A DNA stretch of 64,000 nt, taken from the NCBI RefSeq assembly GCF_006345805.1, contig NW_021833256.1, positions 1 through 64,000 on the forward strand, read 5' to 3'. The stretch is from Octopus sinensis (lineage: Eukaryota). Position numbers and translations under genes: made by a program. Positions 1-64,000 of the stretch are shown one piece after another; positions within the stretch are counted from its first letter, which is position 1, and each line of letters begins with the position of its first letter. The notes beneath the pieces were generated by a model that was not told the DNA's origin, searched no databases, and was given only the letters and a program-made list of their open reading frames with translations.

Positions 1-1374
1 GGTTTTCAAGCAAGGTAAATATTTCCCCACGGCTGGACATGTTTCCACAGAAGGTTTTGAAACAAACTACCCCGCTTGTATGACGGTGATGTTCATTTAC
101 AACTATCCCACGATGTCAAGACAAGGAGACGGCACAACCCCCACACACATACACATACTTATACATATGCTAAAGGCTTCTTTTAGTTTCCATCTAACAC
201 AGTGGCTCTCATCTTGGGTCTATATGGCCCTTGATGATGGTGATAGTGGGGAGTCCACATAAGATTTTGTTGTTAAAATTTATTTGCAATAAACTGGTTA
301 TATTTCTATAATACGAGCTGGCAGAACCGTTAGCATGCCGGGCGAAATGCGTAGCCGTATTTCGTTTGCCGTTACGTTATGAGTTCAAATTCCGCCGAGG
401 TCAACTTTGCCTTTCATCCTTTTGGGGTCGATAAATTAAGTACCAGTTATGCACTGGGGTCAATGTAATCGACTTAATTCGTTTGTCTGTCCTTGTTTGT
501 CCAAAGAATATTTGAACAATTTTTGGATCTTTTCACTTTGACCGGCAAATTTTTAAAATAATTTCTTTCTAACTAAATACTTTTAAACTTCGTATACTGG
601 TAGTGTGTTACATAAAACATCTTTCTCTCTTGGCTTTCGTGAGAAAATTCTGTACTTTGTAAACTATTTCTTGTTAAATTTCTTGCATTTCAGCAATTTC
701 AACCAATCAATGACGTCTATTGAGGTGAATACAATTTCTGCGGTTGTGTGTCAATGCAGTGTCATATCAGTTTACCTTTACCTTACCTTACTAATCTACC
801 ACATCCACTCATAAGGCTTTGGTTGGCCTGGGGTTATAATAGAACACACTTGCTCAAAGTGACATGCAGTGGAACTGAACCCAGAGCCATGTGGTTAGGA
901 AGCAATCTCTTTAACCATACAGCCACGCCTTTGGTAAAAATAATTGTAAGGGAATATGAGCTGATGGCAGAGGTGAAGATCAATATGGACATGTCGGTGG
1001 GCTTGCAGCTGGGAATCTGTAGAAGTAGGTCCATGCCATCAAATGGCATTGTGGGACATTGGATTGATGAACAAGTTAAACCGCTTGGAGCTTGGTCAGT
1101 TCCAACCTCTAAGTGGACTGAAACTGAGACAAGGTGCAAATAGGGATTCCAGTCTCACCCTGGAATGGACCAAGTGGAGGCTGTCCCTCAAAGGTAGATA
1201 GAAGTGGTGGATGCCTATGTCATTTCCGTTAGAGTTTACTGCCTGACCTTCATGCCTTAGCTTAGTTACCATCTGATGAAATTGGAGTCTCTGTTATTCA
1301 ATTTCTTGCAGAAAGGATATGGTCCACTGGTTAGGTGGTCCATCTTGTGCCAGCACCCTCTGCACAGCAGTTTA

Positions 1375-1706
1375 GATATGCCGTGGCTGCTGGTATGCAG
1401 GCACATGCTGAGGCCATGCTACTTGCAGACCCATGGTTATTGGTGTGCAGGCACATGTTGAGGCTGTGCTACCTGCAGACCTGTGGCTTCTGGCATGCAG
1501 CCACATGTTGAGGCTGTGCTAGCTGCAGACCCATGGCTGCTGGTGTGCAGCCACATGTTGAAGCTGTGCTACCTGTAGACCCATGGCTGGTGGTGTGCAT
1601 GCATATGTTGAGACTGTGCTACCTGCAGACCCATGGCTGCTGGCATGCAGCCACATGTTGAGGCTGTACTACCTGCAGGCACGTGGCTGCTGGTGTGCAG
1701 ATACAT
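1375..1706. repeat. 50-bp minisatellite, about 6.6 copies
   Basis: Unit gcagacccatggctgctggtgtgcagccacatgttgaggctgtgctacct recurs at 1425, 1475, 1525, 1575, 1625 and 1675. Confidence 0.95.
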
Positions 1707-1995
1707 GGCTTAGTGGTTAGGGTATTCAGCTCACAGTCATAAGATCATGAGTTCAATTCCCAGCAGCACATTGTATCCTTGACCAAGACACTTTATTTCA
1801 CATTGCTCCAGTCCACTCAGTTGGCAAAAGTGAACTGTACCTGTAATTCAAAGGGACAGCCTTGTCACACTCTGTGTCACACTGAATCTCCCTGGGAACT
1901 ACATTAAGGGTACACATGTCTGTGGAGTGCTCAGCTACTCGCACGTTAATTTCACGAGCGGGCTGTTCCATTGATTGGATCAACTGGAACCCTTG
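1707..1995 (+). mobile_element. tRNA-derived SINE with CORE-like body (head 2, tail Y); head 2 also at 16085-16275
   Basis: ggcttagtggttagg A box, gagttcaattccc B box, ccttgaccaagacactt...gctccagtccactcag body; tail shared with 5615-5800. Confidence 0.75.
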
Positions 1996-3589
1996 TCTTC
2001 TTAACTAATGGAGAGCCAGTGCCAGTGGGTGCCACCTGCGGAGATTCCTTGATGGTAAACCTTTGCGAGCACTGTTCCTGAGGCATGTCTTTCCACAGTT
2101 TGCCTCCTTGATGGAGCTGCAGGTCTGAGTGAAGCAAAAAACTGAGACAGGGTGCCTGGATTCTGGAATGTCACTAGGCACTCAGTGACTTCTTCTCGTT
2201 GAACAACAGAATCAGTCAATGTTCCACAACTAGCAAGCTATGGAAGATTAGTGGTGAGCAAGAAAGATGATGTTCTTGGTGAAATTCTGCATTATTGAGC
2301 AGAATATTTGCTGTAGTCCATCTTTTATACCAAGACAAAACAGTATATACAATAACACTTCCAGTCAGTTAAGATCAGAAGCCATGAGAGCCACTGCCTG
2401 CTACTGCATCAGGGCATTTACTATTATTAGTATTATAAGGTTGTGAACTAGTAAAACTGTCGATGTACTAGATAAAATGCTTAGTGGCGTCTCTTCCAGC
2501 TCTTTATGTTCTGAGTTCAAATACTGCTGAAGTCAACATTGCCTTTCATCCTTTCGGGGTCAATAGAATAAAGTACAATTTAAGTATTATCATAATCCCC
2601 ATCTTTACTGTTCTTGTAATTATCATCATCATCGTTGTCATTGTCATCATTATCATTGTTGTCATCATAATCGTCATTGTCATCATTAGCATCAGCATCA
2701 TCATTGTCATTGTCATCATTATCATCATCGTCATCATTATCATCATCGTCATTGTCATCATCATTGCCTTTGGGATAAGTGAGACGTATCTGCAATTCTG
2801 TTATACCTGCATGAGAATTAAAACCAGTTTTCATTAGACTTGTTCTATCAGGTGACCAGGGTGTTTGTGTGTGTGTGTAGCAGGGTGGTGAAGGGGAGGA
2901 TAGGCAACAACAACAAGAACATGAACAACAGCAATTGCATAAACATTAATCCCAACTATATTACATTAGTTTGTGGAGTCACAATGGCCCAGTGGTTAGG
3001 GCAGCAGACTCGTGGTTGGAGGATTGCAGTTTCGATTCCCAGACTGGGAGTTGTGTGTGTTTATTGAGCAAAAACACCTAAAAAAGCTCTACGAAGCTCC
3101 GGCAGGGGGTAGTTGTGAACCCTGTTGTACTCTTTCACCCCAACTTTCTTTCACTCTTTCTTCTGGTTTCTTGAGTAATGCTGCGATGGACTGGCGTCCC
3201 GTCCAGCTGGGGAGAACACATATGCCACAGAAACCGGGAAACTGGGAAACCAAGCCCATGAGCCTAGCTAGGCTTGAAAAGGGCGACATTTTTTTTTTTA
3301 TATTACATTAGTTTATGGGTGTCATAAGGAAATAAATGTTAAAATCAGAGGCTGTTGACTATTCTTTTCTACTCTAAGCACGAGGCCTGAAATTTTGGGA
3401 GAGGGGGCCAGTTGATTAGATCGACAACAGTACACAATTGGTACTTAAGTTATCGACCCCAAAAGGATGACAGGCAAAGTCGACCTCGGCAGAATTTGAA
3501 CTCTGAACATAAGGGCAGGCAAAATATTGCTAAGCATTTCACCTGGCATACAATCGTATATGTATGTGTGCATATATATGTGTTTGCTT

Positions 3590-3655
<66 letters not shown>

Positions 3656-4447
3656 TGAATGGAAGAAATGGAGTTGAACGAAGATTGTACAGAATCCTTT
3701 TATTACATTCTACACATGTTTCAAAGGCCACATCTTTCCATTTCAAACAATATATATATATATATATAGTTGTGGGGCTGTTGCCAGTGCCACCTGGCTG
3801 GCACACGTGTTGGTGGCACGTAATAAGTACCATCCAAATGTGGTCAATGCCAGTTTCTCCTCCAACAAGCTCCTGTGTCGGTGGCATGTAAAAAGCACCC
3901 ACTACACTCTTGGAGTGGTTGGCATTAGGAAGAGCATCCCACTGTAGAAACCTTGGCAGATCAGATTGGAGCCTGGCACAACCTACTGGCTTGCCAGTCC
4001 CAAGTCAAACCATCCAACCTATGCCAGCATGGAAAACAGACATTTAAATGGTGATGATGATGATATATATATGTATGCGTGTATATATGTGTGTTTGCGT
4101 GTGTATATATATATATATATATAAGAGAGGGACACACAAACAATCACTGCTTTTACACAGTTCCGCTTACCAAATTACACTCACCGGGTATTGGTCAACC
4201 TAGAGTTGCAGTAGAAGGTATCACAGTGCGAGGTTGGACCCTGAACCCCGTGGTTGTAAAGCAAACTTCTTAAACACACAGCCCATGCCTGTTTGCATGT
4301 TTGCTGGATTTGAACTCAAGATGTATCAGTTGGTAGACCAATCAATACATCAATAGCTTACCTTGAATACTGCTCTCTTTTTTCTTCCACTGAGAGAAAA
4401 AAGAGAAAAAGTAGTTCTCTTTCCTGAAGTACATAGATTTTTCCTTA

Positions 4448-4491
<44 letters not shown>

Positions 4492-4509
4492 TATATATAT
4501 ATATTATAT

Positions 4510-4558
<49 letters not shown>

Positions 4559-5429
4559 TATACATGCATATGTATACACATATATATATATACACACCAT
4601 ACACATATATATTCTTTCTATTTCTTTCTCCCTCTTTCATTGCTATAATAGCGAGTTCAGCAAACAACAGACTTTTCTTGTTTTTGTTTTTACTTTATTA
4701 TCTCAACATGCTTCTGTATGCAAGTATATTTTTGTGTGTGTGTGTTTTTGCCTGAACATATTTCTATATTATTTCAGTATTCATTTTCATTAAAAATTTT
4801 TTCTTGTTTTGTTTCACAAAAACCCTATAATTCTATTGGATTTCGTTTTTCATATTCCCAACATAAGTAGCATGCTCAGTGTTAGACATATTGAATGTTG
4901 AATAGAGCTTGATGGAGGACTACATTATATTTCATAAAAGCAACATTCAGGAAAGCAAAAAAAAAAAATAATAATAATAAATAATAAATAAAAAAAACAA
5001 TAAATGCATATTTTTTTTATTCATTTTACTAAATAATTATCAAAAGAATAAAATAAAATATGCATTCTTGCTTCAGTTATTTCTGAGATATCTTAGTTTT
5101 AGGTGATCGTGAAATCAACCAAGCAAGCAGAAAAATAAAAATAAAAAACACGGGGAAAATCAAACCAAAAAAATTAACTGAAGTACCTAATTCTGGCAGG
5201 GGTTGAATATGTTGAATGAGAAGTAGGAGGGAGGATATGAAGGGGCATGATATTAGCTAACCTTAGGAACATGTGCAGGGCTGGTACACACACTGTGACA
5301 ACTGTTACATTACAAATATATAAGCATATGAAGAGTGTTCTTTGGAATGTTGTTGTTATTGTTGTACACACACACACACACATACATATGTGTGTGTCTG
5401 TGTGTGTGTGTAACATATGGTACAATTAT

Positions 5430-5800
5430 GTGGAGGCACAATGGCCCAGTGGTTAGGGCAGTGGACTCGCGGTCATAGGATTGCAGTTTCAATTCCCAGA
5501 CCGGACATTGTTAGTGTTTATTGAGCGAAAACACTTAAAGCTCCACGAAGCTCCAGCAGGGGGGCGGTGGCAAACCCTGCTGTACTCTTTCACCACACTT
5601 TCTCTCACTCTTCTTGTATCTGTTGTACCTATATTTTCAAAGGGCCAGCCTTGTCACGCTGAATCTCCCTGACAACAACGTTAAGGGTACACGTCTGTGA
5701 GTCTGTGGAATGCTCAGCCACTTGCACGTTAATTTCAAGAGCAGGCTTTTCCATTGATTGGATCAACTGGAACCCTCGTCATCATGACCAACGAAGCGCC
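5430..5800 (+). mobile_element. tRNA-derived SINE family C; other copies 2977-3290 (+), 10075-10430 (-), 17100-17392 (+), 59325-59435 (partial)
   Basis: gcacaatggcccagtggttagggcag A box and gtttcaattccc B box; conserved body gtgtttattgagcgaaaacac...gctccggcagggg. Confidence 0.85.
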
Positions 5801-6818
5801 ATAGGTAAAATTATAAACAGGGCAAAATTTAGCCAATTCTCCGCAGACTGAAAAAAATGATGAACAACCTTAATCAATTTTCAAACCTTATTGGGTTCTC
5901 ATCAGAGGTGTCTACATCATTCTGACAATATATAAAGTTAGCTGAGTTAGAGGTTAAAATAACCATCTAAGGGATAGAAGGTGCAGGTGGCACGTAAAAA
6001 GCACCCACTACACTCACGGAGTGGTTGGCTTTAGGAAGGGCATCCAGCTGTAGAAACATTGCCAGATTAGACTGGAGCCTGGTGCAGCCTTCTGGCTTCC
6101 CAGAACCCCGGTCGAACCGTCCAACCCATGCTAGCATGGAGAACGGACGTTAAACGATGATGATGATGATGATGATTACACTACTGGTATATTACCTATG
6201 TTTAACCATGGGCATACATATGCAAGCATATTATGCTCATAAATTATAGGTGAAGACAAGGATGAACATGATGTAAGTCAATTGTTGTTCATCAGTATTT
6301 CTCCATTTTCTGTCTACTTTATATATATATATTCATATTATTTTGCTTCAGTCATTTGACTGTGGCCATGCTGGGGCACTGTCTTTTGTCGAGCAAACTG
6401 ACCCCAGAACTTATTCTTTGTAAGCCCACTACTTATTCTATCGGTCTCTTCTGCTGAACCACTAAGTTATGGGGGGGGGGCATAAACACACCAGCATCAG
6501 TTGTCAAGCGTTGTTGGGAGGACAGACACAGAAACACACACACACACACATGACAGGTTTCTTTCACTTTCTGTCTACCAAATCCACTTACAAGGCTATA
6601 GTAGAAGACACTTGCCCAAGGTGCCACACAGTGGGACTGAACCCAAAACCATGTGGTTGGGAAGCAAGCTTCTTACCACATGACCACGACTGTGCCTCTA
6701 TCTGTATGTATGCATCTATATATATATATACATATGTATCTCTATCAATTTATAGATATAGATAGGTAGAGTATGAGAATACATGTGCAACACACACACA
6801 CACATATACACACACATA

Positions 6819-7207
6819 CAGGGTGAACCAAAAGTCATGCACAAAATAAATTCAATATACGCTGGAATCGTCAAAGACTTGCTTCAATTTTTCTAAAATT
6901 GAATAAAATAAATAGAAAACGATGAACACACACATACATGTACATGACAAGCAAAATGAATAATAATAATAATAATGATAATGATAATAATAATGATAAT
7001 AATCATAATAATAATGATAATGATATAATAATGATAATATGATAATAATAATAATATAATGATAATAATAATGATATATAATATATTGATAATAATATAA
7101 TGATAATGACATGATAATATAATGATAATGATAATAATATGATGATAATGATAAGATAATGATTATAATAATGATAATATATAATGCTAATGATAATAAT
7201 AATAATG

Positions 7208-7239
<32 letters not shown>

Positions 7240-7722
7240 AATAATAATGATAATAAAATAATAATAATGATAATAATAATGATAATGACAATGATAATAA
7301 TAATGATAATGATAATATAATAATAATGATGATAATAATAATGATAAGATTATATAATGATAATAATAATATATGATAATAATAATAATGATAATAATAT
7401 AATGATAATGATAATAATATAATGATAATAATAATAATATAATAAAATAATATAATGACAATGATAATAATGATAATAATAATGATAATAATAATGATGA
7501 TAATAATAATGATAATGATTATAATAATGATAATAATAATAATGATAATGATAATAATAATAATGATGATGATTTATTTTTATTTGACACCTGAGCCAAG
7601 ATTGAAGGGGACAATACAAAGACAGATATAAAGTGTGGGCGTTTACACATTAATAATAATAATAATAATGTAATATGAATAAAATGCCAACTGTGCAGGT
7701 TCGTGACTTTTGGCCCACTCTG
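6819..7722. mobile_element. Tc1/pogo-like non-autonomous element whose interior is a giant trinucleotide array
   Basis: CAGGGTGAACCAAAAGTCA (6819-6837) versus reverse complement CAGAGTGGGCCAAAAGTCA (7704-7722), 16/19; TA on the left, TG on the right. Confidence 0.5.
6955..7575. repeat. About 620 bp degenerate (AAT/GAT)n array
   Basis: Visible directly; it generates the Y/H/I-rich minus-strand ORFs. Confidence 0.95.
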
Positions 7723-8164
7723 TGTGTGTGTATAAGCACATTTATGTATGAATGTATGCATATTTACATACACATACACAGTTATAGATATATACATCAA
7801 CGCAGATATGCACACATACATGAACAGATCCAACACTGAGAGAGAAAGAGCGAGATGTAATGAAATACTGCAACGTACCACCGTAATGTTACTGGCTTCC
7901 GGTGTCTGTGTGACCTTGTTACCCTATCACCCTCTCTACATCTAAGGTACATGACACCCTTGTTATTGATGCTCTGTTGTCAATTGTGTTATTTATGTTA
8001 TATAGACCCTGTGACATCCCCTGACAACTGTCTACAGCACACTAGGGTGTCATGACATCCCCTGCTGGAAATCACTGCTGTAATGATGTATTGAACTTTC
8101 TCAATGATGTTATATATTTCTGAAATGAGAGCCACTGTTTCCTTTTGCGAAGCAAAATATGAAA

Positions 8165-8172
8165 AAAATAAA

Positions 8173-8211
<39 letters not shown>

Positions 8212-8289
8212 TATATATATAAAGATAGATGCAAGGAGGGAAGTTGTTTACGGTTCAATATCAATCTATAGAATATTAAATATCTGTGC

Positions 8290-8346
<57 letters not shown>

Positions 8347-8720
8347 ATGTATATGTGTGTGTGTTGTGTATATATATATATATGTGTTTGTATGTATGTA
8401 TGTATATGTGTGTGTATATATATATATGTTTATATCTGTATGTGTATGTATATATATATATGTATACATGTTTATATGCGTGTATATATATATATATATA
8501 AGTATATATGTTTATATGTGTGTATGTATATAGAGATATATATGTATATATGTTTGTGTGTGTATGTATATAGAGATATATATGTATATATGTTTGTGTG
8601 TGTATGTATGTATATATATATGTATGCATGTATGTATTTGTATATGTATGCATGTATGTATTTGTATATGTATGTACATATGTATATATATATGTGTGTG
8701 TGTGTGTATATATATGTATA
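8165..8720. repeat. Compound (TA)/(TG) microsatellite with 42-bp and 24-bp internal duplications
   Basis: tatatagagatatatatgtatatatgttt is repeated 42 bp apart near 8528 and 8570. Confidence 0.85.
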
Positions 8721-8950
8721 GTCACAATGAGAATATTTAAATCTCTTATAAGGATATTTTATCCAAGATACCCTGGTTTGATATATCATATTTTGAAGAG
8801 ATATTTCTTCAATGAATATATTACATAAAATATCATAAAATACCAAACATTATTATCAAGTTAGGAAACAGAGTAATCTAATGGATAATAATTAATTTAT
8901 AAATTAACTTAATTTGTATGCATTAGATCTCACTGTTATCTAACTCGATA

Positions 8951-9000
<50 letters not shown>

Positions 9001-9014
9001 ACACACACTGCATC

Positions 9015-9245
9015 ATAATCATTTTTGATGTCTATTTTTCCATGTTTACATGGGTCAGATGGAATTTGCTGAGGCAGGTTTTCTACACCTGGATGCCCAT
9101 CCAGTTGCCAACATTTGCCTGTTCCAATTAAGGTGATATTACCACAAAGCTAGACATATTTTTTTACAGAAGATTGGAAACGAAGGACATGCTTGCATGA
9201 CGATGACTCTCGTTTACAGCAATCATGCGATGTCAAGCCAGGAGA
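9015..9245 (-). mobile_element. Second RTE-like 3'UTR family with (GAT)n tail; copies at 1-135 and 19400-19615
   Basis: Shared ggcagattttctac.gctggatgccc...aaggtaatatttcccca.ggc.agacatgttt...gatgtcaag.caagg. Confidence 0.6.
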
Positions 9246-9899
9246 TGTGCAAACATCTGCAGGAGGAGTTTTATTTAGGCATATCTTCTTTATTCATTAT
9301 ATAAAATCCGTTCTGTCTGTCTGAGTGTGTGTCTTCTAGGATCTCGGACATCCTCCATCCGATTGTGCTCAAATTTGATATTTGATAAAACCGTTTTTGT
9401 CCTGCTTTTCTTCTGTCAACCTGTACATATCTGCACCTTCCATTTTTTGTTGTTTTTGTACTGCTTAAAGGCACGTTTCTTTCCTGCCAAGCTTACTGTT
9501 TAAACCATGTTTGTGTTCTCCCAGTCAACAGCCTTATCATTACTGGTACTTTAAACTCTTTGGTTGCATATTTATGTGAATAAAATCGTTTTTCTTTGGA
9601 ATAGAAAAAAAGTCTATCTTTATTTCTTCTTTTGCTGGTGTCTCAGATTTAGGTTAAATCAGTGTTTCTCAAAGGGGAGGCCTATGGGACGGACGGACAA
9701 GTTGTTTTGAGAAAATTTGGTTTAAATGTTTGACAACTCAGCACCGTCCATTGGAGGGGGGAGGGGGCGTTTTGCTCGTATATATATATATATATATATA
9801 TATAAGAAATTATATATAGGGTAAAAAAATTTTCTACCAGTTAGTATGCATAAAAGAGTCAATAGACAACATATTTTTTGTATAAAATTAGTGTTCATT

Positions 9900-10018
9900 T
9901 ATATACAAAAGGTGTGAGCCTAACAGCTCCTTTGAAATTACTCTTAACCGTGGTTTGGACTTTGACTGCTCCTTTTAGCATGTAAGGTGTCCTGTTAGGC
10001 TCACCTCTTTTGTGTATA
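9900..10018. mobile_element. MITE-like palindrome with about 27-bp arms
   Basis: tatacaaaaggtgtgagcctaacag versus reverse complement tatacacaaaagaggtgagcctaacag; GTGAGCCTAACAG is perfect; TA ends. Confidence 0.65.
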
Positions 10019-10461
10019 ATTGTACACTAATTTTATATATATATGTGTGTATATATATCGTGGCACTTTGTCACTTATGACAATGAAGGTTCCAGTTGAT
10101 CCGATCAACAGAACAGCCTGCTCGTGCAAGTGGTTGTCACTCCACAAACATGTGTACCCTTAACGAAGTTCTCAGGGAGATCCAGCATAACACGGTGTGT
10201 GATAAGGCTGGCCCTTTGAAATACAGGTACAATAGAAACAGGAAGAAAGAGTGAGAGAAAGTTGTGGTGAAAGAGTTAAGCAGGGTTTGCCACCCACCCA
10301 CTGCCGGAGTGCCATGGAGTTTTATGTGTTTTCGCTCAATAAACACTCACAACGCCCAGTCTTGGAATCGAAACCATGATCCTACGACCTCGAGTCCACT
10401 GCCCTAACCAACGGGACATTGCGCCTCCACAATATATATATATAATATATATATATATATA

Positions 10462-10647
10462 GGGGGAGAATTCACTAAAAAAAAAAAACAAAAGATGAAG
10501 ACAGGTGGTGTAGACAAAAAACAGATGTATTAGTATAACACTTGGGAAGTGAAAAAATCTTTAACATTTCGAGCCTACGCTCTTCCACAAAAAGAAACAA
10601 GGAGAGAAAATAAAGAATGTGTAGTGGCTAACAATCTATCATGGCGA
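10462..10647 (-). mobile_element. Analogous (TA)n-adjacent element with decayed hammerhead; related end fragment at about 50976-51040
   Basis: Begins directly after (TA)n. acaaaagatgaagacaggtggtgtag...gtattagt recurs in diverged form at 50987-51032, also next to (TA)n. Confidence 0.5.
10558..10595 (-). ncRNA. Degenerate hammerhead-like motif in a (TA)n-adjacent element
   Basis: Minus strand TCTTT-TTGTGGA-A-GAGC(GTAG)GCTC-GAA-ATGT-T-AAAGA. Geometry and stem II match the 25394 motif; the core has 2 substitutions. Confidence 0.45.
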
Positions 10648-11050
10648 ATGCCGGACAAAAGGGTCTCGGTCACCAAAATTTGGAAAAAGATCTTTTTATT
10701 TATTCATTATTATTAACGTTTCTGTTTGTTTCCCGAAATTATCAAACAAGTTTGAGAAACGAACGAAAGCGCTAATAATGAATAAATGAAAAGATTCTTT
10801 TCCAAAATTCTGGTGACCTTTTTTTCTCAATATTCAATATTTGTATACCACACCTAGCACTCTATACATATACATACATACATGCACACACACATAAATA
10901 GTCATCTAAATATATTCATTCTTTATTTGTGAATTAACAACACTATTAATGGTTTCATGCAGCAGGTTTTGCACTCATCCAAGCATTATATTTAAGAATG
11001 CTATCACTGCTGATCAACAGATGGAAACTAAATTCACCCACCACTTACAG

Positions 11051-11428
11051 TGTGTTTTTCTCTTGAAAAACGCCGCCGCCGTAGTGATCTCATTCTCGCC
11101 CACAACATCATAAGCGGAAAGTGTAACCTCTCGAAAGAGCTGTTCTTCACTCCTGCTCCAGAGCGTCGGCTGCGGGGTCATTCCGAAAAGCTCTACCTGC
11201 GACGATTTCATCTCAATCGAAGGAGAGGAGCTTTCTCCGTCCGGGTTGCGGATCCGTGGAACAAGCTGCCAGATGAGATGGTGAAGATGCCGACGACCGC
11301 TTTGTTCAAAGCCTCCCTGGACCTCAAGTGGCCTGAACTCTTTACATGAACACCACCCTGTACTTAACTCCATGTCCCCCTACATGGCCTTGCTATTTGC
11401 TTTTGAGCCAAATTAACTAACTAACTAC
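11051..11428 (+). mobile_element. CR1-clade LINE 3' end (young, ORF intact over fragment)
   Basis: FSLEKRRRRSDLILAHNIISG...LRGHSEKL...FSVRVADPWNKLP...FKASLD is the CR1 ORF2 C-terminal signature. CpG-rich; ends in (ctaa)n. Confidence 0.85.
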
Positions 11429-11921
11429 CATAAATGGATTTTTTTCCTGATGAAAACCATAGCTTCTGGTGTTTCAACTACACACACACACATTGAGTAT
11501 GTTGCATTGATATAGTTTTTGCTGTGGAACTGCTTTGATTGCATAATTCAGATTTTTAGTTTGCTCGTGCAGTGCTTTCGTACACCAGCATATAGTTTAT
11601 ACCCCTGTCCCTATGTACTGCAAACCAGCTGATTCGATTTCATTTTGAAAGGGACATGAGAAATGCGAGATTGAGAAACTATTACAAACACAAAATATGT
11701 ATCTGTTGATCTTGCAGTCACTTCTGGGATGATTTCATTTCACCTGGCTTTGAAATATATATATATACTTTTTTTTTTTAACACAATATGTCTATAAAAG
11801 GATTTTTTCCCCAATGAAAAATTGCAGCTTCTGGTGTTTCAACAACACACATACATTAAAGATGTTATATTGATGGAATTTTTACTGTAGAGCTGCTTCC
11901 ATTATTTAATTCAAATATATA

Positions 11922-11970
<49 letters not shown>

Positions 11971-13716
11971 TCTTTTACTTGTTTCAGTCATTTGATTGTG
12001 GCCATGCAGGAGCACTACCTTTAGTTGAGCAAATCAACCCCAGGACTTATTCTTTGTAAGCCTAGTACTTATTCTGTTGGTCTCTTTTGCTGAACTGCTA
12101 AGTTACGGGGACATAAACACACCAGCATCAGTTGTCAAGCGATGTTGGGGGGACAAATACAGACACACAAACACACACATATATATATACATATACACGA
12201 TGGGCTTCTTTTCAGTTTCCGTCTACCAAATCCACTCACAAGGCTTTGGTCGGCCCGAGGCTATAGTAGAAGACACTTGCCCAAGGTGCCACGCAGTGGG
12301 ACTGAACCCGGAACTATGTGGTTCATAAGCAAGCTACTTACCACACAGCCACTCCCGTGCCTATAATCATTTTCATGTCAAAACAAATTTTTTTGTTCCA
12401 TGGACAATTATATCTCATTTGAAAGTTTTGGATGTGAACTTCCTTCTCATATACTTTTGATCAAAATCTGACACTTACATATCAGGAAAGGTCCCCTCAA
12501 TCACCCTTATAAAGTGTATGGCTCAAGAACACAACACACAGCCCGGTCTGGGAATCAAACTCATAACCTCATAATTGTAAGCCTGATGCCCTAACCACTC
12601 ACGTTCGTCCTGCCCATTTTTGCTCTTGACTGCTGAACAGTAACTCTTATTCTAGTTCAGTGCACTGGAGCACTACTACCTGATTTGTGTTGAAAATGAT
12701 ACGACCATGAAAAGGACTTTTTTGTTTTATTTTGATATAAAAATCAATAAGGACATTTTTTGTTTTATTTTGATATGAAAATCGATGGAGGTAGGTCAGA
12801 TAATTGTTATGAAATATATTAAGTGAAAATTTTATCGTTAATTTTCACTTTGAAAAGAACATGTTTTCTTCAAGATTTTTATACCATAAGAAAGAATAAT
12901 TTTCCTCAAATTCAGTACAGCCATTGATGATTCTGACCACGATATTTCACGGAAGCACTAAGTCAATATAAAGAGGCTGCCGTGACTGTTTGCATAGCAT
13001 TAAAGTGTATTGACACTGCTTGTCAAAACCTAGTTTGACCAGTAGACTCTGTCATCATCTTTGTTTAACATTCATTTTCCATGCTGGCATGGGTTGGACA
13101 GTTTGACTGAGGATTGGCAAGCCAGAAGGCCGCACCAGGCTCGAACCTGAACTGGCAATGTTTCTACAGCTGGATGCCCTTCCTAACGCCAACCACTCTC
13201 AGAGTGTAGTGGAAGCTTTTTACATGCCACCAGCATGGGAGCCAGTTAGATGGCATTGGCCACATTTGGATGGTGCTTTTTGTATGCTACCAGCACAGGA
13301 GCCAGTCAGGGTGGGGGGCTGGCATTGACCACATTCGGATGGAGCTTTTTATGAAAAGGTGTGTGACTCAAAGGAGATTTCACTATTGTTTCTAGCAACA
13401 TCCCATGACTACCCTCCTCATTTCTCTACCCCACCCCATCCCAGGGACCAAGCAAGTTGTGTGTGTATATAAGAAAAAAATTATTTACAAACAACAAAGT
13501 ATTCTTTTATTTGTTTTAATCATTTGACTGCAGCCATGCTGGAGCACCTCCTTTAGTCAAACAAATCAATCCCAGGACTTATTCTTTGTAAGCCTAGTAC
13601 TTATTCTATCGGTATCTTTTGCCGAATCGCTAAGTTACAGGGACGTAAACACACCAACATGGGTTGTCAAGTGATGGTGGGGAGACAAACACAGACACAC
13701 AAACTTATACATACAT

Positions 13717-13747
<31 letters not shown>

Positions 13748-14073
13748 CACAACAGGCTTCTTTCAGTTTCCATCTACCTATAGTAGAAGACACTTGCTCA
13801 AGGTGCCATGCAGTGGGACTGAACCCGGAACCATGTGGTTGATAAGCAAGCTACTTACTACACAGCCTCTTCGGCGCCTATGCTTATTATATATATTTTT
13901 AAATATTTTGAAAATGTATGATTTGTTTCACACCCCTTGTTTCTGTCTATAATTTTAAAATATCAGAGAACCTGAGAAAGTTACTGCTTGAATTTATTCC
14001 CAATAATTTAATAAAAGGGATGTAAAAGATAATTTATTTTAATAGCATACTTTTCTGTTAGTAAATATATTTT

Positions 14074-14474
14074 GGTGCTGGTGTAATATGTGATCTACAT
14101 ACATGTTTCTGGTATAGCTTGTTATCTACATTAGTTCAAATGGTATGGTTTGTGATCTACACCAACTTTTTGATCTTCATTTAAAATTCATCTGTTTACT
14201 CGACTTCCGCTTGGTTTCGTAAATAAACCAAAAATAACTTTTATGATTTAAGAACTTTTAGTTCTGAGCCTATTGAAAGACATCGTGATGAGAGCAAAAG
14301 AATTTTACACACTGGTTATTCGAGATGAAGAAGCTGCAATAGAATTTCTCCGACGCTATGAACTCCTTGATGAACATGGAGATATTGATCCATCTCTAAT
14401 TATAATTGCAAATTTACAACAAAATTTTGAATGTAGATCACCATGGCATGTAGATCACATACTACTCTGGCACC
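14074..14474 (+). mobile_element. Merlin (IS1016/IS1595-related) non-autonomous DNA transposon, 401 bp
   Basis: TIR GGTGCTGGTGTAATATGTGATCTACAT versus right reverse complement GGTGCCAGAGTAGTATGTGATCTACAT (23/27); 8-bp TSD tatatttt/tgtatttt; internal gtgatctaca subrepeats; truncated ORF MRAKEFYTLVIRDEEAAIEFLRRYELLD...DP (14288-14393). Confidence 0.75.
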
Positions 14475-15609
14475 TGTATTTTTCTTACATTCACACATCT
14501 ACACACACACAAACTTGACTCACTTGATGCAGGGTGGGATGTTAAAAATCCAAATTACAAAATTTTCCCGGTAGGGTTGCTTAAATTCCAGCAATGAACC
14601 ATCCTTAGGTTAAACAAAACCTCTGTGTTATTTCCACATCATCAATTCATAAGATGTGTTTATGGGAAGGAAAAATATTTAAAAACATCAATACATGTCA
14701 GAGTAACAAAAAAACAAGGAAGGTACCAGGTGGTCATGACATGTGTTAGAAACAACAGCTAAATCTCCTTTAGATCACACACCTTTTCAACTGAAAAATT
14801 TTTTTTTTTTTTTGACCAAAAAGGCTTCTCCCATCGTTTTTAAGTGTATAGTTTAAAAAAATATTGGCCAAAATTGGTCTGGAGAGGGTGGGGGTAAGGA
14901 GATGATGAAAAAACCATAAATTTTCCAAAATTTTTTTTTATATAAAAAGCTTCTCCCCATCATTTCTAAGGGTGTAGTGAAAAGAAAATGGGGAAAATCC
15001 TCGTCAAAACAGAAAATCAAACTTTTAGGCTGTCCTGATCTAAAACTCTACCATTTATAGCTATGTTCAATAGGTCATTAAAATTTTATTGAAATGATGT
15101 CATGTTCCGAAATCCCAAGATTTATTGAGTTCTCTACCTTCTATAAATGCGCCAAAACTCAAGTTCCTATAGCTTGAATTTGTGGATTTAGCAAGGTCTG
15201 AAAACACTGCAAAATCAACTGTTTGTTACAAGCAACAAAATATCATTTGAAAAGTTGCCAAAATAAATATTTAAAAAATTGCCAAGAAAAAGTTTCATTT
15301 TCGAGAACATGAAAAAAAAAAAAAGGCAACTGCTATCCCATGGACACTATTAATTTGTCTAATTTGAAGATAATTATCACCTCAGTTTCAAAAATATAAT
15401 ATGACAAATATAACTAATTATTATTTAGGCCTAATTGCACAAGATTTCAACAAATTTGTTGACCATTCAAATTGTCATATTTCCTAAAATATTCATCCAA
15501 ATTTCACAAATTAAGTATCAAAATATTTCTTTTTGGATGCTCTCCAAGGAAAAGTACAGAAGTTAGATTTAAAATATTTTCAAAAATTTATAATGATACC
15601 AATTTACAG

Positions 15610-15860
15610 AACAAATATATTTATTACATTTTCATAGAAATTTGTTGGAGTAAACTTTTTTCGATTTATATAAGAGCTAACCTTAGAACTATTTTCTCTT
15701 TTGTTACAATTCTTTGCTAAGTTTTAATGCTCTTCAATGCGGGAAAGGATTGCTGTACAGAGTAGACAAAGTATCTTTGCGAAGGGCTAAATTGCTTCTA
15801 TTTTTAGATTTGGTGCTTTTTCACTCAAAGTGAAACAGTCATCCCTTTTAGTCCATTCAA
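15610..15860 (-). pseudogene. hAT transposase C-terminal dimerisation-domain relic
   Basis: SVQQSFPALKSIKT*QR......LRLALI*IEKSLLQQI resembles the hAT motif SAERSFSxLKxIKTYxR...LxxLALxxIE. Confidence 0.5.
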
Positions 15861-16782
15861 CAATCAAGTCAGTTGAATTTTTAGTGACATCAATTACAAA
15901 GATGACGTAACAGAGAGAGAGAGAGAGATGGCAGGGAGGTATTGACAGAGAGAAGTGGGCAAAGAGAGAAAGCTGCATGCCTTTTGAGTGTATTTCTCAC
16001 AAGAAGAGAAAAGAGCTTAGAAAATGTCTTCTACAATGAAAGGTCTTCACTAATAAAAGTAATGCTATATTCTTATGTTTCGAGGTGCGTGGCTTAGTGG
16101 TTAGGGTGTCAGCACCATGATCGTAAGATTGTGGTTTCGATTGCTGGGCCTGGTGACACATTGTGTTCTTGAGCAAAACACTTCTTTTCAAGTTGCTCCA
16201 GTCCACTCAGCTGGCAGAAATGAGTAGTGCTGCGATGGACTGGCGTCTCCTCCAGCTGGGGAAAACATACGCCATAGAAACAATTTTTTCCACCCTTCCT
16301 GCATCTGTCCCATATTGGTGGGATATTGCACAGCTAGCTGTGTTGCATCCATCAGTGTAGGCAGTATCTCGTCAGGTGTCTCGTTTTAGATAAGATACGT
16401 CCTACATATACTGATTTTGCTAGGCACATGCAAACACATGCACACACACACACACACACACACACAATCTTTTATCTTTCGCTTGTTTCAGTTACTGGAT
16501 TGCAGCCATCATACTGGAAAACTTCCTTGAGGGGTTTAGTCAAATAAATCAACAATAATTCTTTTTTTTTTTTTTGTTTAGTCAGCTACTTATTCAATCA
16601 GTCCCTTTTTGTCAAACTGCTAAGTGACAGGGATTTAAACAAACCAGCATCAGCTGCCAAGCAGTGGTGGGAAGACAAACACAACACAAAGATATTTGTG
16701 TGTGTGTGTGTATGTATGTATGCATGTATAGTGTGGCCCAAAAGTCACAGAGGTGTCTAAAAGTTTAATAAATTCGTTTTAA

Positions 16783-17003
16783 CCCTTTCGTTACCAACCT
16801 GGCTGAAACCTGCTCTGGCTCTGAGTACAAATGTCTTCTTTTCATAAGTTTTGAATTAAAATCTTCCACCAAACCGTAGTCACAATTTATGTTCCTAACA
16901 CTAGCTTAACAATAACTAAGTTATTTTACTAAATTCTTTGTTATATCTTAAATTAATTAAAAGAAACACAGAGCATCTCAAAACAAATATGATAACATAA
17001 GTG
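16783..17003. mobile_element. piggyBac-like MITE
   Basis: TTAA|CCCTTTCGTTACC start and a degenerate inverted end gataacataagtg|TTAA. Confidence 0.5.
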
Positions 17004-18356
17004 TTAATTACATCTTTTTTATAAGTAATTCACAAAATGTGACTTTTCACTCCAGATGTACATATATTTCCTGTATATGTGTGTGTATATACACACAAGT
17101 GGAGGCGCAATGGCCCAGTGGTTAGGGCAGTGGACTCACGGTCGTAGGATCACGGTTTCGATTCCTGGACCGGGCGTTGTGAGTGTTTATTGAACGAAAA
17201 CACCTAAAAGCTCCACGACGCTCCGGCAGGGGGTGGTGATCCCTGCTGTACTCTTTCACCACTCTTTCTTCTGTTGGCCTGCTCGCTTAGCCAGTGGGGT
17301 GGCGTCATTTGAAGGCTAAAACAATGCAAATGCATTGTGACCAGCGATGTGTAACAACATCTGATGGTCTGGTCGGTCACGTGATCACGTGATATACACA
17401 CATATATATATATATATATTATATGTTCAGCCAGCTAGGCTATCTGAAACTTCGAAGTCACTGTCGACAACATTCTTGTATAAGAATAATACATATATAT
17501 TGTTATATTTTAGGATGGTCTTTTTTTTTTATTTTTGTTTCTCATCCCAAAATATAACAATGTTTCAACACACGATTTCACATCGGGAATCTTGCAAAAC
17601 AAATACACACACACAAACAGGCTTGTTTTTCAGTTTCTGCCTATCAAGTCCACACGTAAGGTATAGTAGAAGACTCTTGCCCAAGGTGCTGTGCAGTGAG
17701 ATCGAACCCAAGACCACACAGCTGGGCAGCAAGCTCCTTAACCATACAGCCATGCCTGCGCCTCTGTCTTAATAATAAAGATATTTATTCACATCATATA
17801 AACATAGACACATTGCCAGCCTGCCTCTCTCGGTCTTTGTATTTCTTCAAGAAGGTACTCCAGTCTAGACAAGTGCTATTAAAGAGCTTGTGTACATCTC
17901 TTTTGTTGTTTGCCAAATATAATGTCTACATTGTCAAATTAAAATGATTCACTCATTTATTTATTTATTATTACCATTTTTATTTATTTGTTTATTTGCC
18001 ATTCTGCCGTTTTTGCCATTCTATAATTCAATTTGTTGTTGTTGTTGTCAGAACGTTCTGATATTCTGTTGATTCTGTTATTCTTTAAACATTGACAAAG
18101 GAAGAATACTTACAACTATATTATTCAACTATTTTCTGATTCTGGCTGCAGCCTTCTACCACTCCTCTCTCCCTCTCAATATCTATCTATTTCTACCTCT
18201 CATGTGTGTGTATATATATGCATATGTGTATTGTGTATTTTTATATATACGTGTGTGTGTATTGAGTATATCTATAAGTATGTGTGTGAGTGAATGTGTG
18301 TGTATATATATATGCGTATGTATATGTGTGTGTGTATGTATATGTGTGTGTTTATA

Positions 18357-18406
<50 letters not shown>

Positions 18407-18940
18407 ATGTGTGTGTTTATATATATTTATTTATATATATATATATGTGTGTGTGTGCATTGTGTACATATATATGTGTATGTATGTGTATTTATATAAT
18501 TTTAGTCTTTGCTCTCTCTCTCTCTCTCTCCCACTTATTTCTTTCAATTTTTCTGTGTTTCTATCTCTCTTCCACCTTTCTTGTCTTTCTTTTCTCTCTT
18601 CTCCCTTGTCTTCCTTCTCTCACTCTTCCCTCCCCCTCTCTCTATAGTCAAATCATTGCTGCCACCTCTTTCTTGCTCTCCATACCATCTTCATCCCCAC
18701 ATCTCTCTACCAATCCCTCTTCGGTTACTTTGGTTACTAGATAAACCATTGTGGCCTCTCTCTATTATAACCGAATCCGTCTACCTTTGGAGGTCGATGT
18801 GTATATATGATGTCTCTTGATATGTGTCAGTCTCTTTTCAGGTGTGTGAGAGAGAAAGAATGATCATGTATGTATGTTGTTTATGCGACATAATCATTTA
18901 TAAATGCATTTCCTCTCAAAGTGCCGGTCCCTAACTACAG

Positions 18941-19371
18941 AGGGAAACCTGTGGAAGAGATAGACCCAAGAAGACATGGAACAAGGTGGTGAAGCATGAT
19001 CTTTGGACACTGGATCTCATGGAGGCAATGACAAGAGATGGAGGCTGTTGGTAATTTGCTGTGCTTGAGAAGACTTATCAAGCCAAGTGGAATGGTAGTT
19101 GTGGCTGGTGCCAGTGACACATGAAAGGCACCCGTGCAGGTGGCACATAAAAACCATCTGTGTCAGTGACATGTAAAAGGCACCTGTGCTGGTGACACAT
19201 AAGAGGTACCCTCTACACTCTGTGGAGTGGTTGGCATTAGGAAGGGCATCCAACTGTAGAAAGCATGCCAAATTAGATTGGAACCTGGTGCAGCCTTCCA
19301 GCTTACTAATTCTAGCCAAACTATCTAACCCATGCCAACATGGAAAATGGATGCTAGATAATGATGATGAT
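18941..19371 (+). mobile_element. RTE-clade LINE 3' end (ORF2 C-terminus plus 3'UTR with (GAT)n tail). UTR-only copies at 3780-4065, 5985-6175, 13060-13350(-), 25540-25860(-), 30465-30690(-), 34800-35005, 43800-44195, 49900-50340(-), 55620-55842(-)
   Basis: Translation TCGRDRPKKTWNKVVKHDLWTLDLMEAMTRD..W*FAVLEKT is the typical RTE GRP..TW terminus and runs into gagtggttggcattaggaagggcatccagctgtag...gatgatgat. Confidence 0.75.
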
Positions 19372-19689
19372 ATATGTATTCACACACATCTATATGTACC
19401 ATCATCATTTTTGCTTGCATGGAGCAGACAGAGTTCATGGAGACAGATTTTCTACAGCTGGATGCCCTCCCTGAAACCAACCTTCACTTGCTTCCAAATA
19501 AAGTATTTTTACCATGGCCAGACATGTTTTACACGGGAGACTGAAAACAAACAACATCGCTTGTTTGACAGCAACATTTGTTTACAACCATCAGATGATG
19601 TCAAAACAAGGGTCTCACACACACACAAACATCAATTCAGTTTGGGTATTAACCATATAGTTGGCTTTAGAAAGCCCCTGTACAAGTAT

Positions 19690-19935
19690 CAGCTGTCAGA
19701 CATAATTTGGCTGATCATATTGAAGATATATCGGGATATCTTTGAATACTTGTTGTGGCGGACACCCCCAAGTGAGAAGTGGGCTGTTCCACTACTGATA
19801 AATACTGGATAGACACAGCAAGCAGGGTCAGTCAGCGAGGTACACCATATGGGCCAGTCACGCAGATGATGAAGTTATGTCGTCATAATGCAGGACATAT
19901 CAATGGCGATGAAGATACCTCCCACTATATAACGG
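19690..19935 (+). pseudogene. Possible Ty3/gypsy pol relic (pre-RT linker)
   Basis: VGCSTTDKYWIDTASRVSQRGTPYGPV...GHI...TSHY loosely fits the G.T....H.IDT...P..QRPY...M...G.I..S.SPY pattern; contains stops. Confidence 0.35.
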
Positions 19936-20056
19936 TGCCGTTATAACAGTGGTAATGAGGTTACGAATGCTCGTAGGAGTGTCAAAATGGAAAACTACAC
20001 ACAGTGAAAAATTTGAAGAAGGAACTGAACTACACACAGTGAAAAATATATATATA

Positions 20057-20455
20057 TGTCATGTACTTTTGGGCCCATTGAAGCCTCAAACTCATGTGAT
20101 GGGGCGTTAAAGAAGGTAGTTTCAGGGGTTCTTGCATGGAAGCCATGGTCCCAAGAATGTGATTTCTGGTGGTTTTCGGTACATGAGGATGTTTGGAGGC
20201 AGGGAAAATGGCTATGCTTGTTTGGCCAGGTTTCCCATGTAACTTGCCAATATTCTTTAAATCCCTAGTTGTCACAGTCTTGAATGTCCAACAATCAGAT
20301 TGTTTCTTCCATAGCAAAAGATCCTTCAGGAATTATCTAACCATGTCCACATGATGACCTAACTTCTACACAATGACACAAAGAGAGGTGCCTTTAGCAC
20401 TTTCCTTGATGATGACAGACTATTCTTCATTGTTAAGGCCTTTTCTACATCCCAT
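20057..20455 (-). pseudogene. Tc1-like transposase N-terminal (HTH) relic
   Basis: MGCRKGLNNEE*SVIIKESAKG...KLGHHVDMVR*FLKD...TRNHILGTMA...LKLPSLTPHHMSLRLQWAQKYM; the LT..H...RL.WA..Y motif precedes the Tc1 DDE domain; truncated at a TA run. Confidence 0.7.
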
Positions 20456-21251
20456 TGTTCTTAGAGAGGAGACGCTATTAGCATGGTTCACCCCAAAACT
20501 GAAGAATCTAAAATAAAAAAGAAAGGATGTTACACAGAATGATGAAAACATAACAATGGTGTTGCCATAGTCTGCAAACCAGCTTGGAACATTTTTATCA
20601 AAATCGATTCACAGAAAACCAAGAAATCCTAAATTTCACTCCTAAGCTACTAGCATGATTCTGGGTGTATATATATAATCAAATTATTCATTTATTCTCT
20701 ATAAAGATGAAAAAGACGAAATTCTGAATATTGACAAAGAGAAACCTTACATCACTACCACCACCACCACCATAGTTATTGCTAAATTCATCATCAACAT
20801 CATCATTGTCATTTTATTTCTATCCTCTTGCTGGCTTTGGTTGGATAGGTCTACATGATCTGATGCATATATCAAGAGCAAGATTTTTATGACTGGATGC
20901 CCTTCCTAAGGCCCACTACTGCTTTACGGAGTGTACTGGGTGCATTTTTATTTATTTGTTTATCTTTTACTTGTTTCAGTCATTAGACTACAGCCTTGCT
21001 TGGGCAGACCTTTGCTGGAGCACCGCCTTGCTGGGCACAGCCTTGAATCATTTTAGTTGAATGAATGAATTGACCCCAATACTTCATTTTTAAGCCAAGC
21101 ACTAATTCTATCAGTCTCTTTGGTCAAACCACTAAGTTACGGAGATGCAAACACACCAACACTGGTTGTCAAGCAGTGTTACAAACACAGACACAAAGAC
21201 ATACACATATATGTATGTATATATATATATGTATGTATATATGTATGTATG

Positions 21252-21297
<46 letters not shown>

Positions 21298-22189
21298 AAA
21301 CAAGCTTCTTTCAGTTTCCTTCTACAAAATCCACTCACAAGGCTTTGGTCGGCCTGAGGCTATAGTAGACATTTGCCCAAGGTGCCATGTAGTGGGACTG
21401 AACCTGGAACCATGTGGTTGGGAAGCAAGCTTCTTACTATACAGCCATGCCTGCACTCTGTAACTGGCAAGACTAACGAATTACCAGACTGAAAGTAGAA
21501 TCCAAGAGGAGAGAGAGATGAAGAGAGGTGGATGATAAGCTTAGAAGGGTGATGGAGCAAAATGGATGCAAGGTGGATGGGGTAGGGCATGAGATAAAGA
21601 CATGTTTGCATCAAGGGTTCACCAGGAGCGTTCCATCAGTATTCTTCCACAAGGCCCGAAATTTTGGGGAGGGGGGCAGTTGATTAGATTCACTCCAGTA
21701 CACAACTGGAACTTAATTTATCGACCCCTAAAGGATGAAAAGTAAAGTTGACCTCAGTGGAATTTGAACTCAGAACATAAAGACAGACGAAATACCTATT
21801 TCTTTACTACCCACAAGGGGCTAAACACAAAGAGGACAAACAAGGACAGACAAACGGATTAAGTCGATTATATCGACCCCAGTGCATAACTGGTACTTAT
21901 TTAATCGACCCTGAAAGGATGAAAGGCAAAGTTGACCTCGGTGGAATTTGAACTCAGAACCTAGTGGCAGACGAAATACCGCTAGAAATACTGCTAAGCA
22001 TTTCGTCCAGCGCGCTAACAATTCTGCTAGCTCGCTGACAGACGAAATACCGCTAAGCATTTTGCCCCACGTGCTACATTTCTGCCAGCTCACTGCCATA
22101 GTATTCCCCCATTTTATGAATGAAAGTACTTGCCTCATCCTTCCACTGTTTTCTGTAAATTCTTACACTTTTATTTTCAAGGCCATGCT

Positions 22190-22655
22190 TTTTATGATGT
22201 TAGTAGCAATGATGATAGTGGTAGTGGTGGTGGTGGTGGTGGTAGTGATGATGGTTTTGGCAGTAATAGTAGTAGTAACAGAAATGGTGATGGCAGTGGT
22301 GGCGATGATAATAGCATTTGTGGTAGTGATGCTGGTAATGATGAGGGTAACACTGGTGATGGTGGAGATAATGGTGGTATTGGTGACTTTAGAGATGGTG
22401 GTGGTGGTGACGGTGGATGTGATGATCATGATGATGCCAGTGGTGATGGTGGTGGTGGGGTGCTGACGACGATGGTGATGGCAGCAAAATGGTATCACTA
22501 GTAGGGACGGTGGAGATAGTAGGAATGATGACGGTGCTGACAGTAGTAGAAGTGGTGGAGGTGGCGGCGACGGTGTAATTAGTAGAGTTTGTGACGATAG
22601 TGGTAGTGGCGGCAGTGATGGTATTATTAATAGAGTTGGTGGTGGTGATGACGAT
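22190..22655. repeat. Degenerate (GGT/GAT/AGT)n low-complexity tract
   Basis: Trinucleotide-periodic G-rich sequence with no splice context. Confidence 0.85.
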
Positions 22656-22826
22656 ACACACACACACACCCATGCACTCTTCCTAGTATCATATTCATTA
22701 GGTACCAATTCAATCATATCCGCAGCTTAATCTTATGAACGCTATTTTTATTCAGTGTTTTACGAGCAGTTTTATAGATTATCTATAGATTATTTCTTCA
22801 TCTTTATTAGCCATGATACTCTTCAA

Positions 22827-22857
<31 letters not shown>

Positions 22858-24375
22858 GTGTGTTGAAGAGGCCCTCGCTGTGTGTTTATGTGCTGGTGTG
22901 TATGTGTATAAATGCATATTGACTTCTGTCATTTTATTTTTTTTTACATGTTCCAGTCATTGAACTGTGGCCATGCTGGAGCAATACCTCAAAGGGTTTA
23001 TTCAAACGAATTGACTTCAGCTCCAGAACTGTTTTTGTTCTTTTTTTCTTTTCTTTCTTTCTGTTTTTTTTTTTCTTTTTTGAAGTCTGGTACTTATTCT
23101 ATCAGTCTTTTTTGCTGAACTACTAAGTTACAGGGACGTAAACAAACCGACACCGGTTGACAAATGGTGGTGGAGGGCAACTGCGACACAAGCGCAAAGA
23201 CATGCACACATGCATATTCTTTTATACATTTCAGCCCTAAGGCTGTGGCCATGCTGGGGCACCCAGTAAAAAGGAAATTAGTTTTCAGTTGTATCAAACA
23301 GGCATAATCCCACTACTGCTCAACATGGGGTCTTTTGCCTGCTTTATTTCTATCCTGAGCCGAACTGACCCTCCTTAGAAACCTGGTCGTGAGGAACTCC
23401 CTCTCCAGCATATATATATACATGTATATGATGGGCTTCTTTCAGTTTCCATCGACTTAATCTTCCCACAAGGCTTTGGTTAGCCTAGGGCTTTAGTAGA
23501 AGACACTTGCTCAAAGTGCCACACAGTGGGACTGAACCCAGTACCATGTGGTTGGGAAGCAAACTTCTTACCACACAGTGACGATAGCCATGTTTACTTT
23601 TTATTTGAAGTTGGGTGGGGGTCCCCCCTTTCTTAACATTCCATCATCATATCTTTTATCTTTTATTTCTTTCAGTCATTTGACTGCGGCTATGCTAGGG
23701 CGCTGCCTTAAAGGGTTTTAGTCGAACAAATCGACCCCAGGACATTTTTTTAAAGTTTATATTTATTTTATTGTTTCCTTTTGCCAAACTAAGTTACTGG
23801 GATGTAAACACACCAACACCGGTTGTCAAGCGATGGTAGGTGAAATTGGTTTTCAGTTCTATATTTAAGGGATGAGGAGTTATGGCATATGACATAGTGG
23901 TTAAGAGCACAGGCTACTAACCCCAAGATTCTGAGTTCGATTCGAGGCAGTGACCTGAATAATAATAATAATAATAATAATGAAAAAAATATGGGTATTC
24001 AGATAAGGATACGCACCACAGAAAGACAGAATGGATTAAACAGGACAGGAGAAGACACGTGGGATGGAGAGTTGCTGAAGAGGCCACAAGATGTGTGACA
24101 AAAGATTTCAGACAAAGAACAGTAAAGTAAGAACAAACACAAAGTTGAAGTGAAGAATGAGTATACAGTGCATGTGGTTATCTGGTAAAAGAAAAAAAAT
24201 GACTGTAGGCACAGGAGCGGCTGTGTGGTAAGTAGCTTGCTTACCAACCACATAGTTCTGGGTTCAGTCCCATTGCGTGGCACCTTGAGCAAGTGTCTTC
24301 TACAATAGCCTCGGGCCGACCAAAGCCTTGTGAGTGGATTTGGTAGATGGATACTGAAAAGAAGCCTGTCATATA

Positions 24376-24478
24376 CGAGGGGTGTATGAAAAGTCTTGAG
24401 CCTCAAAACAAAACCTGGTACAAGACTTCTGATGAAGGTACAAGACTTCAAAGCTCAAAACTTTTCATACACCCCTCA
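24376..24478. mobile_element. mariner-type MITE, 103 bp, inserted in the TA tract of a SINE A
   Basis: TIR CGAGGGGTGTATGAAAAGTCTTGAGC versus reverse complement TGAGGGGTGTATGAAAAGTTTTGAGC; TA TSD; internal 13-bp direct repeat ggtacaagacttc. Confidence 0.85.
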
Positions 24479-25228
24479 TATGTATATATATGTGTGTGTG
24501 TGCATGCGTATATGTTTGTGTGTCTGTGTTTGTCCCACTCCCACCATCATTTGACAGCCGATGCTGGTGCGTTTACAAAAGAGACTGATGGAATAAGTAC
24601 TAGGTTTACAAAGAATAAGTCCTGGGGTTGATTTGTTCGACTAAAGGCAGTGCTCCAGCATGTCCACAGTCAGATGACTGAAACAAATACAAGAGTATCC
24701 TGAAATATAACAGCACACGATTTCACAACAGGAATCTGCCAAAAGAGGTTTTTTAAAAAAAAAATTGACTGTGTTTTCGCAACTTTATGTCGATATATCA
24801 TTTTTAACACAAATTTCTTTCAACCTAAAGAGCTAGCTTAATATCTACATTAATTTAAAGACTATACATATATTAATGCAGACACATAATTAATTTATTA
24901 CTTACTGTAAAATACAATAAAATCAATTATCTATACATGTTCATTAAGCCATGAAACAATTGTTGTTAAATAAGAATTTCCAATGATTAAATAAATTTTA
25001 TTATAGAACATTTCGTTATTTATTTATAATTTTATACACTCCTTATGTTTTTTTTGACTTGTACTACATATTCTATATTTTATAGAATGATACATTAAGG
25101 AGCTTTTTTCCCCTGACTACCACCAGATTAGTTGAATCCAAATATTGTGACTTAAATTTATAAATATCTACATACTTATACACAAGTGCTCATCTTCTGA
25201 ATATTTTCACTCTTTCTTTCTCTCCCTG

Positions 25229-25292
<64 letters not shown>

Positions 25293-25296
<4 letters not shown>

Positions 25297-25506
25297 ATCC
25301 AAACATGAAAACACCAAGAGAAAACACAACTATGCGAGGATGTGGAACAAATATAGTATTATTGGACGCTCAGGAAGGAAGGGAAGAAGGAGGGTTTTAC
25401 GTTTCGAGCGGAGCTCTTCGTCAGAAACATAGGAAAAGGAAAGATCCAGAGAAGGGAAGATGGAGGAAAAAAAATCGCCAACAGTACACACGCGGTCACA
25501 TTTTGA
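25293..25506 (-). mobile_element. About 215 bp non-autonomous hammerhead-bearing (Penelope-like or retrozyme-like) element within (TA)n
   Basis: Unique purine-rich block flanked by (TA)n on both sides and containing an intact hammerhead; no ORF. Confidence 0.6.
25394..25428 (-). ncRNA. Minimal type I hammerhead ribozyme motif, intact core
   Basis: Minus strand reads GTTT-CTGACGA-A-GAGC(TCC)GCTC-GAA-ACGT-A-AAAC: stem I GTTT/AAAC, CUGANGA and GAAA boxes, stem II GAGC/GCTC, self-complementary ACGU stem III, and a GUA cleavage triplet. Confidence 0.75.
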
Positions 25507-26494
25507 ATATATATATATATATACACATATATCATCATCATCATTGTTTGACGTCCGTTTTCCATGCTAGCATGGGTTGGATGGTTTGGCTGAGGACTAG
25601 CAAGCCAGTAGGCTGTGCCAGGCTCCAATCTGATCTGGCTGTGTTTCTACAACTGGATGCCCTTCCTAATGCCAATCACTCTGAGAGAGTGTAGTGGGTG
25701 ATTTTTACATGCCACCGGCACAGGGGCTAGAGGGGGCTGGCAAACAGCCATGATCAGTTGATGCTTTTTACTTGTCACCGACACGGACGCCAGTCAGGCA
25801 GCGCTGGCTTCAGCCATGTTCTGATGGTGCTTTTTATGTGCCACTGGCACGGGGGTGCTTATGTATTTTATTATCAAGTGCAAGCATACTTATTTGCATC
25901 ACTATCACCATATCAGCTCACCTGGGTTCCTCTTATAGCCACTCTTTATCCTGCGGACTCAGTCTTTTGATAAAGGGGATGTAAACACACCAGCATCGGT
26001 TGTCAAGTGATGGTTGGGGGACAAACACAGACATATATACGACAGGCTTCTTTCAGTTTCCGTCTACCAAATCCACTCGCAAGGCTTTGGTCGGCCTGAG
26101 GCTATAGTAGAAAACACTTGCCCAAGGTGCCACACAGTGGGACTGAACCTGGAACCATGTGGTTAGTAAGCAAGCTACTTACCACACAGCCACTCCTGTA
26201 CTTATTACTCTTTTTTTCTTCTATTTAGCAGAATCAGCAGAGTGACCCAAGGTCTGAGTTTCATGATTCGAGCTAATACATGAAAATCTCAGCCCTTGAG
26301 TAATTTTGTTCCAGCTAAATACTAATAAAAACATCTATCTATATAGATATATGTATGTATGTGCATGCATATGCGTGTATGTATATGAATGTATATATGT
26401 AAGTATATATGTATATATATGTATGTATATATACATGTGTATATGTACATATAAATGTGTGTGTATATATATATATATAACACACATACATATG

Positions 26495-26525
<31 letters not shown>

Positions 26526-26894
26526 ATTTGTATATATGCATACATGGCATAGATGTGTGGTAAGAAACTTGCTTCCCAACCACATGGTTCCGGGTTCAGT
26601 CCCACTGTGTGGCACCTTGGGCAAGTGTCTTCTGCTATAGCCTCAGGCTAACCAAAGCCTTGTGTGTAGATTTGGTAGATGAAAACTGAAAGAAGCCTGC
26701 TGTATATGTATGTATATATATGAATATGCATATATGTATGTATCAGTGTTTGTCCCACCACCATTGCTTATCAGTTCAGCAAAAGAGGCCGATAGAGTAA
26801 GTACGAGGCCCACAAAGAACAAGTCCTAGGCCGATTTGTTCAACTAAAGGCAGTGCTCCAGTATGGCCGTAGTCAACTGACTGAAACAACTAAA

Positions 26895-27333
26895 AGAATA
26901 CATATACACACACACACACATACATATATACACACACGCATATATATACACATATGTGTATATATATATATGTGTGTGTATATGTATATATATGTGTGTG
27001 TGTATATATATATATGTGTGTGTGTATATGTATATATATATATGTGTGTATATGTTATATATATATGTGTGTATATATATATATATTATATGTGTGTGTA
27101 TATATATATTATGTGTGTATATATATATATATGTGTGTATATATATATATATGTGTGTATATATATATATGTGTATATATAGTATATATATATATGTGTG
27201 TGTATATATATATATATGTGTGTATATATATATATATATGTATATATATATGTATATACATATATACATACACACGTGTACATATATATATACACATATT
27301 TATACACATATATACATAAATATATGTGTGTAT

Positions 27334-27366
<33 letters not shown>

Positions 27367-27446
27367 CATATATATACATACACACGTGTACATATATATA
27401 TACACACATACATATTTATACACATATATACATAAATATATGTGTG

Positions 27447-27477
<31 letters not shown>

Positions 27478-27520
27478 CTTTTTCTCTATATATATATCTA
27501 TATATACACACACCTATATA
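26895..27520. repeat. Compound (TA)/(TG)/(CA) microsatellite with a 110-bp higher-order duplication
   Basis: cacacgtgtac recurs at 27271 and 27381 with near-identical surroundings. Confidence 0.9.
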
Positions 27521-27762
27521 CACCCATCAGTGAGACTACAATTGATACTGTACCTCTGCTGCCACCTGAAGATTGAGGAAAGGTCACCTCGTAGTGTGCA
27601 GGTCTGGGGTGGTCTGTGCACTTAGTTGCATCCGGTTGCATCTTGAAGTTTTGTTTTTGTTTTTTTTTTTTGTCTTGCAGGGTGGTGAACAAACTGCTTT
27701 CTTATTGGTTGCTTTGGTGAAGAATTCTAGCTAAAAATAGAAACTTCGGAGTTCATTCTTTG

Positions 27763-27776
27763 ATGAATCATTTTGA
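27763..27776 (+). CDS. Inferred first coding segment (M-N-H-F-E) of the DGCR2-like gene, at the end of an otherwise non-coding exon 27681-27776
   Basis: Strong acceptor ttttgtttttg(t)n gtcttgcag ends at 27680 and donor gtatgt starts at 27777. All three frames have stops before ATG 27763. ATG AAT CAT TTT GA ends in phase 2, matching the phase-2 start of exon 40348. Confidence 0.6.
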
Positions 27777-27831
27777 GTATGTTGTAATGCAATGCTAGTG
27801 ACTAAAAAATAACTAATCTCTCTCACTCTCT

Positions 27832-27862
<31 letters not shown>

Positions 27863-27975
27863 CATTATTTTGTCTTCCTCTTTTGTGTATCTCTCTCTAT
27901 TTGTCTTTCAATTTTTTTGTCTCACTTATGTGATATGTATGTGTGTGTATATATACATATATGTCTGCATGTGTG

Positions 27976-28012
<37 letters not shown>

Positions 28013-28049
28013 TACACACACACACACACACATGCAGACATATAGAACA

Positions 28050-28097
<48 letters not shown>

Positions 28098-28180
28098 TGT
28101 TCCATATTTTTCTTTATCTCTATTGTATTTACACTTTTCATCCTCTACCACACTTTCATGTGTGTGCTTTATACATATGC

Positions 28181-28219
<39 letters not shown>

Positions 28220-28552
28220 TTATACTTTCCTTCCTTTCTCTCTCTCTCTCTCTCTCACTCTCTCTCTCTCTCTCTCTCTCTTTGAAAAATGATAGTTGCC
28301 TTAAATGTCAGAGATTGCTTCTAGTTTCTCTGGTGTGGTTCACATTCTGTACTTCATCATTATTTGGATATGAACATTGAAGAAAGACATGGCTTTCGCT
28401 GGTCATTGTGATGGTGATGGTGATGGTGGTGTTGTCGTGGTGATTGGTGTTGTGTTATCACTGCCGTCTGAGTCATAATACACTGACAGTTTGATCACAC
28501 CAGTGGCGTGACTCACAGGCCGCTGTGATAGTCTTTCAGTGTCTCAACCATA

Positions 28553-29290
28553 CATTATGTAATGTCATAGTCTGCTGTGCTGTGATGTGATGTGATGTTG
28601 TTCAGTCATAGCGTGATGACTTTCATGGTTTGCCCATAGGCTTTGAGATGTCATGATGTAATTGTGCTGTAATGTAAATGTTGTTCTGTCATAACATGGC
28701 GTCTTTATTGTTTTAACTATAGATTATGGGATGTCATAGTTTGCTGTGCTGTGATGTTGTTTAGTCATAAACATGATGACTTTATTGCCTTATCTATAGA
28801 CTAAGATGTGTCATAGAGTGCTGTGATGTGATGGTGTTTAGTCGTAACATGATGACTTTACTGTCTTAGATGTAGACTAAGATGTGTCATAGTGTGCTGT
28901 GATGTGATGGTGTTTAGTCGTAACATGATGACTTTACTGTCTTTTCTGTAGACTAAGATGTGTCATAGTGTGCTGTGATGTGATGGTGTTTAGTCGTAAC
29001 ATGATGTCTTTACTGTCTTTTCTGTAGACTAAGAGGTGTCATAGTATGTTGTGATGTGATGGTGTTTAGTCATAACATGATGACTTTACTGTCTTAGATG
29101 TAGACTAAGATGTGTCATAGTATGTTGTGATGTGATGTATTGTTCAGCCATGCCATGATGACTAGTTTCTTATCTATAGATTAAGATATGTCATAGTGTG
29201 CTGTAATATAATGGGTTTTTTTTTTGTCATAACATGATTACTACAGCTGTAGATTAAGATGTCATAAAGTTGTGATGTACTTACTATGAT
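28553..29290. repeat. 76-bp minisatellite, about 9-10 copies
   Basis: gactaagatg anchor at 28799, 28875, 28951, 29027, 29103 and 29179 (period 76); edge units are diverged. Confidence 0.95.
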
Positions 29291-29624
29291 GGTGGTAAAC
29301 TACTATGTTGTCTTTTGTGTCTCATTTGTAAGCTATGTCTTGTCACATATAGTTCAGTCCTAGGTTTTGGAAGCACTGATTAGGTTTTGGGTTCTTAGCT
29401 GCATTTGTCCCCCATTGCCACCTGACAGCTGGTGTTGGTGTGTTTACATCCCCATAACTTAGCTGTTTAGCAAAAGAGACCAGCAGAATTAGGACCAGGC
29501 TTTAAGAAAGAGGTCCTGGGGTCTATTCGTCTGACAAAATCCCATTAAGGCTATGCCCCAGCATGGTTGCAGTCTAATGACTGAAACAAGTAAAAGATAG
29601 AAGATATATACACATATACACAAG

Positions 29625-30015
29625 TGTGGCTGTGTAGTAAGTAGCTTGTTTACTAACCACATGGTTCCGGGTTCAGTCCCACTGCGTGGCACCTTGGGCA
29701 AGTGTCTTCTACTATAGCCTTGGGCCGACCAAAGCCTTGTGAGTGGATTTGGCAGACGGAAACTGGAAGAAGCCCGTCGTATATATGTATGTGCATGTGT
29801 GTGTTTGTGTGTCTGTGTTTGTCCCCCTAGCATTGCTTGACAACCAATGCTGGTGTGTTTATGTCCCCGTTATTTAACGGTTCAGCAAAAGAGACCGATA
29901 GAATAAGTACTGGGCTTACAAAAGAATAAGTCCCGGGGTCGAGTTGCTCGATTAAAGGCGGTGCTCCAGCATGGCTGCAGTCAAATGACTGAAACAAGTA
30001 AAAGAGTAAAAGAGA
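29625..30015 (+). mobile_element. tRNA-derived SINE family A (representative). About 20 copies, e.g. 6335-6700(-), 11970-12362(-), 13505-13880(-), 20960-21460(-), 24208-24695(+), 26545-26900(+), 30835-31225(+), 31410-31850(+), 32918-33310(+), 33330-33765(-), 52010-52408(-), 52915-53355(+), 56150-56520(-), 58222-58650(-)
   Basis: Head gtggctgtgtggtaag...ggttccgggttcagtccc, body accttgggcaagtgtcttc, internal variable (TA/TG)n, tail ...gactgaaacaagtaaaaga. Confidence 0.9.
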
Positions 30016-31578
30016 GAGTATACATTAATAAGCAAAAGATACACACTACCATATTTATTAGTACAAACCTGCTATCTTAAACATAGCTGTATTGACATTT
30101 TTTTTTTTTGTATATGGTGAATTACTAGTGCATATATGCAGGCAGTGTAAATGTGCTACCTAGTGGCATTTCTTCAAGCTCTTTATGTTCTGAGATCTAA
30201 TCCCACCAGGATCAACTGTGCCTTTCATCCTTTCAGCAGGGGTCAATAAAATAAAGTACCAATTAAGTACCAATAAAGTACTGGGGTCAGTGCTAATGAC
30301 TTATTCCCTCTCCCACTAAAATTGTTGGCCTTGTGCCAAAATTTGAAACAATTATTATTAATAAAGGGTGTCCATAAATTTCCAAAACTGGACTGTCTCT
30401 TCCAGTCCACCAGTTGCATTAAGAAACTCTGAAACACTCAACACCTCCCCAATAGGACAGTGCATCATCATCATCATTGTTTAACGTCCGTTTTCCGCGC
30501 TAGCATGGGTTGGACGGTTTGACCGGGGTCTGGGAAGCCAGGAGGCTGCACCAGGCTCCAGTCTGATCTGGCAGTTTTTGTACAGCTGGATGCCCTTCCT
30601 AACGCCAACCACTCCGCGAGTGTAATGGGTGCTTTTTACGTGCCAGGGGAGTCTGGCACTGGCCACGATCGGTTGGTGCTTTTATCGTGCCGGAAAATCA
30701 CAGATGGTTGCAAGCAGTGCAACTGTGGTACAACAAATTCTTTTCTGAATTTTTCAAATTGTTAAGGTTATCAAGGAAGATCCTATACACACGTGTCTCC
30801 AACAACTTTAGCCACATTTTTTAATTCAGTACTTGACTGTGTGGTAAGATGCTTGCTTCCCAACCACATGGTTCCGGGTTCAGTCTTATTGTGTGGCACC
30901 TTGGGGAAGTGCCTTTTGCTATAGCCTCAGGCCAGCCAAAGCCTTGTGAGTGGATTTGACAGACGGAAACCGAAAGAAGCCCATTGTATATACATGTATG
31001 AATATCTGTGCTTGTGTGTGTGTGTCTTTGTTTGTTCCTTCACTAACACTTGACAATTGGTGTTGGTGTGTTTACAGACCTGTAACTTAGCAGTTCAACA
31101 AAAGAGACCAATAGGCCAAGTACCAGGCTTTAAAAAAAGTACTGAGCTTGATTCATCTGACTAAAAAAATTCTTCAAGCAGTGCCCCAGCATGGTCGCAG
31201 TCAAATGACTGAAACAAGTAAAAGACAAAAGATACCACACATGGGCATGTTTATAGAAATCAACAAGAAAATTACAGCAAAGCTGTGTGATGGTGATGTC
31301 AGACATGCAGTGCAGACCATCATATAACTTGTTTATGCCTCTCTTCTGTTTTATTTTGACACGCACATTGTGTTTTTATTCTTCTCTTCCATTTTAAAAA
31401 ATTCAGTATAGGCACAGGAGTTGCTGTGTGGTAAGTAGCTTGCTTACCAACCACATGGTTCCAGGTTCAGTCCCACTGCGTGGCACCTTGGCCACGTGTC
31501 TTCTACTATAGCCTTGGGCCGACCAAAGCCTTGTGAGTGGATTTGGTAGACAGATTTGGAAACTGAAAGAAGCCTGTC

Positions 31579-31643
<65 letters not shown>

Positions 31644-31989
31644 ATATTTTTTGTGTGTCTGTGTTTGTCCCCCAACATCGCTTGACAACTGATGCTAGTT
31701 TGTTTACGTCCCTGTAACTTAGCAATTCGGCAAAAGAGACCGATAGAATAAGTACTATGCTTACAAAGAACAAGTCATGGGGTTGATTTGCTCGACTAAA
31801 GGCGGTGCTCCAGCATGGCCACAGTCAAATGACTGAAACAAGTAAAAGAGTACATGTGCATTGTGTGCTCATACTTCGCTTTCTGGTTCCTACTCAAAAC
31901 TTTGCAGATCACAACCATCTCACCAACCTGCGTTTGTAAGGAGCACTTCGTGCTCTGGTGGTTGTGGAAAAAGCACACCCCCCCCCCCT

Positions 31990-32290
31990 CTTGACTTTTA
32001 GAAACATATTTTTCATGCCGAGAATTGTCAAAGCATGGAATAAACTACCCGCATCGTTTGTTAGATATCAGATCACTGCATCCTTCAAAAATTCCATACT
32101 TCCTGAAATTTACTCATCACTACTCCCCACATACCAATGCATTTTTTACTGTTTATGACTCTTTTACTGCTCACTTTCCTGTCTTGTAATTTATTCTCTG
32201 TACTATGCATGTACTTTTAGCTTTAATTGGTGTCTTTATTTTTGGACTTCTGGTTTATTTCTGTCCCCACTTTTACGTTTTCCTGATGAG
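31990..32290 (+). mobile_element. Older CR1/L2-type LINE 3' end; related copy at about 53585-53900
   Basis: FFMPRIVKAWNKLP...SFKNSILPEI; the 3'UTR is shared between the two copies. Confidence 0.6.
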
Positions 32291-32870
32291 ATATAGTGTA
32301 TTGTAATACATTAAAGTTTGTTACTATTAAAAGTGGTGAGCTGGCTGAATGGTTAGCACACCAGACAAAATGCTTAGCAGTATTTCTATTTCTTCCAGCT
32401 TTACATTCTAGCTCAAATTCCACCAAGGTTGACTTTGCCTTTCATCCATTCAGGGTGGATGAAACAGGATACCAGTCAACTTCTGGGGTTGATGTAATCA
32501 ACTTACTCTCTCCCTTAAAATTTTAGGCCTTATGCGTATTGTAGAAAAGATTATTATTAAAGGTGGCGAGTTGACAGAATCATTAGCATGCCAGGTAAAG
32601 GGCTTGGTGATATTCCATCTGTCTTTATGTTCTGAGTTCAAATTCCGCAAAGGTCAGCTTTGCTTTTCATCCTTTCAGGGTCAATAAAATAAGTAGCTGT
32701 TGAATACTGGGGCTGATGTAATCAACTACCCACCCACTTCTCAAAATTTCAGGCCTTGTGCTCATAGCAGAAAGAATTGTTATTATTATTTTTAACGTTG
32801 TTGTTATCATAATACAAAATATCATTGCTGTTATTATAGACATTGAGTATGAGATAGGAGGGTGTATGTA

Positions 32871-32918
<48 letters not shown>

Positions 32919-33540
32919 CACAGGCATGGCTATATGATAAGAAGCTTGCTTCTGAACTACATGATTCTGGGTTCAGTCCCACTGCATGGCACCTTGAGCA
33001 AGTGTCTTCTACTATCACCTTGGGTCAACCAAAGCCTTGTGAGTGAATTTGGTTGATGGAAACTGAAAGAAGCCTGTTGTATATACATATATGTATATAC
33101 CTATGTGTGTGTGTCTGTCCCTGCCATCACCGTTTGACACCTGTTGTTGGTGTTTTTAAGTCCCCATAACTTACCAGTTCGGCAAAAGAAACCAATAGGA
33201 TACATACCAGGCTTAAGAAATAAGTCCTGGGGTTGATTTGTTTGACTAAAACCTTTCAAGGCAGTGCTCCAGCATGGCTGCAGTCAAGTGACTGAAACAA
33301 GTAAAAGAATAAAATACACACACGCATATATACTTTTTACTTGTTTCAGTCATTTGACTGAGGCCATGCTGGAGCACTGCCTTTAGTCGAGCAAATCAAC
33401 ACCAGGACTTGTTCTTTGTAAGCCTAGTACTTATTCTATCGGTCTCTTTTGCTGAACCACTAAGTTACAGGGATTAAACACACCAGCATCGGTTGTCAAG
33501 CGATGTTGGAGGGGACAAACACAGACACACAAACATATAC

Positions 33541-33598
<58 letters not shown>

Positions 33599-35002
33599 AT
33601 GACCGGCTTCTTTCAGTTTCCGTCTACCAAATCCATTCACAAGGCTTTGGTTGGCCTGAGGCTATAGTAGAAGACACTTGCCCATGGTGTCATGCAGTGG
33701 GACAGAACCCGGAACCATGTGGTTGGTAAGCAAGCTACTTATCACACAGCCACTCCTGTGCCTATACATATACATACATACAAAGACATATTTTTGTTAC
33801 CAAGTTCATATCCATACATAAAATTTATTATAGTGACAAACAGAAGTAAAATCCAATTTCAGTACATAAGTGTATATTTATGTATATATGTGTGTGTCTA
33901 TGTGCGAACGAATGGCTTGTTGCACTATGTAAGCTCTATTTGTGTGTGTGTCAGTCTGTCAGTGTATTTTTGCTTATGTTGTGTCATAGTGTTTTCGTGT
34001 AGTCGCCTGTCTTTCTGGCTACAGACAGCATTACACTTATGTGTTTATCTGAGTCTGTGCCTTTGTGTGTCAACATCTGTATTTATGGACATCCCCATTT
34101 ATATGTGTGCGTGAGAGAGAGAAAGAACACGTGAGTGTTTGTAAGTCTCTGTCTATAGATGTATGTACGTGTGTGCTTCTTTCTCCATCGCCTGATTTTT
34201 TAAAAATATTTTTACAGGCTTTGTATTGTTAATTAAAAAATCATTGTTTGTAATTGTGTTTATTAGATTTCATATCGATGATTACAAAGGTAAAAATAAT
34301 ATATTCTCTTTGTGTAGCTGTGAGTTTGCTTTGTGAGATCTGAGTGAAGGTTTTTTTTTGTTGTTATTTTTTTCCAAGAATGAATGATAGCAAATGATTT
34401 CATTGGTTGCAAAAGACTAATCAAACACTACTACATTGATATGACACTCTATATAATTTTGGTTCTGCACATGTTCTGTTCAAATGGAAAGAAGTTCAGG
34501 TGGTTCAACTATTCTGTTGATAATAATAATAATAATGATGATGATAATAATAATAATCTTTTCTACTATAGGCACAAGGCCTGAAATTTTGGGGGAGGGG
34601 ACTAGTTGAGTACATTGACCCAGTGTGTAGCCAGTACTTAATTTACCGACCCCGAAAGGATGAAAGGGCAAAGTCGACCTCAGAGGAATTTGAACTCAGA
34701 ATGTATAGACGAGCAAAATACCGCTAAGCATTTTTGACCGATATGCTAATGATTCTGCCAGCTCACCACTTTAATTATTATTATTATTAGCAGCTATCTG
34801 ACCTCCGTGCCGGTGGCACGTAAAAGGCACCATTCGAGCATGATCGTTACCAGCATCGCCTTACTGGCACCTGTGCCGGTGGCATGTGTAAAAGATTTGA
34901 GCGAGGTTGATGCCAGTACCGTCTGACTGGCCCCATGCCAGTGGCATGTAAAAGCACCCACTACACTCTCAGAGTGGTTGGCGTTAGGAAGGGCATCCAG
35001 CT

Positions 35003-36050
35003 GTAGGATGTGTGCCTAGAAGTTCTATTTTCTGTATGTTATATACATTTGTAAAGTCCTGGCGTTTTGGTCATGTATTTGTCTGAATGCTTTTCAATCA
35101 TATCTAATGCACCTATTATTATAAGGATTGTTTCTGTTCTTAGGCTCCACATTTGGGTTATCTCTATTTCCAGATCTTTGTATTTTGAGAGTTTCTCCAT
35201 ATCTTTTAGAGATAGATTACCATCTGTTGGGATTGGTACATCAATTAGAAAGCATTTTTTTTCCTTGGTGATCTCCGACAACTATATCCAGCTTATTAGC
35301 CTTGATTTCTCTATCTGTGTGTATTGACATATCCCAGAGTGTGGCTGCTTTGTCATTTTCTGTGACGCTTTCTGGCATGTGCTTATACCATCATTTTTCT
35401 CTTGTTATTCCATAGTGTTGGCATAGCTTCCAGTGTATATAGGTCTGTTATGTCTGTGGATATATTCCTTCTTAGAATCTGAGATTCTATGTATATCGCT
35501 GACGGAGGATTTGTTACTATGTCTAGCCACGGACGTTTGCCTTTGGCAAGACCAAGGAAGGCCGAAACCATATAATATGGCAGTTTCAGCTGTGGTATCA
35601 GATGAGTACTTCCCGCCAGCGATATAAAAACGAGTGCTTATATACACCATAAGTCAATATGAGAGGTTCATCTCATGATAACTGTCGTGTCTGTGAATAT
35701 ATTCCTTCTTAGCCAGGACTGGGCAGCCAGAGACAATATGATTTATCGTTTCTTCCCCATCACCACATATTCTGCAGTTGTATTTTACTTCATTATATGT
35801 TTCTGATGGTTTCTGGTGGGGAGGTTTTGATCTTGTGCTGCAATAAAAAAAAATCTTTCAGTTTCTGCTTTGAGTCCTGAACTTCTCAGCCATTATTGGG
35901 TTTTTACTTTGTCTATTTCTTTTCTGTTTAGCTTATCCCAGTATTTGCCATGTAAGGGCTTTTCTTGCCATTGTTTTATCATGATACTTCGTTGTTCCAG
36001 TTTTAGCTTGGATTTCACTTATTTTACAGCTTTTGTTGTTTCCTCTTTTT
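35003..36050 (-). mobile_element. R4/Dong-type RLE non-LTR retrotransposon 3' fragment
   Basis: WQEKPLHGKY...WLRSSGLKAET..IAAQDQNLPTRN, zinc knuckle CRICG..ETINHIVSGCPVLAKKEYIHRH, and restriction-like endonuclease IKANKLDIVV...FLIDVPIPTDGN...EKLSKYKDLEIEITQMW; contains stops and frameshifts. Confidence 0.85.
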
Positions 36051-36730
36051 CTGCCGGGCCTGCCTGAAGTGCGCTCAGAACGATGAAACCATTCTGCATG
36101 CCCTACTCCAGTGTCCGAGTATTGCTGACCTGTGAATTTATGTTGAAGACCTACTGGCACGTGTAGGACAAATCCTGCTATCTACTGAATCCATTGTCAA
36201 GATTGCCATGTCACCCTCCATTGGCTGGGAGGGGCAGGCAATTTTTATTTGTCTAGTGGCTGTAGCAAAAGAGGTAGTATGGTGGACCCATTTGAAAGGG
36301 CTAAAGACAGACACTTTCCTCTTTGGCCAAGCCCTCATCAACTTTTTCAAGTTTCACTTGAAAAGGAAGCTGAGGATGGAGAGGGAACTGTTGCTTTGTA
36401 GCATGTTTGTTGAAAGGTAGGTGAATGTTGGAAGAATGGCCAGTGTGAAAGGTCCACTTCTGAGCATGCACCTTCAAAAAAAGAAAGAGGAGAAGGGCTT
36501 TTGACCTGTTCTTCAGGCACCCATGGCTTTTGTGGGTTTTTCCATGAGGACATTAAAGTGCCTCCCCTATTGGGAGTTTAATTTGTTCCACTTTTTTATT
36601 ATTACTTTGTATACACGTGGAAACCTCCTTGGTATTGTCCTATTTTTGTCTTTTATGTTGTTGCATGTCTTTTAATGTTTTGTATGTGAGCTTTTTGTGG
36701 CCAATAAAAGAATTAATTATTATTATCATT
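36051..36730 (+). mobile_element. Tx1/L1-clade LINE 3' end (5'-truncated)
   Basis: CLKCAQNDETILHALLQCP zinc knuckle ...VAVAKEVVWWTHLKGLKT...FFKFHLKRKL; the 3'UTR has aataaa and an (att)n tail near 36700-36730. Confidence 0.8.
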
Positions 36731-37933
36731 AATGCAGAATAATAATCGTTAGCATGCCAGACAAAATGCTTAGTGGTATTTTGTCCGTCTTTAATTTTCA
36801 AGTTCAAATTCTGTCAAAGTCAGCTTCACCTTTCATCCTTTCGGGGTTGACGTAATCAACTTAACCCCTCCCCCAAAATTGCTGGCCTTGTGCCAAAATT
36901 TGAAATCATTATTATGATGACGATGATGAAGAGGAGGATGTATTGTCAATACATCCGATATCTGTTTAGGACAATGGTAATTTATGACAACACTGAAAAA
37001 TATGACTGTGATAAGATGATGATGATGATGATGATATGATGATTGTGCAATGATGACTATTTGTGGTGATATAATGACTGTACGATATCTGCATGATATG
37101 ATTATGATTATGGTGGTGATGATATTCTTATAATGACACATCATATCATTTCATTCTGTAAATGATTGCGATGACTAAGGTGACAGGATGATAGGATTCT
37201 TTTGCACAAAGGACAAAGTATCATTTTGCAGCATCTCTTTTGGTTCTTTGCATTCTGAGTTCAAATCCCACCAAGATCAACATTGTCTTTCATCCATCTG
37301 GATGAAAGTTAATAAAATAAGTACTAGCCAAAGACTGGCATCAAGATAATCAGCTAGACCCCCCCCCACACACACACATATACACTGCCACCATCACCAT
37401 CACCATCTCACAAAATTGCTGGCCTTGTGCCAATAATACAAAGAATTATGATTATGATGTCTATGACGACCATCCTCAAAATAATGTTACTTGGTTTAAA
37501 AACAGAAATATTATATTTTTAAATCTCTCAAAGAGAGATATACAGTAACAGCATGATAAAGTGATTACGTTTTGCCAGCATAATGTAGCGATCCCAGGAT
37601 AGGATAAATGTTCCTGTTATAAGGACACAGAGCTTTTGTGTTGTGTAGCCAGCTAGAAACGGTGTTACATGGGGCTAAATAACAGTAATATCTATCCCAT
37701 CCTGGGGTTGCCACATTATGTTGGCAAAAAGTCTTTTAGTGCTATTGACACCACCGGATTGAATGGTGCTGTCCAGGTATCGAAACCATAATGATATCTG
37801 TGGGGCAGCTGATGATGGAGGTATGTTGGACTGTTGGTATGGCTGTTTTTGTATATGTGGGATAGTGTTATAACACATCCTTTTGATATACACATATGCA
37901 TACACACACATATTTAGATACACACACACACAC

Positions 37934-37964
<31 letters not shown>

Positions 37965-40045
37965 ATAATAATAATATTAGGGAATATTATTCCAAACTTA
38001 TTTTGTACTTTACTTAATTATTGGTATATGTTTTATCGGATTTCTAATTTTTTCTATATGGCATAATTTAATTATATCATTGCTATTACATTGTTGAATC
38101 GCTACATGGTGATTCTTCTCTAATTTATATGCATATATATATATATATATAATATATCAGATAAAGGGGTTTAAAATAATCTGAGCTGTATTTCAGAAGG
38201 ATTTTTGTGGCCTTTTATTATGATAATATGTATGTATGTACATACATACATGCTTACATATGTCTGTATGAATGAATGAATCATAGGAGCTCTATGACTG
38301 GATGGTTAAGAAATTTGCTTTGCATCTCTATGGTACATGGTTCAATTCCGCTGTGTGGCATCTTAGGTAAATGTCATTTTTTTTATAGCCTTGGATCAGC
38401 CCATATACCATGAGTGAAACTGGGTAGACAGAAACCTTAAGAAAAAAGTCCATCAAGTGGGATTCTACCTGTAATTTAAGAGATACAGCCTCATCACACA
38501 CCAGTGTGTCTTGATGATTCTTCTTGAGAATTATGTTAAGGATACACTTGTCTACCCAACCACTCATATGTTAATTCAATAAGCAGGTTATTCAATTGAT
38601 CGCACAACTGAATCTTCATCATCAAATGACTGAAATTCTCCACTACCACCACCACTGCTGCTGCTGCCATCACCTCCACAACAACCACCACTACCACCAT
38701 ATATGAATAAATTCTAATTCTGTAAAACGGTTTGTGTTTCATTTAATTTTTGTATTTTGTTAGAAAGAATCTCGATGTAAACTTGTGGCGCTAGGCCAAC
38801 CAAAGCCTTGTGAGCAGATTTGGTAGACCAAAGTTGAAAGAAGCCCATTGTGTGTATATATATGTGTGTGTTTTTGTGTGTGTGTGTTTGTGTGTCTGTG
38901 TGTGTCTCCTCATCATCGCTTGACAACTGATGTTGGTGTGTTTACGTCCCCATAACTTAGCAGTTCGGCAAAAGAGACCTATAGAATAAGTACTAGGCTT
39001 ACAAAGAATAAGTCCTGGGGTTGATTCGTTCAACTAAAGGCAGTGCTCCAGCATTCCAGCAGTCAAATGACTGAAACGAGTAAAAGAGTGGAAAAAGAGT
39101 AAAAGAATGTCTGTGGAATACTCAGGCACTTGACCATTAATGCCACAAGCAAGCTATTCCGTTGATTGGATCACCTGGAACCCTCATCGTAATTGACAGA
39201 ATGCCAGTTTTTTTTTTTATATCTAAATACATAACTTAAGTCCATACACATACATGGGCTTCTACACAGTTTCCATTTACCAAATTCCACTCAACATTTT
39301 ATCAGCTAACCCAAGGCTTGTGGAACACTCATTGTAACTGACAGAGAGTCAGTTTATATCATGAGATCAAATCCTGTCCAGGCTAATTTATCCTTTCTAC
39401 TCTAAGAACAAAGCCTGAAATTTGGGGGAGAGGGAAAATTCAATTATATCGACCCTAGTGCTCATCCTTTTCATTGACCCCGAAAGGATGAAGGGCAAAG
39501 TCGACCTCAGCAGAATTTGAACTCGGAATGTAGCAATGGGTGAAATATCGCTAAGCATTTTGTCCAGCGTGTTAATGATTCCGCCAACTCACTGCCTTAT
39601 CTTTCCACAATAAATAATAAATACAAGTCAAGTGGTGGTATTGATATGATCTGCTAACCCCCCCCCCCCCCCAACATATTTTATGACTTTCTGCTTGTGT
39701 CGAGCTCAGCTGTAGTAACAGACTAAATTCTTTGTTGCATTGAATTTTTTTGCTTTCTCTAGGTTCTGAGTTCCAATTCTGGAAGAACCAGTTGTTGTTT
39801 TTGTTTTGGTTTTTTGCATTCCGTTTTATGTCACCCTTAATATTGTTTTATTGTTTTTCCTTTTTGCTGGAGCACTGTCATGAACACACACACATATATA
39901 TACACATGTATACATATGTATATATATATATATGTATATATATACACACACACATATATATATACAGACATGCACATATATATATATATACATATATAAA
40001 CACATACACACATATATATATATATACACATATAAACATATACAC

Positions 40046-40077
<32 letters not shown>

Positions 40078-40347
40078 TTATAAACATATACACATATAAA
40101 CATATACACATATAAACATATACATATGTACACACTTACATACACACACACACACACACACAAACATATACATGCATAGAGAGAGAGAGAGAGATAGCAT
40201 ATAGGAGTCAGTTCCATTGATTCCCATTCCCTGAGAAAAATTGGCCTTCAGCCTAGTCAAAAGAAAATCGTCATCATCATCATTATCATCAGCATCATCA
40301 TCATTATCATCAGCATCTTCATTGTTATTGTTATTACTGTGAGTCAG

Positions 40348-40359
40348 GAAATGCCGTCT

Positions 40360-40391
<32 letters not shown>

Positions 40392-40439
40392 TGGCACTGG
40401 CGCTGCAGTTATCGCTGCCATTCTTTGAATTATCGATTG
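40348..40439 (+). CDS. Inferred signal-peptide exon of the DGCR2-like gene: (E)KCRLLLLLLLLLLLLALALQLSLPFFELSI(G)
   Basis: cag acceptor at 40345-40347 (weak pyrimidine tract) and gtttgt donor at 40440. Phase 2 start and phase 1 end fit both neighbouring exons. The reading is basic n-region plus 12 Leu h-region. Confidence 0.55.
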
Positions 40440-41354
40440 GTTTGTTTGAATGCTAATGACATCATCATTCTACTCTGGCAGTATGTGATGCTGGCGCCGG
40501 TGGTGGTCGTGATGGCGGCAGCGGTGGTGGTGGTGGTGGTGGTGGTGGTGGTGGTGTTGGTCGTGGTGATGATGTAAGTTCTTGATAGACCACTTCCTGT
40601 TTCCCCCATTCACACTCGTATATCTGCTGCTGTTTGTTGGGTGGGACAGGCATAAGTGTCACAACCTCACGCTTCTCTTCTGCACATGTGTCAGGCTTCG
40701 TTTCAAGTTGTCTTGCATATGGGGCGGAAAAAAAATCAACAAAAAAAAAAGAAAAAGAACATTCTTCACTCAGTTATATGTTTTGCTCTTGTTTACTCAT
40801 TCCTCAGCTGTTTTTTTTTTTTTATTGTTGTGTTTCATTTACTTCCATTTACCAACACCATCATTAACATCATCATCATCGTCGTCATCAATATCATTTT
40901 TAACATCGGCAACAGCATCATCACCCCCACTAACACCATCATATTCAGCATGTTTTCATCTCCACTATCGCCACCTATTTCTTTACTGCCCACAAGGGGC
41001 TAAACACAGAGGGGACAAACAAGGACAGACAAACGGATTAAGTCGATTACATCGACCCCCAGAGCGTAACTGGTACTTAATTTATCGACCCCGAAAGGAT
41101 GAAAGGCAAAGTCGACCTCGGCGGAATTTGAACTCAGAACGTAGCGGCAGATGAAATACCGCTAAGCATTTCGCCCGGTGTGCTAACGTTTCTGCCAGCT
41201 CTCCACTATCACCACCACCACCACACCACTACCACCACCACCACCACCACCACCACCATCATCATCAACACTGATACCATCAACAACATTAAAATCATCC
41301 TCACTATCATAATTGCCATCTTCTTCAAATCCACCACCACCCTCATCCATATTG

Positions 41355-41390
<36 letters not shown>

Positions 41391-41733
41391 TATTTATTAT
41401 TTAATTAAGGCAGTGGGCTGGCACAATCGTTACTATACACCAGGCAAAATGCTTAATGACATTTCGTCGTCTTTCATTCTGAGTTCAAACTCCACTGAGG
41501 TTGACTTTGCCTTTCATCCTCTCGGGGGTCAATAAAATAAGTACCAGTTGCATAGTGGAGTTGATGCAATTGATTTCCCCACATCAGTCGAAATTTCTGC
41601 CCTTGGGTCAAAATGAGAAAGAATTATTATCATTAGTTATTCTTAATGAAGGTGGTAACTGACTATCCCACTCCTTCCAAGTTTCAGCCCTTGTGCCTGT
41701 AGTAGAAAGTATTATTATTATCATTATCATTAC

Positions 41734-41764
<31 letters not shown>

Positions 41765-42552
41765 GAGTGAGAGAGCAGTGCATGCCATCAAAGTGACACT
41801 GGGGTAAAATATACGAAGCCCAGTATACCCATCATGATTACCTGTCTGATAAGGGTACACCAGGCACATGCATCACAACCATATGTGCGCGACATGGTGA
41901 TCTCATTATCAAGATAAACTACTCATGACCTTGCAGGTGGGACCCAGTTTTCTTCAGGTTGAGTAGGCCATCCCACTCAAAAGGTCCCTGAATAAGGGTT
42001 GTTTCAGGATGATGAACAAAACACCCGTGTTTCCAGAGGTGAATTAATCAAAACCCAAAGAATTCCTTTCAACACATGGCTATGATACTCACCCACCACT
42101 TCTGCTCATGATCAGAGATGCACATATCGTCAGCCACTAAGGGACATGCTCAACTGGTTAAGGTCAAACAAATCAATGATATTGAGCAGAATAAACACAC
42201 CAACACCAGTTGTCAAACAGTGGTGGGAACAAACACAGACACACACACACACAACAGGCTTCTTTCAGTTTCCATCTACCAAACCCATTCATAAGGTTTT
42301 TTGGTTGACCTGAGGCAATAATAGAAGATACTTTCCCAAGGTGTCACGCAGTGGAAGTGAACCTGGAACCCTGTGGTTGGGAAGCAACGGGTGCTTCTCT
42401 TTAGTTTTTCATGCAACTGGCACTAGTAAATGTGCATGTAGCTTGTGACACAGAGAAAAAGGAAACAGAAAACGCTCTCACTACTGAGAGGAAGTATTTG
42501 GGAGGAGAAGATGGAGAGGAGTGACTGTTTGCTATAAATTGAAATGCTACAG

Positions 42553-43106
42553 CAGCAGTTCTCAACCAGAGTTCATATGACCCCCGAGGGTCCGTATAAG
42601 ATTTACGGGTCCACACTAACAAAATAGTAAATTGGGGATCCACGGGAGTATTTTAGGTGTCCCTGTAAAATTTTGATTTAAATGCATCATTTGCAAGAAA
42701 CAGCTGGGTTTCTTTCTCTAATGTTTTGCATAGTTCAACCAACACGAGTTGATGTGTGAATCACAAAATAGGAATTTTGAAAGAAGTTTCTATAAAACCA
42801 GTTTCTAAACATCAAATGGCTATAGGGTGTCCACTGGGTCCATAGATAAAAAAAATCGTTGAGGATCATATGATTGGGAAGCAAGCTTCTTAACCACAAA
42901 ACCATATAAGATTTTGTTGTTAAACGATGTGCGAAAAATTGGTTATGTTTCTATAGTACACAAAATATTTAAACAATTTTTTTATACAATTCGTAAAAAT
43001 ATTTAATTTAGAAATGCAATAGGATATTTTTTAATAGAATTGGGGGCAGTCAAGTAAAATAGGAATCAAAGGGGTCCTATTGGCAAACAATAGTTGAGAT
43101 CCACTG
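42553..43106. mobile_element. hAT-like MITE (with a small SINE A insert); fragments at about 200-310, 43156-43200, 44460-44535 and 44815-44915
   Basis: cagcagttctcaac...gttgagatccactg termini (CAGTGGTTCTCAAC-type TIR); TSD not recovered. Confidence 0.55.
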
Positions 43107-45790
43107 GTGTAGAATGTAGATTGGGTTATAGTATTCAATGGTGATTGTATGGAACAGTGGTTCTTAACTGGGGTCCATATAAGATTTTGTTAAAGTTACC
43201 TCCGCCAATGTCCCCTACCTTCTCAAAGGTTCTTTGTCTTGCAAGTTACTTGGTGTCCCTGCCAGTGTTGGTGCCACGTAAAAAGCATCCCATCCACACT
43301 GTAAAGCAGTTGGTGTTTAGAATGGCATCCAGCTGTAAAAACCTTGCCAAAACTGACCTCACCTGTACTGGTGCCAGGGAAAAAGCACTCAGTCCACTCT
43401 GCTGAGTGGTTGGTGTTAAGAAGGGCATCCAGCTGTAAAAACTGTGCCAAAACAGACAAGTACTACCGGTCGAGAGTTCCGCATACCAGAAAGCAGCAAG
43501 TGCATGGGGTCATCAGGAGAGAATGAGCACCATTCCAGGGCCTACCTGTCAACGGCATCAATGCGCACCAGCTTCACTGATATGAGGCCCCACTTGCTAG
43601 ATCAACTGGTTATCAAATAAAGCTCAATATTCTTCCAGCCATCGCTCATAATCTTCTGCTTGGCTAGCTCCTGTCAAACCATCCAACTCATGCCAGCATG
43701 GAAAGCAGACATTAAACAGTGATGATGAAATTGGTTATACTCCTAAAATACACAAAATATTTTAATAGTTCTTTTTATTATACATCAAATTCAATGACTA
43801 GCACCTGTGCCAGTGGAGCTCTAAGAGCACCATCCAAGCATGATCATTGCCAGAGCAGCTGACTGGTTTCTGTGCCGGTGGCACGTAAAAATACCGGTGG
43901 CACGTGAAAAAACATTTGAGCGAGGTCATTGCCAGTGCCACTGGACTGGCTCCTGTGCAGGTGTCATGTCAAAAACACCATTTGAGCATGGCCATTGCCA
44001 GTACCGCTTGACTGGCCCTCATGCCGGTGACACGTAAAAGTACCCACTACACTCTTGGAATGGTTGGCATTAGGAAGGGCATCCAGCTGTAGAAACTCTG
44101 CCAGATGGAGCCTGGTGCAGCCATCTGGTTCGCCAGTCCTGTCAAACCATCCAACCCATGCTAGCATGGAAAGTGGATGTTAAACGATGATGATGAGTTC
44201 CTAATAATATTTAGTTTCAAATTTTGATACAAGGCCAGCAAGTTCAGAAGAAGGGGTTAAGTTGATTACATTAGCCCCAGTGCTCAACTGTTATTTTATC
44301 GATCCCAAAAGGGCGAAAGGCAAAGTCAACCTTAGCATAATTTGAATAAAGAATGTCTAAGAAGGACAAAATGCCATTAAACATTTTGCCCAACATGCTA
44401 ACGATTCCACCACCTCATTGTCTTACAATTCTTAATTACACTTAATTATAAAACTACGGCAGGATATTTTATTAACCAGGAGGTGGGGTAGTAGAGTAAA
44501 ATAGCCAAAAAATGGTTGAGAACCTCTGGATGTAGTTTGGGTTATGGTACTGAGTGGTGATTATAAAGAATATGTATTGTGCGAGTCGTGTTGTAATATT
44601 AGTTCTAAGCTTTTGGACAAGGCCAGCAACTTCGAGAGAAGGGGGTAAATCAATTATATCGACCCCAGTGGTCAACTGGCACTTATTTTATCAACCCTGA
44701 AAGGATGAAAGGCACAGTCGACCTTGGTGTAATTTGAACTCAGAACGTTAAAGACAATGCCAGTGGTTCTCCCACCTCGCTGCCTTACAATTCCTAATAA
44801 TATTCAATTAGAAAACTACAATAGGGTATTTTTTTAACATGAGGGGGTGCGGAGGCCAGTAGAGTGAAACAGAAATCAAAAGGGGTCCATTGGCAAAAAA
44901 TGGTTTGGAACCATTGGATGTAGAATGTAGATTGGGTTATAGTAATGAATACTGATTGTATAGAACATGTACTGTACGAGTCATATTGTAATATTGGGAG
45001 GTAATGGTATAGCATGTATTGGAATATAATATTTTAAAGACTTTATTCTGTACCTAACAAGGCTATTTTATAGATTGTGTTGCAAAGTTGTGAGCCCTGG
45101 TACGCATTTTTTTGTTTTTATTTAGTGTTTCCATTCATGTTCTTCTTTATCAAATCCATTACATTACCATGTTGTCGGTGCCATTTTACTCTCAAACCTT
45201 ACATCTTGCTTTTATTTCAAGGGCTTTGTACTTGGTTCCGGAAGGAAATGAAATAAAAAAAAACATCAATGTTTTTGCTCAAAAGGAATCACGATGTCTA
45301 TCACAATGTATAGGTGTTTTTATGTTTGTTTTGGGTTTTTTTTTGTTTGTACATATACATAATATATGTATGTATGCATGTATATATGTATGTATGTATG
45401 TATATATACATATATATATATTTATACATACATATATATATATATATATTATACATACATACACATATATATATATATATATAATATATATATATATATG
45501 TGTGTGTGTGTGAGGATCTATTTTTTTTTTACCTTTTCTATCTTTGATTGTGGTACCAGAATGGCTTCTTTTGGATGTGCTTGCCATTCTGAGAGTCATT
45601 AATTCCAGAGTAGCATAGTTGTGTCATTACCACATGCTGTAGTTGGTACTTGTGTGCTTATATTTGTATATAACTAGGTATGTATGTGTGTGTGTATACA
45701 TGTATGTGTGGTGGTGTATGTATGTATATATGAATATATATGTATGTAGGTGAGTGTGTGCATACATGTATATATGTTTGTGTGTGTGTG

Positions 45791-45823
<33 letters not shown>

Positions 45824-46154
45824 CAAAGCACATACATTTGAAATTTGCTTTTAACCCTTGAAATTGAAGTACATAGAGTTATAGATAATAGTGTGTAAAT
45901 AAGTCTGTGTGTAAATTTGTGTGAATGTTGATGTGTTACTTGTCGCCATTTAAGCGAATTGATTGTGATGCTGATATTAGCATTCCTTGTTGATATTATA
46001 ACAAGTCACTCTATGACTCTATGACCGAGTATGAGTTGGCAACAGGAACAGCATCTGACCATAAGATCCTGCTCTTAAATCAATTCCTATCTTTGCTATC
46101 CCATCCATGCAAGCATGTGCTCAGAGTGCAAACCTCTGCCAAGGCAACACCAAT

Positions 46155-46473
46155 GTCCTCTCAACGATTAGCCAGAGATGATTTTTAAAATGAGAATATC
46201 TGAAATAAACTTGACCGCTCTCACAAACAAGAATACTAAAAATGAACCCGATCACTTTCAAAAATTAAGTAAAATAAATGGAAAATTATCCAGAATCCTT
46301 GTCTGTTACCAGATCGATCCTAAAATCTAATCAGTTCATGCCAGTCATGAGGCCAAACATCTCTGCAAGTTTCATCCAAATCCATCCAGCAGTTCTTAAG
46401 ATATCTTGTCCACGGACAAACCAAAAAGCACGAATGAAAACAATACCTCCGCCTTCGCTATGGCGGAGGTAAA
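46155..46473 (+). mobile_element. Helentron/DINE-1-like element with terminal GC hairpin; internally deleted copy at 55190-55345 (-)
   Basis: Perfect stem TACCTCCGCC/GGCGGAGGTA (46444-46471) at the end; the body is shared with the second copy. Confidence 0.5.
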
Positions 46474-46589
46474 AAGGTATTAATCAAAACAAAAGAATGT
46501 ATTTACATATTACTCATGGCTTGAGGGCAGCAAGCTTGCAAAATTTCTTGTATGTTGAACAAAAGGCTCAGGAGTAATTCTTCTTTGTG

Positions 46590-46708
46590 TTTTGAGTTTA
46601 AATTTCACCAACGTTGACTTTGTCTTTCATCTCTTCAAGCACTGGATTCAATGAAATCAACTAAACCTCTCTCCCAAAATTTCAGTCCTTGTGTCTATAG
46701 TAGAAAGG

Positions 46709-46743
<35 letters not shown>

Positions 46744-48130
46744 AAGGCAGAAACGTTCGCACGCTGGGCGAAATGCTTAGCGGTATTTCATCTGCTGTTA
46801 CGTTCTGAGTTCGAATCCCGCCAAGGTCGACTTTGCCTTTCATCCTTTCGGGGTCGATTAAATAAGTACTTGTTACGCACCAGGGTCGATATAATCGACT
46901 TAATCTGTTTGTCTGTCCTTGTTTGTCCTCTCTGTGTTTAGCCCCTTATGGGTAGCAAAGAAATAGGTATTTTGTCTGTCTTTACATTCTGAGTTCAAAT
47001 TCCGCCTAGGTCGACTTTGCCTTTCAAACCCTTCGGGGGGGGGGGTCAATGAAATAAGTACCAGTTACTACAGGCCTTGTGCCTATAGTAAAAAGGATTA
47101 TTATTATTTAAAGTGGCGAGCTGGCAAAATTGTTAGCACGCTGGACAAAATGCTTTGCAGTATTTCGCCTGTCACTATGTTCTGAGTTCAAATTCCACCA
47201 AGGTCAACTTTGCCTTTCATCCTTCTTATGCTGAGAAAATAAGTGCCAGTGGAACACTGGGGGTCGATGGAATTGACTCATCCCTCCCTGGAATTGCTGG
47301 CCTTGTGCCAAAATTTGAATCCATTATTATTATTGTTATTCAAATTCTGCTGAGGTTGACTTCACCTTTCATCTTTTTGAGGTTGATAAAATAAGTACCA
47401 GTTGAGCACTGGAGCCAGCATGATCAGCTTACTCCCTCCCCAAAATTGCTGGCCTTGTGCCAAAAATTTGAAACTATTATTATTATTGTTGTTGTTGTTA
47501 AGGCGATAAGCTTGCAGAAACATTAGCATGTTAAGGTGGTGAGCTGGCAGAAACGTTAGCACGCCGAGCGAAATGCTTAGCCGTATTTCATCTGCTGTTA
47601 TATTCTGAGTTCAAATTCCACTGAGGTCGACTTTGCCTTTCATCCTTTCAGGGCCGATTAAATAAGTACCAGTTACACACTGGGGTCGATGTAATTGACT
47701 TAATCCCTTTGTCTGTCCCCTCTATATTTAGCCCCTTGTGGGTAATAAAGAAATAGGTATTTCGTCTGCTGTTATATTCTGAGTTCAAATTCCGCCGAGG
47801 TTGACTTTGCCTTTCATCCTTTCAGGGCCGATTAAATAAGTATCAGTTACGCACTGGGGTCGATGTAATTGACTTAATCCCTTTGTCTGTCCCTGTTTGT
47901 CCCCTCTATGTTTAGCCCCTTGTAGGCAATAAAGAAATAAGAAACATTAGCATGTTAGACAAAATACTTAGGGTCATTTCTTCTGGCTTTACATTCTGAG
48001 TTCAAATCCCACCTTTGCCTTTCATTCTTTCAGTGGGAGGGTCAATAAAATAAAGTACCAGCTTAACATTGGGGTGGAGGTTGATGTAATTGATTCCTCA
48101 CCCCTTCAAAATCACTGGCTTTGTACCAAA
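46590..48130 (+). mobile_element. Cluster of at least 6 SINE family B copies; more than 20 further copies, e.g. 315-505, 21640-22090(-), 32330-32775, 34560-34770(-), 40985-41195(-), 50665-50855, 53935-54345
   Basis: Repeated ggcgagctggcagaa.cgttagcacg...ctgagttcaaattcc...gtcgactttgcctttcatcctttcggggtcgat with (TAT)n tails. Confidence 0.9.
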
Positions 48131-48637
48131 ATTCATAGAGAACCATTTACTCAGTGGCCATAACCACTCTCCCCGCTCACCCCACCAAATCATGCCAGTG
48201 TCTATATTCTTTCTTTGCGGCTAAGAATGGTTTGGCCAATTATATATATTTATTCTGACTGCATAGTCTACAGTTTGATGCTAACCGCTCATTTTATTTT
48301 GGTCGTTTTTGATCTAGCCGTGGCATTGATCTTACGGCAGCTAAAATCAGACCTTCCATTCCTGGTCTTTTATTTCAAAGCTTTTTCAGCAATTGTCTGT
48401 CTTTCATATTGGATTACTTCCTCTTTGTTCAGTTTTGCTGTATTTTACTAACTACCAAGAAGTCTCCCTCTCTCTCCTCTCTCTCTCAGCTATTGGCGTG
48501 AGGTGAGGGCAGGTTCCATTTTGGTCTTTGAGTTGGTTTTATTTCTAACTTTCCTGTCATTTACATCCTTATCTATACCTTTATACATCAGTGCACAATG
48601 ATTCGACTTTTTGGTTTGTTGTTTCCTTATATATATG

Positions 48638-48670
<33 letters not shown>

Positions 48671-48939
48671 GTATATATCTAGAGTGAGAGAGATTTTTGT
48701 TTCTCCTTTGTTGTCTCATGCTATTACTAATAATAATGGTTTCAAATTTTGGCGTAATGCCAGCAACTCCGAGGAAAGGTGGATTGTCAATTACACCGAC
48801 TGCAGTGCTCAATTTGTGTTTTATTTAATCGACCCCCAAAAGGATGAAAGCTAATGTCACACTCTGTGGAATTTGAACTCAAAATGTAAAGAACCAAGAG
48901 TCAGAAGAAAGCCCTAAAATTCACTCCATAATTGCCCAC

Positions 48940-49235
48940 GGGCATATGGCATAGTGGTTAAGAGTGTGGGCTACTAACCCCAAGATTCCGAGTTCGATTC
49001 CAAGCAGTGACATAAACAACAAAAAACAACAATAATAATAATAATAATAATAATATCGAAAAATACCTTAGGAATAAGAACCCATGTTCGAAATTTCCCC
49101 AAGACACCTGAAGAAGCCTGGAGGGTATATCAGCCGAAACACTGTGTTAACAACAAACAAGATGAGGACAAATATCTGTCAAATGTAAATAATGTAAATA
49201 ACGTACATAATTCCTTATCTCTTAAATATAGAACT
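48940..49235 (+). mobile_element. tRNA-derived SINE (family E) with hammerhead-containing tail; other pieces at 52424-52604 (-) and 23854-23990
   Basis: A box TGGCATAGTGGT (48947), B box GAGTTCGATTCC (about 48990), then (AAT)n, then a tail shared with the minus copy ending ...ctcttaaatatagaac. Confidence 0.75.
49103..49148 (+). ncRNA. Degenerate minimal hammerhead motif inside a tRNA-headed SINE
   Basis: GACAC-CTGAAGA-AGCCTG(GAGGGTATAT)CAGCC-GAAA-CACT-GTGTT. Stem I GACAC/GTGTT; stem II has one mismatch; stem III is decayed from the ACGT expected by analogy with the intact motif at 25394. Confidence 0.55.
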
Positions 49236-49365
49236 GTATTGTCTGTCTGTCTATCTATCTATCTTTATCTCTATATCTATCTATCCAACTGTCTGTCTGT
49301 CTATCTATCTATCTATATCTCTATCTCTTTCTATCTGTCTAAATCAATTTATCTTTCTCTTCCAG

Positions 49366-49635
49366 GTGTCTCCAGTTTGCCATGCCGTGACTGGGAGGGG
49401 AACATCGTGTCCAACGGTGACGAATACACACCCGATAAAGATGAGCCGTGTCGGTCTTGTATGTGCCAGAACGGTCTACACATCATGTGTAACATGGTCC
49501 TTTGTTCTCCTCCAGCCTGCATGAAGATCAAAACTGTTGAGAATGCTTGCTGTGACTTCCGATGTTTGAATGGCGGACCAGAGAATACACATTCCAACAG
49601 AACTGGTGATAAAAATGGCATCGGGAATGTAAAAC
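49366..49635 (+). CDS. DGCR2: VWC (von Willebrand factor type C) domain exon of DGCR2/IDD-like protein
   Basis: Acceptor tctttctcttccag at 49365 and donor gtgagc at 49636; 270 nt, phase 1-1. Translation CRDWEGNIVSNGDEYTPDKDEPCRSCMCQNGLHIMCNMVLCSPPACMKIKTVENACCDFRCL has VWC cysteine spacing (CxxCxC...C...C...CC..C) and resembles the DGCR2 VWC as I recall it. NRT sequon in the stalk. Confidence 0.9.
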
Positions 49636-50629
49636 GTGAGCCTTTTTTCCATTATCATTTTTCTTTTATTTTAAGGCTGTGACCTGACAGAATCGTTAGC
49701 ACACCAGGTAAAATGCTTAGCAGCATTTCATTCATCTTAATGTTCTAGGTTCAAATTCCACTGAGGTCGACTTTGCCTTTTCTTGTCGAATGAAGTGACA
49801 CCCTCTCACACATAACTGTCAGTGGATTGGACAAGCCTTAGTTGAGGTTAATCTGTGAGGGTGTTAGTCTTGTTATTGATTCTGCATTGGAGTCAGCATC
49901 ATCATCATCGTTTAACGTCCGCTTTCCATGCTAGCATGGGTTGGAATTGTTTGACTGAGGTCTGGTGAACCAGATGGCTGTACCAGACCCAATCTGATCT
50001 GGCAGAGTTTCTACAGCTGGATGCCCTTCCTAACACCAACCACTCCAAAAGTGTAGTGGGTGCTTTTACGTGCCACCGGCACGAGGGCCAGTCGGGCGGT
50101 ATTGGCAACGGCCATGCTCAAATGGTGCTTTTTATATGCCACCTGCACAGGAGCCAGTCCAGGGGCACTAGCAACGACCTTGCTCGAATGTTTTTTCACA
50201 TGCCACCAGCACAAGTGCCAGTAAGGCAACGCAGGTAACGATCACGCTCAAATGGTGTTTTTTTACGTGCCATCGGTACGGAGGCCAGCTTGTTGCTCTG
50301 GCAACGATCTCACTCGTATGGTACTCTTAGCGCTTCACTAGCACGGATGCCAGTCATTGAATTTGATTTCGATTCTTGGAGTCTTGGATTGTTATTGTGC
50401 AAATGGTTATAATAAGATAACCATTGCTTATTGTTATACGGTTATATTTGATACTGTGATATATTGTCACACGCACACACATGCTATATATTGTCACTGA
50501 AGATATAACACCTTTCAATCCTTTCGGGGGTCAATAAATTAAGCATCAATGAAACACTGGGGTCGATGTAATCATCTTACTCCTCCCCCAAAATTTCAGG
50601 CCTTGTATCTTTAGTAGAAAAGATTATAA

Positions 50630-50661
<32 letters not shown>

Positions 50662-51305
50662 GAAGGCAATGAGCTAGCAGAATCGTTAGCATGCTGACTA
50701 AAATGTTTAGCAGTATTTCATCTGTCTTTTACATTCTGAGTTCAAATTCCGCTGTGGTTGACTTTGCCTTTCATCCTTTTGGGGTCGATAAATTAAGTAC
50801 CAGTGAAACACTGGGGTTGATGTAATCGACTAGTCCTCTCCCCACAAATTTCAGGGCAAAAGAAACAATTTCTATGCCAATATGCTGAGAAATAGACTTT
50901 AAATCGTCAATCACCATATACAATATACATCATTATGAATACATGTTCTAAACTATATATATATATATATATATAGTTCAAATTTACAAAAGACAAAGAT
51001 AGGTGTAGGAATAACAAACAGGTGTATTAGTTTATATATTATTAGATAATAAATCGTATGGTGTACACCTGGTAGTTACTGGTAAAGCACGTTCACTTTC
51101 AGAGTTCATTGGGTATTTGATTAATGAGAGAGATGGAAAATAGAATTGTAGTGATTAATAAACATTCTCTCTTATCTTCCATCTCTCTCATTAATCAAAT
51201 ATATATATATATACATATATATGTGTGTGTGTGTATGTATATATATGTGTGTGTGTGTGTATGTATATATATGAATATGTATGTGTATGTATATACATGT
51301 AGGTG

Positions 51306-51339
<34 letters not shown>

Positions 51340-51362
51340 ATATGTGTGTGTATATATGTATA

Positions 51363-51418
<56 letters not shown>

Positions 51419-52495
51419 TAGACAGATATGCATAATATATATATATATCTATTGTGTATATGTATGTGTTTGTGAGTACATATATATATATATATATGTA
51501 GGTATGTATATGTATGCATATATCAAATTATACAATCCTTGTATCCCCCTACCTTCCACCCCCCTATAAATTTATGGATTTTTTTTTTCTCCAATAACTG
51601 AGCAAAAGTCATTATTGTTTTGGCTTGGATTCAGAACGGTTACAATATACTTTTGTCAATCATCAATTTCCTGTTTTTATTGTTTGGGGAAAGATTTTGT
51701 TTAGCTATTTATTTAATTTCATCAAACATTGATGATTATATTTATTGCTCAACCTACTGGAACAGAGATTTCTTTGTTGGTTTCTTTAAAAAGAAACATT
51801 CGAGATGTGGCCAGTAATATCGTTTCTATGATAGGCACAAGGTTTGAAGTTTGTTGGGAGGGTGACTAGTTGACTACACCGGCCCCAGTGCTCAACTTGA
51901 CCTTATTTTATCAAACCATGAAAGGATGAAAGCCAACGTCAACCTCAGTGGTATTTGAGCTCAGAATGTAGAGTTGGAAGAAACGCCCTCAGCATTTCCT
52001 TCGACATACTCTTTTACTTGTTTCAGTCATTTGACTGTAGCCATGCTGGAGCACTGCCTTTTAGTCGAGCAAATCGACCCCAGGACATATTCTTTGTAAA
52101 CCTAGTACTTATTCTATCGGCCTCTTTCGCTGAACTGCTAAGTTACGGGGACATAAACACACCAGCATCGGTTGTCAAGCAATGGTGGGAGTAAAAACAC
52201 AGACACAGAAACATACACACACACACATATACATACATATATATATATATATATGTACGACGGGTTTCTTTCAGTTTCCGTCTACCAAATCCACTCACAA
52301 GGCTTTGGTCGGCCCGAGGCTATAGTAGAAGACACTTGCCCAAGGTGCCATGCAGTGGAACTGAAACCAGAACCATGTGGTTGGTAAGCACACAGCCACT
52401 CCTATGCCTACATGCTAATGATTCAGTCCTATATTTAAGAGATGAGGAATTATGTACATTATTGACGGATATTTGTCCTCATCTTGTTTGTTGTT

Positions 52496-52541
52496 AACAC
52501 AATGTTTCAGCTGATGTACCCTCCAGCTTACATCAGGTGTC
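52496..52541 (-). ncRNA. Second degenerate hammerhead motif of the same SINE family
   Basis: Minus strand GACAC-CTGATGT-A-AGCTG(GAGGGTACAT)CAGCT-GAAA-CATT-GTGTT. Stem II is perfect, A9 is mutated, and stem III shows a CpG-type change. Confidence 0.5.
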
Positions 52542-53072
52542 TTGGGGAAATTTCAAACCTGGGTTCTCATTCCTAAGGTACTTTTCGATGTTATTATTAT
52601 TATTGCCAATGATTCTTTTCTACTCTAGACACAAGGCCCGAAATTTTGGGGGAGGGGGGTGGGCCAGTCGATTAGATCAAATCCCTGTGCGCAACAGGTA
52701 CTTAATTTAGTGACTCTGAAAGGATGAAAGGCAAAGTTGACCTTGGCGAAATTTGAACTCAGAACATAAAGGCAGACGAAATACCCCTAAGCATTTTGCT
52801 TGGCGTGCTAATGATTCTGCCAGCTTGCCACCTTCATTTGACCAGTAACATCAAACACCAATGGACAATAAGAATGGTAATAAGAAATGACAGTGAGTAA
52901 TGCAGTCCAAGGTGCAGGTGTGGCTGAGTGGTAGGAAGCCTGCTTCTCAACCACATGGTTCCGGGTTCAGTCCCACTGCATGGCACTTTAGGCAAGTGTC
53001 TTCCACTATAGCATTGGACCATCAAAAGCCTTGTACATGGACTTGATAGACAGAAACTGAAAGAAGCCTATC

Positions 53073-53138
<66 letters not shown>

Positions 53139-54385
53139 ATGTGTCTGTGTTTGTCTCCCAGCATTACTTGACAGCTGGTGTTGGTGTGTTTATATCCCCA
53201 TAACTTAGTGGTTCACCAAAAGAGACCAATAGAATAAGGATTAGGCTTGCAAAGAATACGTCCTGGGTTGATTTGTTCAACTAAAGCCCTTTTAATGCAG
53301 TGCTCCAGCATGGCTGCAGTCAAACAACTGAAACAAGCACAAGAGCAAAAGAGTAAGATACGTTTATCCAAATAAAATCTGTCATGATCACTGCTAGAAC
53401 ATCTTTAATTAAGAACATAACCAACCTGGGGTCAAACAACATCAGTAAGAAGAAAACCTTTGTGAGGTTCATTCGACTTGCTAGATATAGCAACCAAATT
53501 ACCTTTAATCATGCTTTTAAAATCACGAACACTGAAGAACCATGATTTTCAGAAGCATTTTTTTTTTTTGCTCCAAGCTCAGAAATATGAAAGCATGGAA
53601 TAAACAACTCACATTTGATTGTTAGATGTCAGGACATGGAATCCTTCAAAAACCCCATACTTCTTGTAATTCATCAACACAGTTCCTGACGAACCTATGT
53701 ATTCTTTCTTCTTTTATGGCTCTTTTACTGTTCACTTTCCAAAGGGGTTTTTTTGTGTTTCATTCTGTGTGCCATGTATGTATTCTTTTAATCTCACTGC
53801 TGTTTCTTTACTTGGCTTATTGATGCTTTCTGTCACCTCTCTTACCATTTTCTGATGTATTGTGGTGCACCTGAGCACTACATACAATAAGATTATCATT
53901 ATTATCACTATTATTATTATTATTATTCAGGTGGCGAGCTGGCAGAATCGTTAGCATGCCAGGCAAAATGCTTAGCAGTATTTCGTCTGTCGCTACATCC
54001 TGAGTTTAAATTCTACCAGTGTCAATGTACCCTTTCATCCTTTCAGGGTTGATAAATTAAGTACTAGTGAAACACTGGGGTAGATATAATCGACTAGTCC
54101 CCTCAGGATTATTATTATCATTATTATTATTATTATTAAGGCAGCGAGCTGGCAGAATATTTAGTACGCTGGATGAAATGCGTAGCGGTATTTCGCCCAT
54201 CACTACGTTCTGAGTTCAAATTCTGCCGAAGTTGACTTTGCCTTTCGTCTTTTCAGGGTTGATAAATTAAGTACCAGTGAAACACTGAGGTCGATATAAT
54301 CAACTAGTACCCTCCCCACCCAAAATAAATTTCAGGTCTCATGCCTTTACTAGAACGAATTATTATTATTATTATTATTATTATT

Positions 54386-54944
54386 GAGTGAGAGAGCAGT
54401 GCATGCCATCAAAGTGACACTGAGGTAAAATATACGAAGCCCAGCATACCCATCATGACTACCCGTCTGATAAGGGTACACCAGGCACATGCATCACAAC
54501 CATATGTGCACGACATGGTGATCTCATATCAAGATAAACAGCGCATGACCTTGCAGGTGGAGCCCAGTTAGAATTTCATTCTGGTCAGGTAGCCCATTCT
54601 GCTCAAAAGGTCCCTGAATAAGGATTGTTTAAGGATGTTGAACAAAACACCGATATTTCCAAAGGTGAATTATCCAAACCCCAAAGAATTCCTCTCAACA
54701 CATGGCTATGATGCTCCCCCACTACTTCTGCTCGTGATCAGAGATGCACATATCGTCAGCCACTAAGGGACATTCTCAACTGGTTACGGTCAAACAACTG
54801 ACAAGCAAATCTGTGGTATTGAGCAGAATATTTGCTGTAGCCCATCTTTTATACCAAGACAAAACAATGTACATGATAACACTTCCAATCAGTTAAGATC
54901 AGAAGCCATGAGAGCCATTGCCTGGTACTGCATCAGGGCATTTA
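54386..54944 (-). mobile_element. About 560 bp non-coding retroelement (family F) embedded in (ATT)n; partial copies 41765-42193 and 2289-2421
   Basis: Near-identical blocks at three loci; the minus strand ends ...ctctctcactc(aat)n. The full copy has (ATT)n on both flanks. Confidence 0.75.
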
Positions 54945-55842
54945 TCATTATTATTATTACTATTATTATCATTGTATAGGTGGCAAGCTGGCAGAATCAT
55001 TAGCACACTGGCCAAAATGTTAAGTGCATTTTGTCTGTCGTTATGTTCTGAGTTAAAATTCTGCTCAGGTCAACTTTGCCTTTCATCCTTTTGGGGTCGA
55101 TGTAATGGACTAGCCCCATCCCACAAAATCTCGTGCTTTGTACCTGTAGTAGAAAGGATGATTATTATTATTATTATCATCATTATCATTACTACCTCTG
55201 TCTTAGTGAAGGCAGAGGTATTGTTTTTCAGTCGTGTTTGTTTGTTTGTGTGTTTGTCTGTGGACAAGATATCTCAAGTCAAGTTTATTTCAGATATTCT
55301 CATTTTAAAAATCATCTCCAGGTAATCGTTGAGAGGACATCCTCCTCCTCCAAATTCCATGCCTTGTGCCTATAGTAGAAAGGATTATTATTATTGCAGA
55401 ATAATAAATGTGCCAGGCAAAATGCTTAGTGACATTTCATCTGTCTCTATGTTCCGAGTTCAAATTCCACCAAGGTCGACTTTCCCTTTAATCCTTTCAG
55501 GGTTGATAAATTAAGTACCAGTGAAACACTGGGGGTCAATTATTATTAATTAAAAAAATAAGACGGGTACATTAGATAATATGGACTATGTGTGTGTGTG
55601 TATGTGTGTGTGTGTGTCTGTCATCATCATCATCATCATTTAATGTCCGCTTTCCATGCTAGCATGGGTTGGATGATTTGACTGAGGACTGGCGAACCAG
55701 ATGGCTGCACCAGACTCCAATCTTAATATGGCAGAGTTTCTACAGCTAGATGCCCGTCCTAACGCCAACCTCTCCGAGAGTGTAGTGGGTGCTTTTACGT
55801 GCCACCGGCACGAGGGCCAGTCAGGCGGTACTGGCAACAGCC

Positions 55843-55877
<35 letters not shown>

Positions 55878-56726
55878 CATACATACATACATACAGACAA
55901 ATACACATAGTTGACAGGATGATCACAAAGGGGTCACCTATAATCATAGATCAGGCATTAAGCAACAACAAAGGAACTATTACATGGTCAATTAATCAGC
56001 TAGATACAGCAGCCAAATTACCTTTAAATCAGAAATTGAACAAAAAAAAAAAACTAAGGACACACTGGATAACATAGTTCTCTGTGTATGAAATAAACTG
56101 CAGGAACAACAAATAATTTCTCTGATCTTTCCAGTTATCTTTTACCTTTTTTTTTCTTGTTTCAGGCATTGGACTGTGGTCATGCTTGGGCACCACCTTG
56201 ACAGGTTTAGTCAAACAAATCGACCCCAGTACTTTTTTTTTTAAAGTGTGGTGCCTATTTTATCAGTCTCTTTTGCTGCTGAACTGCTATGTTGTAGGGA
56301 TATAAACAAACCAACACTGAATGTCAAGTAGTGATGGGACACACACACAACAGGCGTCTTTCAGCTTCCATCTATCAAATCCACTTGCAAGACTTTGGTT
56401 GGCCTGGGGTGGGGTGGGGTAGGGGCTACAGTAGAAGACACTTGCCCAAGGTGTCGCAGAGTGGGACTGAACCCAAGACCACATGGTTGAAAAGTAAGGT
56501 TTTTTTTAACCACGCAAGCACATTGAAATTTAATTATGCAATTTCGTTTCCGTTTTACTTTAATCTGAGGTGGTGATGGAGTGGGGAGAGGGAAGAGAAG
56601 AGAGGGGGGATGTGAAATTTACCGAAAAGAAACTACCTGCATTATTTTCTATGTGTGTGTGTGTTTACGTATTTACTTAATTTCGTTCTCACTTGTCTTC
56701 TCTTTCTCTCTCTCTCTCTCTTTCAG

Positions 56727-56861
56727 GTCGTAGTGATGATGACATCGCAGACCAAGGATTACGACTGGCTGCCAGCACGGTGACCTCATTTCTCGTACTA
56801 GCTCTGCTGCTTTTTATGGTCCATCGCCTCTGTCAACGTAGACATCTCATACAAATGAGAA
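56727..56861 (+). CDS. DGCR2: Transmembrane exon of DGCR2/IDD-like protein
   Basis: Acceptor (tc)n tttcag at 56726 and donor gtaagt at 56862; 135 nt, phase 1-1. [44 protein letters not shown] closely matches the recalled vertebrate DGCR2 TM segment [29 protein letters not shown]. Confidence 0.92.
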
Positions 56862-57334
56862 GTAAGTAACCAACTAACAAAAACCAAAAAAAAAACCAAA
56901 AACCAAAAGAAAAAATGAAATCAAAAATAAGTGATTCTTTAATGTCGAAGGGTAGGTGAGGTGGCTCTGGAGGAATGAGAGGGTCGGTGGGAAACGATGA
57001 AGAGCAGGGAGTGGTCAGAATAGATTGGGGTAGGAAGATTTTGTTTCCATTTTATTTTGTTATTGTTGATAAATTTCATTGTCTTTGATGGAGATTTTTG
57101 TATTGTTGATGCTGTTGTTGTTGTTATATTATCAGAGTGGGGGACAGAGTGTGTTGCCAGTACTTAGGTGTTTTTTTTTTGTTTCTTTGTTGTTGTTGTT
57201 TTTTGTTGTTTACACTTGTTCATATCATACGCATCAACACGTGCATGCACACGTGTCGCTGTATATGTGTATATGCACACATACCTGCACACACACACTT
57301 GCATATATGATGGATCATTCATAAGTCTTGATGA

Positions 57335-57341
57335 GCATTCT

Positions 57342-57377
<36 letters not shown>

Positions 57378-58005
57378 ACCCTACCTTTATCTGTGTCTTT
57401 ATCTCTCTGTATGTCTGTCTCTCTCCCTACCCCCTGTATGTATTTCTCTCTCTCTCTCCCTCCCCTTGTTCTGTATGCTTGTCCCTTATTTGTCTGCCTC
57501 TCTCTCTCTCTCTCCCCCATTCTCTGTATGTCTGTCTGTTTCATGTCTGTCCTCCCCCTCTGACCATCTTTGTCTCTGTATGCTCGTCTCTTATTTATCT
57601 CACTCTTTCTCTCTCTCTGCATATCTTTGTATATCTTTATCTCTCCATATGTCTGTCTGTCTGTCCTTTATCTGCTTTTCTCTCTCTCTGTTTTAGTCAA
57701 TTATAACTTTATGACACTGATATAGTAATACACACACATACTATCTCTCTCTCTCACACACACACACTATCTCTCTCTCTCTCTCACACACACACACTCT
57801 ATCTCTCACATGCACACTCTCTCTATCTCTCTCACACACACCCACTATCTTTCTCTTCATACACACAGCACTCTATCTCTCTCACACACACGCACTCTAT
57901 CTCTCACACATGCACACTCTCTCTCTGTCTCTCTCTCACACACTCACTCTATCCCTCTCTCTTACACACACATACACACAAACATACAACTCACACAAAC
58001 ACAAA
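57335..58005. repeat. Degenerate (TC)n/(CA)n polypyrimidine-rich intronic tract
   Basis: About 670 bp of tc, tctg and ca repeats. Confidence 0.9.
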
Positions 58006-58426
58006 TACACATATAATGCAGGCATAGCTATATCATCATCATCATCATCATCATTTAAAGTCCTCGTTCCATGCTGGCACAGGTTGGACAGTTTGGCAGA
58101 ATAATTGGGTACACTACCAGCAGTATATTGGATAGGTACTATCCCTTAGTTGGTTTCTCAACCTCTAAGTCACACAGAAATATATACATACATACATACA
58201 TATATATATATATATGTTTATATACTCTTTTACTTGTTTCAGTCATTTGACTGCGGCCATGCTGGAGCACCGCCTTTAATTGAGCAACTCGACCCCGGGT
58301 CTTATTCTTTTGTAAGCCCAGTACGTATTCTATCGAACTGCTAAGTAACGGGGACATAAACACACCAGCATCAGTTGTCAAGTGACGTTGGGAGGGGACA
58401 AACACAGACACACATACATATATATA

Positions 58427-58488
<62 letters not shown>

Positions 58489-59538
58489 CGACGGGCTTCT
58501 TTCAGTTTCCGTCTACCAAATCCACTCACAAGGCTTTGGTCGGCCCGAGGCTATAGTAGAAGACACTTGCCCAGGTGCCACGCAGTGGGACTGAACCCGG
58601 AACCATGTGATTGGTAAACAAGCTACTTACCACATAGCCACTCCTGCGCCTATATATATATATATATAATATATATATATATTTTTACTGGATGTACGAT
58701 GTACATTTGGAAATTTCTTAATGTATGTAGAATTCATATAAAAATCTATAAAACAAGAAGCAATGAACAGACTCAAAGCTCCCTCTTCAGAAGAAAAGAA
58801 CAGTCTAGAAAAGTAATTCCTGTTATATAGGATCCGTTAATCCAATCAAACTCTCCAGCTTTTATGTAACAGCAGCAGTCACTCTCCAAGCATAGGTGTA
58901 ATTGATGTCCCACGCATTGGTGTAAACAACAGCAAACACCCTGCTGTTGCTATAAGATGGTGTAATATCAAAAACAGTAGTGGCTGTTGATTTTCTCGTG
59001 TCGTGTCAGATGAGGTCATCCAACGACTGCATCCGATTGAGAATACATTCTCGCACACCTAAAACGCAGCCAACCCACGAACTAACAACACACACACACA
59101 CACACACACTCACCTTGTGTATGTGTGTTCGACTTTCTTTATACAGCTCAAGCTGCTTCTGATACATATTCAAATTCTTTCCCATGGCATGAAGCAGTAG
59201 AAAATGGCAGCAGATGATGTTTAAACCATTTAGCATTTAGTCATGGTCGGCGATACAGCTCGCAGCAGACCTGGTTTGGTGTGTGGCATTGAAAAGACAC
59301 AACAACGGTGAAACATCAACTCAATTGTGAGTGTTTATTGAGCAAAAACACCTAAGCTCCACGAGGCTCCGGCGGGGGTTGTGGTGAACCCCGCTGTACT
59401 CTTTCACCACAACTTTCTCTCACTCTTTCTTCCTACTTCTGCCACAAAGTAGAAGAACCATGGTGTAACCCACTATGGTGTGGTAAACTTTCAGACCCTA
59501 GTCTAGATTGCGAATCTTCTGTACCCCAGGATGGTTCG

Positions 59539-59696
59539 GCTCTCCACCCGTTAAAAAAGCTACCGTTTACGGAATGAGGATAACAACGTAGCTAGCCTAT
59601 CATGTGTGGTGGGTGGATCTTCAAGTTGTCACACGCATTCTTAGTAGCTTAGAGTAGGCTCAAATTAGAGATTATTCTTTGTGGCTAATGGTGTGA
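59539..59696 (+). ncRNA. HDV-like ribozyme candidate (degenerate), probably the 5' end of an RTE-type retroelement
   Basis: P1 GCTCT/AGAGT with terminal G.U; P2 TCACAC/GTGTGA; P3-like GC...GC; J4/2 GGCTAA; structured J1/2 (CCACCC/GGGTGG, AGCTAC/GTAGCT). Followed by (GAA)n. Confidence 0.4.
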
Positions 59697-59946
59697 GTCC
59701 TGATTGGAAGAAGAAGAAGAAAGAAGAAGAAGAAGAAGAAGAAGACATCAACTCACATCAGGTCCAAAAAGGGACCTGATATGAGTTGTCTTGCATACCT
59801 ATGATTTTGTTTCAGGTGTTTTTAATACCAGGCACGCTGAGAATATATTTTCTTACACCTAAAATGCAGCCGACCCATGAACTAACAACACACACACATA
59901 CACACACACACACACACACCTTGTGGATGTATGTTTGATCTTGTTC

Positions 59947-59982
<36 letters not shown>

Positions 59983-60120
59983 ACTGATAAGGTAAATTAA
60001 TTGGATTATATAATCTTTGACAAGCAATTATGTAATCCTGCCAGTTAATTTGACAAACATGTGCCTGTTTTATAAAGCGTAAAATGCTAAGTGGGTTTTT
60101 GTATTTTGTTTATACCCCCC

Positions 60121-60193
<73 letters not shown>

Positions 60194-60569
60194 GAATCTA
60201 ACGGTTTTTGTGTTTTTAAATGGCTTATAAATACCTTCCAAGATGCAGTTGTTGTATCTATATATATATCTGTGTAGTGTGTATGTGTATGTATATATAT
60301 ATGTTATGCATATATGTATCACCATGCTTATCATATATTTTGTGTATATATATATATATATATTTGTAAATATACTGTAAAAATGAGGTCAATGAGTCTG
60401 GAATATTTTATAATCTGAATGATTCTTCTTTAATATTTATAATCTCATTAAAAGTGAAAGTTGAATTTCTTATTTCTTACTTAATCTCTTAATCCCTCTC
60501 TCTCTCTCTTTCTCTCTCCCCCGTCCCTTCACTCTATTTTTTATTCATTTCTTCTCTTAATTTTTGCAG

Positions 60570-63500
60570 GGTTGAATGCACCTCGAAACCACCAAGATGA
60601 TGACAACGATAACAACCCTTTCTCTCAGGATGCCTTTTCAATTGGTATGCCTTGCCCACCCCCTTACGAGGGTCCCCCTCCACCGTACACATTACCGAAA
60701 CCATTCACCTATATACAGCCTTGTGAGGCACCGCCCCCTTACGAAGAAGTGCAGTACCAGATGGCTGGTCATAACCCTGCCTTTTCTGACACTCTCAGCC
60801 CTACTAATCGCACAATAAACCCAAATGATACCAGTGGCCAGGAAGCCGAGTCTAACCCGTCCATGCACGGCCTCAATTTAGAAGGTGTCAGTTGTGAGTT
60901 TCCGTCGAATGTAGACAATGACGACGACAGCAGTCTACACGAGACTACACCGAAAACTCCGTTTGGCACCGACGAAAATCAGTTCACCTCTCCATTTACC
61001 AGGACCGGCCATTCTCCATCAATAGCACGTCCCTTCAGTACGTTCTTCGGTTCTTGTACATCAGCTGAAATTTCTGACGGTCGTCAGGCGCGTAATTCCT
61101 GCGGAAGCATTGCGGCACGGGCTGAACGGATCCGTTCGTGTTTGTTTCCCAGTGGAAAGGAACACCAGGACGGCATCGCTTTGGGTCTCACAAGGCAGCA
61201 AGCAGCAGCAGCAGCTATATCTCTGAGAGAAACCGGTGAAAAATCATCTGTAACAGCAGCATCAACATCAACATCAAAAGCAGATAAATTTGCACCTTGG
61301 TATATCAAGCGCTCTGAAAGTATCGAAATTCGACGAGAAAGCCACAGTCCACGTAATTCATATTGTTTTCGAAACAATTACATTCCTTCTGATACCAGTG
61401 ATTCATCAGAATCTGAGCAAGAATCCGCCGATGTTTCTAGTTCTTGGCTCAAGTCTAGTAACAGCGCCGTGGGATTTTCTCTGGGAACCAATAACCAACA
61501 ACCGCAACAATCAACAGCTGCTGGGTCTGCTGTTTCCTCTTTCAAACCGAGTGTTTCAAAATCTAGTGACTGCTATACTGGTTGGGAAAAACAGCCAGCA
61601 CACGAGAATTTAACTGGTGATTGTGTTAACGAGTCCAAAAGCACAGCAAATGCAGAAGTTACCAAATCAGCTGTTCCTGGAAAGCCGGTTCGGATAAGTT
61701 ATATTGACTCTCCAAATCAGCAATCTGTCAGTCACGGAACCAGCAGTAACAAAACCGATGTTGTCAGCGAACAAGGTGAAAAATCTAATATTTCCAAATT
61801 GAATTCAGCTAATCAGTTAGCTAACTCTTCTTTTGTTCAAAGCCATGATTTTGGTGTGACATCATCAGCTCTTCAGATTCGAAATAGTCTGCCTCCCCTG
61901 GAATTGAAACCCTTGCAACCAGACCTCCAGAAATCCGAGATGGCTACTCAGACGAGTAAAATTACTCCTCCAAGTGTCCTGTCCTTGACTTCTGGAGCCA
62001 GTGGAAGCGGCTTACTTTCTGTTGAACATGCTGAGGATAGCTTATCAGAACGCGGTTTCCGTGACTTACATCACCCTGCAACTATACTGAGTGGCCGACT
62101 GCAGAGCCCTGGCACCCCTGTATCCTCGGGGTCATCTCCGTCGAGGAATAGCATGGGTACATTGCAAGACCGTTCCAATTCACTGACTTCAGATATCTCT
62201 TTGTTCTCAATTTGTTCGGAGACTGGTGAGAAGAAGAGACCGAAAAACAACTCCTCTTCGTGCACCTCTACTCCTTCCACTATCACCAGCAGCAACACAA
62301 TCGAAGCTACACACAACGCTGGCAACAGCCACCTTATCAAGAATGAAAACCCTTACGCTGACCCCTTTCATACAAAAACCATTAAAGATGGTGGTGATAG
62401 TGGTAACATAACGAACATGGTGAATCCGGTCACAGCTGGTGCTACTCATTTGCCAATCCAACGACACGAGCCCTTGACCACCGCGAGCTTAGTGTCCAAT
62501 ATTCTTAAGCGTTATTCAGACATTCCTCGACAATCAGTAGAACATGACGAAAACAGCTACTCGAAGCCTTCATCCTCAGCTCCTCCGACTTCTCTTCCTC
62601 CTTCAACATCCACGTCTTCATCACTGATTGCCCAGCATCAACACTTCAAACCACAAAGCAGCCACATTCATACCTCTTCTGCATCCAGTTCTAGTGCTCA
62701 CCATCAAGCTAACAGCCACATTCCCCATCACTCTCACCATTCCAGTTGGAGCTGTGATCCATCAAGTATTACAACGGCTGTCAACAGCGCTACAGGCAGG
62801 CTGATCAAAAGAAGTGATTGCACATTAGCTCAATCATATCCTCGCAAATCTGAGATTCGTTCCTTGGATAATCGCAAGTCAATCGACGACATTATACGAA
62901 CTATTGACATCACACCTGTTCTGCAGAGCATTGCGAAGCCTTTAGATATTCTACGAGATAGCACTCATTTAGGGTCTGCATCAGGTTCAAAAGAATTAGC
63001 CCCGACCTTTTCTTCAGGAGCTACATCGAGGACTAACAGCTCTTCTACCACCAGCAAAACTATGACTGCAACTAACGTTACGAATTCCAGTCTCACAAAC
63101 TTCAGTAAGTTTGGTCCACTTAACGCCAGCCCCAAGGACTGTCTCTCAAGCAGCTTTCCATTTACTGATAAAACCTCACCCCCACCTCCACTGCCAGTGT
63201 ACCCTAAACCCAAAGCAAGTCCTGCAGACCGTAAGAAACGACATTCCCTTGGCAGTATGTCTAAAGCTAGCAAAAGATCGGGCCACAAGTCAGCAAACCA
63301 TCAAGAAAACACCAACTGCAAGAGTGCCTCAACCACTTCAAGTAGTCTTTTGAACAGTATACAAAACTCTTTCAACATGTCGACTACTCAAGCTATGAAA
63401 TCTTCTGACTCCTCACAGACCCACGATAGCAATTCCCATAGTAACGCTAATAAAATATGTGAGCCTTGTTACAAGCAGTATGGTTACGTCGAGAGGCTGA

Positions 63501-64000
63501 CCGCATCGCACAGTTGCGGCCATAAAAAAGAACACGGCAAAAGTGTTACGGATCACTTCAAAGACAGAAATGCTGAGAAAGAAGGTGAATCAAACAAACT
63601 GTCTCCTTCTATGATGAAATACCTAACTGCTAGTCCCAAATCCTCCAACACAGGCCAATTATCATACCCAACAGATAATGCTCACAGCACCGTGAAGCTA
63701 AACGGTGCCGGAGCTGGTCAAAATAGTAGTTCTTCCGGCTACAAAGTTAAAAAAATGTCACATCCTAGAATTTCTCCAGATCACAAAACCAAATCTAGCT
63801 CTTCAGCTACTCATAAATCTACAAGTGGGAGCAGCTGTACTACAACTGCAAGTGTGGAAGTCCATCAACCGCCCAGCGGAGTGATACCAAAGAAGAGACA
63901 CGCTCGCAGTAAAGATAAAAATCGGAAATCATACCCTGGTGCTAGCCCAGATACAACGCCAAGAGAGACCAAAATCGTTTCCAGTCCTTGGATGGCTCCA
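60570..64000 (+). CDS. DGCR2: Giant cytoplasmic-tail exon of DGCR2/IDD-like protein (3' end beyond window)
   Basis: Acceptor tttttgcag at 60569, phase 1. Manual translation from 60572 is stop-free to 64000 (1143 codons): LNAPRNHQDDDNDNNPFSQDAFSIGMPCPPPYEGPPPPYTLPK...APPPYEEV...SPWMAP. The segment is GC-richer and free of microsatellites. It is absent from the ORF track, presumably because no stop falls in the window. Confidence 0.9.

What the first reader, a model, noticed from the sequence alone, without database searches (positions are those of the whole stretch)
60570..64000. DGCR2-like receptor with a cytoplasmic tail of at least 1140 aa in one exon
Seen: an uninterrupted frame of 1143 codons, Ser/Thr/Asn-rich and probably disordered, in a locus otherwise saturated with TEs and microsatellites, implying constraint. 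Established: human DGCR2 is about 550 aa in total with a tail of roughly 180 aa. Inference: this is a lineage-specific roughly six-fold tail expansion that may act as a signalling or condensate scaffold in a neural adhesion-type receptor. The ORF track misses it entirely.
Basis: partly seen in the sequence, partly recalled or inferred. Interest (0 to 1): 0.7.

Follow-up and report, generated by a model that had tools for sequence, protein, structure and literature searches.

The report
Long-tailed DGCR2-related receptor, octopus copy
The long open frame is real and is the protein-coding last exon of an octopus membrane receptor related to vertebrate DGCR2, but limpets and an annelid worm have a comparably long tail, laid out the same way in one exon, so it is an old and already-annotated gene design, not an octopus invention.

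Summary
Observation confirmed. A stop-free frame runs from 60485 to the window end (1172 codons). From the acceptor ttgcag|GG at 60570 it encodes 1143 codons in the window plus 66 beyond it. It is the last of four exons of a database gene model (1348/1390 aa): signal peptide (outside the window), one VWC-type Cys-rich exon (49366-49635), a TM exon (56727-56861) and a 1221-aa cytoplasmic tail. Against a related octopus the exon has dN/dS 0.11, only whole-codon indels and 95.8% identity, versus 84.4% in the adjoining intron, so all of it is coding. The tail is Ser-rich, non-repetitive and predicted disordered.

Interpretation partly supported. The Cys-rich/TM/PPxY core is homologous to vertebrate DGCR2 (E 8e-15), and the C-terminus (-SSYV) is PDZ-ligand-like as in DGCR2, but there is no LDLa or C-type lectin domain. 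Patella (limpet, tail 846 aa, also ending -LSSYV) and Owenia (annelid, tail 998 aa) share the short conserved islands in the same order and carry the whole tail in one exon. Octopus is only 1.2-1.45 times longer, and the excess lies between two islands.

Most likely function (inferred): a disordered multi-motif docking tail. Modest interest.

The parts
49366..49635 (+). Exon encoding the only extracellular domain: a Cys-rich VWC-type module (90 codons, phase 1 at both ends). Acceptor ttccag|GT, donor AAAC|gtgagc.
   Evidence: tblastn of models P0001/P0003. Sequence read directly. Aligns with the VWFC region of vertebrate DGCR2 with the cysteines conserved. Precomputed Pfam hit PF23334 VWC2L_2nd, flagged weak.
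56727..56861 (+). Exon encoding the transmembrane helix and the basic stop-transfer segment (GLRLAASTVTSFLVLALLLFMVHRLCQRRHLIQMR; 45 codons). Acceptor tttcag|GT, donor AGAA|gtaagt.
   Evidence: The TM sequence is nearly identical across the family. The equivalent exon is 46 codons in Patella and 45 in Owenia.
60570..64000 (+). Tail exon: the in-window part of the last coding exon. It holds 2 bases completing an Arg codon plus 1143 codons, and continues 66 codons beyond the window to a stop after ...SQLSSYV. It encodes the remaining ~1209 aa of the 1221-aa cytoplasmic tail.
   Evidence: Genomic contig L001 from a related octopus is collinear from the same acceptor to the stop with no intron. 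dN/dS 0.109. Exon and intron divergence compared.
60656..60742 (+). PPxY block: three PPPY motifs (PCPPPYEGPPPPYTLPKP...EAPPPYEE) at +43, +50 and +68 from the membrane. These are putative WW-domain ligands.
   Evidence: Motif positions. Two of the three are conserved in every family member from vertebrates to molluscs. Human DGCR2 is listed among PY-bearing putative WWP1 interactors (PMC13133773).
61255..61256 (+). In-frame internal acceptor (gtaacag|CA) used by gene models of another octopus species (P0002, P0004). Using it would skip the first 228 tail codons, including the PPxY block.
   Evidence: Whether it is a real isoform is unknown. The skipped part is itself under strong purifying selection (omega 0.04-0.09 in the three 100-codon bins that cover it).
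61304..61363 (+). Island A: IKRSESIEIRRESHSPRNSY. It is conserved in Owenia and three unnamed long-tailed relatives and fits a hydrophobic-x-R-x-x-S-hydrophobic kinase consensus.
   Evidence: The kinase reading is from general knowledge and was not tested.
62171..62245 (+). Island C: RSNSLTSDISLFSICSETGEKKRPK. This is the best-conserved tail island, and CSETGE is invariant in all six long-tailed lineages aligned.
   Evidence: It is the only tail-specific island (beyond the juxtamembrane region) that is significant pairwise against Patella, Owenia, P0040 and P0044 (E 2e-7 to 4e-8).
62837..62947 (+). Island seen only in cephalopod-type relatives (YPRKSEIRSLDNRKSIDDIIRTIDITPVLQSIAKPLD). It contains two of the three short helices predicted anywhere in the tail.
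   Evidence: 81% identical to P0039/L004. Helices at tail residues 772-785 at low confidence. Absent from Patella and Owenia in alignment A1.
63473..63493 (+). Island D: KQYGYVE (consensus K.YG[FY][IV]D).
   Evidence: Present in Patella, Owenia, P0040, P0044, P0039 and also Capitella.
63890..63937 (+). Island E: basic stretch KKRHARSKDKNRKSYP (Patella has KKRQSYP).

Best explanation
Window 60570-64000 is the in-window part of the last exon of an ordinary, already-modelled octopus gene. The gene encodes a type I single-pass membrane protein with a short ectodomain made of one VWC-type Cys-rich module, a highly conserved TM helix and a 1221-aa intrinsically disordered cytoplasmic tail.

The protein belongs to a long-tailed branch of the DGCR2/IDD-related family that is shared by at least cephalopods, patellogastropods and annelids. 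The tail is not a recent octopus expansion. It is an old design in which short conserved docking or regulatory motifs lie in a fixed order, separated by fast-evolving Ser-rich linkers. The order is: three PPxY motifs next to the membrane, island A (IKRSxSIEI..SPRNSY), island C (..FS[IV]CSETGExKRP), island D (K.YG[FY][IV]D), a basic KxRKSYP stretch, and a C-terminal -S-Y-V.

Shown here: exon structure, coding status and purifying selection over the whole exon, homology of the core to DGCR2, collinear islands and the same four-exon layout in Patella and Owenia, and absence of repeats or internal duplication.

Inferred: the tail acts as a multivalent adaptor. The PPxY motifs would recruit WW-domain proteins such as NEDD4-family ubiquitin ligases, controlling surface level or endocytosis. 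The C-terminal S-x-V would tether the receptor to PDZ scaffolds of the Dlg/PSD-95 type, as shown experimentally for the -TVV end of human DGCR2. The central Ser-rich islands would be phosphorylation-regulated docking sites.

The octopus tail is the longest seen. The excess over other species (about 160-240 aa) lies almost entirely between islands C and D. That interval holds a His/Ser-rich stretch and an island seen only in cephalopod-type relatives.
For: ORF and splice sites. Database models identical to the window. Constraint against an orthologous genomic contig: dS 0.147, dN 0.016, omega 0.109; omega is at most 0.15 in 11 of 12 bins, the remaining bin being 0.38 (codons 801-900); substitutions by codon position 23/18/104; indels of 6, 1 and 1 codons. 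Exon 95.8% identical with indels of 3, 3 and 18 nt; intron flank 84.4% identical with indels of 1, 2, 2, 12 and 27 nt. Family: E 2e-52 to 1e-15 for invertebrate 'DGCR2/IDD-like' or VWFC proteins, about 1e-10 for vertebrate DGCR2; E 8e-15, 35% over 204 aa. Long-tailed relatives: exhaustive search, sequences, names (Patella vulgata, P. caerulea, Owenia fusiformis), alignment, motif table. Same exon layout: Patella, Owenia. The same Mpv17/PMP22 upstream neighbour in Patella and Owenia. A more distant cephalopod-like relative (L004) has its frame open to the contig edge and ends -LSSYV. Disorder: mean pLDDT 33 with no residue at or above 70; S+T+N+P+G+Q is 50% and hydrophobic residues 18%. No tandem or internal repeats. 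Function by analogy: DGCR2 -TVV binds PSD-95 and deletion abolishes binding (PMC10362570); DGCR2 is in a WWP1 two-hybrid list of PY-bearing proteins (PMC13133773).
Against: No transcript evidence could be examined, so the exon junctions rest on gene models, canonical splice sites and homology across the junction (octopus MRRLNA against Owenia MRRLNAE). Models from another octopus species use an internal acceptor at 61256 instead. All binding functions are inferred from motifs. Owenia's tail ends in -ESTK at a genuine stop, so the PDZ-type C-terminus is not universal in the long-tailed set. Outside the islands the tails are not alignable pairwise, so homology of the linkers is inferred from order and spacing. 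Single-sequence AlphaFold gives low confidence for many proteins, so pLDDT 33 is only weak evidence for disorder. Bivalve, mite, insect and vertebrate members have short tails without islands A, C or D. Without an outgroup, the evidence does not prove whether long or short is ancestral for the whole family.
Confidence: 0.75

Rival explanations
1. One reading: a cephalopod-specific, roughly six-fold expansion of the DGCR2 tail that created a new signalling or condensate scaffold.
For: The octopus tail (1221 aa) is 6.8 times the vertebrate DGCR2 tail (177-179 aa) and 3-6 times the bivalve, mite and insect tails. Octopus has the longest tail in the family. The C-to-D interval is 422 aa against 178-265 aa elsewhere and holds an island seen only in cephalopod-type relatives.
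Against: Patella (846-851 aa) and Owenia (998 aa) have tails 70-82% as long, with the same islands in the same order and the same single tail exon, and Patella has the same -LSSYV end. The spacings TM-to-A (241-276 aa) and D-to-end (222-237 aa) are the same in octopus as in the others. Only about 160-240 aa could be cephalopod-specific.
Confidence: 0.08
2. Only part of the exon is coding in the mature mRNA. The main isoform uses the internal acceptor at 61256 and skips the first 228 tail codons with the PPxY block, as in models P0002 and P0004 of another octopus species. Alternatively both isoforms exist.
For: Two models from another species join the TM exon or another 5' exon at or within a few bases of 61256 (P0002 at 61256, P0004 about 3 nt upstream), and an AG lies in the right phase there.
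Against: The skipped segment is as constrained as the rest (omega 0.04-0.09 in the three 100-codon bins that cover it). It encodes the PPxY block, which is conserved family-wide and is collinear with the TM exon in every homologue. The 60570 acceptor and its polypyrimidine tract are conserved in L001. The P0002 model has an implausible N-terminus that skips the Cys-rich exon.
Confidence: 0.12
3. The long frame is not a functional gene part. It is a chance, repeat-derived or TE-derived open frame, or a decaying pseudogene tail.
For: The locus is rich in microsatellites and SINE-like repeats. The sequence is low in complexity in places, and Pfam finds no domain.
Against: The chance expectation is about 91 codons (maximum 259) against 1172 observed. 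dN/dS is 0.11, substitutions concentrate at third positions, and indels are triplets only. There is no tandem or internal repeat. Simple repeats are twelve-fold depleted relative to the window. Conserved islands are shared with a limpet and an annelid.
Confidence: 0.01
4. The model is a fusion of two genes: a short DGCR2-like receptor plus an unrelated downstream Ser-rich protein.
For: Many family members are short (200-570 aa), and the full-tail searches found very few relatives.
Against: The PPxY block, which belongs to the receptor, and the rest of the tail lie in one uninterrupted exon in octopus, a second octopus, Patella and Owenia. The far C-terminus carries the family-typical PDZ-type ending.
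Confidence: 0.01

Closest known systems
Vertebrate DGCR2/IDD (Sez-12), the DiGeorge critical region 2 integral membrane protein
   Same: Type I single-pass topology. A VWC-type Cys-rich module directly before the membrane. A near-identical TM and stop-transfer sequence (..RL.AS..SFL.L.LLLFMVHRL.QRR). Two PPPPY/PPPY motifs after the membrane. A C-terminal [ST]-x-V PDZ-type ending. BLASTP E 8e-15, and DGCR2 is the only vertebrate family retrieved. Human -TVV binds PSD-95 (PMC10362570).
   Different: No LDLa and no C-type lectin domain, so the ectodomain is about 100 aa instead of about 350. The tail is 1221 aa instead of 162-179 aa, and it carries islands A, C, D and E, which vertebrate DGCR2 lacks.
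Uncharacterized long-tailed DGCR2-related proteins of Patella vulgata (XP_050409061.1), Patella caerulea (KAK6189911.1 and others) and Owenia fusiformis (CAH1801820.1)
   Same: The same architecture (signal peptide, one VWC-type module, TM, PPxY block, long disordered tail). The same four-exon layout with the whole tail in the last exon. The same islands in the same order, and in Patella the same -LSSYV C-terminus.
   Different: The octopus tail is 1.2-1.45 times longer, and the excess lies between islands C and D. Island A is not recognisable in Patella. Owenia ends in -ESTK. The island IDDIIRTIDITPVLQSIAKPLD is seen only in octopus and the cephalopod-like P0039.
Short-tailed invertebrate 'DGCR2/IDD-like' or VWFC-domain proteins (Mytilus, Pinctada, Ruditapes, Haliotis, Capitella, mites, insects)
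   Same: The same VWC-only ectodomain, TM and PPxY block (E 2e-52 to 1e-15). Bivalves end in -CSVV and mites in -ISRL, both PDZ-type.
   Different: Tails are 87-406 aa and lack islands A and C. Some, such as Haliotis at 359 aa, may be truncated models.
Shisa-like / WBP1-type single-pass adaptors (Cys-rich ectodomain, TM, PY-motif tail). This is a functional analogy recalled from general knowledge.
   Same: A small Cys-rich ectodomain, a single TM and cytoplasmic PPxY motifs thought to recruit NEDD4-family ligases. SHISA4, WBP1 and DGCR2 appear together in a WWP1 two-hybrid list (PMC13133773).
   Different: No sequence relationship was detected: Pfam gave no Shisa or WBP1 hit for the core even at E up to 10. 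The Cys-rich module here is VWC-type.

Membership tests
DGCR2/IDD (vertebrate type) | LDL-receptor class A domain at the N-terminus | tested here: not met
   Absent from models P0001 and P0003 and from every invertebrate homologue (precomputed Pfam). tblastn of three vertebrate ectodomains and an LDLa regex over all six frames of the window found nothing. The signal-peptide exon lies outside the window, about 98 kb upstream, so an unmodelled exon in that intron cannot be formally excluded.
DGCR2/IDD (vertebrate type) | C-type lectin domain | tested here: not met
   Same tests as for LDLa. The only window match to the vertebrate ectodomain is the VWC exon at 49374-49475.
DGCR2/IDD (vertebrate type) | VWC-type Cys-rich domain next to the membrane | tested here: met
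   BLASTP alignment with DGCR2 residues 276-341 with the cysteines conserved. Precomputed PF23334 VWC2L_2nd, flagged weak. My own hmmscan of the core gave no VWC hit at E up to 10, so this rests on homology, not on a Pfam threshold.
DGCR2/IDD (vertebrate type) | Conserved TM and stop-transfer sequence followed by two PPxY motifs | tested here: met
   Octopus has three PPPY motifs at +43, +50 and +68; vertebrates have two at +62 and +80.
DGCR2/IDD (vertebrate type) | C-terminal class I PDZ ligand ([ST]-x-V) that binds PSD-95 | not testable with these tools
   The pattern is present (-S-Y-V), but it lies 66 codons beyond the window. Binding is shown only for human DGCR2 (PMC10362570).
DGCR2/IDD (vertebrate type) | Short cytoplasmic tail (about 180 aa) | tested here: not met
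   1221 aa against 162-179 aa.
Long-tailed lophotrochozoan DGCR2-related proteins (unnamed; Patella and Owenia type) | Collinear tail islands: PPxY block, A, C (CSETGE), D (YG[FY][IV][DE]) | tested here: met
   Island C is significant pairwise against four relatives.
Long-tailed lophotrochozoan DGCR2-related proteins (unnamed; Patella and Owenia type) | Four-exon layout: signal peptide, VWC (about 90-95 codons in octopus and Patella; not recovered in the Owenia mapping), TM (45-46 codons), whole tail in one exon | tested here: met
   Octopus, Patella, Owenia.
Long-tailed lophotrochozoan DGCR2-related proteins (unnamed; Patella and Owenia type) | Head-to-head Mpv17/PMP22-family neighbour upstream | tested here: inconclusive
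   Seen in Patella and Owenia. For octopus the gene spans 113 kb, no DNA was returned and no gene lies within the 10-kb flanks.
Shisa-like / WBP1 PY-motif adaptors | Shisa or WBP1 family domain | tested here: not met
   No such Pfam hit at E up to 10. The resemblance is functional only.

The most novel reading that the evidence does not exclude
There is an undescribed long-tailed branch of the DGCR2 family, spread across Lophotrochozoa, whose disordered tail keeps a fixed motif order and near-constant spacings (TM-to-A 241-276 aa; D-to-C-terminus 222-237 aa). Its invariant CSETGE island would be a KEAP1-type Kelch-domain ligand. One receptor tail would then couple WW-domain ligases, a Cullin3-Kelch adaptor and PDZ scaffolds. 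The cephalopod lineage would have added a further island and about 200 aa between islands C and D.
Probability: 0.12. Interest if true: 0.5.

Novelty: new variant of a known kind. Interest (0 to 1): 0.25.

Why it matters
DGCR2 is a 22q11.2-deletion and schizophrenia-risk gene whose cytoplasmic signalling is poorly understood. This work shows that invertebrates carry a stripped-down relative with only the VWC module outside the cell. In molluscs and annelids that relative has a tail of 850-1220 aa with a handful of deeply conserved short motifs, which gives a list of candidate docking sites to test. For cephalopod biology the result is mainly negative: this is not a cephalopod neural innovation. 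Only about 200 extra residues and one extra island are candidates for lineage-specific change. The gene is already modelled in public databases, so the practical gain is annotation quality. The models of another octopus species that skip the PPxY block or the Cys-rich exon look wrong or represent an untested isoform.

Tried and rejected
(1) Translating from 60570 as given produced stops. This was resolved as a phase-1 exon whose frame starts at 60572.

The exhaustive HMMER search was needed to find the relatives.

(3) Pfam on the tail gave nothing real: a sub-threshold CTD9 match at E 0.4, dismissed. Pfam on the core gave only sub-threshold noise.

(4) The last word-indexed search, with a compact profile of islands A, C and D (A2), found one 181-aa fragment. 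It did not even recover the proteins the profile was built from, so the taxonomic breadth beyond Patella, Owenia and the unnamed ENA/Logan proteins remains unknown.

(5) I hoped the Logan contigs carrying P0005 were spliced mRNA. They are genomic, with intron and acceptor present, so they give constraint evidence but no splicing evidence.

(6) Searching the paper library for the run accessions, to name the organisms behind L001 and L004, gave no paper. Searching for DGCR2 together with cephalopod, mollusc or related terms brought up no paper among those listed that mentions DGCR2.

(7) Octopus microsynteny with Mpv17/PMP22 could not be tested, because the gene range was too long for DNA retrieval.

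(8) TE or tandem-repeat origin of the tail was rejected.

(9) The other open stretches over 200 codons in the window (18073-18741 and 19177-19809) have no Pfam hits and are a microsatellite translation and a SINE-like repeat.
Full report
OBSERVATION. Translating from 60570 in frame 1 gives many stops. The frame one base further on, with codons starting at 60572, is stop-free from 60485 to the window end: 1172 codons. It is the only stop-free stretch longer than 223 codons on either strand of the 64-kb window. Position 60570 follows a textbook acceptor (polypyrimidine tract, ttttgcag|GG). The other five frames of the same 3.4 kb hold 37-93 stops each, and 2000 shuffles gave longest open runs of mean 91, maximum 259 codons. 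The ORF-listing tool omits it only because the frame runs off the window end. The composition is Ser 19.3%, Thr 8.1%, Pro 7.5%, Asn 6.3%.

THE GENE. A database protein of 1348 aa (P0001) is 100% identical to the frame. A 1390-aa model (P0003), identical in sequence, lies on a 45.6-Mb contig. Near-identical models or ORFs from other octopus sources sit in the same 90% cluster. Mapping them to the window gives three exons:
- 49366-49635: a Cys-rich module of 90 codons, ttccag|GT ... AAAC|gtgagc.
- 56727-56861: the TM helix of 45 codons, tttcag|GT ... AGAA|gtaagt.
- 60570 onward: the tail.
All three are phase 1. Joined, they read ...NVKR-RSDDD... and ...IQMR-R-LNAPRNH... exactly as in the models. 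The signal-peptide exon is not in the window. The gene spans 113 kb in assembly GCA_951406725.2, which puts that exon about 98 kb upstream of the Cys-rich exon. The tail exon continues 66 codons past the window to a stop after ...SQLSSYV. A genomic contig from a related octopus (L001) is collinear from the same acceptor to that stop with no intron. The cytoplasmic tail is 1221 aa, about 1209 of them in this one exon.

IS IT ALL CODING? L001 is 93.6% identical to window 60355-64000 at the nucleotide level. Nei-Gojobori analysis over 1137 aligned codons gives dS 0.147, dN 0.016 and omega 0.109. Omega is at most 0.15 in 11 of 12 bins (0.38 in codons 801-900). Substitutions by codon position are 23/18/104, and the indels are 6, 1 and 1 codons. 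At the nucleotide level the exon is 95.8% identical with indels of 3, 3 and 18 nt. The adjoining intron is 84.4% identical with indels of 1, 2, 2, 12 and 27 nt. The exon has almost no simple repeats (0.44% against 5.4% for the window), no tandem-repeat structure and no internal duplication. AlphaFold2 without an alignment gives mean pLDDT 33, no residue at or above 70 and only three helices of 4-6 residues. With 50% S+T+N+P+G+Q and 18% hydrophobic residues, this is consistent with intrinsic disorder, though the single-sequence model is weak evidence on its own.

FAMILY. The core (Cys-rich module, TM, PPxY block) retrieves invertebrate proteins that sources name 'integral membrane protein DGCR2/IDD-like', 'VWFC domain-containing' or uncharacterized: Haliotis, Ruditapes, Pinctada, Mytilus, Capitella, mites and insects, at E 2e-52 to 1e-15. 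It also retrieves vertebrate DGCR2 at about 1e-10, and no other vertebrate family. Pairwise against a reptile DGCR2 the alignment (E 8e-15, 35% over 204 aa) runs through the VWC cysteines, the TM helix and both PPxY motifs. The invertebrate members, octopus included, lack the LDLa and C-type lectin domains. None is in the models, and none is in the window by tblastn or regex. So 'DGCR2-like' holds for the VWC/TM/PPxY core and not for the full DGCR2 architecture. C-termini are PDZ-ligand-like in many lineages: vertebrates -NT[IV]V, bivalves -CSVV, mites -ISRL and octopus -SSYV. For human DGCR2, the -TVV end binds PSD-95 and its deletion abolishes binding (PMC10362570). DGCR2 is also listed among PY-bearing putative interactors of the NEDD4-family ligase WWP1 (PMC13133773).

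IS THE LONG TAIL LINEAGE-SPECIFIC? No. The members found have tails of 87-406 aa. An exhaustive HMMER scan of 1.84 billion representatives with the tail itself then found six further proteins:
- P0039 (E 4e-61), a C-terminal fragment from unnamed Logan runs, ending -LSSYV.
- Five weaker hits, P0040-P0044.

Cluster look-up names P0041 as Patella vulgata XP_050409061.1 (995 aa), with P. caerulea relatives of 977-1000 aa, and P0042 as Owenia fusiformis CAH1801820.1 (1146 aa). Their tails are 846-851 aa and 998 aa. Alignment and motif scans show the same short islands in the same order:
- the PPxY block;
- island A, [IV]KRSxS[IV]EI..SPRNS[YF] (not recognisable in Patella);
- island C, RSxSxTSxISxFS[VI]CSETGExKRP (CSETGE invariant);
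- island D, K.YG[FY][IV]D;
- a basic KxRKSYP stretch;
- in Patella, the identical -LSSYV end.

Only island C and the juxtamembrane region are significant pairwise, so the linkers have diverged beyond recognition.

Distances from the membrane are as follows.
- Octopus: A +259, C +562, D +984, end +1221.
- Owenia: A +241, C +663, D +928, end +998.
- Patella: C +446, D +624, end +846.
- P0040: about +261, +502, +742, +973.
- P0044: about +276, +551, +799, +1036.

TM-to-A (241-276 aa) and D-to-end (222-237 aa in four lineages) are nearly constant. The octopus excess sits in C-to-D: 422 aa against 178-265 aa. That interval holds a His/Ser-rich stretch and an island, IDDIIRTIDITPVLQSIAKPLD, shared only with P0039 (81% identity).

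The gene structure is shared as well. Patella has a signal-peptide exon, a 25-kb intron, a 95-codon Cys-rich exon, a 46-codon TM exon and the whole tail in one exon. Owenia has a 45-codon TM exon and the whole tail in one exon ending at a genuine stop. Both have an Mpv17/PMP22-family gene head-to-head upstream. In L004, which carries P0039, the frame is open to the 5' contig edge through a Gln/His-rich stretch, so that relative also has a long uninterrupted tail exon. The tails are 70-82% as long and clearly homologous in plan.

HOW IT PROBABLY WORKS. The anatomy is shown; the rest is inference from motifs. The protein would be a small-ectodomain, single-pass receptor whose disordered tail works as a multivalent adaptor:
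- The membrane-proximal PPxY motifs would bind WW-domain proteins such as NEDD4-family ligases, giving ubiquitin-dependent trafficking or turnover.
- The C-terminal S-x-V would bind PDZ scaffolds, by analogy with DGCR2 and PSD-95.
- Islands A and C fit a hydrophobic-x-R-x-x-S-hydrophobic kinase consensus (general knowledge) and may be phospho-regulated docking sites.
- The invariant ETGE inside island C resembles the high-affinity KEAP1 Kelch ligand of NRF2 (described in PMC11773481). This is a lead only.

Nothing here tests condensate formation.

RIVALS. An isoform using the internal acceptor at 61256 (models P0002 and P0004 from another octopus species) would remove the PPxY block. The skipped segment is as constrained as the rest and is collinear with the TM exon in all homologues, so at most this is a minor isoform. 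Fusion, chance and TE explanations are refuted as described above.

VERDICT. The feature is real, and it belongs to an ordinary, already-modelled gene. What remains mildly new is the recognition of a long-tailed, VWC-only branch of the DGCR2 family in molluscs and annelids, with a conserved motif order and spacing. No paper listed by the searches run here describes it. Interest 0.25.

Noticed in passing
window 19127-19395, with copies at 3767-4072, 5981-6167, 13052-13303, 25507-25727, 30467-30645, 44022-44196, 49898-50082 and 55626-55811: A dispersed SINE-like repeat of about 190-300 bp, with at least 9 copies in the window at 72-79% identity on both strands. It accounts for the 211-codon open stretch at 19177-19809 and for the similar peptide in the minus-strand ORF at 55640-55906. 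Pfam finds nothing.
   Followed up: partly
window 18073-18741: The 223-codon open stretch here is a translation of TG/TA-type microsatellite and low-complexity DNA (CVCICVCV..., YIYIYI...). It is not a gene, and Pfam finds nothing.
   Followed up: yes
window 61255/61256: Gene models of another octopus species (P0002, P0004) enter the tail exon at or within a few bases of an internal acceptor (gtaacag|CA). That would produce a receptor without its PPxY block. P0002 also replaces the Cys-rich exon with odd upstream exons at 44945-44998 and 48316-48441. This is either a mis-annotation or an untested isoform.
   Followed up: partly
L006 1-718 (Patella) and L007 1-1732 (Owenia): In both the limpet and the annelid, the gene's immediate upstream neighbour on the opposite strand is an Mpv17/PMP22-family gene (PF04117). 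This is conserved head-to-head microsynteny across phyla. It could not be checked in octopus.
   Followed up: partly
tail exon as a whole; see island coordinates under 'parts': Linker lengths are conserved although linker sequences are not. Membrane to island A is 241-276 aa in four lineages, and island D to the C-terminus is 222-237 aa in four lineages. This hints at a length constraint on parts of the disordered tail.
   Followed up: no
L004 1-480, corresponding to window ~62590-62800: Where octopus has a His/Ser-rich stretch (HIHTSSASSSSAHHQANSHIPHHSHHSS), the more distant cephalopod-like relative has a much longer poly-Gln/His repeat (QQQQHQQPQAQHLHTQSQ...) followed by a Gly run. This segment evolves by repeat expansion, and it probably broke the short-read assembly there.
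   Followed up: no
window 61195-61215: A (GCA)6.7 microsatellite inside the coding exon encodes the AAAAA run in ...TRQQAAAAAISL.... It is the only simple repeat of 12 nt or more in the exon.
   Followed up: no
upstream of window position 1: The gene spans 113 kb in a chromosome-level assembly (GCA_951406725.2), while the distance from the Cys-rich exon to the stop is only about 14.8 kb. Intron 1 is therefore about 98 kb, and the signal-peptide exon lies about 49 kb beyond the window start. The older 1348-aa model (P0001) therefore lacks a signal peptide and starts inside intron sequence.
   Followed up: partly
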